Source: Callorhinchus milii (Eukaryota). Taken from it: a stretch of 64,000 bases of DNA. A program made the position numbers and the translations under genes. This document shows, piece by piece, positions 1 through 64,000 of this stretch. Under the pieces are notes generated by a model. That model did no database searches. It had not been told where the DNA came from and was given only the letters and a program-made list of their open reading frames with translations. Each line of letters begins with the position of its first letter. Position 1 is the first letter of the stretch. The stretch is from the NCBI RefSeq assembly GCF_018977255.1, contig NW_024704756.1, forward strand, positions 1 to 64,000, in the 5' to 3' direction.

Positions 1-208
1 GGTGACAATGAGTGGCGGCAACGTGTTCGTGGGGCACACTTGGTAAGGGGCCGGACCAAAGGACACCAGTTTGTGCACCTTTTTAGCCTTGGAGTCTGCG
101 GGGGCATTCCCAGCAGCACGAATCCCAGTGCGAGCGTGACCTGGAATCTCCCCCACATAAAGTGGGGCAGAGCGGTGTTGCAACAATTCAATCATTGCCT
201 TTAGTAAA

Positions 209-832
209 CGAGCCGAGCTGTGAGCTGAGCTGAGCCGAGCTGTGAGCTGAGCTGTGAGCCGAGCTGAGCTGTGAGTTGAGCTGTGAGCCGAGCTGTGAGC
301 TGAACTGAGCTGTGAGCTGAGCTGTGGGCTGAGCTGAGCTGTGAACTGAGCTGAGCTGTGAGCTGAGCTGTGAGCTGAGCTGTGAACTGAGCTGTGAGCT
401 GAGCTGAGCTGTGGGCTGAGCTGAGCTGTGAACCGAGCTGTGAGCTGAACTGAGCTGTGAGCTGAGCTGAGCTGTGAACTGAGCTGTGAGCTGAGCCGAG
501 CTGTGAGCTGAGCTGTGAGCTGAGCTGAGCTGTGAACCGAGCTGTGAGCTGAACTGACCTGTGAGCTGAGCTGAGCTGTGAGCTGAGCTGTGAGCTGAGC
601 TGAGTTGAACTGAGCTGTGAGCTGAGCGCTGAGCTGAGCTGTGAGCTGAACTGAGCTGTGAGCTGAGCTGAGCTGTGAGCTGAGCTGTGAGCTGAACTGA
701 GCTGTGAGCTGAGCTGTGGGCTGAGCTGAGCTGTTAATTGAGCTGAGCTGTGAGCGCTGAGCTGAGCTGTGAGCTGAGCTGTGAGCTGAGCTGCGGGCTG
801 AGCTGTGAGCTGAGCTGTGAGCTTTGAGCTGA
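209..832. repeat. (GAGCT/GAGCTGT)n minisatellite inside the RNase H coding region
   Basis: About 620 bp of mixed 5- and 7-bp units sharing the AGCT core; flanked on both sides by RNase H coding sequence. Confidence 0.97.
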
Positions 833-2134
833 GGTGAGTGGCGGCCACCGAACTGCTGAATTGAGAAGGTGTGACATCGGCTAAACCAGTGAACGCTTTC
901 CCATCGACATAATAAGAAGAGCCTTCAATGTACACATCATTGACAACACCAGTTTCGGTGGACTCCAAAGGGAGTTTGTTTACACCGGACTCAGAGAAGT
1001 TAATACACGGCAAACGGACACATGTGAGGGACACCGGAGTATCACAACATTTGGGAAATTAAAGTGGTGGGACCCGTAACAACAGATATATCGCGATCAA
1101 CGAGTGTTAATGCCCACTTTGTAAGACGTTGCGAAGATACGAGGGTATTTCCCGGGTGCAAAAGCAATTTAACCGGTGTGTGAGGAGAGTGGAGAACAGT
1201 CTTTTGTGACCCGATGATATACTGGAACGTGGTGATGGCCCAACACACGGTTAGTCAGTGACGATCTCATGCGTCAAATTGTTCTTCGACCCCAATAAGT
1301 ATACGGGAAATGTACGCAATGGCATATACTTACCATCTGGAGGTTGGGTTAAAACGGCGGCGATGGGAGAGTGACCTCTGGTACCTCTGAATGGAAAGGG
1401 GAGTGAGGATCGGGGCACTGCCGAGATGTGGTTTGTATAACGGCTTATTTTAAATAGGAGACGGCACAGGTCTGTGACTCATCCCAAAGCTGCGTGAAAT
1501 CATCGTTAATGTCTGATTTAAGGCCGTACAATGGTTTAGCGAGTTCAGCAAATTGCGGTAAAAATCGTCGCTGATACCCAACTAACCCGAGAAAAGAGCG
1601 CAGAGCAGTGTTAGTAACGGGGAAACCTTGTGTTCATCGGGAGAGACTCTAGTAGCATTGAGTTCGATACCGAGGAGAAGGGAACAGAGGGAACACATAA
1701 CATGGCCTTTGTCAGATTTAATTTTAAACCATCGTGACTAAGATGCAGCAAAACAGAGCGTAGCGCAGTTTGGTGTACACTCTCAGTATCAGTGGCGATG
1801 AGGATATCATCAACATATTGCAACACTGCAGTACCAGGAGGTCACACAATATCCTCCAAAACACCACCATTCGGTTATGGACAATAGTGGGAGAGTTATG
1901 GAATCCCTGTGGTAAAACAGTCCAAGTATATTGATGACCATTAAAGGTAAATGCAAACTTGTACTGATCATCTGCTTCACAGGGATACTCCAAAACCCAT
2001 TTGAAATATCAAGAGTGGAAAAATATTTCACATGTTGCGGCACAACTTTCAGGGGTTGATTTAAATCGCTGACAACGGGGGCACAGGCAGGGGTGACTTT
2101 ATTAAGTTGCCGATAGTCAATGGTAAGACTCCAG

Positions 2135-2219
2135 AACCCATCAGGCTTCCTAACCCATCAGGCTTCCTAACCCATCAGGCTTCCTAACCCATCAGGCTTC
2201 CTAACCCATCAGGCTTCCT
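2135..2219. repeat. 17-bp tandem repeat x5 (AACCCATCAGGCTTCCT) in RT
   Basis: Five perfect copies of the RKPDG-encoding segment; the extra 68 bp shift the frame. Confidence 0.97.
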
Positions 2220-2939
2220 AACCGGCCAAACAGGGGAGTTGGTGGTGAAAGAACCTTCTCCCTGTTGTATTAAACTGTCAATAGTGGATTGAACTGCGGG
2301 AATACTCTCCTTAAGAAGGGGATATTGTTTACAGGGAGAATGAGTGGGGCCGGTAACCTCCTCTTCGTCAGTCAAACGGCCACAATCATGTTTGTGGGTG
2401 GCCACTGCCATGGGAAACTCATCAAGCAATTGGCTCCACAGCAACGGAGTTTTAATGGGGGGGGGGGGGATTCGATTAGGTTCCTTAATAGCCCATACAG
2501 CATAGCATACCTGTCCCAAACCGTAACACATTCATTGCCGCCTTTGTCATCAGATAACCAAACACATCGGTAAGTATAATCAACAACAGCTCCCGGGAAA
2601 CCAGCCCGACCCCCCGAGAATTCCTGATTCGGTTAAATCCTGACTGCAATAGGTCGTGACAACGTGATATGATGCCCGAACACAAGAACAGACAATGGTC
2701 GTAAAACCTGACTGTACAGTACCTGACCTGAAACCCCATTGAAGTCAATCTCTTCGTCAGTAGAAGGGGGAAATTGATTAATATTACTAAGTTGAATAAA
2801 GGCAGCAGTAGACCCAGAGTCCACCAACATTTTGTGTGTGACTCCGTCCACCGAAATTTTAATGAAAGGCCGGGTTCCCCGGTGGTTGTAAAATGGGACG
2901 CAAAACGGACTTATACTGACTATTCTTTCTGCTCCCCCT

Positions 2940-4600
2940 TTCGAGCAATCTGGTGACCAATGCCCCCTCCTACCGCACGTGAAACAAGCGCCAATTTTAG
3001 TACGAATTGGGGCCTGATTCCGCTTTGCCCTGTGTCGGACTCCATCAACAGCAATGCACTCATATTCCTGTACTGCTGAACAGTTGTCCGGCTCCATCTT
3101 AACAGTTTTTTGGATGGCCCCATGGCAGCGGACAGCAATTCCCATTAGTTGGTCCCAGGGGGTATTAGGGTCTATACCTACTCCGATAGCCACACCAGTC
3201 TTTTTGTTCAGACGACCCAACCAATATTTTTTATATCTGGTTGACGCCCGACACTGTCCACGGTCCATCACTTGTTCCTGGCTTTCAGCATACAGGGGCG
3301 ATAACCTCGAATGAAAAGACTGAGGTCCCTCCTGAGTGGTTTGCCGACATAGGGTCAAATCCTGGGTAGTGTCTGTATACCTGCGCAGAATTTATGTGAC
3401 GGCTATTTCCAATGGCCCTAACCGTCCACCTAACACGGCCGGATCAAGGGACCCCCTCAAATCCATACCCATCATCGCTTTTAGCACCTGGATTTTGTCA
3501 TTATCCCTAAGGTGAGGATTGTCATCCTTCCACATCCCCCACCTACGGGTCCATGTTAGCCACGAATAGCCAGGGGTGAGCTTTGGACCAGGCTGAGCGC
3601 AGTGGGCATTTACGTCTACAGGGGTAAGGTTGTTGTCAGTCCCACCGAAATTCCCTCCAGCGGTTAATCTCCGCGTGGTTATTATCGGGCAGACTGTACC
3701 AGTCTCATCCTCATCTTCCGAGTACTTAAACTGCATAGCCTCATCGTTCAAATCTCCCCACTCGGGACCCTCACTATTGATGCCGCAAACGACAGATACC
3801 AATTGACGAGAGCGTTTTTTCCGAATGGTTTCCTGGCCGGTCGCCTTGCGGAATTTATCTAACTCCACCCGCTCCCTTCTACCTATCTCTTGAATGCACA
3901 AAGCACCCCTTCCAGTCCTGGTTCTCTCGCATGACCGAACTCAATTCCTCTCTGAGGCAAATGTTTTCTTCTTCCAGGTCTCCAGCCTGTTTCACCCTAA
4001 TATTTGTTAAGGTTATGGTGCTGGTGAGGTGATTGACCTGATCCCTCAGTATCCCATTATGTTGCTCGTTTAACTTCAGTTTTTCCTGGACTTTGTGTAA
4101 GTGTTGTTTGTAATCGTTACACTGACTCTGCGCAGCTTGAAGTTTAGTTTCCTGAGTGGTGCAATTTTGTTGCGCCTATTGGCAACTCCGCATCATCCAA
4201 TATTTCAAAAGTATCTTTTTACCCTTCTTTCCCAACCTCCTCAGCCTTCCCAACCTCCTCAGTCTTCCCAACCTCCTCAGCCTTCCCAACCTCCTCAGCC
4301 TTCCCAACCTCCTCAGCCTTCCCAACCTCCTCAGCCTTCCCAACCTCCTCAGCCTTCCCAACCTCCTCAGCCTTCCCAACCTCCTCAGCCTTCCCAACCT
4401 CCTCAGCCTTCCCAACCTCCTCAGCCTTCCCAATTCCTCAGCCGCTAAACACAATTGTTCAAACCCTCTGCAGATCGATGGACCGCATCATCAGGTATAT
4501 ATATCATTGTCGCTAGCGCCAAGTTTCAATTCCTTAACACGCTCTACTAATTCCTTCTCCATCTGGAGAGTCCACTCCAGAGGACCGTCCATAGCTCCAA
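2940..4600 (-). pseudogene. gag: Degenerate gag with N-terminal coiled-coil region and one CCHC zinc knuckle
   Basis: Heptad-rich helical segment (QETKLQAAQSQCNDYKQHLHKVQEKLKLNEQHNGILRDQV), ORFs 3392..3901 and 2633..3358 ending in the CCHC knuckle just before the protease. Confidence 0.75.
4229..4444. repeat. 18-bp tandem repeat, about 12 copies (TTCCCAACCTCCTCAGCC), in gag
   Basis: Near-perfect copies; reads (RLRRLG)n on the minus strand. Confidence 0.97.
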
Positions 4601-4716
4601 ACTGTGATGCTTAACCCCTTTCTGAATCACCCACTCGAAAGCTGGGGATCGTACTTGAGGATCGATTTATTCAACTTATGTCAGAGACGAGACAACCTAC
4701 GGGGTTATACTGACTT

Positions 4717-4733
4717 TCCTGCCGACTACGCCG
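4717..4733 (-). promoter_or_regulatory. Primer binding site, tRNA-Ser
   Basis: Plus strand TCCTGCCGACTACGCCG matches the vertebrate tRNA-Ser 3' end TCCTGCCGACTACGCCA at 16/17; it lies 3 nt from the putative LTR end. Confidence 0.85.
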
Positions 4734-4736
4734 AAT

Positions 4737-5322
4737 TGTAAAGAATTCAGACGAGACAAAAGCTAATTCAATTTAATATAAATTTAGTTTTTCCCGAGGT
4801 CAACTCTACCGTAACCCATACCATTTATCTATTTGTTTATCCTGCTTCTCTCTTCAGATGTTAACCACATAGTTTCACATTCCTTCTCATCATAAACATA
4901 CCTGAGCAAGAAATGATACATATCAATCAAGTCAACTGTCAAAACATTCTGACATGAAACTATAGGGGAAAATACTGTTTTGCAACAAAGCTAGAGAGCA
5001 AACATTCAATTTAAAAGTATATATGTTAGAGAACTTCTGTTATATGTAAAATACATGCTAACACAGCATGCAAATTTTCATCTTAACAAAATATAAAAAA
5101 TAAGGTTACAATATCCTGATAACTACACTATATGGTTAATATTTAACAAAGCTTAACACAAGTATGTATACATTCCCATGAAGAAGTATTCACCCTGGAT
5201 GCTTCCCACTCTAATGGCAAGACATTAGACTAAGATCGAGGCTGACTGTTCAGACAGACATTAAAGATCACACACCATTATTCAAAAAGCAAAATAATCT
5301 TAACGGCAATCGGCAGGTTACA
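4737..5322 (-). repeat. Putative 5' LTR of the left ERV
   Basis: Termini TGTAA...TTACA, adjacent to the PBS, ATTAAA near its 3' end. The outer boundary is uncertain (alternative TTACA at 5110) and the partner LTR is outside the window. Confidence 0.5.
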
Positions 5323-5379
5323 GATTGTCCATTCAGAGGATGGTTATTTGGGAAAATCAAAAAAATCTGAAAGATGGAA

Positions 5380-5860
5380 AATCAATGATGTCAAAGTAAT
5401 ATCTATCTAGTTAAACACTACCAATGCTCGAGAAGTGTAGAAGATTTTTTTAAATTTGCAGATCCAGGCTACATTGTTTATTATATACCAAGGTTCATAA
5501 GCAAATACCAGGGAACATTGCATAAACAGCTTATAATGTTGATTTCATAATAGTTACGGTTCTCTCAGTGCAATATTTAGTTTGCAACTTTTGACAACAA
5601 ATAGGCAAATAGTGATCACAGGGAAATGCTACTAATAACTAAACAGAACTATCTGCAGGAATAGAAAATATACTAATATCCAGTGCACATGTGGGAGTGA
5701 CATCTACGAAGGAAGCTGGGGAAAAAAAAGGAAATTAATTCATGTCAGTATCACATCCGTGATGTCGACAAGTAGATATGCCATTGACACCGGGTAGCGA
5801 ATCACACATTTTGAAAGACCGCAGTTTCTCCAGCACAAAACCACTGTCACTAATAAATTA
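5380..5860 (-). pseudogene. GPR139-like GPCR pseudogene (truncated exon 2)
   Basis: Splice acceptor, then NLLVTVVLCWRNCGLSKCVIRYPVSMA...ICCQKLQTKYCTER...EPWYIINNVAWIC with stops and indels; clear paralogue of 16206-17110. Confidence 0.85.
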
Positions 5861-5886
5861 CTGCAAGGGAAAAAACACCATTAATG

Positions 5887-6205
5887 ATAATAATAATAAT
5901 CCTTGCATTTGATATAGCGCCTATCACGTCTTCTTGACGTCTCAAAGCGCCTCACAGAATATGCTGTAAAGTGAATTGACTGTATGTTTGTGGGCGAACG
6001 CGGCAGCCAATTGCGCACAGCAATGTACCACAAACAGTCGTGGATTGAAAATGACCTATTTATTATTGTTTTGTTTTGGAGGGATTATTATTAGGTGTGT
6101 GGAGTAAGGAAACAGTAAGGCCCAAGGTTTCACTCTGCCGGGAATCGAACCCAGGTCTCTCACTTGCAAAGCGAGTGCTCTAACCACTGAGCTACAGGAC
6201 TCCAC
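5887..6205 (-). mobile_element. tRNA(Ala)-derived SINE, full length
   Basis: Head GGAGTCCTGTAGCTCAGTGGTTAGAGCAC with A/B boxes, conserved core GCTGTGCGCAATTGGCTGCC, L2-like tail and (TTA)n end. Confidence 0.92.
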
Positions 6206-8583
6206 ATTGTTGAGTCTTCACCAAAAGTATCTTTCAACAAAATATGTAATTTGTTTTCAAAAGATTAAAAGCAAATTAATTCTTTCTCCTGGTCACCGCA
6301 GCAGGGACTCTTCCCACTTAGCTCTCATGAACCTTGCAAGCCAAACTCCCAATGGGCGGGTTAGTGGTAGCTCGAAAAAGCAATGGAAAAACAATGCTTC
6401 TTAATGGCAAGCCATGCAGTTTTAGCTGGTCAGACTTCAGCAGTTACCTCAACATACACTTTTAGATCCCCAAGCCGTGGCTCTTGATAAACCAGTCCCT
6501 GATACTCTTCAGAGTTAGTAAACATGATTTTTTTCCTCCTGAGAAAGCGTACACATTCAATTTCACCAATGGATCTCCCCCATATGATGAGTTTGGCATG
6601 TATCAGGCACCCAGCACCCAATGAAACATTGATCGGTTAAAGATTTGTTTGAATAAGAAGGTTGGATTTCCGAACTTGCAATACAAATAAGTGAGTGAAT
6701 GTTTTATTTTATTTTGCAGTCCAAAAAAGTTTCTTTCTGTTCTTTGAAATTTGCAGCAAAGATTTTCTTCACTTAGAACATAGTCCCGACCCAACTGTCC
6801 AGCACCTTGGGACGTCCTCCCTACGTGAAAGGCGCTCTATAAATGAAATCTTATTATTGTTGTTGTTGCTAATGTTTAAACTTATTTTGACTGAGGCTGA
6901 ATTGATATAATTATTCAAACTGGACCTGAGTAAACTTAAGAGTCATACACATGCGATACATATCAGTAAATTTTGATTAATAGTAAATGATCATTTAATG
7001 GTGCAGGTAATAATAATCAATAACAATCCTTGCCGTTGGTATGTTGCATTTCATGTCAGGAGATCCCCTCAAAACTTTTAACATGATTGACTGTGAAGTG
7101 TAGTATTTAACTGTGTATTTTGTGGGCAAATGCAGCAGGTCAATTTGTGAGCAACAACGTCCCAGAAACAAAATAATTCTATCCAAAGGATTGGTTGGCA
7201 GAACACCAGGAGGGAGAAACTCACTGCTCATATTGAGTAATTGGGAGGGATCTTCATCATCTATCTGAACAGCCAGAAAACCTGATTTAACATCTCATGC
7301 AAAGGAAGACACCTTGAACAATGCAACAGAGCCCAGCAGTGCACTCGCATATTATCTCAGACAACGTGATTCCAAGTCCCAATGTGGGGTTTGAACACAC
7401 AACATTCTGACTGAATAACCTCAACAACTTGCAGCTGTATAATGCCCCTCACTTGTGGCAGTGTCTCAGAATGCTTAGTGAAAGATATATGCAGCCAAAT
7501 AATGCTGGATTATGCTACAGAGAAAAGGTTCAATAGCAAACTTTTTATCCACGTTTCTCTTAGTAGCGTTATTAATAACAAAAACAATAATCATCCTTGC
7601 ATTTGATATAGCGTCTGATCACGTTGTCCATTTTATGGGTGAGACGAGACAGCTTGTTTGTGCACAGAAACCTTCCACAAACAGCCATAGAGAGAGCGAT
7701 CAAATTTCTTCGGGGCAGGGAGCAACTGTATTCACTTTGTGTATGATGCTTTGAGATCTTCAATTTCCACCTCAACAGGCGGTTTGGTTTTACATCTCAT
7801 CTCCGACAATGCACACTCCCATCACTGCATTGGATTGCCATCTTACACTACGTGATTCCAAGTACCAATGTGGAGCTTGAACCCAAATGTTTCTGACTCA
7901 GACGCCAGAGAGCTGCCACTAAGCCAGGTGGACACACCCTGTGGAACTCCATCCTGGAATTCCTCTGCCTGGCCCTCTCTCTTGCTCCTTCAAGGTCTAT
8001 CTCAAAGTCTTCCTCTTTCAAATACCCCCGATCCCACTGCACTTGATTCCATCCCAATATGAACTGAGCTATATAAATGTAATGTGTAGCTGCTATTGTA
8101 TTGCGTGAGTGTATGTGAGGTGTCTTCAATTAAAATTAGCGCTCGTACATAAATGGTGCCACTATAACCAACACCTTGGCTGATCTGACATTTCTATTGG
8201 ATGGTATTTCCTCTGGCTGGAGCCCAGCCTGGGCTGCTCCAGAAACTCTCCTCCAGGAATCTTGGACAGTGACACATGTACTGTGCTGAATGCAAGTGCT
8301 GATCTTCCCGGCCACGCAGGCAACAACAACTTGCATTTGTGTAGCACCCTTCACCGCATTAGAGTGCTTTGGGTGCTTTCCGACTGATGCAACCCAACTT
8401 GGAGAGCGACCCTGCCTGGTTGGCATCAATGTCATGTAGGATGGAAACCAAGGATTTCAAGGATACTGTCCAGGATGAGATTGTGGAGTGCATTGGAGAG
8501 CGTGGACATTTTGAAGGACAAGGTTGGTCAGGACACCGGGAAAAGCTCCCTTCTCTTTTCAAATAGTTTGGATCGTTAATGTC

Positions 8584-9232
8584 AACAACAACAACAACAA
8601 AATTACATTTATAGAGTGCCTTTCATGTTGGGAGGACATACCAAAGCGCTGAACAGTCAGGTGTCGGGGCCCCAGTATGGGGGAGGGGTGTTGTAGGGGG
8701 GAGGGTTGGGGTAGGGGGGAGGGAAGGCAGAGAGGTGGGAGGGAGGCCAAAGGCACGGTCAAAGAGAAAGGTCTTGAGACTGACCTTGAAGGAGGCGAGG
8801 GGAGGAAGCGAGGTGAAGGGACCGTGGGATGGAGTTCCAGAGTGTGGGGGCAGAGAGGCTGAAAGCTCGGCCACCGATGGTAGGGCGGGTCGGGCGGGAG
8901 ACATGGAGCAGCCGGAGCCTGGTGAACAGAGGGAGCGGGCAGGTTGGTAGGGAGTCAGCAGGTCAGAGAGGAGGAGGGGGCAAGGCCATGGATGGCCTTA
9001 AAGGTGAGGATGAGGATCTTGAACTCGATCCTCGGGGGGATGGGGAGCCAGTGAGGTCGGGCGAGGGTGGGAGTGATGGGGTCGCGAAGCCTGTTGCGTG
9101 AGAGTACATGAGCTGCAGAGTATGGGATAATCTGCAGCTTGTGAAGGGAAGAGTTGGGAAGGCTGATAAGGAGGGAGTTTCCGTATTGAAGCCTTGAGGT
9201 GACGAATGCCTGGGTGAGGGTTTCAGCAGCCT
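8584..9232 (-). mobile_element. L2-type LINE 3' fragment
   Basis: AETLTQAFVTSRLQYGNSLL...LHKLQ...HWLPIPPRIEFKIL, typical of the L2 RT C-terminus; (GTT)n tail. Confidence 0.88.
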
Positions 9233-12200
9233 GAATACACAGACAGGACCACTCAGGCCCCGACACCTGACTGTTCAACGCCTTGGGACGTCCTCCCAAC
9301 GTGAAAGGCACTCTATAAATGTAATTTTGTTGTTGTTAACGTCTAAACGAGGGATGGCTCTGCTAATGGAATTCACCCCAAGTACTGTGTTGAAGTTTAG
9401 ACCATGTGTATTCAAATCCTAATGTGGGATTTGAACCCACAATTTCTGACTCAGAGGCAAAACAACAACAACAACAAAATTATATTTGTAGAGTGTTGAA
9501 GTGCTACCAGTAAGCTGGGCTGACACACACTAGCCGTCCAAATGTATTGCAATTGTTTAAAATGAATTCTGATACTAAACTATGCCAACCACCCGAAGCC
9601 AGAAAAAAGATATTGACCCTGAAGTAATTCAAACACACAACATTCTGATCTGGAGTCAGATACACTACTGTTGTGCCACGAAGTCTTGTATTCCACTTTC
9701 CACAGAAACATACATTTAATTCCAATGCTTCGGTCAGATTGTCACAATATTTATTTGAACATCTTCAGCAATGAATATAATAAACCTATATTTGAAGAAT
9801 GATTGTTTTTTCCGTAACCCTCAGTATGTTTAGTTTTGGTGTTGACTCAACTTCTCAGTTGGTAGATTTCTTTTCGAAGGAAAAAAAAAGGAGTTTTAGA
9901 ATGCTGTTGGATATCATTGGAAGTAGATGGCTGCATAAATTCAACAGTTAATTCTCCAGTAGGCACGCAGCATCCTTGATTGGAGGATTGTGCTGACATA
10001 ACTGTATTGATTTCATGTTGAAAATGAAAACAATAATAATCCTCGCATTGGGATTTCCAAAATGCTTCATGAGATGCTGTGTGGTGAATTCCCAATGCAT
10101 TGGGAACTTAAATGCAGTGCTGGGGATTGCAATGTAAGAGGTTCCAACCTTCATATTAATAGATATTAAAGATCCCATAGCAGGATTCAAAACAGAAGGG
10201 AGTTCCTCTCTCCCAATGTTCTGGCCAACAATCATCCAGATAACCTTGGTCATTCATTCCTTGTGTTTGTGGGACATAGGTGTGGACAAGCTGACTTTCA
10301 CTCACAAAATACGCTGTATATTTTGTGGGCAAAACCCTGCAGCCAATTGCGCACAACAGTGTCCCATGAACAGTCATAACTTTTTTGTTGTTGTTTATTT
10401 TTTGAAAGCATTATTATCATCTCTGGCTGAGAGATCGGAAATATTTTTGCGTGCGACTGACAGCAATCATTTTTGTTCTCTGTGGTTCATCATGCTCCAA
10501 GCGAAAAGAGCATTGATGACCTGAATAGCTGCTATTTGCCCGTCCCACTATATTTTTGAGCTTGTTGGTATGTACCCCACACAGAGTTAGTAAAAATCTA
10601 GCGTCTGTTCAGGTTGAGAATTCCCTTTTATCACAAGGCAATTCCGCCAGGGTTCTCACCCTATTACACTATTAATATTACACTAATGAAAAATAGTACT
10701 GAATTTAAATGCAACCCATTAACATGTCTGCGTCACATTTTATTAATGTGCGAAAAAGTTTGAATCTTCTGAAATTGTTTCCTGTGAGTCGTGGATATGG
10801 GGCAGGCCGGTATAATTGTTGAAAAACACTAAACTCCATCATCAGTTGCAACAGGAACAAGTTTCAACAACAAGAACTTTTATTTGTACAGCATCATTCA
10901 TACAGGAAAGCGTCTCTGAACAGTTTATCACGATTTGAGATGAGAAACATTTCAGTCTGGATAAGCTCGTTTTTCTGTTACGAAAGGAAACCAAACCGGT
11001 TGTTGTTTGTACATATCCGTTAACAATGGTCCTTTTTCATTCGTTGAAGATTACATACGTCTTGTGTTCACGTCAGAAATTGGATATCTCGTAACTGGTG
11101 ATGCACAAGTTTTCAAATATTTATGTGTTTTCCACACTGTTTTCACAGACACCATGTCTCCAGTCATGGCCGAGGATTTTGGTTGCATGAGAGTCCAGCT
11201 GCAAAATGCTGTGAGGAGGGATTGGATCTTGTGCAGATTTGGAGTCCAACACCTTCACTATTCAGCCAGCGTAGCTACAGTTGATCATTCCATGAACAAA
11301 TATTTTCCCAAACCCTCTCCCACATGCCTTTCTAATATCTCCATCCTTCTATCTTCCCACTGCCTCTGTTCTGAACGCCTCCTCATATTTGGTGGCTTCG
11401 AACGCAGCTTCACTACTTCATACTCCACCTCCGCTGACTTCTCCTCCCGTCGCTTCTCTGACAACCTTTCCCTCAACATCAACTCTGCTACCAACTTCCA
11501 TGGCCATCCGCTTAATTAGTTGATTACCAGACTCCTCAGCATCTCGGACATCAGCATCATCAACAAAGTGGTATCGCACCAATATTTCATCTCCATTAAT
11601 TCCTCCACCTCCTTCCCCGCATCCAACCAATGTCTATCTCCTGCTGCTCCTGGATAAAGTCTCCCCACACTCCCTATCTGCTGTACTGGAGTCATCTGAA
11701 CTCCTACCCCTCTGGGTCTCCTCCAACAGCAACCTATCGTCCTCAGTCACTCTCCTTCACAACACCCTCTCCAGCACTCTTGATGCCCTCGCCCAACACA
11801 CCTCTCAAACTGCCTTCTATTTACGCAAGGCACCCAAGTACACCAACCACCTCCGCTCAATCAAACCATAGGTATCGAACATAAATGCCTCAAATCCAAC
11901 TTAATGTTCCATCGGCAAACCTGGCAGGCTTAAATCAAAACCTACATCCCCACCCCCGCCTCTTCTAAATTATCCTACTGCAAAATAATCTTGCGCAATC
12001 ATAGTATTCTCTTCTCCACCACAAGACAGCTCCTTCTCCCACCTTCTCATGCCTTGCCCATCCTCTCCTCCAACTCCAAATCGAGGAGATACTGGCAACT
12101 TGAGTCCAAAATTGAAGGGATCCATATAGCAGTCTCCATTCTCTCCAACTGTCACCCTCTCCCAGCCACCCCTCACACTCTGGCCCCGGCCTTTTCCTTC

Positions 12201-12928
12201 CTCCACCTTCGTCTCCGTCTCCCACTCTTCTCTCACCTCCATCTGGTCTAAAATGAAACCTGTCAGACAAGTCCTGGATGAGATCTAACATTTTCCATTT
12301 GAATGTCAAAAAGACCGAGGACTTCCTGCTTTTCTCCTGTAAGCGCCTCTATATCTCACGCCCTGAAATCAGCATCACAGAGTCACACTCCTACTCTTAC
12401 CCTTCCTACCCTCCACTCCTCCTGATCCCAACCCCCAGATCAAGTCTAATTCCTAATTGTACAGTGCTTTGGGACATTCTCCCCCCAAAAATCGATTACA
12501 TCTATTATGATCATTTGGGTTACTTTTTATTCAGATGACCACTGATCTATTTTGTGTGATAAGCAAGATCTCCTTGGAGCTGAACTGCCTGCAATGTGAC
12601 ATACCTGGCAAAATAGGAATCAAGCCAGCCCTTTGTGATGGTCTCAGGATTCCAGTTCCTGATCCAAGTGGGTCCGCAATATTCCAAGGCACTGCAGATG
12701 ACATTACTGACAGTCAGACTTATCGACAGGGGTACAAAACTACCATGGCTTTGTTGGCTCCAAGCAATTCAGTATTGTGAAACACTTTCGTCAATAAAAA
12801 GCAATTCAGTGTGTGAAAAATTTCCACTGTAGAGCAATTCAAGATGGTGACATACTTTCCACCATGAAGGCAAATCATATTTGACAATCTTAATTGAGCT
12901 TTTTGATGATGTATCAGAGAGGATCGAT

Positions 12929-14010
12929 AGAATCATAGAATCATAGAATTATACCGCACAGAAGGAGGCCATTTAGCCCATCTTGTCTGTGCCGGCTATT
13001 TGAAAAGAGCCATCCAGTTAAATCCCACTCCCCCACGCACTCCCCATAGCCCTCCAATCTTGTCCTCCCCAAATAATTATCTGCTTCTCTTTTAAAAGTT
13101 GTTATCGACTCAGCTTCCACCACCCTTTCAGGCAATGCATTCCAGATCTCGAATCTTTTTAAACCGCTTTATCTACCTGTCCTGCCACCTTCAAAGAACC
13201 CCCAGGCCTCTTTGTTCCTTCACCCCCTTTAAGATTGCACCATCAACTTATATTGCCACTCTTTTTCTTCCTCTCAAAATGCATCACTTTTCATTTCTCT
13301 ACATTAAACATCATCTGCCACGTGTCTGCCCATCTTACCAGTCTGCTTATGTCCATTTGCAGTCTGCTATTATCCTCTTCACTGTTTACTACTTTCCTAG
13401 CTTAGTATCATCTGCAAACTCCTTTTTACTAAATTGCAGGTCATTTTTATAGATTAAAAATAGTTTTGATCCCAATAATGAACCCAGGGGTCACCGCTGC
13501 ACACTACTTTCCATTGACAAAAACAACCGTTCACCACTACTCTCTGCTTTCTGTCGCCAGGCCATTTCTGCATCCGCTGCCACTGTCCCTTTAATACCGG
13601 GGGCTTCTATTTTGCTTACAAGTCCCTTATGTGGCATTTTATCAAACGCCTTTTGAAAATCCATATAAACTACAACAATTGCACAACCTTCATCCGCCCT
13701 ATCCATTATTTCATCAGAAAACTATTAGGTTTGTTAGACATGATTTTACTCTAACAAAACCACGTTGGCTGTCCTTTATTACCTCATACTTTCCAAGTGA
13801 AAATTTATTTTGTCCCGGATTATAATCTCCAGAACTTTCCCCACTATTGATGTTTTGCTGACTGGCGTGTAGTTCCCGGGTTTATCCCTCTGCCCATTTT
13901 TGTACAGGGGAGTAACATTTGCAACAATCCAGTCCTCTGGTACCACCCCAGGTGCCAAGGAGTATTGAAAGATTGTGGTCAAAGCCTCTGTTATTTCCGT
14001 AGCTGCCCCT
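12929..14010 (-). mobile_element. CR1 LINE fragment nested in an older CR1
   Basis: VPEDWIVANVTPLYK, VYMDFQKAFDKMPH, ATTCT-type tail; GATA on both flanks. Confidence 0.85.
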
Positions 14011-15118
14011 GATATAGGTGGTGCAGTTGATGTAGTTGTATCGACTTTCAGAAGCCGTTTAATAAGGTACCACATAATAGATGAGGGAGCAGAACTGAAG
14101 CGCAAGGGATAAATGGGACAGTGGCAGCATGGATATAAGATTGGCTGGGAGACAAAGCAGACTAGGACAATGGTTTCCCCCAGGGGTTGGTATTAGGTTC
14201 ACTGCTCTTTTTGATACACATTAATGACTTGGTCTAAGGTATAGAGAGCAACATTTTAGAGTTTTGAGATGACACAAAACTTGGTAATGTAGTAAGCAGT
14301 GCTGGGAATGGTAGCAGACAGTCTAGTAGCAGACTGCAGATGAAATGGGCAGACACATGGCAGCTGATGTTTAATGCAGAAAAGTGCATTTTCGGAGAAA
14401 CAATTGAGGGAGGTAATATGCAATAAATGGTACAGTTTAATGGGTGGTATGGGAGCAGAGAGACATGGAGGGTCACATACATAATTCTTTGAGGGTGGTA
14501 GGACAGGTTGATAGAATTGCTAACAAGCATATGGCTTTTTAAATAGAGTCATACAATACAAAAGCAAGGAAGTTTTGCTTAACCTTTATAAGTCATTGGT
14601 TAGGCATCAGCTGGAACATTATGGCCAATTCTGGACATTGCACTTTAGGAAGGATGTTGAGGCCTTGGAAAGGACGCAAAGGAGATTTACCAGAATGATC
14701 CCAGGGTTGAGGGACTAAAATCTGTGGAGAGGCTAGAGAAGCTGGCATTGTTCTCTTTAGAGCAGAGAAGTTTAAGGGAGGATTTAGAGGTGTCAAAAAT
14801 TCTGATAGAGTAGAGTGATAGTTTTTCCACTGCGGTTCGTCCATTAACCAGACTACATAGATTCAAGATAAGTGTCAAAACAAAATGAGGACATTTTTTT
14901 AAACAGCGATTCGTTACCATCTGGAAAGCATTGCCTGAAAGGGTATTGGTAAGAGATTGTATAACAAGTTTCAAAAGGAAATTAAGTAAATATTTGAAGA
15001 GGAAAAATGTGCAAGGATGTTGGGAAAGAGCGGCGGAGAGGGACTAATTCAAAGAGCTGGCAGAGTCACAATCAGCCAAATAACCTTCTTCTGTGCTATA
15101 ATATTCTGTTATTCTATG
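14011..15118 (+). mobile_element. CR1 LINE 3' fragment (5' part continues at about 12870-12928)
   Basis: AVDVV-DFQK-FNKVPH, PQGLVLG and LEKLALFSLEQR-like segments; TATTCT tail. Confidence 0.8.
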
Positions 15119-15229
15119 ACTTGCTGCTCCAGTGCACAACCTTCCATTCCACACTTCTCATTGGCATTTGGCGAACCAATGACTCCTAGGACCAGTTTTG
15201 TGTGACTGGTTCTCTGTCAGTGGGATATA

Positions 15230-15900
15230 AGGGGAGGGGAGGCTGTGTCTGTCAATATCTGTGAGGGGACGTGTCTATTAGTGTGAGTTAGGAGATGCTG
15301 TGCTTGTCAATGTGTATGAAGGAGGCTCTGTTTGTCAATTTGTGTGAGGGGAGGGGAGGCTGTGTATTTCCATGTGTGTGAGGGGAGGCTGTGTATTTCC
15401 ATATCTGTGAGGGGAGGGGAGGCTGTGTATTTCAGTGTGTGTGAGGGGAAGGGAGGCTGCGTGTGCCTGTGTATGTGAGTGAAGGCCATGTTTATCAGTG
15501 TGTTTGAGGGGGGAGGCTGTGTGCGCATCTGTGTCTGTTACAGGAAGTTGTGTTTATCAGTGTGTTTGAAGGGAAGCTGTATGTGTCAGTGTGTGGGAGG
15601 GGAGGCTGTATGTGTCAGTGCGCTTAAGCGCTCTGAGACGCTGAACTGGGGGTGGACGCTATTTAAGTGCAAGTTGTTGTTCTATTGAGGGAAGGCTGTG
15701 TGTGTTAATGTGTTTGATGGGAGGCCGTGTGTGAGTGAGTGTGTGTGAGGGGAGACTGTGTGTATCAGTGTGTGTGAGGTGATGGTAGGCTGTGTGTGTA
15801 TTAGGTTTGAGGGGAGGCTGTGTGTGTGAGTGTGTTTGAGGTGAGGTGACGTTTCCCCTTACACACATACACTCCAGAGCTCACTGTTTGACACACATTC
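15230..15900. repeat. Degenerate GT/GA-rich minisatellite
   Basis: Recurring GGAGGCTGTGT...GTGTGTGAGG units of about 30 bp. Confidence 0.8.
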
Positions 15901-16205
15901 ACACCCTTTTGCACACTCTATGTTTTGGCAACCCACAGCACAGATGCTGGACTTCAGGATTACTTGCTGGGTGGCCGCCAATTCCCTTTGTGCTTCCCTC
16001 CTACACGGTCCACAATGCCACACAGCTTAAGCTTTTCTTATTCCTATTCTTATTATTATTGCCAGGTAACGATAATAATCCTTGCATTTGATAATCACCT
16101 TATCATGTCTTCAAGAACATCTCAAAGCAAATCACAGAATATAGTGTAAAGTGAGTTGACTATATATTTTGTGGATAGAAAAGGGAAATGTATGTCATCT
16201 GATAC

Positions 16206-17110
16206 TTACGGCTTATTACACGTAACCATCAGATTCCAAGGATATTTCACCATGTGCATCAACTGTTGCCTGAACTGAGTTTGAGTCACGGCATAAATGC
16301 ATGTATTAGTGCAGGTGCCCAGGAGCTGCAGTAAGTAGGCGCTTTCCTGCGTGATGTACACAGGATCCTTGGGGCCCGTGTAAGTATATGTTTTTGTAAT
16401 CCGCCAGTAGAAGAAGAACACAATGTGAGTCAGCCAGAGCAACACGAAGCAGCCGGTTATGGCGAAGAGCAAGACTATAGATCTTCTACGGTTTTCTATC
16501 TCTGGGTCCTTCTGGTTCTCCCCTCTGCTCTGCCCACGGAGTCGTTGGCGCACATTACTGGCCAATATAATGGATCTGACAGTCAGAGCGTTCAGCAGGA
16601 CAATCAGACCGAAGGGAAGCAAAGGGGTGAAGATAACATGGAACCATTCAAAAGCCGCCCAGGCCAGTGAAGTGTAGAAATTTTCCATCTTCTGACACAT
16701 CCATGGGATATTGTTGCTTATGAATACTGGCTCTTGGACGAAGAGCCAGGGAATGTTTTTAACGCCACTTAGCAAACACACTGTGGTTATCACAATGGCC
16801 GCCATTCTCTCATGGCAATATTTAACTTTTAGCTTTGGGCAACAAATGGCCACAAATCGATCAAATGTGAAAGCCACGGTTAACCAGACAGAGCCATCCG
16901 TGGCGGAGTAAATCAGAGCCACTCTGAGTGTACACACCGCGGTGATGTACAGAAAGCTGCGAGGGAAATAAAGCCCTCCAATGCGATTCAATATCACGTC
17001 AACCAACAGCACAAAAAAATCTGCTGCCGCCATGGCCACCAGATAGCGGGTGATACATTTGGACAGACCACACTTTCCCTGAGATAGGATGGCCATTGCC
17101 AACAAGTTGA
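16206..17110 (-). CDS. Orphan class A GPCR, GPR139/GPR142-like, exon 2
   Basis: Open frame with hydrophobic helices, YLVAMAAAD, FTFDRFVAICC, LLPF, NTCIY. Acceptor ttttccag at 17111; phase 1 joins exon 1 to give a 324-aa protein. Confidence 0.93.
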
Positions 17111-18479
17111 CTGGAAAACAAAACAAGTCAACAGAAAGTCAAAAATATTGATAAGTACAATAATATAATAATATAAGTACAATAATAATAATATAAGTAC
17201 ATGATAAGTATATTGATAAGTGAATATCGTATTCACAATTGATTCTGCCCCTCAATGTCACCGAAGATAAATGGGTTGAATATTTTCATACCTATCAAAG
17301 CTCCTTCTCATTGAAAGGACAATTTCTGACAATCTCTGACAATTCAACACATTCTGAGCATTACATATTGGAGTGTCAGGTTACATGATGAGCTTCCAAA
17401 CCCTGAAACCCTGACTCACGTTGTGTCTGATTCAGAGGCAAGAGAACTTGAACTAAGATAGACTGACACTCGATGTAAAACTACTACATCCTAACTAAGA
17501 CCCATCAGCGCCATATTCTTCAATGGAGCTATCAATCCAGCAAATGTTTAATAAATGCAATCCAGAATTCAACATATTTCTTTGCTCTACTGGTGGGGTG
17601 ACTTTTCACAATTGAGTTTTCAATTCTACATATCCTTTTGAAAACAACCTCATCAGTTTACAATAACTTCAGAAGGAACCAAGTAAAGATCACGAAAGGC
17701 TACAAAAAACTATTGATTAGAATATGGAATTTCATTAGGTAAATTACAAGTGAGACACAGTTCAGCAATACCATTAAACAGGAATTACATGTTGCAGAAA
17801 CATGGATGTTAAGCTGTAAAAAGGCATGCCCAGTGCACTGCTGTAGCTGTTGTCTTTCACACATGCTGTTAAGGTGAGTTCATGTACATTTAAAACCTCT
17901 ACAACACCATTTTTAAAAAAGGAACTTGATCTACAATCCTCCAGATAAAGCAATGGGTAATTATTTTTTAGCATCTTCAAAATCCACTTCCCCCCTCCAT
18001 CATTGCACTGGGTACCAATTGCAGAACGGAGATTTGGATAAGACATTAAACAGAGGTCCTATCCGAATGTTCAGGTAGATGTTAAATATCCCATAGTGCA
18101 ATTCAAAGTGAGAATGAAGTTTCTTCTAGTGTCCTGGGCTACAATCCTCTTATGCATACAGGTTTAATGTGCCCATAAGTAACACCACTTTACAGTGTTG
18201 GGCTTAGACGCGTCCTCCTTTAAGCAGATTTTTTTAAAGGAATGTCCCACCAAAACCCCCACAGTGCCATAAAATGAAGCAAGTGTCCATCTTTATTTGG
18301 GGATTTGTTCTATTTTCGAACAATGCCATGAGATCTATAACGTCCACTTGAACAGGCTGATGGGACCTTGTTTAAATGTCTGATCGCATGAGACATCCGA
18401 CAGCACATCCCCATCACAGCACTGCAGCACACACACTACTGAACTTGAATGTCAGCCTAGGCTTGATACCTAAGTACGC

Positions 18480-19040
18480 AAACGCCCTGATTGTCAACCT
18501 CCCTAACTCCACACTCCATAGGCTGCAGATCATCTACAACTCTGCAGCCTGTGTCTTCTCCCGCACCAGGATACTCAGCCCTGACATGCTATCCTCGCCC
18601 AACTCAATTTCCCATCACACAGAAGATACAGTTCAAGTTCCTGGTCCTCACCAACAAAGCCTTAAATGGCTTTGCTCCCCCCTACCGCTGCAACTCCTAA
18701 ACTCCCTAACAACCTGCCCCTACCGCCGCTTAGCGGGCTATGGCCTGCTTCATGTCCACCTCACCCACCCCTCCATTGGATTGGCAGACCTTCTGCCACT
18801 CTATCAATACCACCTGGAACTCCATTCCACAGTCCCTCTGCCTCATTGTCTCCCCTAACTCCTTCAAGACCCATATCAATACCCGCCTCTTCGACCGGGC
18901 CTTCAGTCACCCTCCTTCCTCCTCTTCTTCCTCCATGATCCCAACCCCCAGGTCGGGTCCAAAACACTGTCAGTCCAGCTCCTTGATATGTCCTTCTGAT
19001 GTGAAAAGCGCTATATACAAATTTGATTGTGTTGTTGTTG
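18480..19040 (+). mobile_element. L2 LINE 3' fragment in the GPCR intron
   Basis: NALIVNLPNSTLHRLQII, IQFKFLVL, 3' stem-loop tail and GTT repeats. Confidence 0.75.
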
Positions 19041-19294
19041 CTAGTTTTCCAATGAGATGATAAAGCGATCTACTTGATAAAATAGACCTATTCACTGGTC
19101 ATGGCTGTTTTGGGGATGCTGCTCTGTGCAAACTGGCTGCTGCACGTTCTTACAAATATCAAGGCTCTGCAATTCACAAATAAATCGCATTGAGAACACT
19201 CGCTCAAATATGTTGGCCAGGGGGGTTGGCAATCAAGTATATTATTAAAATTGATAATTCTTCACACATATACTAGATGTTGTTACCATCTTAC

Positions 19295-19364
19295 CAGGGA
19301 TGCCAATGGCTGCAAGAATAGGATAGCAAATTGCGTACGCACGACCTTCTGTTGGTTTATGCAT
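19295..19364 (-). CDS. Orphan class A GPCR, exon 1 (MHKPTEGRAYAICYPILAAIGIP)
   Basis: ATG at 19364, donor G|gtaag, supplies the first half of TM1; 70+905 = 975 nt, in frame. Confidence 0.85.
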
Positions 19365-21015
19365 ATCGAGAGATATTTGTATCATACAGCTGTGCTGTGA
19401 GACAACCTGTGATAAAATCAGAGGCCTTTTATTTGTACCAGAATAAAACCTCTGAGATATTAAAAAAACTTGCATCATCATGGTATCAGCTGGAGTCTGT
19501 TAACAACAACAAATTTACATTGAAATAGAGTGGATGATGTCCCAAGGCACTGGCCACTCTAGGGACATTAAACCAACTTCATGTTTGAGCATGCTTTTCT
19601 ACAGAATTAGAGAAATAAGGCACAGATCAAGCAAACTCTCTCCCTCAAGGGTAAACAGGTGCTATCTGTCCCACTGGAGCTCCCCAGTTAGTGCTACATA
19701 CTTTACTCATATTCATTTGTTCTTAAACCATTGTTTCTTTACTTACATTAGCTTCACAACAACAATCATTTCCCCCAATGCCTTGAGACTGGAGAAAGGC
19801 AGATGCTACTTCAAATTTTAAAAAAAGTTAACAGAAGTGACCCAGGATCAACAGACCAGTTACGTGTAGGTGACCTTATGGAGATTCATATAAAAAAAGA
19901 TCATGGAGCATCTGGACAGTAACAAGATCATAAAAGATTGCCAATATTGGTTTATGAAGTGGAGATCCTGCCAATCTAATTTACTGGTTCCCTTTGACTA
20001 CGTTTAAAAGTAGCTTGATAATAGTAAAGCAGTGGATGTTGTATACCTGGATAGAAAGGCATTCGATTGAAGGGGAATGAATTCAGCCCAAATCTGCAGA
20101 AACACTACTTCAGTGAGCGAGTAGTGAACTTATGGAAAAGGCTCCCAAGGGAGACAGTAGAAGCTAAAAATTTCATTTGTTTCAAGGATAAATTAGATAG
20201 ATTTCTGCTATAAATTAATACCTTTGGATTCAGTATAGTTTGGGGTATGACATATCAAGCAACTGCTAGGATGGTGGAAGGCGATCTAGTTGAATCTGGT
20301 CTTCTTTCACCAAACAAATTCTTATGTTCTTCTGAAACTACCAATGCGCGTAGTGAGATCCGAGTTCGTGAATTCACATTCACATTACCCGGTAAACTGA
20401 AAAGTGAAAGGGCGCAAAACAAATTAAATATTTTGTTCTACGTATAGGATTTTTATCAAGTCCTAAAAAGAGCCACCAAATATTTAACCAATATAAAGAA
20501 ATTCATGAAAATATCAAGCCTTGGCAGCTGTTGCATAAGAGATTAAAGTAGTTTAATCACTGTCTGATAGTGATTCACAGTCTCTGTATTCCTCAAGTAA
20601 GCATTATAATAAAAGTAACTGTGACCATTTGGGAAACCTTGCTGTGTGGCGTGTCTCCATGTTTCTGCATTTGAAGAACACGCACAACTGGTTATTTCCA
20701 GACTGTTGATATCTTCAAATGAAAATGAAACTACAGAGGATTGTGCAGTTTGTTCTCTATGCACACACTCTTTGGAACTCCATCCCACAAGTGCCTTTGC
20801 CTTGCTTCCTCCATTGCCTTCGTCAAGCACATCTCAAAACCCTCCTCTTCAATTGCACCATTGGTCAACCTCCTACTCCTACTCTCTCTGCCCTCCACCC
20901 CTCCTGCTCCCAGGCCCCTGCTTGGGACCAATACGCTGACTGCCCAGTACCTTGGACCTGCTATAGATCTGCTATAGGCGCTATAGAAATTTAATGTTTG
21001 TGGTTGTTGTTGTTG

Positions 21016-21086
21016 AATTCTAGTGTGTAATGTTGAGCACTACAGACACTGAATGCAACAATCCCAGTTCAAAACTTGGTGGACCT
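21016..21086 (+). pseudogene. Decayed tRNA-Gln(CTG)
   Basis: GTGTAATGTTGAGCAC...CTGAAT...AGTTCAAAACTTGGTGGACCT aligns to the vertebrate tRNA-Gln with many mismatches. Confidence 0.6.
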
Positions 21087-21671
21087 TTGCTTATTTGCTT
21101 ATCCGGGTTTTCATCCAAGGTTTGTGGAATATAGGTAACATGTCTGATTCTAGGTCAGACCATTAAATGCTTTGCATAATACCAATCCTTTGGAGGTTGC
21201 AACAGAATGCAGAAGAAAATGTCAAACCTCACAATTGGAAAGCTCAAGAAGTGAAGATTAAATTACATATCAGACTAAGATCTATCATATTAATTTCCCT
21301 GCAAATTCTGGACATGACAAAGCAGGATGAACACATACACGCTGCAATGCTAGGTCTACAACCGTCACCAGTACCTCAATTCACAATTGTTTCTCCACCT
21401 GCCATTTTGAGCAATGTTATAAATTAAGAAATAAGGTTTTTCAAGTACACTTTTAGTGTACTTGATTCCCTCTGAAAATGTTCTTGTCCCTACCCCACAC
21501 ACTCTGCTATTCCCACTCTGTTCTTCTCTCCCACCACACTCATCGCCTTCTCTCTCACCTGAACTACACCATTGCCTCCCTCTGCTCTAGTACATCCCCT
21601 GCAGACCATTGCAGCTCCTGGTGTCAGTTGTCCCAGAGTAGGCACCCCAATTGTCTCATTGTTCACTCCCT

Positions 21672-21996
21672 GTGGAGTCCTGTAGCTCAGTGGTTAGAGC
21701 ACTCGCTTTTCAAGTGAGAGACCTGGGTACGATTCCTGGCAGAGCGAAACCTTGGGCAAGTTTCCTTACTCCACACACCTTATGATAATCCCTCCAAAAA
21801 ACATAAACAAAAATAAAAAAAATGGTCATTTTCAATCCATCACTGTTTGTGGGACATTGCTGGGCGCAATTGGCTGCCGCGTTCGCCCACAAATATACAG
21901 TCAATTCACTTTACAGTGTGTTCTGTGAAGCGCTTTAGGACGTCCTCCCGACGTGAAAAGCGCTATATCAAATGCAAGGATTATTATTATTATTAT
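21672..21996 (+). mobile_element. tRNA-derived SINE, full length
   Basis: Same family as 5887-6205. Confidence 0.92.
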
Positions 21997-23318
21997 CCAC
22001 CATATTTTCCGCCCTTCTCCCTGAGTCTCTCACAAACTCCCTCTCTTCCTCTGACCTCCTCTCTCGCTGGGCCTCCAACTGCAGTGATTCTGATGCAGCT
22101 GGCATTCCCTACATGAACCTCTCCAATCCACTTTCCAACCAGCCAACAGGATCTAGACTGCTCTCATGAAAGTCACCAGTAAAATTCTCTCCATCAGTGA
22201 CAAAGGCTCCCCCGGGCTCCTTGGTATCATAGTTCTCTTCGCTCTGGACATTGTCGACCTGTTCCCTATCACCTCCCCACTGAGTTCTTCCTTCATAGAT
22301 CTGCACTATCCTGCTTTCACTGTTACCCAGCCCATTTTCTCCATGTTTTCTCTTCTGAAAGCTTCACCTAGCAGCCGTGCACAATCACATGCAACTCCCT
22401 TATTCTTGTTCTTCTTTTCTTCAGTAACAATATGGTCTCACTGATTGATATCTCCTGCAGCCCTCAGGTTACCTTCCACATGTATGCGACTGACACCCAA
22501 GCATATCTCTGCCTACACCAGCGATTCAGTGACTGCTGCTATTCTGAACCATTAAACATCTAGTCCCATATGGCCTTTAGACAAACTTCAGCAAGACGCA
22601 AATGTCCCCTGGCAGTGGTGGGAAATGCTTTGAGATGCCTTCTCAAAATGAAAGAAATTATGTAGAAATCATTTTTTCTTGTATTGTAGGTTACTTTGGA
22701 AGCTATTTTCCACAAGTCTTTAAAGAAAGCAATTTCACCTTAAATACAATATTACATTAATTTTCAATTTGGGAGAATGTGGCAAAACCCTGAGCGATAC
22801 TGACTGGTTGCCCAAGCTTTGGATTGTAGCTGAGGGGGCGGGAAAAGAAAAGATGATCCTGGCACTAGCAAAATGATAGTTCTTGAGACAAGCCTTGAAT
22901 AAGGTAATCTGGATTGTGAGTCAAAACAACTGTGGGACGTAGTTAAATAGATATTTGGGGTTGGGGGGGGGGGGGGGGGGCGGTGTTGCGGGGGGGGGAG
23001 TAGGATGGTTGGAAGCCCCAGTGTAATGTGAGTAATGTAAAGCAATTGAAGTTGACTGGTGATTCTTGAGGGTAGGGAGTACCTTGTCGGTTGGATTTCT
23101 GGTTGTGGCAGAAATACGGGGGTGTGGGGGGGAATACTATGATCCGCAGTGGGGCAGATAGCCAAAGGAGACCAGTTAGAAGGTGGGTTATAGGCTTGCC
23201 GAGAATTGTGTACAAAGCACATGAGCTACCAAGATCTGGATATTCTGCGAATTGCGCAGGAAAGGGCAGGAAAGCCCACAATCATAACATTGGTGTGTCA
23301 TGTCGATGTGCAATACAC

Positions 23319-23518
23319 TGTTGGGATTTCCGATCCCGTAGTTCGAAATATGACTCGACAATCTAATTATGGTGCAGCAAGGTTTAGTGAACACAGTGAA
23401 CACATGCATTAACAAGTTACTACAAATGCCTAACAAATTATACTACCAGTCTTTGAAGACAGTCACACAACGTCACGGAACACCTTCCTTGTGATTCTTA
23501 AAGGGCCCTCTCCACACT

Positions 23519-23564
<46 letters not shown>

Positions 23565-24112
23565 CTTCCTGTTCTTCTAACTATTCTCACCTAGATTGCC
23601 ATAGTTATACCCTTTTTCCAATTGTCCTTTCTAGGGCCCCTCTACCCACTTCTGATACAGTCACGTACTCAGGTTAATCAACCATTTGGCTTGGTGCCGG
23701 CCTGACTGAGTCTCCATGAGGTCTTCCCTTTGTCCTGTCTAAGATAGGAGATCAGTTTAGGGCTGTATCTGGTGCTTGTTATTTTGTTATGTGAGATCAT
23801 TAGTATATTCCTTTTAAGTGACTGGTTATCTCTTATCAGTATCTCCCGGGATGGTACCAAAGTCCTCCAGTTTAAACAACTTGATTAGTTGCTATTCTTG
23901 AGGGTTGCTTTCTGTCACTTGGTCCTGTCAGAATCTATCGCTAAGTCGATATCCGGTGTCGACTGGTACCTTGTTGTGATTTACTGATCTTGTTATTCTT
24001 TCAGAAACAGAGAAAACCAGATGTGTTCTATCCCATGACTGTCAATACTTTCTCCATTCTACATTTGTTTAATGTTTCATTATTATTAGACGACAACTTC
24101 TATAATCTAACA
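23319..24112 (-). mobile_element. Solo LTR related to the LTRs at 47583 and 49525
   Basis: 23740-24040 aligns with 47680-48040 in reverse complement; TGTT...AACA termini; contains (TC)n at 23521-23562. Left boundary less certain. Confidence 0.7.
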
Positions 24113-27038
24113 CAACAACAGTTTAAAATTATATAGCATCCCAGAGGGCTGACATTGGCAGAGCACAACGTGAAGTTGAAGAAGAACGTCTTCAGGCACG
24201 ATATGAAGATGGGGAAGGAATGGGCAAGGGTGCCCCACAGTTACGAGGCATTGTAGCTGAATGGTGGAATAGAAAAGGAAAAAGCAGGAGGCAGGAGCCA
24301 GCTGTGAGGAGGGAACGAGTAGTGGGTTGGGAAGTAGACAGGTTGGAGAGAAAGGGAGATGTCAGGGTATGAAGGGATTTTAAAACTAATGTGACGATCT
24401 TGAAATTGATCCGTTCAGGGATTGATAGCCATTGGAGCTTGGCTGGAATTGGGGTGATAGGGGTATGGAGTTCAGTGTGAAAGGGAGCCAGTGGAGTCTT
24501 ACGAAGACTGGTGTGATAAGGGAACTGAGTTTAATAAAGATGAGTATGCGGGTGGCAGATTGTTGGATTAGCCGGAATTTATGGATAATAATAATCCTTG
24601 CATTTGATATAGTGCCTTATCACATCTTCGAGACGTGTCAAAGCGCTTCATAGAATATATTGTAAAGTGAATTGACTGAGTGTTTTGTGGGTGAAACCCG
24701 GCAGCTAATTGTACATGGTGGTGTCTCACAAACAGTCGTGGATTGAAGTAACCAATTAATACTATTATTTTGAAGGAATTATTACCCCTGGAGAAGCGAT
24801 CAGCCAAGCTTCTAACTGGAAACCCAAATGACAGATAGTATACAGATATTGATACATCAGGACCTGGATGAGCTCAAACTTCTTACATCTAAATGTCAAT
24901 AAGACGGAAACTATGCTCCCATAAATGTTTTCTCTACCGCTGACAAAACCCTCCTCAACCTCTCTGCCTATTTCACAGACTCACCAAACCGGTGTACAAC
25001 CTAAGCGTCAGGATTGATCCACTGGTGTCCTTCTTACTTTGACTGCCATCCTCCACATCAGCCACATTGTCTGCCTCCGACTGTACCTTACCCCAGACAC
25101 AGCTGAAACACTCTTGCATGCGTTTGCCAACCTCCGTGCCCCCCTATCAACAGAACTTGTTAACTGACAAGTCCACTGACACCGCGCCCATTCCACTAAA
25201 GACAGACCTCCATGGTCTTGCTCCCGCCATCTTCCGACTTCATAACCCCACATCAGCCTGTCCGCACTCTCAGCTCAGTAAACACTGACCTGAAGCAACA
25301 CTGACCTGCTTCAGGTCCCCAGCACTTCCCACCCTGCCGCTCCCCCCCCCCCCCCCCACCCCGTCCAACCTCCCCGACCCCAAACCCCAGTTCGGGTCCG
25401 AAACTGTCTGCCCAATGCTTTGGGATGTCCTTAATTTTGTTGTTTGTTGTTGTTGTTGAAGTTCAGAATTTTAAACATAGAGAGGCAGCATCTGAAATTA
25501 ACGGGAAATCCAATTGACAGAGTAAAATATTTTGCAGACTGCTTTTCCGTCACTTGCTTACTAATTCCTGTTTTGGTTCTTGCTTCATTCTTAGAATTTG
25601 CTTTGAAGGAGATCTGGGTTCGATTTTTCATCAAGGCATGCATCATTTTAGCAAATCCATCAATAATTTGGTACCCTATTTAAGCGATATTCAAAGAAAA
25701 CCGCTTGGCGCTGCAAAAGAAAAAAGGCAGAAATTATACTTGTTGAGCACTTTTTGTACTGCCTTGCTTCATCGCTACAAGCGTCTGTGGTTCTTCCTTT
25801 CTTTTTCGTTGAAATTCACTGACTTTCTATTTCATTCCTTCAATGTGCACTCGGAAAATTCACAGTTGACATTTTGAAAGCAACCAAATAACTTCAGGAT
25901 TGGATTTCAAAAGCGCACCATTAATTAATTGCAAGTTGTTTCTGCTGCAGTAGTTGGAAACGTCTTTGCAAGATGCATGACATACGGTGAAGCATTCCTT
26001 ATGTTCATAATGCGGAAAATCAGTAAGTATTCAACGCGGTAGGCAATTGCGCACAGCAGTGTCCACAAACAGTCTTAGATTGAAAGATCATTTTTTAAAA
26101 GAAAATATATACATTTTAGAAGGAATTATTCCCCCCAGAAAAGCTATTTATCAATCGACTAATGCGCAGGTTCAAACTTATTGCTAGGTAAACAGAGGCC
26201 TGTGGAGTAAGGAAACCTGCCTAAGGTTTTGCCCTGTCTGGGATTCGAATCCAGGTCCTCCAGCTTCCGAGACGAGTGCTCTAACTACTAACTTAAAGGA
26301 CTGCCAATCCCTGTGATAGATTGTTGGAATGGAATTCGCACTCTCTCCCTGGAGGGATGCATCCTGCCGAATGGGACCCAACAGCCAGTGATGCTATTAC
26401 CTACTTGCCTCATGGACAAGGGCAAGACATGGCCGCTGTATACTCATTATCTTCACAGGAATTCATCTCACATTTATTCCACATTTGGATTCGTAAGGTC
26501 CACCTCAATTTACTAAGCCTTCATTGGCAATAACAACAAACTGCATTTAGTTAGTGGCTTTCACGTAGAATTTGAACCCTTAACAGCAGAGTTTGAATCA
26601 GAACCGTGGAGGCAATGATCAAAAGGTCTTTGGATGCGATCTGAAGACTGGCGGAGGGAGGGGGGTGTGGAGGGTAGTCAAGGCGGAGGGATTAAGGTAG
26701 GGAGTTCCATAGTTTGTAAGCATAGTGGCTGAAAGCAAAGCCACTGATTGTGGTATGGGGGTAGTGGTGAACTTGGGATATGCAGGAAGCTGAGGCCAGT
26801 AGTTTTGTGTGTAGGGGGTAGAGTTGTTAGGTGTAAGCAGCTGGGAGACATCGGGCGATGACAGGGGAGAGAGATAGAGAAGTGCTACCGTCCCATCAAA
26901 AGAAGGGAAGTGCATTGGAAACAATATTGTTGAAACGTGCAAAGGACTAAGAATCCCCAAACTATAAGTTCATCACACATTTGGTATACAGAAGAAGATC
27001 TGGTGAAATTCTACGCATTCAAACAAAGTTTGTGAAGT

Positions 27039-27106
27039 GACGAGAATGGGATTCAAAACCATACGTGTAGAGCAGTCCATCACCTTAACCGCTCAGCCAC
27101 CTCGTC
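27039..27106 (-). pseudogene. tRNA-Ser(GCT) pseudogene with an internal deletion
   Basis: GACGAGGTGGCTGAGCGGTTAAGGTGATGGACTGCT|CTACACGTATGGTTTTGAATCCCATTCTCGTC; about 13 nt lost between two TGCT copies. Confidence 0.85.
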
Positions 27107-27249
27107 TCCTGTAGCTCTTTACAAGGCTTGAGTTTACAATTGGCATTAAGATATAATGATGGATGGATCCAATGTATTGGAAATGCCATGTCAAGTGCAA
27201 GGTTTATTGCGAGTTAATGTCATGAAGTGGGTTGTATGCAAAGAGGTTA

Positions 27250-27574
27250 AATAATAATAATAATAATTCTTGCATTTGATATAGCGCTTTTCACGTCGGG
27301 AGGATGTTCCAAAGCGCTTCACAGAACACACTGTAAAGTGAATTGACTGTATATTTGTGGGCAAACGCGGCCGCCAATTGCACATGGCAATGTCCCACAA
27401 ACAGTCGTAGATTGAAAATGACCAATTTATTATTGTTTTGGGTTTTGGAGGGATTATTATTCGGCTCTGTGTGGAGTAAGGAAACTTGCCCAAGGTTTCG
27501 CCCTCTACCTGGAATTGAACTCAGGTCTCTCACTTGCAAAGTGAGTGCTCTAACCACTGAGCTACAGGACTCCA
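27250..27574 (-). mobile_element. tRNA-derived SINE, full length
   Basis: Same family. Confidence 0.92.
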
Positions 27575-28207
27575 TAAATGAAGTTAAACCTGTCAGTAGT
27601 TGTACTTGGACCCATAGCCTCTAATAGAGACAGTGACGGAACGCAGGACCTTAAACCACTTGTCCGACCTGACACTCACCATTTAAACATCAACAATAAC
27701 AACTTGCTTATTATAGCGTCCCTCACGCAGGGTGACTTCCCAGAGCATCACAAAGGAAGGGAAACTGTTGCAACTGGACAAACAATTCCTGCACGAAAGG
27801 CAGGTCGAAATAGGAGTGGCGCGCTCTGTGTCCACGACACAATCAGTTGAAAGATCCCGAAGAAGAATTGGCCTCCCAATCTTGTTCACTACTCAGCCCC
27901 TATCCACTACTCAATTTCATATTTGCCAAATAAAGTTTATCTTTCATGCAAGGAAGGAACATAAAATATTACAACTCTCCTGCCCAGGTCACAGATATTT
28001 GAATGGTAGAAAAAAAAGTAGTGTCAATTACTTTGCAAAATTAAATGGTTGACTGGAAATAAGAGATGTCAGAAATTATTATTGCTTATTTACACATCAT
28101 GTAAGAAGAAATATGAGCAAAATATTTTGTGATTGGCAACAGGCATTTTTTCCTTTACTGTTGACAATGGTGACAAATCAATTCAGATTGGCTAAAAATA
28201 AAGCACC

Positions 28208-28279
28208 TGATCACTCAGGAATTGAAGCCGGGTCTCCTGCTTGGCAGTTGGAGATACTCACCACAATAATAACCAAGGA
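28208..28279 (-). pseudogene. Decayed tRNA-Asp(GTC)-like
   Basis: TCCTTGGTTATTATTGTGGTGAGTATCTCC...GGAGACCCGGCTTCAATTCC resembles tRNA-Asp. Confidence 0.65.
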
Positions 28280-28509
28280 TTGAAAGTTTAACTACACTTG
28301 ATGTGTGTGGCTGCAAAACTTCTGTGGTATCCCTCCGGTTTTGTCGATGAGGCATTTTCAGTGAAAACACAACAAAATATTCATTGTAGCTGACGGTTAA
28401 TTTAAATGTGTTCTCATGCACATCTCAGTTGGAAAAGCATTGGAGTGAAAATCAAAAGGTTTTTCCATGAATCCTGAGTATTTTTTCCCCAGCCAGATTG
28501 TAAATCATA

Positions 28510-29000
28510 ATCACCCCCTATCATAATCACCCTATCACCCTATCACCCCCATCCTCGCCTCACTCCACTGGCTTCCCATCTCACAGAGTTCAAGATCCTG
28601 GTTCTCGAGTTCAAAGCCCTCCACGTTTTGCTTCCTCTGACCTTTCAGACCTCCTAGACCCCTACCATCCCACTCACTCCCTCTGCTCAGCGGGCTCCGG
28701 CCTGCTTCACGTCCCCTGCCTTGTTCACCACACTATTGGTGGCCGGGCCTTCTGTCATTCTGCCCCCACCCTCAGGAACCCATCCCATAGTCTGTCCGCC
28801 TCACCCCCTCCCTCGCCACCTTCAAGACCCAACTCAAGACCCTCCTCTTCGACCGTGCTTTCGATCTCCCTGCTTCCCTCCTGCCCTCCACCCTCCCTGA
28901 TCCCTACTCCCAGCTCGGGTCCTGTAACTCTGTCTGACCAGCGCCTTGGGACGTCCTCCCGACATGAAAGGCTCCAATACACATAATTTTGTTGTTGGTG
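28510..29000 (+). mobile_element. L2 LINE 3' fragment
   Basis: ITPILASLHWLPI segment and tail GCGCCTTGGGACGTCCTCCCGACATGAAAGG. Confidence 0.8.
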
Positions 29001-29879
29001 GTGGTGGTGTTTCAAAATCATTTTGGTATCTAGTAGCTTTTAGTGAATAGTGGGCTTGCCTCACAAGCAGGAGGATCAGTGTTGGATCCTGGGCAGGGCG
29101 AAACAAACTTACTCCACACACTTCTGTTTATCTAGTCTTTGTTACTTGATTGGTGCATCGCCTTTGGCGCAAATCCCCCTCTCACCAAAGAAAAATGGTC
29201 ATTCATTTCAAGATTGTTTGTGGGAATAGTTATCAACACTGTTATGTCAAGTCACGTATTTTGATTGTGCTGGGTGTAAGAAAATAATTAAAATATAAAC
29301 TGCTGCAGAAATGCAATAAATTATCATGGCCATGACTTTATTTACCAGGAATGGGCTTCTGATAAGGAAAAGTGGAAACCAATATTTTGCTTAGGATCAT
29401 CTGTTCAGACATCTGCCAGTCTGAACACTGCTGGTAAAAATGCCTTCTTGTAAACAGTAAATTTTGGGTTCAAATCGTGAAGTTTCTGGCTGAACACACG
29501 AATATCACCAATCTGGGTCTTGCTGCCATGACTGTGACAGGAAGTAATTCAAACACCACGTTGTTACAAATAAACCTGCAGATTTTGTGTAACAGAAGAA
29601 CCGACAACATTGCAGTGAAATCATGAAAACTCTTTCATTTGGTGTTTTATTTTGTGATGTTTCTGGTAAAAATTTACAGAGATACCATGGACATGACCAG
29701 GGAGGAGTCTGTCAGTCTCTGTGCTGCAGGCGCCGGTTGTCGGTTTTGCTCCCAATTGTTACTCAGGCTCCGGTTTGGATTCAGGTGGGTTTTAGACCCT
29801 ATTCAGCTCAATGAATCGATTTGACTCATCCCCGTGAGCCATATAAATGTAAAAGTGTTGTTATTATCACCTATTAGCG

Positions 29880-30330
29880 AATGAGGGACCTTGATTATGA
29901 GGAAAGGAGAGAGAGTTGAGGATTATTCTCATTGGAGCAGAGAATGTTACGAGGAGATCTAATAGAGGTCTTCAAAATCATGAGGGGATTTGATAGGTTA
30001 GAAAGGGAAACACTGTGTCCACTGGTGGGTGTGTCGGCGACTCGAGGTCACAGATTCAAAATAGTCTCTAAAAGAAGCCAAGGTGAGGGGAGAGGACATT
30101 TCTTCATGCAGCGAGTTGTTCGAATCTGAAATGCATTGCCTGAATGGGCGGTCGAGGCCGATTCGATAACACTCGTAAAAACACGGTGGACGGGTATTTG
30201 AGGAGGACGGGTTTGCAGGTTATGGGGAAAAGGCCGGGGAGTGGGATTGACATTACATTGCTCTATTCAAAGAGCCGCACAGACTCGATGGGCCGAATGG
30301 CCTTTTTTTATGCTGTACGATTCTATGGTT
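29880..30330 (+). mobile_element. CR1 LINE 3' fragment
   Basis: LEQRMLRGDLIEVFKIM...TRGHRFK...FFMQRVV; TTCTATG tail. Confidence 0.85.
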
Positions 30331-30793
30331 GACAGGACAGTTATGATAATACAATACTATCACTGAGCAGTGATCGGGTGGAGAAGGGGCTGTACCTTTG
30401 GGTGTTGGTTTCTACTGCACAGCAAGAAGTCTCTGGTGTAAATCCAGGGATATCCTTAAACTGTGACAATTTTGCATAGAAAACCCCTTTGTCACTGTGG
30501 TCATATTTTGACATGACAACCTAATGACCTGAGAAACCAATTTGCTCAAATACCTCAAAAGACAAGAACATCCTCATTTAATAAACGAACGTTGTGGCAA
30601 CGAGGGGGTGCTGAACCCGCCCTGGGGACAGCAGCACCAGAGCAGCAACACACAGTGTGTCAGAGACAACACCAATTACTGATGTACAAATTTCTTAAGG
30701 AAAAAAATTCCCTCTGGATTTGTTGCGCTCCGAGACCCAAATCGCCAAACGTTCAGCAGCAGAACCTTGATCCATAGGAAGTTGGCGTCGAGA

Positions 30794-30866
30794 GCTGCGC
30801 TCCTCAGCCGGTGGAGCTCCCAGGCTTTCAATTCAGGGACATGAGTTCGAACCCCACGATTGGTGC
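30794..30866 (+). pseudogene. Heavily decayed tRNA-Lys-like sequence
   Basis: CTCAGCCGGTGGAGC A-box-like and GAGTTCGAACCCCACG B-box/3' arm similar to tRNA-Lys(CTT). Confidence 0.35.
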
Positions 30867-31183
30867 AATGTTTCCATACTTTTTTTTCAGTTTCTCGTTT
30901 CATTTCAGTTTTGATTGTTCACCGACAGCGCTGAACTTGAGCAGTGATGTTTCAATCTGGAAACCATAGTCAAGTGTGTCGCCAGCACAATGTAGCTGAT
31001 TCAAAGTCTGAAGGCCATTGACGACATTATAAACACATTATTAATAGTGACATAAAATCGGACTAGACAAACGCTGACTATTGTCAGTCTCGCTCAGCTG
31101 ATAAAACATCACACAACTTCACCCCAAAGTCATGTTCTTGAAATGACCTGTACAATTGTAACTTTGATTTTATAGGTAATTGT

Positions 31184-31248
31184 ATTTCTGTGGTGTTATC
31201 GTCATCACTCTGGACTTTGAACCCAGTGATCAAATTGTGTTGGCAACC
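31184..31248 (+). pseudogene. Decayed tRNA-Gln(TTG)
   Basis: CACTCTGGACTTTGAACCCAGTGATC anticodon arm; T arm partly deleted. Confidence 0.6.
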
Positions 31249-32445
31249 CCACTAGTTCTTTTATTTACACATACAATCAACAACAATAACAAGATTACAT
31301 TTGCTTAGCACCTTTCACGTCGAGAGGACGTCCCAAGGCGCTGACAATCGTCCAACAGCTCAGTATTTGATGACAGAACCAATTGTGCAGAACATCATGT
31401 TTGAAGTCCAATAAGTCTCACCAATCCTTCCAATGTGAAAAGCGCTATATAAATATAAATCTGTATTTTATCTACCAGAAAGTTCTATTGGTGTCATAGT
31501 TATCATGTTCTCATCTGGTATGAGAGATGTCAGGCTCCAAACTGAGCAAACGCCTTAAGTAAAATGGTATACTTGATAAATTTTGAAATGCTTTCACTCT
31601 CACGGTTAAATCAAAGATTTTGAAAAAGACTCATCATTATTTTTAGATTTTTGATCTGTTTTAATATTAATGTTTCCCTAAACCCAATTACTGCACATGT
31701 TTTGAATAAATTTCAAGACCATTTATTTTCAGATTTGCTTCCTCATAAACAAGAGATCTCTTTGCATTTGCACGACTTGCAGGCACTGCACTCACTGCCT
31801 GGAAGCCAAACAGAGCAGGAGGTGGTCCCTGAATACGCCATGTCCTGTCCTCCACATTCTTGATTGTAGGTTCGACTGAACTTTTGGTTTGTAATTACAA
31901 ATTTGAAGTGTGATTTTCACACCGCTGTATATCATGTTCTACTTTGAAATTTTAAATGTACTTGTAAATTTTTTCCAGCAAAACAAGTCACGACAAGTCA
32001 CAAGTCACAAAACAGGAGGAATTGGTGCTATTCTGATGAGCCTCAGGTGATGCACCCAAAGGTGGTTTGTCCCATCTGCTGGACTGGCCACACCACTGAA
32101 TCTGTGACACTAACCTACTTTTTTTTTGGGGGGGGGTTTATAAATACAAGTTGTTGAATGTTGTTGTTGTTCTTGCGGTCGCCCTCACAAGGATCTTGAA
32201 TGATCAGTGATGATCATAAATCCCAACAAGTCTTCAATAAGTGAAGACAATGAAGGCGTCTGTCAGAAAATCATGTAATAATTACAGCAATAAAACTTGA
32301 AATCTTGTCTGATCTCTCATCTGGTTTTCAATCACACAGAAGCCTTGGGAGGGCCTCCTGACACGCAGGGCAGTGTGTACATGTACATTTGTGTTGCTTT
32401 GTGAACTTTTACTGTCTTTACCCAATTAATAACTGTGAATTATGT

Positions 32446-32517
32446 GGGGATGTAGCTCAGAGTTAGAGCACATGCTGCGCATGAATGAGGTCTCGGGTTC
32501 AATCCCCAGCAACTCCA
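32446..32517 (+). tRNA. tRNA-Ala(CGC), probably a pseudogene
   Basis: 72 nt, GGGGATGTAGCTCAG...CGC...GGTTCAATCCCCAGCAACTCCA; U33 replaced by G and stem mismatches. Confidence 0.8.
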
Positions 32518-32856
32518 CGTGTGGAGTATAACTATTATAAAGAGCCAGTTTTTCAATGATCCTGGTGCTCTCTGACAAATTGATGATTGCTTCCAGAAAC
32601 AAGTTTATCAAGCAAGGCTTCTCTCAGCTGATATTCGTAAAGCTTGTCAAATGTTTTTCACACGTCTTATGTCTCTTGCTGATTGGGCACCAAGCTGCAG
32701 TCAGGAATCATCATCTTAAATTAGGTCATAGAGGACTGTGTTGATACGGATTTTGAAATAGGTGAGGGGTCTATTCGGAGGGATTCAAATACAGATTGTC
32801 AATCCATACAGATTGAAAACTTTCTGAACGAACAAAAGCAATTTGGTTGATGAGGA

Positions 32857-32949
32857 GCCTGGATAGCTCAGTTGGTAGAGCATCAGACTTTTAAAACAAT
32901 CGGTTTCATGGCAATCTGAAGGGACTGTGTTCAAGTCACTGTTCGGATT
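32857..32949 (+). tRNA. Intron-containing tRNA-Lys(TTT), probably a pseudogene
   Basis: GCCTGGATAGCTCAGTTGGTAGAGCATCAGACTTTTA[20 nt]ATCTGA...GTTCAAGT, followed by a T run; acceptor stem weakened. Confidence 0.8.
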
Positions 32950-35279
32950 TTTTTTTGATGGGGGAGAGTAACTACATACAAGTGGAGATTTTTTCCCTAT
33001 ATCAAATATGTCTAAGTATGACATTTATATCATAAATGTTATCACACAATATTTCCTTGTTTCCAACTTAGACTTGAGCATAGCGTCCTCTGATTAAATG
33101 TGATCAGAAAAACATGATCATTTAAGGCACATCCCACTCACACTGGTGGTGGTTCTAACTGAGATTTAATCCATGTTTGTTTTCATGACAAGACAACATT
33201 GAATGATCCTATCTATAAATTCAGCATCCTTATTCTCACTTTCAAATGCCTTACCTCCACCATCTCCTTCAACCACACCGACCCAGCTATAACTTTGGCT
33301 GAACAAAAGGTGACCTGCTTTCTCCCTCCCCACCTTCTATACTCCCCTTCCTGTGTGAGCTTTCACCATGCTCTGGGACACCAACTCAGAGTTCCTCCGA
33401 CTCACTCCCTTCCTATGGTCTTTCTAGGGTGCCATAAAACATAACAATTTGATGGCGAGTTTGGTCATCTTTACCCTCCGCACCTGTTTCTCTTGCTCTG
33501 GAACAAAAACAGAGAGAGATGAGAAAATTCAACAGGTCAGGCAGCATCTATGGAGAAAGGAAAGTGAGTCAATGTTTTGGGTCCACAACCCTTCGTCAGA
33601 ATGCCTGACCATAGATGGTCCCTGAATCTGCTGAGTTTTCCCAGCTCTCTCTGTTTTTGTTTCAGATTTCCAGCATCTGCTGTATTTTGTGTTTGTCGCT
33701 TGCTCTGGAGCCCAGTCAGGACTTTTTGTTTCTCCCACAAATTTACAATCCTTTCACTTTACTGTATATTCTGTGAAGCGCTTTGAAACGTCTAGAAGAC
33801 GTGATAATTATTATTAATTGGTGAATTACATCCTTACAACACGATAGATGCCATGTAAATTATAAACAAATTGGGATATCCTCCCAACGTGAAAGGCGAT
33901 ATACAAATGTAATCTTGTTGTGTTGAATCATAATTGTGCACTGTGTTCGGACAATAACATGGCTTTCAAATTATGTGTGTGTTGAGCACTGCAGTAATTG
34001 CAAACGTGGCAGAAACTGGCTGTGCAGTTGACTCTGTGTTGCCATCAGAGAGAGAGGATTGAAACTCATCGAAGGAAGTTGTCTTTTCAGTTGAAGGTTA
34101 TTAATTTTTCTCCGAGTTTAAATTTCCTGCTGGAAACTAATACATTTTGCTGGTTTTAAACAATTCAGTGCTGCTTGCTCAATGTTCAGCTACTTGAAAC
34201 CAAGTGTGGCATCCATATTATCATTTCAATTAATGAATGAAATTCCTGGCCGGCGAATCATCGTGTCATTGAATGGACCAACATAAGATCAGTCGATTTG
34301 TTTCAGTCGATTTGTAATTTAAATTGAGCGGGTCTTTTCTTTCAAATGTTCTGACAAGTACCAACAATAAGATCCAAATTGCATGATGAATCACTGATAT
34401 TTTAGTTTCAAACACAGGTTGATTTCATATTCAGACACCACCCAGACAAAACATTTTGTATGGATTTGCTGACAAATGATCAGCGATTGTAAATGAATCG
34501 CGGTTACATCAGTATTTACAATGTGGTTGATTAGGAAGTAGTAACATTTCACCAAAGTGCAATTGGCTATTCGCTTGGTTAAAATGTCACCAACTTTCAT
34601 AATGAATCGACTTCTCAAATACATTTCTCGCAGGTCTTAACAGTTCCTTCACCCACAAGGTCCAGCTCCTATCAAACTCCAGCCCATTATCCTCACCCAC
34701 AACGAACAGTGACCCCACATCTCACCTGGGCTACACTCACTCCTGTACTTGAATGGTCCACTTCAAGGTCAGCCCTCCACATGCTTTCACTCTCCAGCAC
34801 CTCCACATCTTTCTGATTTCCTAATACCCATGTCTCTGCACCTCCTGCACTCAACTGACACTGACTTGCTGTGCGTGTCCCTTCCTTTTAGTGTCATCAA
34901 TGGTGTTCACATTCAGTCCCAAGGTACAACCTCTGGAAATCTACGTTGGTAACTCCATCTCGATCACTCGCTAACTATCTTCAATTACCACCGGATGATC
35001 CATGTCTCCTATCCTCAACACCATTCTACCTTTCTCTGCATTGTCCTGTGTGAAATACAGAATGTTTTTGAGGAATAATAAAAGGTTGGCCACAGCTGAG
35101 TGTGATTGCCCAAACTCTAAAGAGATATTTTATACTAAAAGGAGAATATGTTGAGTGCAATAAATAGCTTCACCATGATTCATACTGATTCTGCTTTGGA
35201 AGCAGAAAGTGTTCATTCTTTCAAAAGCAAATGAGATAGATTTCTGTTAGGAAACAATGTGTGGAAATATAGCATATAG

Positions 35280-35535
35280 ATACACACACACACAAAAATA
35301 CACACACAGAGAAACAGACACCACACAGACTCAGAGACACAGCCAGACATACACACAGACAGACACACACACACAGACACACAAAGACACACACAGACAA
35401 AAAGACGCACAAGGCACGTTTCCTTACTTCACACACACAGACAGAGACACAAACACAGAAACACACAGACCGACAGAGAGACACAGACAGATAGACAGAC
35501 AGAGACACACACACAGACAGAAAGGGAGACACACA
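35280..35535. repeat. (CA/GACA)n compound microsatellite
   Basis: Direct inspection. Confidence 0.9.
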
Positions 35536-38500
35536 GTATGTAGTTTGTGACAAGACTGCCGGGATAGTGGAAGGTGAACTGGATGGACCTTTGTCTTCTT
35601 TCGTCGAGCAAATTCTTATGTTATAGTACTAATAATCCGTACAACAACAACTTGCACTTATATAGCACTCTCCACAAAGTGAAGCTGCTGGAAATGGGAG
35701 GGGTGGGGGGAGTATGGTTTGCTTATCCCAGCCGTGTTGGGGGTTCAATAAACTGCACATCAGCACTTCATGTCTCCAGTCCTCACCTGTTCAGCCAATT
35801 ATCCAGTCATTTTGCCTCTCAGGTCACTGTGCAGGGAATGATCATGTGGCTGTAAAGTCTGGCCAGGAAAGACTGGAAGAGAATTTCACTAATGTCACAA
35901 GGTGTAACAGTCAGCTGGGGGCAAATAATAATAATAATCCTAGCATTTCATACATTATCAAGTCATTAAACGTTTCAAAGCGTTTCACGGGATACAATGT
36001 AAGTCGTAGTAACTGTGTATTTTGTGAGTGGCAGCTAAATGTGCCCAGCGATGTCCCCACAAACACTGGATTGAATGACCAATTTTTGTTTGTTGAAGGG
36101 ATTATTACGTCTGGAAAGTGACCCACTAATCGACTAACAAACAGGTTCCTACTTACTGCTGGTAAAGGTGTGTGTCTGTGTGTGTGTGTGTATGTCTGTG
36201 TGTGTCTATGTGGGTCTGTGTGTGCAGTAAGGAAACCTGCCTAAGGTTTCGCCCTGACCCGCCCGGGAATTGAACCCAGGTCCTCTCGCTTGCGAGGCAA
36301 GGTCTTTAACCTCTGAACTACAGGACTCCATTCATGTGACAAGGTTGGCAGGTGGGGGGGATGAACAGGAATCAGGGAGCCTGGTGTAGAAAGTTTGATG
36401 GGGGTGACTGTCAGCAACATGTACACAGTGAGCTGCACTGAGGAGACAGGTGCTGACACACCATGGACACACAGCTGACCCCACCCCCGCCCCCCCGTGG
36501 GCAGCAGCTCTCAGCAGAGGGTTGGCAGTGACCATCATGGCCACTGGCACATGGTGCAGGGCTCAGGGCAGAGGCTACAATGGGACGTTTGGGTTCCCAC
36601 ACAATGAAATATGAATCATCTCTCAGTTGGCATTGGGATCAGAGGCCTCAGCGTGTTCCCGCTGTAAGAAAGTGAGAGTGAATATAAACAAGCAGTAGAC
36701 AGGAAGAGTTGTGCTGAAAGGACAGAGAGCAACGGAAACCTGTCTTTGCATTTCACATCTGATTAACAATATCATCATAGATTGTGTTTATGATGTCTGT
36801 GTCTGTGCTGGGACTCGCTCCCCCACTGGAGCTCTCTCCTCTAACCCCATTACCCTGCTGTGTTCTATCATGTCTGTGGTGCTCTTGAGACCATATCTTA
36901 GTGAAAGGCACTATATAAGTACACGTTGTTGTTGTTGTGCCGTATTTGAAGCTAGACTGACACATCAGTGCAGTACTGAGGACACAGCTCCGTCTATGCA
37001 TTATGCAATAAAGGGCTGTCTGTCTGTCTGTTGTGATGGTTCATGTGCAATGACATAGAACATACAACAAAACATACCATTCAGTCCCACGTGTGCGTGT
37101 AGGTGTTTTACTCCACCCGTGCCCGCCCCTGCGATTCCCTCTCCTATTCTCCTCTATTCCTTTCTCCCTCATCCATCCATCAAGGTTCCACTTGACAAAA
37201 ACAACATATGACATTTACACAGAGCCTTTCATGTCAGGAGGACATCTCAATGCGCTGCACAGTCAGGAGTTTGGCCGCGATTTGGGGATTGGGATCAGGA
37301 GGGGGCGGAGGACAGGGAGGGTGGGGGTGGGATGAACGAAGGCAGGGTTGGTTGAAGAGGAGGGTTTTGGGACGGGTCTTGAAGGAGGTGAGGGAGAGGG
37401 TGAGGCAGAGGGACTGTGGGAGGAGTTCCAGAGGGTAGGGGCAGAGAGGATGAACGCCCGTCCGCTAATGGATTGGCGGGGAAGGTGGGGGACATATCAT
37501 CTGCGAACTGGGAGCTTGTACTCCCTATACCCAAGTCCAGGTCCTTTATATTGATCAAAAACCACAATGGTCCCAACACTGACCGCTGGGGGACACCTCT
37601 GCACACTTCCCTCCAGTCAGAAAAACAACCATTCACCACTATTCTTTGCTTTCTGTCTCCCAGTTAGTTTTGTATAGATTGGAAAGCTTGGCCAGATAGC
37701 ACTCTCAATGGCAAGCTATATGGTTTAGCAGGTTAGACTCCAACTCTTACCCCCAACGCACACTCTGGGCTCACATTCACTAATCCTTACATTTGATGCT
37801 GGTTCTCAGCTTCAAAGTCCTCCACCGCCTTGCTCCTCCCTATCTCTGTCACCTCCTATACCCCTACAACCTGTCCATGCCTTCCGCTCAGTGGGCTCCG
37901 GCTTGCTTCATGCCTTCCCTTGCCTCCTTCAAGACCCATCTCAAGACCCTCCTCTTCAATCATGCCTTCGGTCACTCTCCTATCCCTACCCTCCCTGCTC
38001 TCCTTCCAGATCCCAACCATCAGCTCAGGTCCAACTCCCTGACTGGTAAGCGCCTTGGAACGTGAAAGTGGCTGTACAAATGTTTTATTGTTGATGTTGA
38101 TACAGCGCCTTCGAGACACCTTGAAGCCTGTTGCAGGAGATACACTGTAAGTGGGTGAACCCAACTTCGCTCCCGATCACCCCAGTCCTGGCCAGATTGC
38201 ACTGGCTGCCTATCCAGAGAGGATCGATTTCAAGATCCTCACCCTTGTATTCAAGTCCCTGCACTCCTCTGCATCCCCCGACCTCTCTGACCTCCTCTCT
38301 CCTCAAAACAGTACCCGGTGCCTTCACTCCTCCGGGTCTGGCCTACTCCTCATCCCCAAGTCCTCCCCTCCACCCTCGATGGCCATGCCTTCAGCCACTA
38401 TGCATGCCTGGCTGGCTCGGTCTGGCCTTCAGCCTGTCTCTCAACTTCATTTCTCCACCATTTGAGGCTATGCCTTCAGCAAATCTCTCTCTAAGCCTCT

Positions 38501-38710
38501 AGCAACCCCCCACCGCCCCACCTTGTCTCATTACCCGACTTCACATCACACCTAAAGACTTTCCTCTTCACCTATGCCTTTATTCACATTCACTTTCTCT
38601 CTCCGCCTCAGCAACCAGCTCTGCCATTGTAGAGTCCTGTAGCTCAGTGGTTGGAGCACTCGCCTGATCATGTCTTCGAGTTGTCTCAAAACCACCTCGA
38701 GATGTCTGCA

Positions 38711-38996
38711 GGAGTCTTGTAGCTCAGAGGTTAGAGCACTTACCTCACAAGTGAGAGACCTGGGCTCAATTCCCAGCAGGATGAAACCTTGGGCAAGTTT
38801 CCTTACTGCACACACCTGATAATAATCACTAGTAAATTGGTCACTTCAATCCATGACTATTTGTGGGACGCTGCTGTGCGCAATTGGCTGCCACATATCG
38901 CCCACAAATATTCAGTCAACTCACTTTACAATATATTGTGTGAAGTGCTTTGAGACGTCTAGTAGATGTGATAATGCGTTATATTAAATGCAAGGA
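38711..38996 (+). mobile_element. Older tRNA-derived SINE, preceded by a duplicate head fragment at about 38631
   Basis: Diverged head, core and tail, followed by (AT)n. Confidence 0.8.
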
Positions 38997-39157
38997 ATAT
39001 ATATATATATATATATATATAATAAAGCGCTTCACAGAATACACTGTAAAGTGAATTGACTATATTTTGTGGTCAAAATAGGAAATATTGTAGATGACTT
39101 GAGTTTCAAACTGCTGTATAATTCACATAATCCAAATCCTGTCCTGTGTTTTAACAG

Positions 39158-39620
39158 AAACTATTTCCAATATTATCATTGTCTCCAATGATATGATCCC
39201 AGTAGAATATAATGAAAAAAAATTGGTCACTTCGATCCACCTGTTTGTGGGACCCTGCTGTCCGCAATTGGCTGCCGTGTGTCGTCCACAAATATACAGT
39301 CAATCACTTTACAGTATATTCTGTGAAGATGTCTAGAAGACGTGAAAAACACCATATCAAATGCAAGGATTATTATTATTACTATTATTATTATGATGAC
39401 ACTGAGGGGCTGACCTGCACTGCACTAGGCACAGCCGTTTCATACGAGTGGTAGAAGGATAATGAAATATTACTCTATAACCACAGGATTGTTCTAAATG
39501 TGGATAAAAAAATAATGACTCTAGTTGGAGTTTTGAGGTCTGACGGTATGAAGTACACTTGCCATGCCTACAACGCCGTTAGTGGCAATACAAGCCATCC
39601 ATTTTTTCTGAATATGAACT
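39158..39620 (+). pseudogene. CEACAM-like IgC exon (A-type), interrupted by a SINE 3' fragment (about 39216-39393) and a stop codon
   Basis: ag|..TISNIIIVSNDMIPVEYN / DTEGLTCTALG..EW*KDN..RIVLNVDKKIMTLVGVLRSDGMKYTCHAYNAVS..HPFFLNMN|gtaagt; phase 1-1. Confidence 0.8.
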
Positions 39621-40715
39621 GTAAGTATCACAGCGAGCAGCTTCAATGTTATATAATGTGGTTGCAACCTTGGATTTGTTTAAGCCACATTTCCAATCAC
39701 ACCGCACACCTCACTGCTGAAACCCTCCTCCATGCTTTCATCACCTCCCATCTTGATTTCTGCAATGCCCCTCCTCAGCAGTTTCCACAGTTTCACCATT
39801 CACAAAGTCCAAGTGTTTCTAAACTCCATCGCCTGTGTCATCAAACCAGAACCATACTGCATACACTCATCACCTCAGTCCTGCCAAATTTCATTGGCAC
39901 AGAGCAAACTGATTAATAGAAACAGGAAGAAGTCATTCAGCCCCTTGAGCCTGTTCTGCCATTCTATTAGATCATGTCTGATCTGTACCTCAACTCCAAT
40001 TACCTGCCTTTACCCATTCCCTTGATACCCTGACCTAACAAACATCTATCCACCTCAGTCTGGACAATGTGATTGGATCCAGGTATAATCCACATCCTTT
40101 GGGGGAAGAGAATTCAAGATTTCCAAGATGTCCTGATTCCAAGCTCTTCACACTCCCCAACAAATCACTTCATGCCCAGGCACCTCCCTACAACCCCAAC
40201 CTGCTCATCTTCCACTCTGCTTAAGGACTTTGAGTTGCCAGTTAACAACAAGATCAAACAACGTGAATTTATGTAACACCCTTCATGCTGGGTAGCATCC
40301 CAGAATGCTTAACAGTGGCAGAGTCTGACCCCAAGTTAGGTGGAGGTGGCGAGGGGGGGAGGTGGCAAGCACAATCAAAAAAGAAGGTGTTTAGGTGGGA
40401 TTCGAAGGTGGCGAGAGAGGGGACAAGGTGGAGGGATTGAGGGAGAAAGTTCCAGAGCTTCGGAGCATGGAGGCTGAAAGCATGGCCGCCCTTCTATCCT
40501 CCTCTGCCCTCTTTCATCCCACCCCAGTCCCACCTCCACGCTCAGGTCCTGATCCCCGACTGTTCAGCGCTTTGGGACGTTCTCTCGAAGTGAAAGGCAC
40601 TTTACAAATTTAATTTTGTTGTTTGTTGTTGTTGGTGATGGGTTGTACTGTGCATTAAAAAGTTCTAGACTTGTGATTTTTATGATGTGACAAACTATTA
40701 TTTTGTTTGTTCTAG

Positions 40716-40979
40716 ATGGACCAGGATTACCCATTATGTCTATCATCCCAGATCAAACCGTTCACTGTTTAGGAACAACCTTTGTTTTGCTGTGTTCCGC
40801 GGACTCCAATTCAGTGTCCCAATTTAAGTGGTTTCACAATGGTGCCTCTCTTCTGCTAAACAGCCGACAAATTACCATCAGTAATATTTCTATGAACGAC
40901 ACTGGAAAACACACTTTTCAGGCAAATAACAATGTAACACTAATGTATAATGAAGCGATCAGAAAAATCTAAGCCATGG
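40716..40979 (+). pseudogene. CEACAM-like IgC exon (B-type), disabled
   Basis: Splicing recreates the YGP junction; LLCSADSNSVSQFKWFHNG..ITISNISMNDTG; second Cys lost and stop near the end; ag/gt boundaries. Confidence 0.8.
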
Positions 40980-41159
40980 GTATGTAATGGTAATAGTATA
41001 ATAAATAGTGATCCTTTTTATGTCATTTTCACTCCTTAATTTGACAGCACAGCCCGGCCCGGCTCATCAGCAGGACCTGGAAGGGCAGACCAGTCACTGG
41101 GGGCAGGGAATCCCCGCACTCAGCGCCTGTTAACCCTGCAGCCAAAGCCCTAACTAATG

Positions 41160-41552
41160 GGTAGGAATGTAAAAAGACTAAAATACGTAAAGTACAGTGT
41201 CTAGACTAGGATAAGATTAAAGTTGTTTTTTAAGCAACAATGTAGATAAATTAGAGCAGAACCAGTGTCCTTGTCCTGTCTGCAAATGTATAATTAAACT
41301 TGTGATGGCTGAATATTGCTGGTCAATCAACAGCAAGAATTGTTTTGAGACATGAGGTGATCACAAATAATCATGTATATAAACTGATGGGACTGCCCCA
41401 TTGGTAGAGGGAGAGTACCCACTCTTCTGAGAGACGTGCTATTGTATTGCCTCTCTCTTTCCCTCTCCTTGCTGCAACTATATTTTTGAGCTAACTATGT
41501 TTGTGAGTGTTCGTTTAATCCGAGCTATAGCGACTACATCCTGGGTTCGTCA
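41160..41552 (+). repeat. 5' LTR
   Basis: Matches 51201-51401 at both ends; TATATAAA at about 41376; ends in CA, 3 nt before the PBS. Confidence 0.9.
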
Positions 41553-41555
41553 ATT

Positions 41556-41573
41556 TGGAGGTTCCACCGAGAT
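41556..41573 (+). promoter_or_regulatory. Primer binding site, tRNA-Gln
   Basis: TGGAGGTTCCACCGAGAT is the 18-nt complement of the tRNA-Gln(CTG) 3' end. Confidence 0.93.
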
Positions 41574-41834
41574 GGTATGCCTATGAGCATTCGGGAGACG
41601 GACGACTAAAGGGAGGATTGTTAGTGAACGAATTTCACCGGTATATACACGGTAAGCCTCTGCTTACATTGAAATTGTTTACTCTCAGTTTTGACCATTT
41701 TGTTCCGCTCCTGGTGTTGATGGCACTACCATCTAGTGTCTAAATTGTAGTCTGTTCTAAGAAACGAACTGGCCAGAAAAGTGTACGCTTTCGGTAATTG
41801 GATTGACCGGGGTTCGAGGCCGTATGAAAATAAA

Positions 41835-41975
41835 AGATTAAAGTATAAGAAAATAAAGTATAAGAAAATAAAGTATAAGAAAATAAAAGATTCAATGCCA
41901 TTTAAAGTATAAGAAAAGCATGCATTACACGTATAAGAAAATAAAAGGTTCGAAACCATTTTCTAAAGTATAAGA
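41835..41975. repeat. 15-bp AT-rich tandem repeat (AAAGTATAAGAAAAT) in the ERV leader
   Basis: Three adjacent copies plus partial copies downstream. Confidence 0.8.
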
Positions 41976-42053
41976 TACGAAATTTGTGTATTATTGTTTC
42001 GATTTTTTGTTTATGCATTGATTTGAAAAAAACTTGTAATAAATACTAACAAA

Positions 42054-43840
42054 ATGGATCAGAACTCATCCAAATTAGAGGTCTGTCCTCAGGGAACGCC
42101 CTGTGCCTTCATGTTAAATAATTATGGACAAGAGACTATACAGTACCTTAAAATATGGGAGAATTGGACAAAAGGGAACATACACTGTTGGCCTGCCGAT
42201 GGCTCGTTTAACTGAGACAGACTGCGGTATTTAAAACTAAAGCTTGAAACAAAGGCATTGTTGAAGGGAGGTTGTTTTGGCAAGTGTAGATGTAGACTTG
42301 ATATGCAGGCTCACATGTCCGCATTTAATGATTGGGTAACTGAAAGTGAACGCAGGCACGAGGAAAGTGTAAAGAAAAGTAAGCAAGGGAATGCTTCTCA
42401 GCATCTGGAGAAATTTGGAGGGAATGCCGAGAAGTTACTATTGCAAATGCAACATAAAGAAAATAAAGGAAGTAGAGCAGAGGAAAACAAAAGACAGACA
42501 GAGGATGAAGAGAAAAGAAAGGATGATGAGGAGGCTTGCCAAGCAACAGGATATCCTTGTCAATATCCCTCAATTGTTGTTAATTCCACTCCAAGCGCCC
42601 CGTCCCCTACTCCATCCGCATACCCGACAGACTCAGGTTAATAACAGAGCAGATAGGATCAGTCCCAGTGTCCCCTCCACCACAAGGCCACTACTCGTTT
42701 ACAAGCAGGAGTAACGGTAGTTCTACCATGTCTTACCACAGATTGTCAGACAGATTGGGACAATCTGGAACTGGAAGAGATACGACCGGAGGGTCATTAT
42801 CTGTCTCTATGTTACCAATGAGATCATTTCCAGGACCTATGGGAAGTACAATGGAAATATACAGACCTTGGTCAGCTATTGAATTAAAAGATTTAATAAC
42901 CTCTACAGTGAGCCCGAATTCCGATTTCAAAAAAACTTTTCATCAGCTAAGATTGATATACTTGTGCCACAATCCAACTTTCCCGGACTGGATTGTGTTC
43001 TTGGAAGGGTGGCTAGGTCCCATGAAGAGCGCACAAGTAATTGATGGATTAGTACAGAAATTTGGCGGAGTCGTAGATAACACAATTCCAGCCCCCAGAG
43101 AATTACTACCAGAATTAATTGATATATTGGATGCAACTTTTCCCCTAAGAAGCGACTGGTCTAAAATTTCAGAATGTGCACAGAAAGATGGGGAGGATAA
43201 AGAGGACTTTGTGGGTAGATTGAGAACAATTTTTAAAGAAAATTCAGGAATAGTGGATTTGAAAAATAATCAATCACCTTTTGTTAATGCACTTGTACAA
43301 AATTGCCATCCTGGGTTACAGGAAAAAATTAAATTAATTTGTATTGGATGGGAAGGAAAAACGGTTGATGAAATATTGCCAGTTTTAAAACATTGCCAGA
43401 AACAGCTTAAGGAAAAAAAACTGTAAAACTTTAGAATTTCTGATGAGCAACAATGGGTACAGCCTTCTTGACCCACTCAACAACAGTACTGGGGGAGAGG
43501 TAGATGCATGAACAGAGGAAGAGACAGGGGCAGAGGTCGCAGATACTTCCCTCGGGGATGGCAACCTCGCTCTGCAGCTCCTCAAGGTAATTGGAATCAG
43601 GGAAATTACGGAATGCCTCCGCCCCAAGGTCCGCAGTTCCAATACCCACCTCAGGAAAATGCTAACCCACCTCAGACTCAGAATGCATCATGTTTTAACT
43701 GTGGCCAAATGGGACATTGGTCAAGAGATTGCCCAAGCAGAAAAACGGGTTTTTCTATGCAACATCCTTATCAACCAGATTATCAACCAAATGGGAAATC
43801 GATGCCTCTCCTGGAAGGGGATGATACATGGCAAGCCTGA
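42054..43840 (+). pseudogene. gag: gag, with internal stops and frameshift
   Basis: MDQNSSK start (degenerate MG myristoylation site), WPADGSF matrix motif, PSAP late-domain-like motif, YRPWS capsid start, MHR-like QKDGEDKEDFVGRL, knuckle CFNCGQMGHWSRDC. Confidence 0.9.
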
Positions 43841-46800
43841 AAGAAGGTAAGCCCTGATGGGAAATTATTACCATTGGGGTGTCCTACTAAAAACAAAGAA
43901 CCGATTATTACATTACAGATTGAAGGAAAAACAGAACTTTTAATCGATACAGGGGCTACTTTTTCAACTTTAAAAGGATTAACTCAAATTGACAACAGGA
44001 ACCCGGTCTCTGTAGTAGGAGTAACGGGAATACCTATGCTACTCCCAAGGACAAAAGATATTAAAATTACAGGACAATTGGGAGGACAGAAAGTTGATGA
44101 AATTCACACCTTTCTGGTAAGTGAAGATTTACCAATTAACCTGTGTGGAAGAGATTTGCTGTGTAAATTAGGAGCTATAATAAATTATACTGCGGATGGT
44201 TTAAGTATATAAATACCTGAGAACGAATACAGTGATATGTGTTCACTAATGGAGAGATGTACACAACAGTACTACTATGCATGGAATTTAATTGAATCAA
44301 AACCAATTACCAAAGAATTAGAGAGTATAGTTAGAAAATAAGCTTACCTGCAGTTTATACAATATTTAAAAGATTCACAATTGACACCGTGGAAAACGAG
44401 TTTGCATTGTACTGCTCTTTTTGATTTTACCTCCGTGACTCATGAGGCAATCTGCAAATTAAAACTATACCTTGACATCTCTACTGCATTTAAAACTAAA
44501 TATATTTACGTAGGAAAGCAGGTAATTGCAGCCGCAATCACCTTACTTACAGCAGAACAGAAATATTTTCTTGCACAAAACAGTACGCCACATTTGACAT
44601 TACAAGTAGCAAAGGGATTTGATGCTAAAGAGCTAGGGTCTATGCTATTAATTAACAGAAAGTTACCATATATTTCTCTTTGTGAAGGACTACAGTACAA
44701 CCTAGAAATGGATTGTTATCGTATAAAATTTGAATCGGTAAAGCCAGCAGCAAGATTTGAATTAAATAATGTAGTAACATCCAACATAGTAATGCCGCAA
44801 TGGTTGAATGAGATACCAGACGAATTATGGAGGTAAGATTCTAACAGCCAAACTGTACAAGATTACGGTTCACCCTGAAAGGCAATGCCTTACCGTCCTC
44901 AGTACCGTTTAAAACCAGAGGCTGAAGCAGAAATACAGGAAGTAATTAAAAGTTTACTTGAACAAGGGATCATCACTAAATATAAAAGTCCATGTAAATA
45001 CGCCCATTCTGCCAGTATTAAAAGCAGATGGAAAGCGCTGGAGATTTGTACAAGATTTAAGAGCTATTAATGACGTTGTAATACCTTGCTACCCTGTTTG
45101 CCCAATCCAACTACTATTTTGACTACTCTACCAGCCGATACAAAATTTTATTCAGTAATCGATTTATGTTCAGTATTTTTCTCAATCCCTATACATGTTG
45201 AATCTCAATATTTGTTTGCATTTACGTATAAAGGAGAACAGTACACTTGGACAAGATTACCTCAAGGATATTGTGAGAGTCCCACAATTTTCTCACAATG
45301 TTTAAAAGGAGACTTGTCTAATGTTAAATTAACAGGTGGGTCAACTTTAATACAATATGTGGATGATTTACTGATAGCATCACCCACAAAAGAAGGATGT
45401 GAAATTGATACTAAAATCTTATTGAGAGCTGTTGCAGAAAAAGGACACAAAGTCGCAAAGGAAAAACTCCAATTGGTAAGTGGGACTGTAACTTATTTGG
45501 GACACCAATTGTGTGAAGCTACAAGAGCACCTGGTGAGAAAAGAATACAAGGGATTTGTAATTTACCTAAGCCTAATACAATCAGGCAAATGAAACATTT
45601 TTTGGGAATGGCTAATTATTGTAGACAGTGGATTTCAGAATATGCTCCATTATCCAGACCACTATTAGACATATCTAAGCCAGAATCACCAGAGCCTTTG
45701 CAACGGACAGAAACAGCAAATACAGCTTTTGATGATTTAAAATTGGCACTACAAAATGCGCCAGCACCAAACTATGAGAAACTTTTTCATTTATTTGTAC
45801 ATGAAAAGGGCGGATTTGCGCAAGCTGCACTAACTCAAGGTCATTGTGGAAAACAGCAACCTATTGCTTACATTTCGACTAAACTTGACCCAGTGGCTAG
45901 TGCTTTACCGGGATGCCTTAAAGCTGTTGCCGCAACATATTATGCTGTTATACAAGCAGAAATATTCACTTTAAATCACCCAATGGAGGTGCATGTTGCA
46001 CACGCAGTGGAAGCTTGTTTATTAAAACATGCAACTCAACATTTAACCAGTGCTAGGTCTAGCAAATATAAAATTGTTTTACTGTCAAATTTTAACCTGA
46101 CAATTAAGTGATGCAATACGTTAAATCCAGCCACATTATTACCAATTGAAACAGAAGGAGAACCATGTATCTGTGAACAAATTATTTATCTAGAAACAAA
46201 ACCAAGACCCGACTTACAGGATTCCCCACTGACTAATGCAGACAATGAGTGGTATGTGGATGGATCAGCTTGTTACAACCCAAATGGAAAGTTATGCTCA
46301 TCCTGTGCTGTATGTACACAGTTTCAGATCGTAGGAAGTAATAAGTTACCAACTAATACGTCTGTGCAAATAGTAGAAATATGTGCACTAACAAGAGCGT
46401 GTGTTTTATCAGAAGGGAAAACCTTAAATGTTTATACAGACTCTAGATACGCTTTTGGAGTATGTCATGATTTTGGCAGATTACGGGAATAAAGAGGATT
46501 CCTCACCTTTACCGGATCGCCTATTAAAAATGGGAAGTATATTTTTAATTTACTAAAAGCTATTCTTTTGCCATCAAGATTAGCAGTGGTGAAGTGTAAT
46601 GCACACACCACTGGTACAGCCGCAGTCTCTCAAGGGAACAGGATGGCTGATGAAACAGCTAAATTAACAACATTATCAGATGATACAAGTATGGTACCGA
46701 TGTGTACTTTAAAAGATTATTTGGATATCGATTGTCTTAATTCAATTGGACTAAATGAAGTATGGACCTTACAGTATCAACCTCTACTGATGAAATGTCT

Positions 46801-47079
46801 AGTTGGAAAAAGGACAATTGCTATATTAAAAATCAAGGAATATGGATAAGTAATGATGGAAGGACTGTACTTCCCAAAGTACTATATCCATGGATTGTTC
46901 ATTTGGTTCATCAGTTTACACATGAAGGAACAGTATTGATGTTTAAGTGGATAACTAAAACCTGGTATTCTGTAGGACTAACACCATATTTAAATCAAGT
47001 TGTTACTAATTGTGTTATTTGCCAGAAGAACAACCCAGGTAAGGGTAAGCCTCCAGCCATGGCAACTCATCTTCCACCT
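43841..47079 (+). pseudogene. pol: pro-2H phosphodiesterase-RT-RNase H-integrase N-terminus, disabled
   Basis: LIDTGA / GRDLL protease; LHCT and PHLT; WTRLPQGYCESP, QYVDDLL; WYVDGS, VYTDSRYAF, GNRMAD; HQFTH...CVIC. Confidence 0.93.
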
Positions 47080-47226
47080 GGTTAAGAAAAACAAAAACCT
47101 TTTCGAGTTCCAATCAAACACAGCCACTGTTTGCAACCAGAGTGGTGTTTATTAAACCCCAGGATCCGTCCAAGTTCCCGATGGGCGTGGGCAAGTGAGC
47201 ACAATCAATCAATTCACTAACAGAAC

Positions 47227-47553
47227 AATAATAATAATAATAATCCTTGCATTTGATATAGCGCTTTTCACGTCGGGAGGACGTCCCAAAGCGCTTCACA
47301 GAACACACTGTAAAGTGAATTGACTGTATATTTGTGGGTGAACGCGGCAGCCAATTGCGCACAGCAATGTCCCACAAACAGTCGTAGATTGAAAATGACC
47401 AATTTTTTTATTATTATTTTTGGTTTTGGAGGGATTATTATTAGGTGTGTGGAGTAAGGAAACTTGCCCAAGGTTTCGCCCTCTACCGGGAATTGAACTC
47501 CAATCTCTCACTTGCAAAGCGAGTGCTCTAACCACTGAGCTACAGGACTCCAC
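47227..47553 (-). mobile_element. tRNA-derived SINE, full length, young
   Basis: Same family, close to consensus. Confidence 0.93.
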
Positions 47554-47582
47554 AATACTACCGCGTAATCCTGCCGCGTGGT

Positions 47583-48568
47583 TGTTAGAATTTACACTTT
47601 TTGTACACTGCTAGAATCATAATAGATGTTGTGAATGGGTTAACTTTTAAGTTAAGTGTGGGGCACAACTGGACTGACAGTCATGGGATAGGACACATCT
47701 GGTTTTCTCTGTTTTTGAAAGAATAACAGACAGGGGCCGGGGGTCACCTCCTATCAGTAAATGACAACAAGCCACAGAGGGAACGGTCCAAGGTACCAGT
47801 CGACACAGGATCTCGACTGAGCAATAAGTCGCTAGATTCTGACAGGGCCGAGCGACAGAAGGCAACCCTCAAGAATAGCCACTAATGAGCAAGTTGTTTA
47901 AACTGGAGGGCCTCGGTACCATCCCGGGATACTGATAAGGAATAACCAGTCACTTAAAAGGAATGTACTAATGATCCCACACCACAAAATAATGAGCACC
48001 AGATACAGCCCTAAACTGATCAATCCTCTATCTTAGACAATTAAGGACAATGTGTATGTGTGTGAGGCGTGTACACCCCATGAGGTGTTCACGTGAACCC
48101 GGCATGATTTCGACCGGGTGATCTAATGTCCGCACCATGACTGGACGAATATCAGTATAAGAGTTCCGATAACTTTGTGTACGGGGCCGTCCCAGGTCGC
48201 GGAGACAAGGGTACGGAGATGGAAGACTGAGAGCTGGAAACACTAAGACCGAGGATATCAGATGGAAGATTGAAAGCTGTCAGCAAGAAGACTGAAAGCA
48301 TGAAGAATCAAACTTGTGTGCTGGAAAGACACAGTGTTGAACTCTTGAACTCGAGATATCTCCGTAGTTATTATTCTGTTATAAGATCTGTTGATTGTAC
48401 CGCCTTTGGTCTGCCCATCGGGATATTGGGGAATAACGAACGAATAATAATAAAACAGTCTGATATCTGGTTAGAGGAATTAGCGTTATTTCCTTACAGA
48501 TTTGGCGGATTTTATTTTCTAACATGGTCGTCTACTTTTGACTTCTAGCTCTCAGTCTTCCATCCACA
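47583..48568 (+). mobile_element. Solo LTR nested in opposite orientation
   Basis: Starts TGTTAG, TATAA at about 48156, AATAAA at about 48449, CA end; first ~565 bp are the reverse complement of 48625-49525 minus the SINE. Flanking duplication imperfect. Confidence 0.8.
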
Positions 48569-49048
48569 ATAGGTACTGCCCTCGGCCCCGATCTTGGTCT
48601 GGCACGATGTCTTAAGCTTGTGTCCATCCAGTCATGGTGCGGACATTAGGTCACCTGGCCAAAATCATGCTGGGTTCACGTGAACACCTCATGGGGTGTA
48701 GGGCCTCACACACATACACATTGTCCTTAAGACCCCTGTTATCTAATGCTCGTTATTTTGTTAGGTGGGATCATTAGTACATTCCTTTTAAGTGACTGGT
48801 TATTCCTTATCAGTATCCTGGGATGGTACCAAGGTCCTCTAGTTTAAGCAACTTGCTCATCAGTGGCTATTCTTGAGGGTTGCCTTCTGTCATTTGGCCC
48901 TGTCAGAATCTAGCGACTTATTGCTCAGTCGAGATCCTGTGTTGACTGGTACCTTGGACCGTTACCTCTGTGGCTTGTTGTCATTTACTGATAGGAGGTG
49001 ACCCCCGGCCCCTGTCTGTTATTCTTTCAAAAACAGAGAAAAACAGAT

Positions 49049-49356
49049 GTGGAGTCCTGTAGCTCAGTGGTTAGAGCACTCGCTTTGCAAGTGAGAGACC
49101 TGAGTTCAATTCCAGGCAGAGGGCGAAACCTTGGGCAAGTTTCCTTACTCCACACAGAGCCTAATAATAATCCCTCCAAAACCAAAAACAATAATAAATT
49201 GGCCATTTTCAATGTACGACTGTTTGTGGGACATTGCTGTGCGCAATTGGCTGCCGCGTTCGCCCACAAATATACAGTCAATTCACTTTACAGTGTGTTC
49301 TGTGAAGCGCTTTGGGACGTCCTCCCGACGTGAAAAGCGCTATATCAAATGCAAGG

Positions 49357-49412
<56 letters not shown>
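49049..49412 (+). mobile_element. tRNA-derived SINE with long (TTA)n tail
   Basis: Inserted at ATGT of the LTR; the empty site is visible in the paralogous arm near 47695. Confidence 0.94.
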
Positions 49413-49525
49413 GTGTCCTATCCCATGACTCTCAGTCCAGTTGCCCCCACACTTAACTTAAATGTTAACCCGTTCGCAACATATATTATGACTCTAACAT
49501 TATACACAAAGTGTAAATTTTAACA

Positions 49526-50438
49526 ACCTCGGGGTCCATTTCAACATTTACAGATGGATTTTATTCAGTTACCCAAAGAAATGGGACTTGAATATATTCT
49601 CGTAGTTGTTGAAATGTTCTCTAAATGGATTGAAGCCTTCCCTTGCAGACACACTGTGGCCATATACTTGATTAAAGAAATCATTCTGAGGTTTGGAGAA
49701 CCTCTCCTATTGTCAAGTGATAATGGTCCACACTTTATTGGGCGAGTGGTAAAAGAAGTCTGTAAGGTATTAAAAATTGATCAGCGATTTCACTGCTCCT
49801 ATCATCCGCAATCAGCAGGAGTCGTGGAAAGAGCAAACAGCACTTTGAAATTAAAATTAGAAAAATTAACTACTGAAACAGGTCTTAAGTGGCCACAAGT
49901 ATTACCTATTACTCTCATGCAAATGCGAGCGCATACCTCTCGGACTCTCAAATTATCTCCACATGAAATAGTTTTCGGCCGCAGTATGCCAATGATGTTC
50001 GATGCACCAGAAAAAGTTGATTATGATGTTCATCATATGGAAGATGCTATGCTTACGTATTGTATTGCACTCACCAAATGTTTATGCAGTTTCTCTAAAC
50101 AGATACAAGAGCTCCAACAACCGGCCGCAACTGAAGCTTGTCACTCGTTTGTGCCAGGAGATTTTGTATATGTGAAGGTGTTCAAACGTAAAGGTGGACT
50201 TTCTCCCCGTTGGGAAGGACCTTATCAAATATTACTAACAACCTTTACTGCAGTGAAAGTACAAGAAAAATCAACATGGATACATGCCTCCCACTGCAAA
50301 AAGGCGCCGGTGCAGGATGTAGACATGCCGAAACGGAAGAACAAGGAAGAAACAGACTCAGACAGCGAGAAGAGCGACGTGAGTCAAGAGTCAGGTCGCA
50401 GCCGCAGTTCCAGTTTATCTTCTGTTTCCTCCAATTAG
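49526..50438 (+). pseudogene. pol: Integrase core and C-terminus (open frame, cut off from the rest of pol)
   Basis: [37 protein letters not shown]. Confidence 0.92.
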
Positions 50439-50442
50439 TGCT

Positions 50443-51140
50443 ATGACAGTTGACGCGTATTTGGTGTTTATTAATGTGTATTATTTTCTTTTCTTTCGTA
50501 GCAAGATCTCTCGGTGTTGGGTCCAGTACTTACTCAAACACTACTAATTGTATGATCACCTCATGTTATAGTTTTTCTACGCCAGTTAACAACTCCGTCG
50601 TTATGTGTAGCAATTTAACTGAATGTATTCCCTTTTATCTAACAATTGTAATAGAGCTATCTATTACTTGTATACTAGTATATTCTTTTAATTTTTGTTA
50701 TTGTCATACTATGTTTAACTGTACTACTCAACCCCTTTGCCATCCAAACAGAACTGGTACAGATGAATTTATTATATACAATAAAATGTTTCTCTGGAAA
50801 GCGAGGACTCTAGCAGAACGGATTTCCTAGTGGTTATTCCTTTGCGGTTAATAATTCGAAGCTTACCAATATGCAAATCACAGATGCCAATTTGTTCCCA
50901 ATCAAATTAATAAAATAGGAAAAGACGCTGCAGGAATCATTAATAACGATAAAGGCTGGGGTTTGTTTGGTTGGTTTACAGGTCTATTTGACGGATTAGA
51001 AGGATGGATTAAGACCGGAGTAATGTACTCACTTGAAATAATTATAATCATTATTGTTTGTATGTACTTATTAAAATGCTTATAACCTGTTGTATCCAAT
51101 GTAGCAAGAGCACTGCAAAGAAGCTTGCGTTTTTAGAGTT
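50443..51140 (+). pseudogene. env: Internally deleted env remnant
   Basis: Signal-peptide-like hydrophobic start, Cys/N-glycan-rich stretch, then WGLFGWFTGLFDGLEGWIKTGVMYSLEIIIIIIVCMYLLKCL membrane anchor; only about 0.7 kb. Confidence 0.65.
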
Positions 51141-51200
51141 AGGAAGAAGTGAGACAAGACAAGGAATTGAGTTATCCTAAGTAAGGATAAAATGGAGGAG

Positions 51201-51401
51201 TGTGGGAATGTAAAAAGACTAAAATACGTAAAGTACAGTGTCTAGACTATGATAAGATTAAAGTTATTTTTTAAGCAACAATGTAGATAAATTAGAGCAG
51301 AACCAGTGTCCTTGCTGCAAGTGTTAAATAAACTATATTTCTGAGCTAACTGTTAGTGTTCGTTTAATCCGAGCTATAGCGACTACATCCTGGGTTCGAC
51401 A
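51201..51401 (+). repeat. 3' LTR with an internal deletion of about 190 bp
   Basis: TG...CA, follows a purine-rich tract, retains AATAAA. Confidence 0.9.
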
Positions 51402-51735
51402 GGCGGACAAGCAGTAGGAAAACTAGCCAGGTAGTGTTCACAAGCTATGCAGTTTTTGTGCACAGCAGTGTCCTACAAACAGAGTGACCAAATTATTATT
51501 TTAAAAAAGTGTGCAAGGGATATTACCCCTAGAGAAGTGATCTACCAATCAACTAACAACTGATTCCTACCTACTCCGAGGTAAACAGAGGCATGTGGGC
51601 ATGGAATAAGGAAATTTGACTAAGATTTTTTCCTGCCAGGGAATCATACCCAGGTCCTCTCGCTTGAGAGGCAAGTGCTCTAACCACTATGCTACGGTAC
51701 TCCACAAAATAATTTTCTTTTGTTTTTATTTGTAG

Positions 51736-52011
51736 AACAAATGTCCAACGTCAGAGTTCTAGTCAATGCTTCAAACCCAGTGGAAGGTACTGAGAGTGTG
51801 TTCCTGACTTGTGACGCCTCTGGCCTCATTCATTCCTGAGTGTGGTTCAACGATAAACAAGCTCTCGAGAGCAACAAGCGGATTCTCATGTCTCCCAACA
51901 AAGATACCTTGACCATAAAGCTTGTAAACAGAAAGGACACTGGGGATTACTGCTGTTTGGTTCAAAATCCTGTCAGTAATGAGACAGCTACATTCAACAT
52001 AGAGGTTATCT
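51736..52011 (+). pseudogene. CEACAM-like IgC exon (A-type) with an in-frame TGA
   Basis: ag|..NASNPVEGTESVFLTCDASG..*VWFND..RILMSPNKDTLTIKLVNRKDTGDYCCLVQNPVS|gtaagt; phase 1-1. Confidence 0.85.
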
Positions 52012-52959
52012 GTAAGTACAAGCAACTTCATATAATAATAATACTTGTATTTAATATAATTATATTAATGATCCTTTCATTTGATATAGCTCCTTATCAC
52101 ATCTTTGAGATGTTTCAAAGCACTTCACAGGATACACTGCAAAGTGAATTAACTGTATATTTTATGAGTGAAACGTGGCAGCCAATTCCATATAGTGACA
52201 TCCCACAAACAGTCATAGATTTAAGCAACCAATTTATTGCTTTATTATTTTTGAAGCAATTATTACCTCCAGAAAAGCAATCCACCAATCAACTATCGAC
52301 CGGGTTCCTACTTACTACGAGGTAAATAGAGGAGTGTCTGTCGAGCAAGGAAACTTGCCCAGCGTTTCACCCTGACCCACCTGGAAATCAAACATAGGTT
52401 AGTGCCCCAACCACTGAGCTGCAGGACTCCACTTCTACCCATTATGCAGGAACCCATTGAACCAACTGCTCAAAAGATGATCTGTGTTGATCAGAGGTAC
52501 AATTTATGTACAACAAAAAAAACTTGCATTTAGATAGCGCCTTTCACGCGAGGTAGTATCCCGGAGTGCTTGACAGTGGTGGAGTCCAACAACAAACCAA
52601 GGGGAGAGGGAGGGAAGAGTTGACCGTAAGCTCGATCAAAATGTACGGTCTTTAGGTGGGATTTGAAGGTGGGGAGGGAGGGGCAAGAAGGAGACATTCA
52701 GGGAGAGAGTTCTAGAACTTCAGGGCATTGTGGTTGAAGACACGGCCAGCGATGGTGAAGCGGATGGGACAAGAGGCCAGAGCCAGCCGAGCGGATGCAG
52801 CATATGGTGGAGTGGGGGATGAGATGATATGAAGGGATTTGAAAATGATTGAGAGGATCTTGAAGTCGATCTGTACAGCACTTCTCACGTTGGGAGGGTG
52901 TCCCACAGTGTTTGACAATACCAGCTGGGCACCAGAGATTTGGCGGAGAGCAAGGTGGT

Positions 52960-54665
52960 TTACAGCACAGAAGGAGGCCATTTGGCCCATTGTGTCTACG
53001 ATGGCTCATTGGAAAGAGCTATCCAATTCAATCCCACTACCCTGCTCTCTCCCCATAGCCCTGAAAACTTGTCCTCCCCAAATAGTTATCTACTTTTTCT
53101 TAAAAGTTGTTATCGAATCGGCTTCCACCAAAATTTCAGGCAATGCCTTCCAGATCCGAACAAGTCACTTTGTGAAAAAATTTCTCCTCCCCTCCTCTCT
53201 GTTTTCTTTTAACAACTAGTTTAATTCTGTGTCCTCGGGTTACCGACCCACCCGCCAGTGGGAATAGTTTCTCCTTGTTCACCCTATCGAATCCCCTCAT
53301 CATTTTGAAGACAACAACAGTAACAAAATTACGTCAGGAGGATGTCCCAAGGTGCCGCACAGCCAGGGGTCAGGATCTGAGCATGGGGGAGGGGCGGGTA
53401 AGGGGGAGGAAAGGCAGAGAGGTGGGAGGGCGACCGAAGGCATGATCAAAGGGGAGGATCTTGAGACCGGCCTTGAAGGAGCCAAGGGAGGAAGCGAGGT
53501 AAAGGAACCGTGGGATGGAGTTCCAGAGTGTGGGGGCAGAGAGGCTGAAAGCTTGGCCACCGATGGTAGGGCGGGTTGGGCGGGAGACATGGAGCAGTTG
53601 GAGCCTGATGAATGGAGGGAGCGGGCAGGTTGGTAGGGAGTCAGCAGGTCAGAGAGATAGGAGGGGGCAAGGCCATGGATGGGCTTAGAGGTGAGGACGA
53701 GGATCTTGAACTCGATCCTCTGGGGGATGGGGAGCCAGTGGAGTCGGGCGAGGGTGGGAGTGATGGGGTCACAGAGCCTGGCGCACGATAGTATATGAGC
53801 TGCAGAATTTTGGATGATCTGCAGCTTGTGAAGGGAAGACTTGGGAAGGCCGATGAGGAGGGAATTTTCATAATCTAGCCTTGATGTGACGAATGTGTGG
53901 GTGAGGTTTTCTCTATTAAATCTTCTCTGCTCCAAGGAGAATAATCCTAGCTTCTCTCGCCTCTCCTGATTACTGAAGTCCCTCATTCAAGGTACCATCC
54001 TGGTAAATCTACTTTGCTCCCTCTCCAATGCCTTGACATCCTTCATGCCCAGAACTGAACACAGTCTCTCGCTGAGGCCTAACCAATGTTTTATAAAGGT
54101 TCATCATAACTTCCTGACTTTTGTATTCTATGTCCCTATTTATAAAGCCTAGTATCCCATATGTTTTTTTAACAGTTTATCTTCCACCTTCAAAGATTTA
54201 CTTACATGAATGCCCAGGTCTCTCTGTTTCTTCACCCCCTTTAAGTTTTTACTTGCTTACATTGCCTCTCTTCATTTTTCCTACCAAAATGAATCACTTT
54301 GTATTCCTCCACATTAAACTTCAGCTGCCACATATCTGTCAATTTTACCAGTCTGTCTATGTCCATTTGCAGGCTGCTACTATCCTCATCCCTGTTTAGT
54401 ACTTTTTCTAATTTAATGTCATCTGCAACCTTGGAAATTGTACTCCCTATACCCAAGTCCAGGTCCTCTATATTGATCAAAAACAGCAGTGGTGCCTGGG
54501 GGACACCACCTCCGGTCAAAAATACAACCATTCACCACCACTCCCTACTTTATGTCTCCCAGTCAGTTCTGTATCCACTGCCACTGTCCCTTTTATACCA
54601 TGGGCTTCCATTTTGCTTACAAGTCTCTTATGTGGCACTTTTCAAACGTGTGACACTTTATCAAA
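52960..54665 (-). mobile_element. CR1 3' fragment containing a nested L2 fragment (about 53311-53909)
   Basis: CR1 motifs ([16 protein letters not shown]) split by L2 motifs ([19 protein letters not shown]). Confidence 0.85.
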
Positions 54666-54688
54666 TGACAAAGTAGTGAGAGGTGTTG

Positions 54689-54735
54689 GATAGCATGGTC
54701 AAGCAGTCTAAGGCACTGGATTTAGGTTCCAGCTT
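54689..54735 (+). pseudogene. tRNA-Leu(TAG) 5' half
   Basis: TAGCATGGTCAAGCAGTCTAAGGCACTGGATTTAGGTTCCAG matches tRNA-Leu with CpG decay; truncated. Confidence 0.65.
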
Positions 54736-55304
54736 ATGACCTTTTCATCTTGTACAAATACTGTATCAGAATTGTTTACTGAACAGAAACAGTTGTGTGT
54801 AGAATGCTACCAAGATGATTCCATCTTCCACTGATTCCACCAGCAGCCAAAGTTTTTTTGTCCATGAGACAATACCCTGAGATGTGATATTATCAATGGC
54901 CATTTGATCACTTTCAATCCAGCCAAAGTTAGCTTCACTCCTCCAGCTTCATCAATTCCATTCAATGCCAAGAGTCAAATCTCTTCTGCCTATCATTTGT
55001 ACTTGAAATCCAAATGCATGCAGAAGAAAAGAGGTAGCAAGTCATTGAATTTCCAAGGAAAGGCTGTTCCCTTTCAGCACTAAGAACTACATGAGGAATA
55101 TTTTGGAATATTTTGAAAACAAAGACACCAGAACTGATCAACAAATTCAATTTTGCAATATTTCTTTATAAAGCGTTGGAGCTCAGCATGAAAAAAAGGA
55201 AGTGATTTCCCCCAAGTATGTTTGATTATATATTGTCTTTATGTGGCCTGCAAAAATGTTGATTTGTTTGGAAATCAGGAGCTCTTTTCCTACAAAAGGT
55301 TCAA

Positions 55305-55375
55305 TGCATTGGCCGGAAATCGAACCCAGGTCTCCCGCGTGGCAGGTGGGAAATCTACCATTGAACCACCAAAGC
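55305..55375 (-). tRNA. tRNA-Gly(GCC), probably a pseudogene
   Basis: 71 nt, GCTTTGGTGGTTCAATGGTAGA...CTGCCAC...GGTTCGATTTCCGGCCAATGCA; several stem mismatches; short T run downstream. Confidence 0.82.
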
Positions 55376-56153
55376 ATCTGGAGATATTTATATTTCTCAG
55401 GGTAAAAATGTCACACAGAACATAATGTATTTGGATTTTATAAGTTGCACAAAATTCGGTCAGTTGGTGTAATTTCATGGATTTAGTCCAATCCCACTGC
55501 CACCAGAGAACAGAATTGCTGCTCTGATGATCTAGTGTTGCGATGAGTGTACAATACCAGTGTTCAGTTATATATCCCTTGGAAGTGTGGTGTCAGTGCC
55601 TTAGGATGTCCTCCCAACGTGAAAGGCGATATAGAAATGTAATCTTGTTGTTGTTGTTGTCCTGTAGCTCAACGGTTAAATTGCTTGCCTTGCAAGCAAT
55701 TGCTTCCCTGGGAGGGTGAAACATAGGCAAGTTTCCTTACTTCACACACCTCTGTTTACCTAGTAGTAAGTAGGAACCAATTGGTGGATCACTTTTTGGG
55801 GGGTAATAATCCATTAAAATAATTTTTAAAAATAATAATCCTAACCATTTATTCACTGAATCCACGACTGTTTGTGGGACACTGCTGTATGAAATTGGTT
55901 GCCGTATATCACCCACAATGGCCTGTATGGTCAATACACTTTACAGTTTATTCTATGAAGCACATTAAGACATATAGAAAACATGATGGAGTTATAACAA
56001 ATGCAAATTTTATTATTTTATTATTACAGATATCAGGAGCTGAATCATGATGGTTATTTTGTGAAATATTATTTAATTTAGACATTAGTCTGTGCAAATT
56101 TGCTGCCACTTTCGCTTAGAAATAAACAGTAAATCCTGTGAAAGAGTTGAGAT

Positions 56154-56466
56154 ATAATAATCCTTGCATTTGATATAGCACTTTTCACGTCTTCTCGACA
56201 TCTCAAAGCGGTTCACAGAATATACTGTAAAGTGAATTGACTGTATATTTGTGGGCGAACGCAGCAGCCAATTGCGCACAGCAATGCCACACAAACAGTC
56301 GTGGATTGAAAATGACCAATTTATTATTGTTTTGGTTTGGAGGGATTATTATTAGGCTCTGTGTGGAGTAAGGAAACTTGCCCAAGGTTTCGCCCTCTGC
56401 CTGGAATTGAACTCAGGTCTCTCGCTTGCAAAGCGAGTGCTCTAACCACTGAGCTACAGGACTCCA
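56154..56466 (-). mobile_element. tRNA-derived SINE, full length
   Basis: Same family. Confidence 0.92.
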
Positions 56467-56887
56467 ATCAAGTCCAGGATGAAAACGATGAGTTTTACAC
56501 ACAGATAAACAGAGATGGTCACATTGTGCTGCTTCATACCGGTGAGTCAGATTCCCCGATGCTGTGGATGATGTTAATGTGAATGATTAGCTGTGGCTGT
56601 GCTGATGCTGACTCTGCTGCCTGGGGGCTACAGTGGCTCAGTAATGACACTGAATATCAGGCCGTGTTGCAGGTATTCAGAACCGCTGGCTACAGCCGGC
56701 TTTCCCTGCACAGGACGCAATATGCAGCTGACATCTTCCAGCCCTATCTACTACAGTCCAGCCCCGACCATCACTGCCCATCACAAACACATCTCAATCC
56801 TGGGGGGAAAGCAAAAAATGAAACCCTGGGCACAATTGCTGAGCGGAAATCAAATTAAAACTGGGTTACTAGCTGAGGGTTTTCCTT

Positions 56888-57516
<629 letters not shown>

Positions 57517-57520
57517 TTAC

Positions 57521-57547
57521 CTGCACAGTGGGGAATCATTTTCCTCT
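57521..57547 (-). pseudogene. 27-bp mini-exon upstream of B30.2
   Basis: ttttcag|AGAGGAAAATGATTCCCCACTGTGCAG|gtaaga; phase-compatible with the B30.2 exon. Confidence 0.6.
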
Positions 57548-60186
57548 CTGAAAACAAGGAGAGGTGGTCAGGTCTCTGACAGCTGCCAGTCAATATGAGC
57601 AGCTTTCCCAGGTTGACTTACACTGAGTGAGGACACGGAACTCCTCTGTCCTCACACTGTTCATGATTAATCAATTAATGTGATGCTCAATATTAAATAA
57701 AGAAAGAATTTGCTGTAGAAATTGCAGAGAGATGTAGAAACGACTGGGCCACAATCATGGACTGGGATCAAGGTCCACTGAGAGGCCACACAGTAAGCTA
57801 TTAGTGCAATGTGACCAGGGAACAGGAGGTTTCTCATCTGACAAGGAATAAGGAAGAAAATGCAGTGGGAAGGAAGGCAGGTGAGAGGATGGGAACATTA
57901 GCAAACAGCGACTGTAACATAATTAGCTACCGCTTCCATCTCTTCCCTATTCTCCCACATGGAAACTCATGCTTGTTCCCTTGATCACATCAACACCCCT
58001 CTACTGAACACCAAGATATACCTGGTTTGTCAACCTCCAGACTCTACGCTGACATTGTTCACACTGCTTTTAAAATTGATAATATTAAAAGTTTCTCAAA
58101 AACTAACAAAATATTTAAGTTATGTTGTGCCTTTTAAGTTGGGAGGACTGCCCAGGGTTATTATCCTAGATGTAGGTGTGAGCCAAGGTGAAAGACTGGA
58201 GGTCTAGTCAAAGAAGATGATGATGAAGAAATATCACCTTCCCTCACCAAATCATCAACAGAGTCTGTCTCTATCATTTTACTTGGCAGGAGGTTCCACA
58301 TCCCAATAACTCTGTCTCTAAAAAAACAGGCGAGACTGGTAAACCTTGGAGACTCTAGGATTGAGTTCCAGAAAGTCAGGCAGATAAGCTTAAAGCCCAA
58401 TTGCCAATTGGGAGGTGGGTAGAGTGTGAAACATGAAGTAGATTGGAGCCTAGTGAGAGGAGGATGTAGGTGGTATTGTAAGTTTTGAAAAACTAGCCCA
58501 TGGTGGGATTAGGCCAAGGATGTTAAACCTGATCGATGGGGAGCCAGTGGAGCCAGGTTAGGATGGCAGCATGGACACGGAGAACCCAATGTGGGGACCA
58601 GACATGTGTGGCAGAGTTCTAGATAGCATACAGTGAAGAGAAGAATTCAGCAGTCCAGCAAAATATTTAACCAAGCTTGGCGCGATGAACCATGGATTGC
58701 CTTGGCAGCCTCCCTTGATCCTTCATCTTTCCAACTTCTAACCTGCCCTTCTTCTCTAAGGTCCTGAAGTGATTAGTTGCCTCATGTCCTCAGTCTTTCC
58801 TCTCCAAGAACTCATTCTAAAACAACCCCGTCGATCTGTCTTTCACCCATCCATAGCATTAACATCCTCATAGCCTTCTTTCCTTTTATGCCTTCTTTTA
58901 TTCCATGATCCCTCTTTTTTCTTTGATATAGTTCACCCCTCTTCTCTGCTCACCTCAGGTAGGGAAGTGCCAGGGTATGAACGGATTTGTAGACGAGTGA
59001 GAGGATATTAAAATCAATCCGTTCTGTGATAGGGATCTAGTGGAGTCTGACAAAGACAGGTGTAATGGGAGTACAGAATTTAATGTAGGTCAGTACACAC
59101 CCTGTGGAGTTCTATTTGGAATTATAGGCAAATAATAACATTTTGAAAAAAATTGTTCTTAAATATTTGAAGGACTTATTTAATTTATCAATTATTTGTG
59201 TTTCGGTTTCCAAGCACTATTTGAAATAATCATGGAAATTTAGCAATCTAAGTAAATGCTGACTGAATTTTAAAGAATATAGCAACTACATTTCCTCATC
59301 ACCAGCAGTCAATTGCTGCCTATTGCAAACCATGCATTTGGTATAGCGCCTTATCATGATATTAAGCCACCTAAAATTGCCTGTGAAATGTACCATGGGA
59401 AACTGTAGGAAAACTTGGCAGCCAATTTGCTCACAGCAGTAAGCAATAAGCAAGTATCACGTGAAGACTATATTTCTCAGGGAGATTGTTGGCCAGGACA
59501 CCGAGAGAATCTCCACGTTCTTACAGAATCATGTCTTTCGACAAAAATAATCATGTGGACCCTCGGTGTAGTCTCTCATCCGAACGACTGAACTTCCAAA
59601 AATTATCGCTAACCTCATGCTTTTCCAGCTGCCATCATCAATTCTCTCATCGCTCCCAAGTGCCAAATTAATATACCTTTCGGTCTTGTACAACTCACTC
59701 GCCTGTGGAGTCGTGGTTACTTCAATTTTTAAATTTTCACCTGAAGCTCACCTTGCAAGTGCTTCTTCCACAGCTAGGTCTTTTTCTTCTGGTGTCAATG
59801 CTATTTTGTAATAAGTATTTCTAGCAAACCAAATTTTAACACCGTTGTAAATTAGGTTAACACGCCTTTGTTTACCTTGCAGTGAATAGGAACCTGGTTG
59901 TTATTTGATTGGCGGATTGCTTTTTGGGATGTAATTATCCCTTCAAAAAAATTATTTCAATCCACAACTATTTTGGGGTCGCTTCTGTGCACAATTGGCT
60001 ACTTCATTTCACAATATATTCTATGAAGCACTTGAAGACGTCTCAATGACATGATAAGGGGCTATGTCAATTGGAAAGATTATTATTTTTATTATTATTG
60101 ACCTCAATTCGAGGCCCCGATTGTCGAAACTATAGTCTGAATTTCATCAACTGAATCTGATGTTGTTTATGATTTATTTCTTGTAG

Positions 60187-61030
60187 TTAATTTGGTGACC
60201 ATTGTGATCCTGTGCCAAGAAAGTGTGGTCTCTCCACATGAATCACTCACTACCTGGTGGCCATGGCAATGGCAGACCTGCCGGTGGTGATCACTGATTT
60301 GATATGGAAGCGCATTTGGGATACCTATTTTCGGCAATTTAATTTGCTGAACCTGACTCCTATCTGTAGTATCCATGCGGTGCTGTTTAATTAACCGCCA
60401 CCTGTTCTGTCTCATTCATCATCGCTTTCACCTTTGATCGATATGTAGCAATTTGTTGTCAGAAACTGAAAACCAGATATTGCACAGGGAAAACAGCAGC
60501 TTTGGTCATTGGGTCGATCTGTGTGTTCAGCTGTGTGATCAGCATACCCTGGTACCTTGAGTTGGAACCGCTGTTTATAATTAACAACATGCCTTAGTTT
60601 TGTGTTGTGAAACCAAGTTATTATTATTCATGGTTATGGACTGCGTTTCAGTTGTTTCACTGCATTTTAACGCCCTTTTCCCATTTGTTCTCATTTTACT
60701 GCTCAATGTTCTGACCATCAGATACATTTTAGTGAGCAATGCTGCACGTAGAAGGCTCCAAGGCCACAGCGATGGGGAGAATCAGAATGATCCAGGGATA
60801 CAGAATCGTAGAATATCCATCATTTTGCTCTTTACATAACTGGGAGTTTTATAACGTATGTTCAATATCAAATCGAATATGTGCTTTTGGATTTCTTTGG
60901 TCCCTCGGGTACAGTCCTAAAAGTCGGAGAAATGCTTCGGCTTTTCAGCTGCTCTACAAACACACGTATTTATGCTTTGACACAGACCAAATTCAGAAAA
61001 CACCTGAAGAATATGGTGAAATATCCATTT
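60187..61030 (+). pseudogene. GPR139-like GPCR pseudogene (exon 2)
   Basis: ag|NLVTIVILC..KCGLS*ITHYLVAMA, FTFDRYVAICCQKLK, QNRRISIILLF, TNTRIYALTQTKFR; stops and frameshifts. Confidence 0.9.
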
Positions 61031-62435
61031 TACCAAAAGAACTCGAGGGGCAGACCCGTCACTGAGAGCACAGATTCTTCCCAAACTCAGCTACTATTAA
61101 CCCAGCAAGCCCAAATCCTGAATCCACGATGATAATCCTGGAAAAACAGCAGGAAATCTTGTCAGACAGAGTTTTCAAAGGCTCCCTAGGCATCTTTAAT
61201 TTTTAGTTATTAGCTGTTTCATTATTTAGTTATATAGCAGTCACTCAGTTGACCGATAATATCCAGTGGTGTCCTGCAAATCAGTGGTTAGATCACTCAC
61301 CTTGCAAGCGAGACACCTGGGTTCAATTCCCGGCAAGGAGAAACCTTGGTCAAGTTTACTTACTCTATACACACCTGATAATAATCCCTCATAAAAAAAA
61401 TGGTAACTTCTATCCACAACTATTTGTGAGACACTGTTCTGCACAACTGTCACTTCACTTTACAGTATATTCTGCGAAGTGCTTTGAGAGTCTAGAAAAA
61501 GTGATCAGGTGCTATATCAAATGCTATAGACTGCCACAGATGGCTGGCGCCATTCCCACATTCCATTGCCAAACAAGTCAACTTGGAGTCAATTCAACTC
61601 CAAGGTCACCTGCTTACCTCAACCCAAAGATGAGAGTTACTAGTTGATCATTCGACATATGACAAGTGCAGGTTTTAGCCTCACTAGGTGGACATTAGCT
61701 ACAAGAAATTTCTTACGAGCTTCCCAGTGGGCAATGCATCTCAGCATCAAATGTGTGAGATACAATTTGCACCTATTGAAACAGCACAGGCCCTTATCTG
61801 TTTAATTTTACTCAGTCCCTTACTCCCCACCCCCCAACATCTAGACAAATTCACCCCACCACCGAGCTGATTAATGTAGAGGATTGTCAGCCAGGAAACA
61901 GCAAAACAGAAATTCCATTACCTTAGCCTTTCGTATCATAAGATATTTAAATTCTCTTACAGGTATGGGTATATTGCCCAGCCCAGGAGGAGAGGATTTA
62001 TGTTAGTGCTGGCTAACTCTTGGACCCTTTCTTTAATGTGCCATTCAATGCCTATAAATTACATCTAATTAAACTGTACATTAAAGTTCCATTGTTTAAT
62101 GTGCAGTTGAATAGATACAATTTGGACCTATTGAAACACAAAAGATCCGAAGCTGCTAAGGTTTGCCCCTCGCGAGAGGACACGTTTTTGATTCCCGGCC
62201 GGTAGAAACCTTAGGCACGTTTCCTTAGTCCACACGCCTGTTTCCCGAACAATAAATATGAACCCGGTTGTTAGTCAATTGTCGGATTGCTTTCTGGGGG
62301 GAATAATCCACTGGATGGATGGATGGATGGATGGATGAATGAATGAATGAATATGCATGCATGCATGCATGCATGCTCACTCATTCTATAACTGAGTATG
62401 GGAAACTCCCGTGTATATTTGGCTGCTGCGCTTCA

Positions 62436-62704
62436 ATAATAATAATAATCCTTGCATTTGATATAGCGCTTTTCACGTGGGGAGGGCGTCCCAAAGCGCT
62501 TCACAGAATATACTGCAAAGTGAATTGACTGTATATTTGTGGGCAAACGCGGCAGCAATGTCCCACAAACAGTCGTGGATTGAAAATGACCAATTTATTA
62601 TTGTTTTTGGTTTTGGAGGGATTATTATTAGGCTCTGTGTGGAGTAAGGAAACTTGCCCAAGGTTTCGCCCTCTGCCTGGAAATGAACCCAGGTCTCTCA
62701 CTTG
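62436..62704 (-). mobile_element. tRNA-derived SINE, 5'-truncated
   Basis: Same family; head ends at the anticodon-like region. Confidence 0.88.
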
Positions 62705-64000
62705 TGTGAAGCACTTTGTGACATCTGAATGTCATGATAAAGCACTATATCAAATGCAAGGATTATTATTGTCAGCTACAATATCAGGAGCATTTTTTGA
62801 GTGCTCTTGACGCCTGACTCTCAGCTGTTGGGGTTGGGGTGGCGGGTGAGGTAACTGAAAACAGGGACAAAAAGGATGATTTTGAGGAGGGACTTGAAAA
62901 ATGGGAGAGAGGAGAGCAAAGCAGAGGCATTGAGGGAGATACAAGGTGGAATAAATACCTGACTTCCAGTGGTGGAGCAGAGGGTCACAGGGGCCAACCA
63001 GGAGGCCAGTGTCGGTCGAGTGGAGGGGACGGTTGGTGAATTGGGGAATAAGCAGGTTGAGAAATCACAACCTTCTGATTGAGAGGTGAAAGGGTTTCCA
63101 GTCTGTTTCAACTACATCACCTGACTGTTAAGGCTGTTAGCAATGGTGTCGCTTAGAATTGAAATTTGGGTGGATGAGCAATGACCAAGGAGGAATGGGG
63201 GAGGGGCATGCTGGTGTGTCATCAGTGGATCATTTATCAATATTTTAAACTAATTTTGTTGTTAATGGGCCACTAAGCTCCAGGTGAACTCCTGTAGTAA
63301 AGGTACCTTCACTTGTATGTCCAAACCCTGTCTTGCACTGAGTTAGCTTAGGTCATTGACTGGGGAGGACAGGTTTGCAGGGTTATGGAGAGAGAGCAGG
63401 GAATTGGTTTGATCAGGGCTGTGGGGAAAGAGAGGGGTACTTGGTTTTTTCATGGAGGGAGCTATATAAATGCTAAAAGTTGTTGTTGTTGACCACACAA
63501 GGAGATCCTACCTTTTCTATTGGAAGCTTGGGGCTGGAGGGAAGTGTTGACCTTTGACATATTTCTTGCTGAGTTTTTCTGCTCACCATGATATTGGTAG
63601 GGAGTTTAGTGTATCTTCTCTCCACCCAGTAAGGGCTCAAAGTTCTACTCTGAAGCCACATTACACCCGTGTGTGTTTCCCCTTTGGTGAGGCTTGTCTG
63701 GGGTCTCTCTCAAGCTGAGCTGCCTGCAAGGAAACAATGTCAGAATGAGTAGGCTGCTCTCGGGTGTTCAGTTCCTCAGCCTGGGAGATCCACGGTGCTC
63801 CAGGGCACCGCTGGTGTCAGACTTGAACAGCCGGAGTTGTCAGCGCACCTCTCACTGGGAATACACGTTCTTCCTATTTTGGTGTTCCTGTTAACCCAGT
63901 GACGCAAAGTCTTTATGTGTTGGGTTTTGCTATGAGGACATGCAGCTTGAAGCTTGCTAGATGGAGCTTTCAATGGTAAGCTTTACAGTTTTTAACTGGT

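What the first reader, a model, noticed from the sequence alone, without database searches (positions are those of the whole stretch)
44213..44836. 2H (CNPase-like) phosphodiesterase module between protease and RT of the ERV
Seen: about 200 extra codons separate protease from RT and contain two HxT motifs about 62 aa apart, LHCTALFD (44402) and TPHLTLQVAKG (44585). Known: paired HxT/S motifs define 2H phosphoesterases, and vertebrate CNPase has LHCT...AHITL. Viral 2H enzymes (coronavirus ns2, rotavirus VP3 C-terminus) destroy 2'-5' oligoadenylate, and CNP has been reported to restrict HIV-1. I recall 2H domains being noted in fish retroviral polyproteins, so the architecture may not be new, but I know of no established function. 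Inference: a captured, virion-packaged enzyme that degrades nucleotide immune messengers or heals 2',3'-cyclic-phosphate RNA/tRNA primer ends.
Basis: partly seen in the sequence, partly recalled or inferred. Interest (0 to 1): 0.8.

Follow-up and report, generated by a model that had tools for sequence, protein, structure and literature searches.

The report
CNPase-like enzyme in fish-type endogenous retrovirus
A broken endogenous retrovirus carries, between its protease and reverse transcriptase, a conserved domain predicted to fold like the host enzyme CNPase; such domains are already reported in fish retroviruses, and this one likely removed cyclic-phosphate marks from RNA breakdown products, which is untested.

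Summary
A ~170-residue domain (44267-44773) sits in the protease frame of a decayed epsilon-like provirus. Its two HxT motifs lie 62 residues apart; the insert is broken by stops, not by a frameshift. Both motifs are kept in 13 of 13 sister-family copies (dN/dS about 0.1-0.2 between subgroups). The predicted fold (pLDDT 88) matches vertebrate CNPase (Z 18-19, rmsd 2.2 A) far better than fungal tRNA-ligase CPD (13.3) or ns2, VP3, AKAP18, Acb1 and poxvirus cGAMP PDE (5.7-7.5). The likely activity is therefore 2',3'-cyclic-phosphate hydrolysis. My searches found no functional test. Added here: the domain is in 22 of 45 informative RT relatives; all 15 named carriers are fish (hagfish to teleosts) and none of 6 named tetrapod ones has it. 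This fits an early capture later lost in gammaretroviruses (weak tree). New member of a known kind.

The parts
41160..41552 (+). 5' LTR
   Evidence: blastn to 3' LTR, 8 mismatches in 204 gap-free columns
41556..41573 (+). primer-binding site, tRNA-Gln
   Evidence: 15 nt complementary to the 3' end of host tRNA-Gln genes, plus TGG for CCA
42036..43840 (+). gag, broken (several stops); zinc knuckle near 43690; ends at an in-frame TGA at 43838
   Evidence: ORF list; zf-CCHC E 1e-9; TGA 38 codons before DTGA in 5 of 9 sister-family copies examined, 24-44 codons in the other 4
43841..44209 (+). retroviral aspartic protease (DTGA)
   Evidence: Pfam RVP E 3.9e-9
44267..44773 (+). CNPase-clade 2H phosphoesterase domain, in the protease frame, interrupted by a stop at 44339
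   Evidence: model pLDDT 87.8; Foldseek E 4e-9; VIA Z 18.9, rmsd 2.2, 167 aligned to mouse CNPase 166-378
44405..44422 (+). first catalytic motif H-C-T, with Phe at the offset of CNPase F235
44591..44659 (+). second catalytic motif H-L-T and the following helix (equivalent of CNPase helix alpha7 by offset)
   Evidence: H138-149; Gly at the G324 offset in 74 of 75 rows
44800..46750 (+). RT, tether and RNase H, broken by frameshifts and stops
   Evidence: RVT_1 E 3e-23, RNase_H E 2e-9; indels against siblings
46759..50438 (+). integrase, split by a ~2.4-kb insertion (about 47086-49523)
   Evidence: Integrase_H2C2; rve and MLVIN_C; insertion structure
50447..51085 (+). short env remnant (most of env is missing)
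   Evidence: ORF list; sibling L025 has ~800 nt more at this point; env identity inferred from position
51189..51401 (+). polypurine tract and 3' LTR (internally deleted)

Best explanation
The stretch is a decayed copy of a retroviral Pol domain predicted to fold like the catalytic domain of vertebrate CNPase, which in the live virus likely hydrolysed 2',3'-cyclic phosphates (free 2',3'-cNMPs or RNA ends) and so would likely blunt host sensing of RNA-breakdown products. Steps: (1) SHOWN: it lies in frame between PR and RT, behind an in-frame gag TGA, so it is part of Pol. (2) SHOWN: its motifs were under purifying selection while the sister family replicated. (3) PREDICTED: CNPase-clade fold with both catalytic H-x-T motifs, the base-stacking aromatic and the CNPase-specific helix. 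(4) INFERRED from gamma/epsilon retrovirus biology: made by stop-codon read-through as Gag-Pol, packaged, and cut out by PR at the flanking linkers. (5) INFERRED: 2',3'-cyclic phosphate to 2'-phosphate chemistry as in CNPase (about 0.65). (6) SPECULATIVE (about 0.35): the purpose is to destroy cyclic-phosphate products of host RNases acting on viral RNA, such as 2',3'-cGMP, the TLR7 pocket-1 ligand. The copy in this window makes no such protein.
For: Fold: VIA Z 18.0 for CNPase, the only chain with Z>=8 among 48,161 representatives; next 2H enzymes <=7.8. Z 18.9, rmsd 2.2 A; fungal Trl1 CPD 13.3. Foldseek PDB: all rows shown (top 50 ranks) are CNPase/RICH. Profile A3 against PDB sequences: the only non-RT hits are CNPase/gRICH, E 0.025-1. 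hhalign to a host CNPase exon: prob 80%, E 1.4e-5. Columns of A3: His1 70/72, His2 75/79, aromatic (Y/F) at the F235 offset 63/76, Gly at the G324 offset 74/75. CNPase determinants and the uniqueness of helix alpha7 come from PMC4643303 (passages). Selection: dN/dS 0.10-0.13 on unanimous columns and 0.18-0.22 pooled between sister-family subgroups; H/T/H/T kept in 13 of 13 copies. 2',3'-cGMP as TLR7 ligand made by RNase T2 and PLD: PMC11470960 (abstract).
Against: No activity was measured. Two CNPase ligand-binding positions differ: no Arg among the five commonest residues at the R307 offset, and K/R in 62 of 77 rows at the V321 offset; Tyr at the Y168 position in only 6 of 52 rows. Identity to CNPase is 13-19%, and Pfam CNPase does not hit any of 13 members scanned. 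Offsets were read from motif spacing, not from a superposition. 11 of 40 carriers lack a complete pair of motifs, some lacking both His; these may be decayed copies or lineages that kept the domain without catalysis. A shared fold shows no function, and substrate choice varies among close viral 2H enzymes (bioRxiv 2025.08.21.671373, passages). An enzyme inside the core may not reach endosomal TLR7 ligands. Protease release is not shown.
Confidence: 0.55

Rival explanations
1. RNA-end healing for replication: the domain opens 2',3'-cyclic phosphates on nicked genomic RNA or on the packaged tRNA primer, so that reverse transcription can proceed.
For: Position next to RT in Pol. The CNPase clade descends from tRNA-healing CPDases (PMC5434554, passages). 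Trl1 CPD is the second-closest fold, Z 13.3. ESM Atlas neighbours carry tRNA_lig_CPD, scores 0.95 (query recognition below the tool's threshold).
Against: CNPase chemistry leaves a 2'-phosphate next to the 3'-OH, and the virus has no ligase or 2'-phosphotransferase (knowledge). 23 of 45 informative relatives lack the domain. The walleye-virus structural hits are labelled Env, not Pol, so closeness to RT may not be needed.
Confidence: 0.15
2. Cyclic-dinucleotide nuclease: the domain degrades 2'3'-cGAMP made when cGAS senses reverse-transcribed DNA, like Acb1 and avipoxvirus PDEs.
For: It would reach the cytosol with the core that makes the DNA. Viral 2H enzymes often do this. The K/R at the V321 offset could suit a larger anionic substrate (inference).
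Against: Acb1 Z 7.3 and penguinpox PDE Z 5.7, against 18.0 for CNPase. Helix alpha7 is proposed to limit substrate size in CNPase. A lid was not examined.
Confidence: 0.12
3. Mainly non-catalytic: a CNPase-derived module that binds Gag, RNA or host CNP (a decoy for CNP-type restriction of assembly) or spaces PR from RT.
For: Host CNPase binds lentiviral Gag and blocks assembly (stated in PMC5434554). Some carriers have lost one or both His. The domain evolves faster than RT (median identity 20% against 46%).
Against: The catalytic columns are among the most conserved, intact in 13 of 13 sister copies and in 29 of 40 distant carriers. Only the catalytic domain is present, without the N-terminal PNK-like domain.
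Confidence: 0.1
4. 2-5A phosphodiesterase that antagonises OAS/RNase L, like coronavirus ns2/NS4b and rotavirus VP3.
For: Same superfamily and motif definition (PMC8406329, abstract and section 5). This host has OAS genes: four in tandem on C8 and one on C1.
Against: ns2 Z 6.8, VP3 6.4-6.7, AKAP18 6.2. The OAS/RNase L module is reported lost in the teleost branch (bioRxiv 693333, passages), yet 12 of 15 named PR-and-RT carriers are teleost and most keep the motifs. None of 6 named tetrapod relatives has the domain. In this host the two KEN-domain loci look like IRE1 (motif recalled), so RNase L was not found; that search is inconclusive.
Confidence: 0.06

Closest known systems
Vertebrate CNPase / fish RICH catalytic domain (PDB 2xmi, 2y3x, 1woj, 2i3e; Pfam PF05881)
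   Same: Predicted fold over the whole catalytic domain (Z 18-19, rmsd 2.2-3.4 A), HCT and HxT motifs, aromatic at the F235 offset, helix and Gly after motif 2
   Different: 13-19% identity; no Pfam CNPase hit; no N-terminal PNK-like domain or membrane anchor; no Arg at the R307 offset, K/R at the V321 offset; His spacing 60-63 against 79; embedded in viral Pol
CNPase/2H domains of fish retroviruses and ERVs (Mazumder 2002 as cited in PMC9503650; Basta 2009 as cited in PMC4977317)
   Same: Same kind of domain in epsilon-like viruses. The best viral structural hits are WEHV1 (E 3e-11), an unnamed 1072-aa target Q2VF30 (recalled as salmon swim bladder sarcoma virus polyprotein) and WDSV
   Different: Host here is probably a cartilaginous fish (inference). 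The WEHV1 and WDSV hits are labelled envelope polyproteins, whereas this domain is in Pol; the position in Env was not checked
Fungal tRNA ligase Trl1 CPD domain (PDB 6u05; PF08302)
   Same: Same sub-branch of the 2H family, Z 13.3; ESM Atlas neighbours
   Different: Lower structural score than CNPase; no kinase or ligase partner in the virus
Viral immune-evasion 2H enzymes: MHV ns2, MERS-like NS4b, rotavirus VP3-CTD, AKAP7, Acb1, penguinpox cGAMP PDE
   Same: 2H superfamily fold and paired H-x-T/S motifs; virus-encoded
   Different: Z 5.7-7.5 only; a different clade; substrates are 2-5A or cGAMP

Membership tests
2H phosphoesterase superfamily | Two H-phi-S/T-phi motifs | tested here: met
   HCTA and HLTL in the window; both His in 68 of 71 covering rows and both full motifs in 62
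2H phosphoesterase superfamily | Two-lobed 2H fold | tested here: met
   pLDDT 87.8; all 21 VIA rows with Z>=5 are 2H enzymes or (two rows, recalled) 2H-fold proteins
2H phosphoesterase superfamily | Phosphoesterase activity | not testable with these tools
   needs an enzyme assay
CNPase clade | Closest structure is the CNPase catalytic domain, over its full length | tested here: met
   Z 18.9, residues 166-378; next non-CNPase chain 13.3, then 7.7
CNPase clade | Helix alpha7 after the second motif (absent in other 2H enzymes per PMC4643303) | tested here: met
   helix at model residues 138-149; Gly at the G324 offset in 74 of 75 rows; assigned by offset
CNPase clade | Base-stacking F235 and ribose-binding Y168 | tested here: inconclusive
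   aromatic at the F235 offset in 63 of 76 rows; Tyr at the Y168 position in the window and host families but in only 6 of 52 rows
CNPase clade | R307 and V321 | tested here: not met
   V/A/D/M/T at the R307 offset; K/R in 62 of 77 rows at the V321 offset
CNPase (the vertebrate gene family proper) | Pfam PF05881 hit; N-terminal PNK-like domain | tested here: not met
   no hit for 13 of 13 members; the domain is flanked directly by PR and RT
2',5'-phosphoesterases (ns2/NS4b/VP3/AKAP7) | Closer to these structures than to other 2H clades | tested here: not met
   Z 6.0-6.8 against 18.0
2',5'-phosphoesterases (ns2/NS4b/VP3/AKAP7) | Cleaves 2-5A | not testable with these tools
   assay needed
Acb1 / poxvirus cGAMP PDEs | Terminal lid over the active site and cGAMP cleavage | not tested
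   model coordinates were not inspected; Z 5.7-7.5
Class I (epsilon-like) endogenous retrovirus | LTR-PBS-gag-stop-pol in one frame, YVDD RT, MLV-type integrase C-terminus, RT grouping with fish class I ERVs | tested here: met

The most novel reading that the evidence does not exclude
An ancestor of class I retroviruses captured a CNPase-clade enzyme early in vertebrate history. Lineages in hagfish, cartilaginous and ray-finned fish kept it, walleye viruses carry it in Env, and the line leading to tetrapod gammaretroviruses lost it. It is a virion-borne eraser of 2',3'-cyclic nucleotides such as 2',3'-cGMP, which would make it a new class of viral immune antagonist (aimed at RNase T2/TLR7-type sensing rather than 2-5A or cGAMP) and a clue to what CNPase itself is for.
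Probability: 0.2. Interest if true: 0.8.

Novelty: new member of a known kind. Interest (0 to 1): 0.38.

Why it matters
The domain itself is not new, but it is an orphan: Pfam does not recognise it, the named carriers are mostly annotated 'uncharacterized', and my ten literature searches found no functional test. The physiological substrate of CNPase is a long-standing open question (PMC3290555, search listing). A virus family that held the catalytic domain under purifying selection across fish lineages points to a role of 2',3'-cyclic phosphates in virus-host conflict, and a plain enzyme assay on the isolated domain can test that.

Tried and rejected
Single-sequence searches gave nothing: Pfam for the insert, phmmer against PDB, protein search of longer proteins (0 of 217 candidates). 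The 13-row profile A2 gave only a chance PDB hit and no Pfam family; hhalign to the host exon was weak with A2 (prob 1.6%). The first-motif host exon aligned out of register (prob 1.2%). Viral-contig scans: the alignment had no usable pattern and the RT query found nothing, so the place of the domain in WDSV/WEHV Env is unchecked. dN/dS among the window's own four-copy family (0.56-0.77 for the insert, 0.77-1.65 for RT) mostly reflects decay after insertion and says little on selection. The 'stop' shown for siblings at 44834 was set aside as an effect of gap placement. Expression: no RNA holder listed, and two guessed RNA runs laid nothing; no evidence either way. No target-site duplication was evident at the LTR ends. 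The careful RT tree did not finish; quick trees were used. Not held: Mazumder 2002, Basta 2009, the CNP-HIV paper and LaPierre 1999. Term searches found no mention of CNPase or phosphodiesterase in PMC4422223, PMC8672886 and PMC6001957, none of phosphodiesterase in PMC4299795, and none of retroviruses or CNP in bioRxiv 2025.08.21.671373 (main texts only; supplements not seen). No complex prediction was sent: no protein partner is claimed.

Full report
OBSERVATION. The region lies in a provirus spanning about 41160-51401. It has paired LTRs (8 mismatches in 204 gap-free columns), a tRNA-Gln primer-binding site at 41556-41573, gag with a zinc knuckle, protease, RT, RNase H, an integrase with an MLV-type C-terminus and an env remnant. 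It sits between Ig-domain exons of a host gene. Protease and the insert share one frame. The His residues of LHCTA (44405) and PHLTL (44591) are 62 codons apart, and such a pair arose in 18 of 20,000 shuffles. The insert has no internal frameshift. It is broken by stops at 44210 and 44339, which the aligned siblings do not share (1 of 1 and 2 of 2 covering copies), and by a short deletion near 44830. This copy cannot make the protein.

CONSERVATION IN THE GENOME. The 164-aa frame found 18 matches at 17 loci: four copies of the window's family (63-82% to the window) and 13 of a sister family (30-35%). Some sister copies have open frames through PR, insert and RT. All 13 sister copies keep H, T, H, T. 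Between the three subgroups of that family, dN/dS for the insert is 0.11, 0.10 and 0.13 on unanimous columns (95-111 codons each; this filter favours conserved columns) and 0.21, 0.18 and 0.22 pooled. PR gives 0.08-0.31 and RT 0.02-0.09 on unanimous columns. Within subgroups the insert gives 0.45-1.05, as expected for decay after insertion. Two more distant host families also hit the domain profile, 2 of 12 stretches examined. The host has its own intron-containing CNPase gene.

CONSERVATION ELSEWHERE. A 13-row profile found 130 relatives at E<=0.001; 53 have both motifs 59-81 residues apart by a strict pattern. Many are PR-insert-RT polyproteins, named from zebrafish, tilapia, pipefishes and a sawshark. 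I then searched with RT alone. Of the best 120 relatives, 45 show both a protease motif and YxDD, and 22 of these carry the insert (PR-YxDD distance 427-508 against mostly 302-326). All 15 named carriers are fish: a hagfish, 2 skate proteins and 12 ray-finned fish, of which 11 are teleost and one a bichir. One tilapia record also bears a ferret label. None of 6 named tetrapod proteins (two turtles, frog, hedgehog, bat, echidna) has the insert, and one named teleost protein lacks it. Of 40 carriers with a whole domain and RT, 29 have both full motifs and 11 do not. Domain and RT identities correlate modestly (Spearman 0.32; 0 of 999 permutations as high; pairs are not independent).

TREE. Quick RT trees need 5 changes (66 rows, unrooted, 3 forced by starred branches) or 7 changes (59 rows after dropping 18 near-duplicate or uninformative rows, rooted on two gypsy-like RTs, 2 forced), against 18-20 for shuffled labels. 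Carriers occur on both deep sides of a 99-supported clade. The gamma-like clade (REV, hedgehog, bat, echidna, mole rat) is nested within it and lacks the domain. One early gain with several losses fits, but the backbone branches have only 81-94 SH-aLRT and no AU test was run, so several gains or swaps are not excluded.

FOLD. With X at the stop and 80 rows, AlphaFold2 gave pLDDT 87.8 and pTM 0.78, with low-confidence linkers at both ends. Foldseek's rows shown (top 50 ranks) are all CNPase or RICH (best E 4e-9). Of 48,161 representative chains only CNPase exceeds Z 8 (18.0); Acb1 scores 7.3, ns2 6.8, VP3 6.7, AKAP18 6.2 and penguinpox cGAMP PDE 5.7. The second look gives Z 18.9 and rmsd 2.2 A over 167 residues (model 19-187 to CNPase 166-378), with fungal Trl1 at 13.3. 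The best viral hits are fish retroviruses: WEHV1 and WDSV envelope polyproteins and an unnamed 1072-aa target. Of the CNPase determinants (PMC4643303, passages), the F235 aromatic, the helix after motif 2 and G324 are kept by offset. R307 and V321 are not, and Y168 is kept only in some rows. It works like a CNPase by fold and catalytic core but is not the vertebrate gene: there is no Pfam hit and no N-terminal domain.

MECHANISM. An in-frame TGA sits 36 codons before the protease motif here and 38 codons before it in 5 of 9 sister copies examined. This is the read-through layout of gamma/epsilon viruses (knowledge), so the domain would be a low-copy, virion-packaged Pol product, probably cut out by PR (inferred). 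The clade points to 2',3'-cyclic-phosphate hydrolysis. The 2-5A rival is weak: OAS/RNase L is reported lost in teleosts (bioRxiv 693333, passages), where most carriers live, and the domain is missing from the tetrapod sample, where that pathway works. This host does have OAS genes. Among cyclic-phosphate targets I favour immune ligands, because RNase T2 and PLD turn RNA into 2',3'-cGMP that engages TLR7 (PMC11470960, abstract). That step is speculative, and access to the endosome is a problem for it. Primer or RNA healing, cGAMP cleavage and a non-catalytic role remain as rivals.

PRIOR KNOWLEDGE. PMC4977317 (passage) states that some fish epsilon-like ERVs encode CNPase or macro domains, citing Basta 2009. 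PMC9503650 (passage) lists 2H domains in fish retroviruses including WDSV, citing Mazumder 2002. Neither original was held. Ten searches turned up no functional study; subscription journals and supplements are not covered. Two earlier notes of this scan describe the same architecture, in a shark genome and elsewhere in this genome; they agree and are not independent support.

VERDICT. The domain is real, conserved and CNPase-like, and its presence in fish retroviruses is already reported. Its function is open and easy to test in vitro. New member of a known kind; interest 0.38. Correction to the count given under the 2-5A rival: 11 of the 15 named carriers are teleost, 12 are ray-finned.

Noticed in passing
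window 47086-49523: The integrase is split by a ~2.4-kb insert that is largely an inverted repeat (47224-48145 against 48627-49534, 88-95%). It is made of two opposed copies of a ~945-nt multi-copy repeat (72 matches in the genome, possibly a solo LTR), each arm holding a tRNA-derived SINE.
   Followed up: partly
window 40691-40969 and 51840-52322: Ig-domain exons flank the provirus on the same strand, so it lies in an intron of a multi-Ig-domain host gene.
   Followed up: partly
BFVD targets Q9WHI8 and A4GTG3: The walleye-virus structural hits are labelled envelope polyproteins (1317 and 1159 aa), so the same domain may sit in Env in those viruses and in Pol here.
   Followed up: no
L002 / L025 (G000:C2:117.9 Mb): A sibling provirus has an in-frame deletion that joins the 5' part of gag directly to the 2H domain, in a 424-codon open frame with both motifs.
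   Followed up: no
L072-L079 (e.g. G000:C30:988241): A young multi-copy ERV family (seven copies with identical scores, RT 45% to the window) carries a diverged domain of this kind (one copy checked).
   Followed up: partly
G000:C8:9.857-9.883 Mb: Four tandem OAS-family genes (plus one on C1), while no RNase L-like KEN domain other than two IRE1-like loci was found.
   Followed up: partly
L092 (G000:C466): A retroelement with a ~2000-codon open frame and YVDD, outside the class I clade, PR-YVDD distance 452 with no 2H hit; the extra stretch is unidentified.
   Followed up: no
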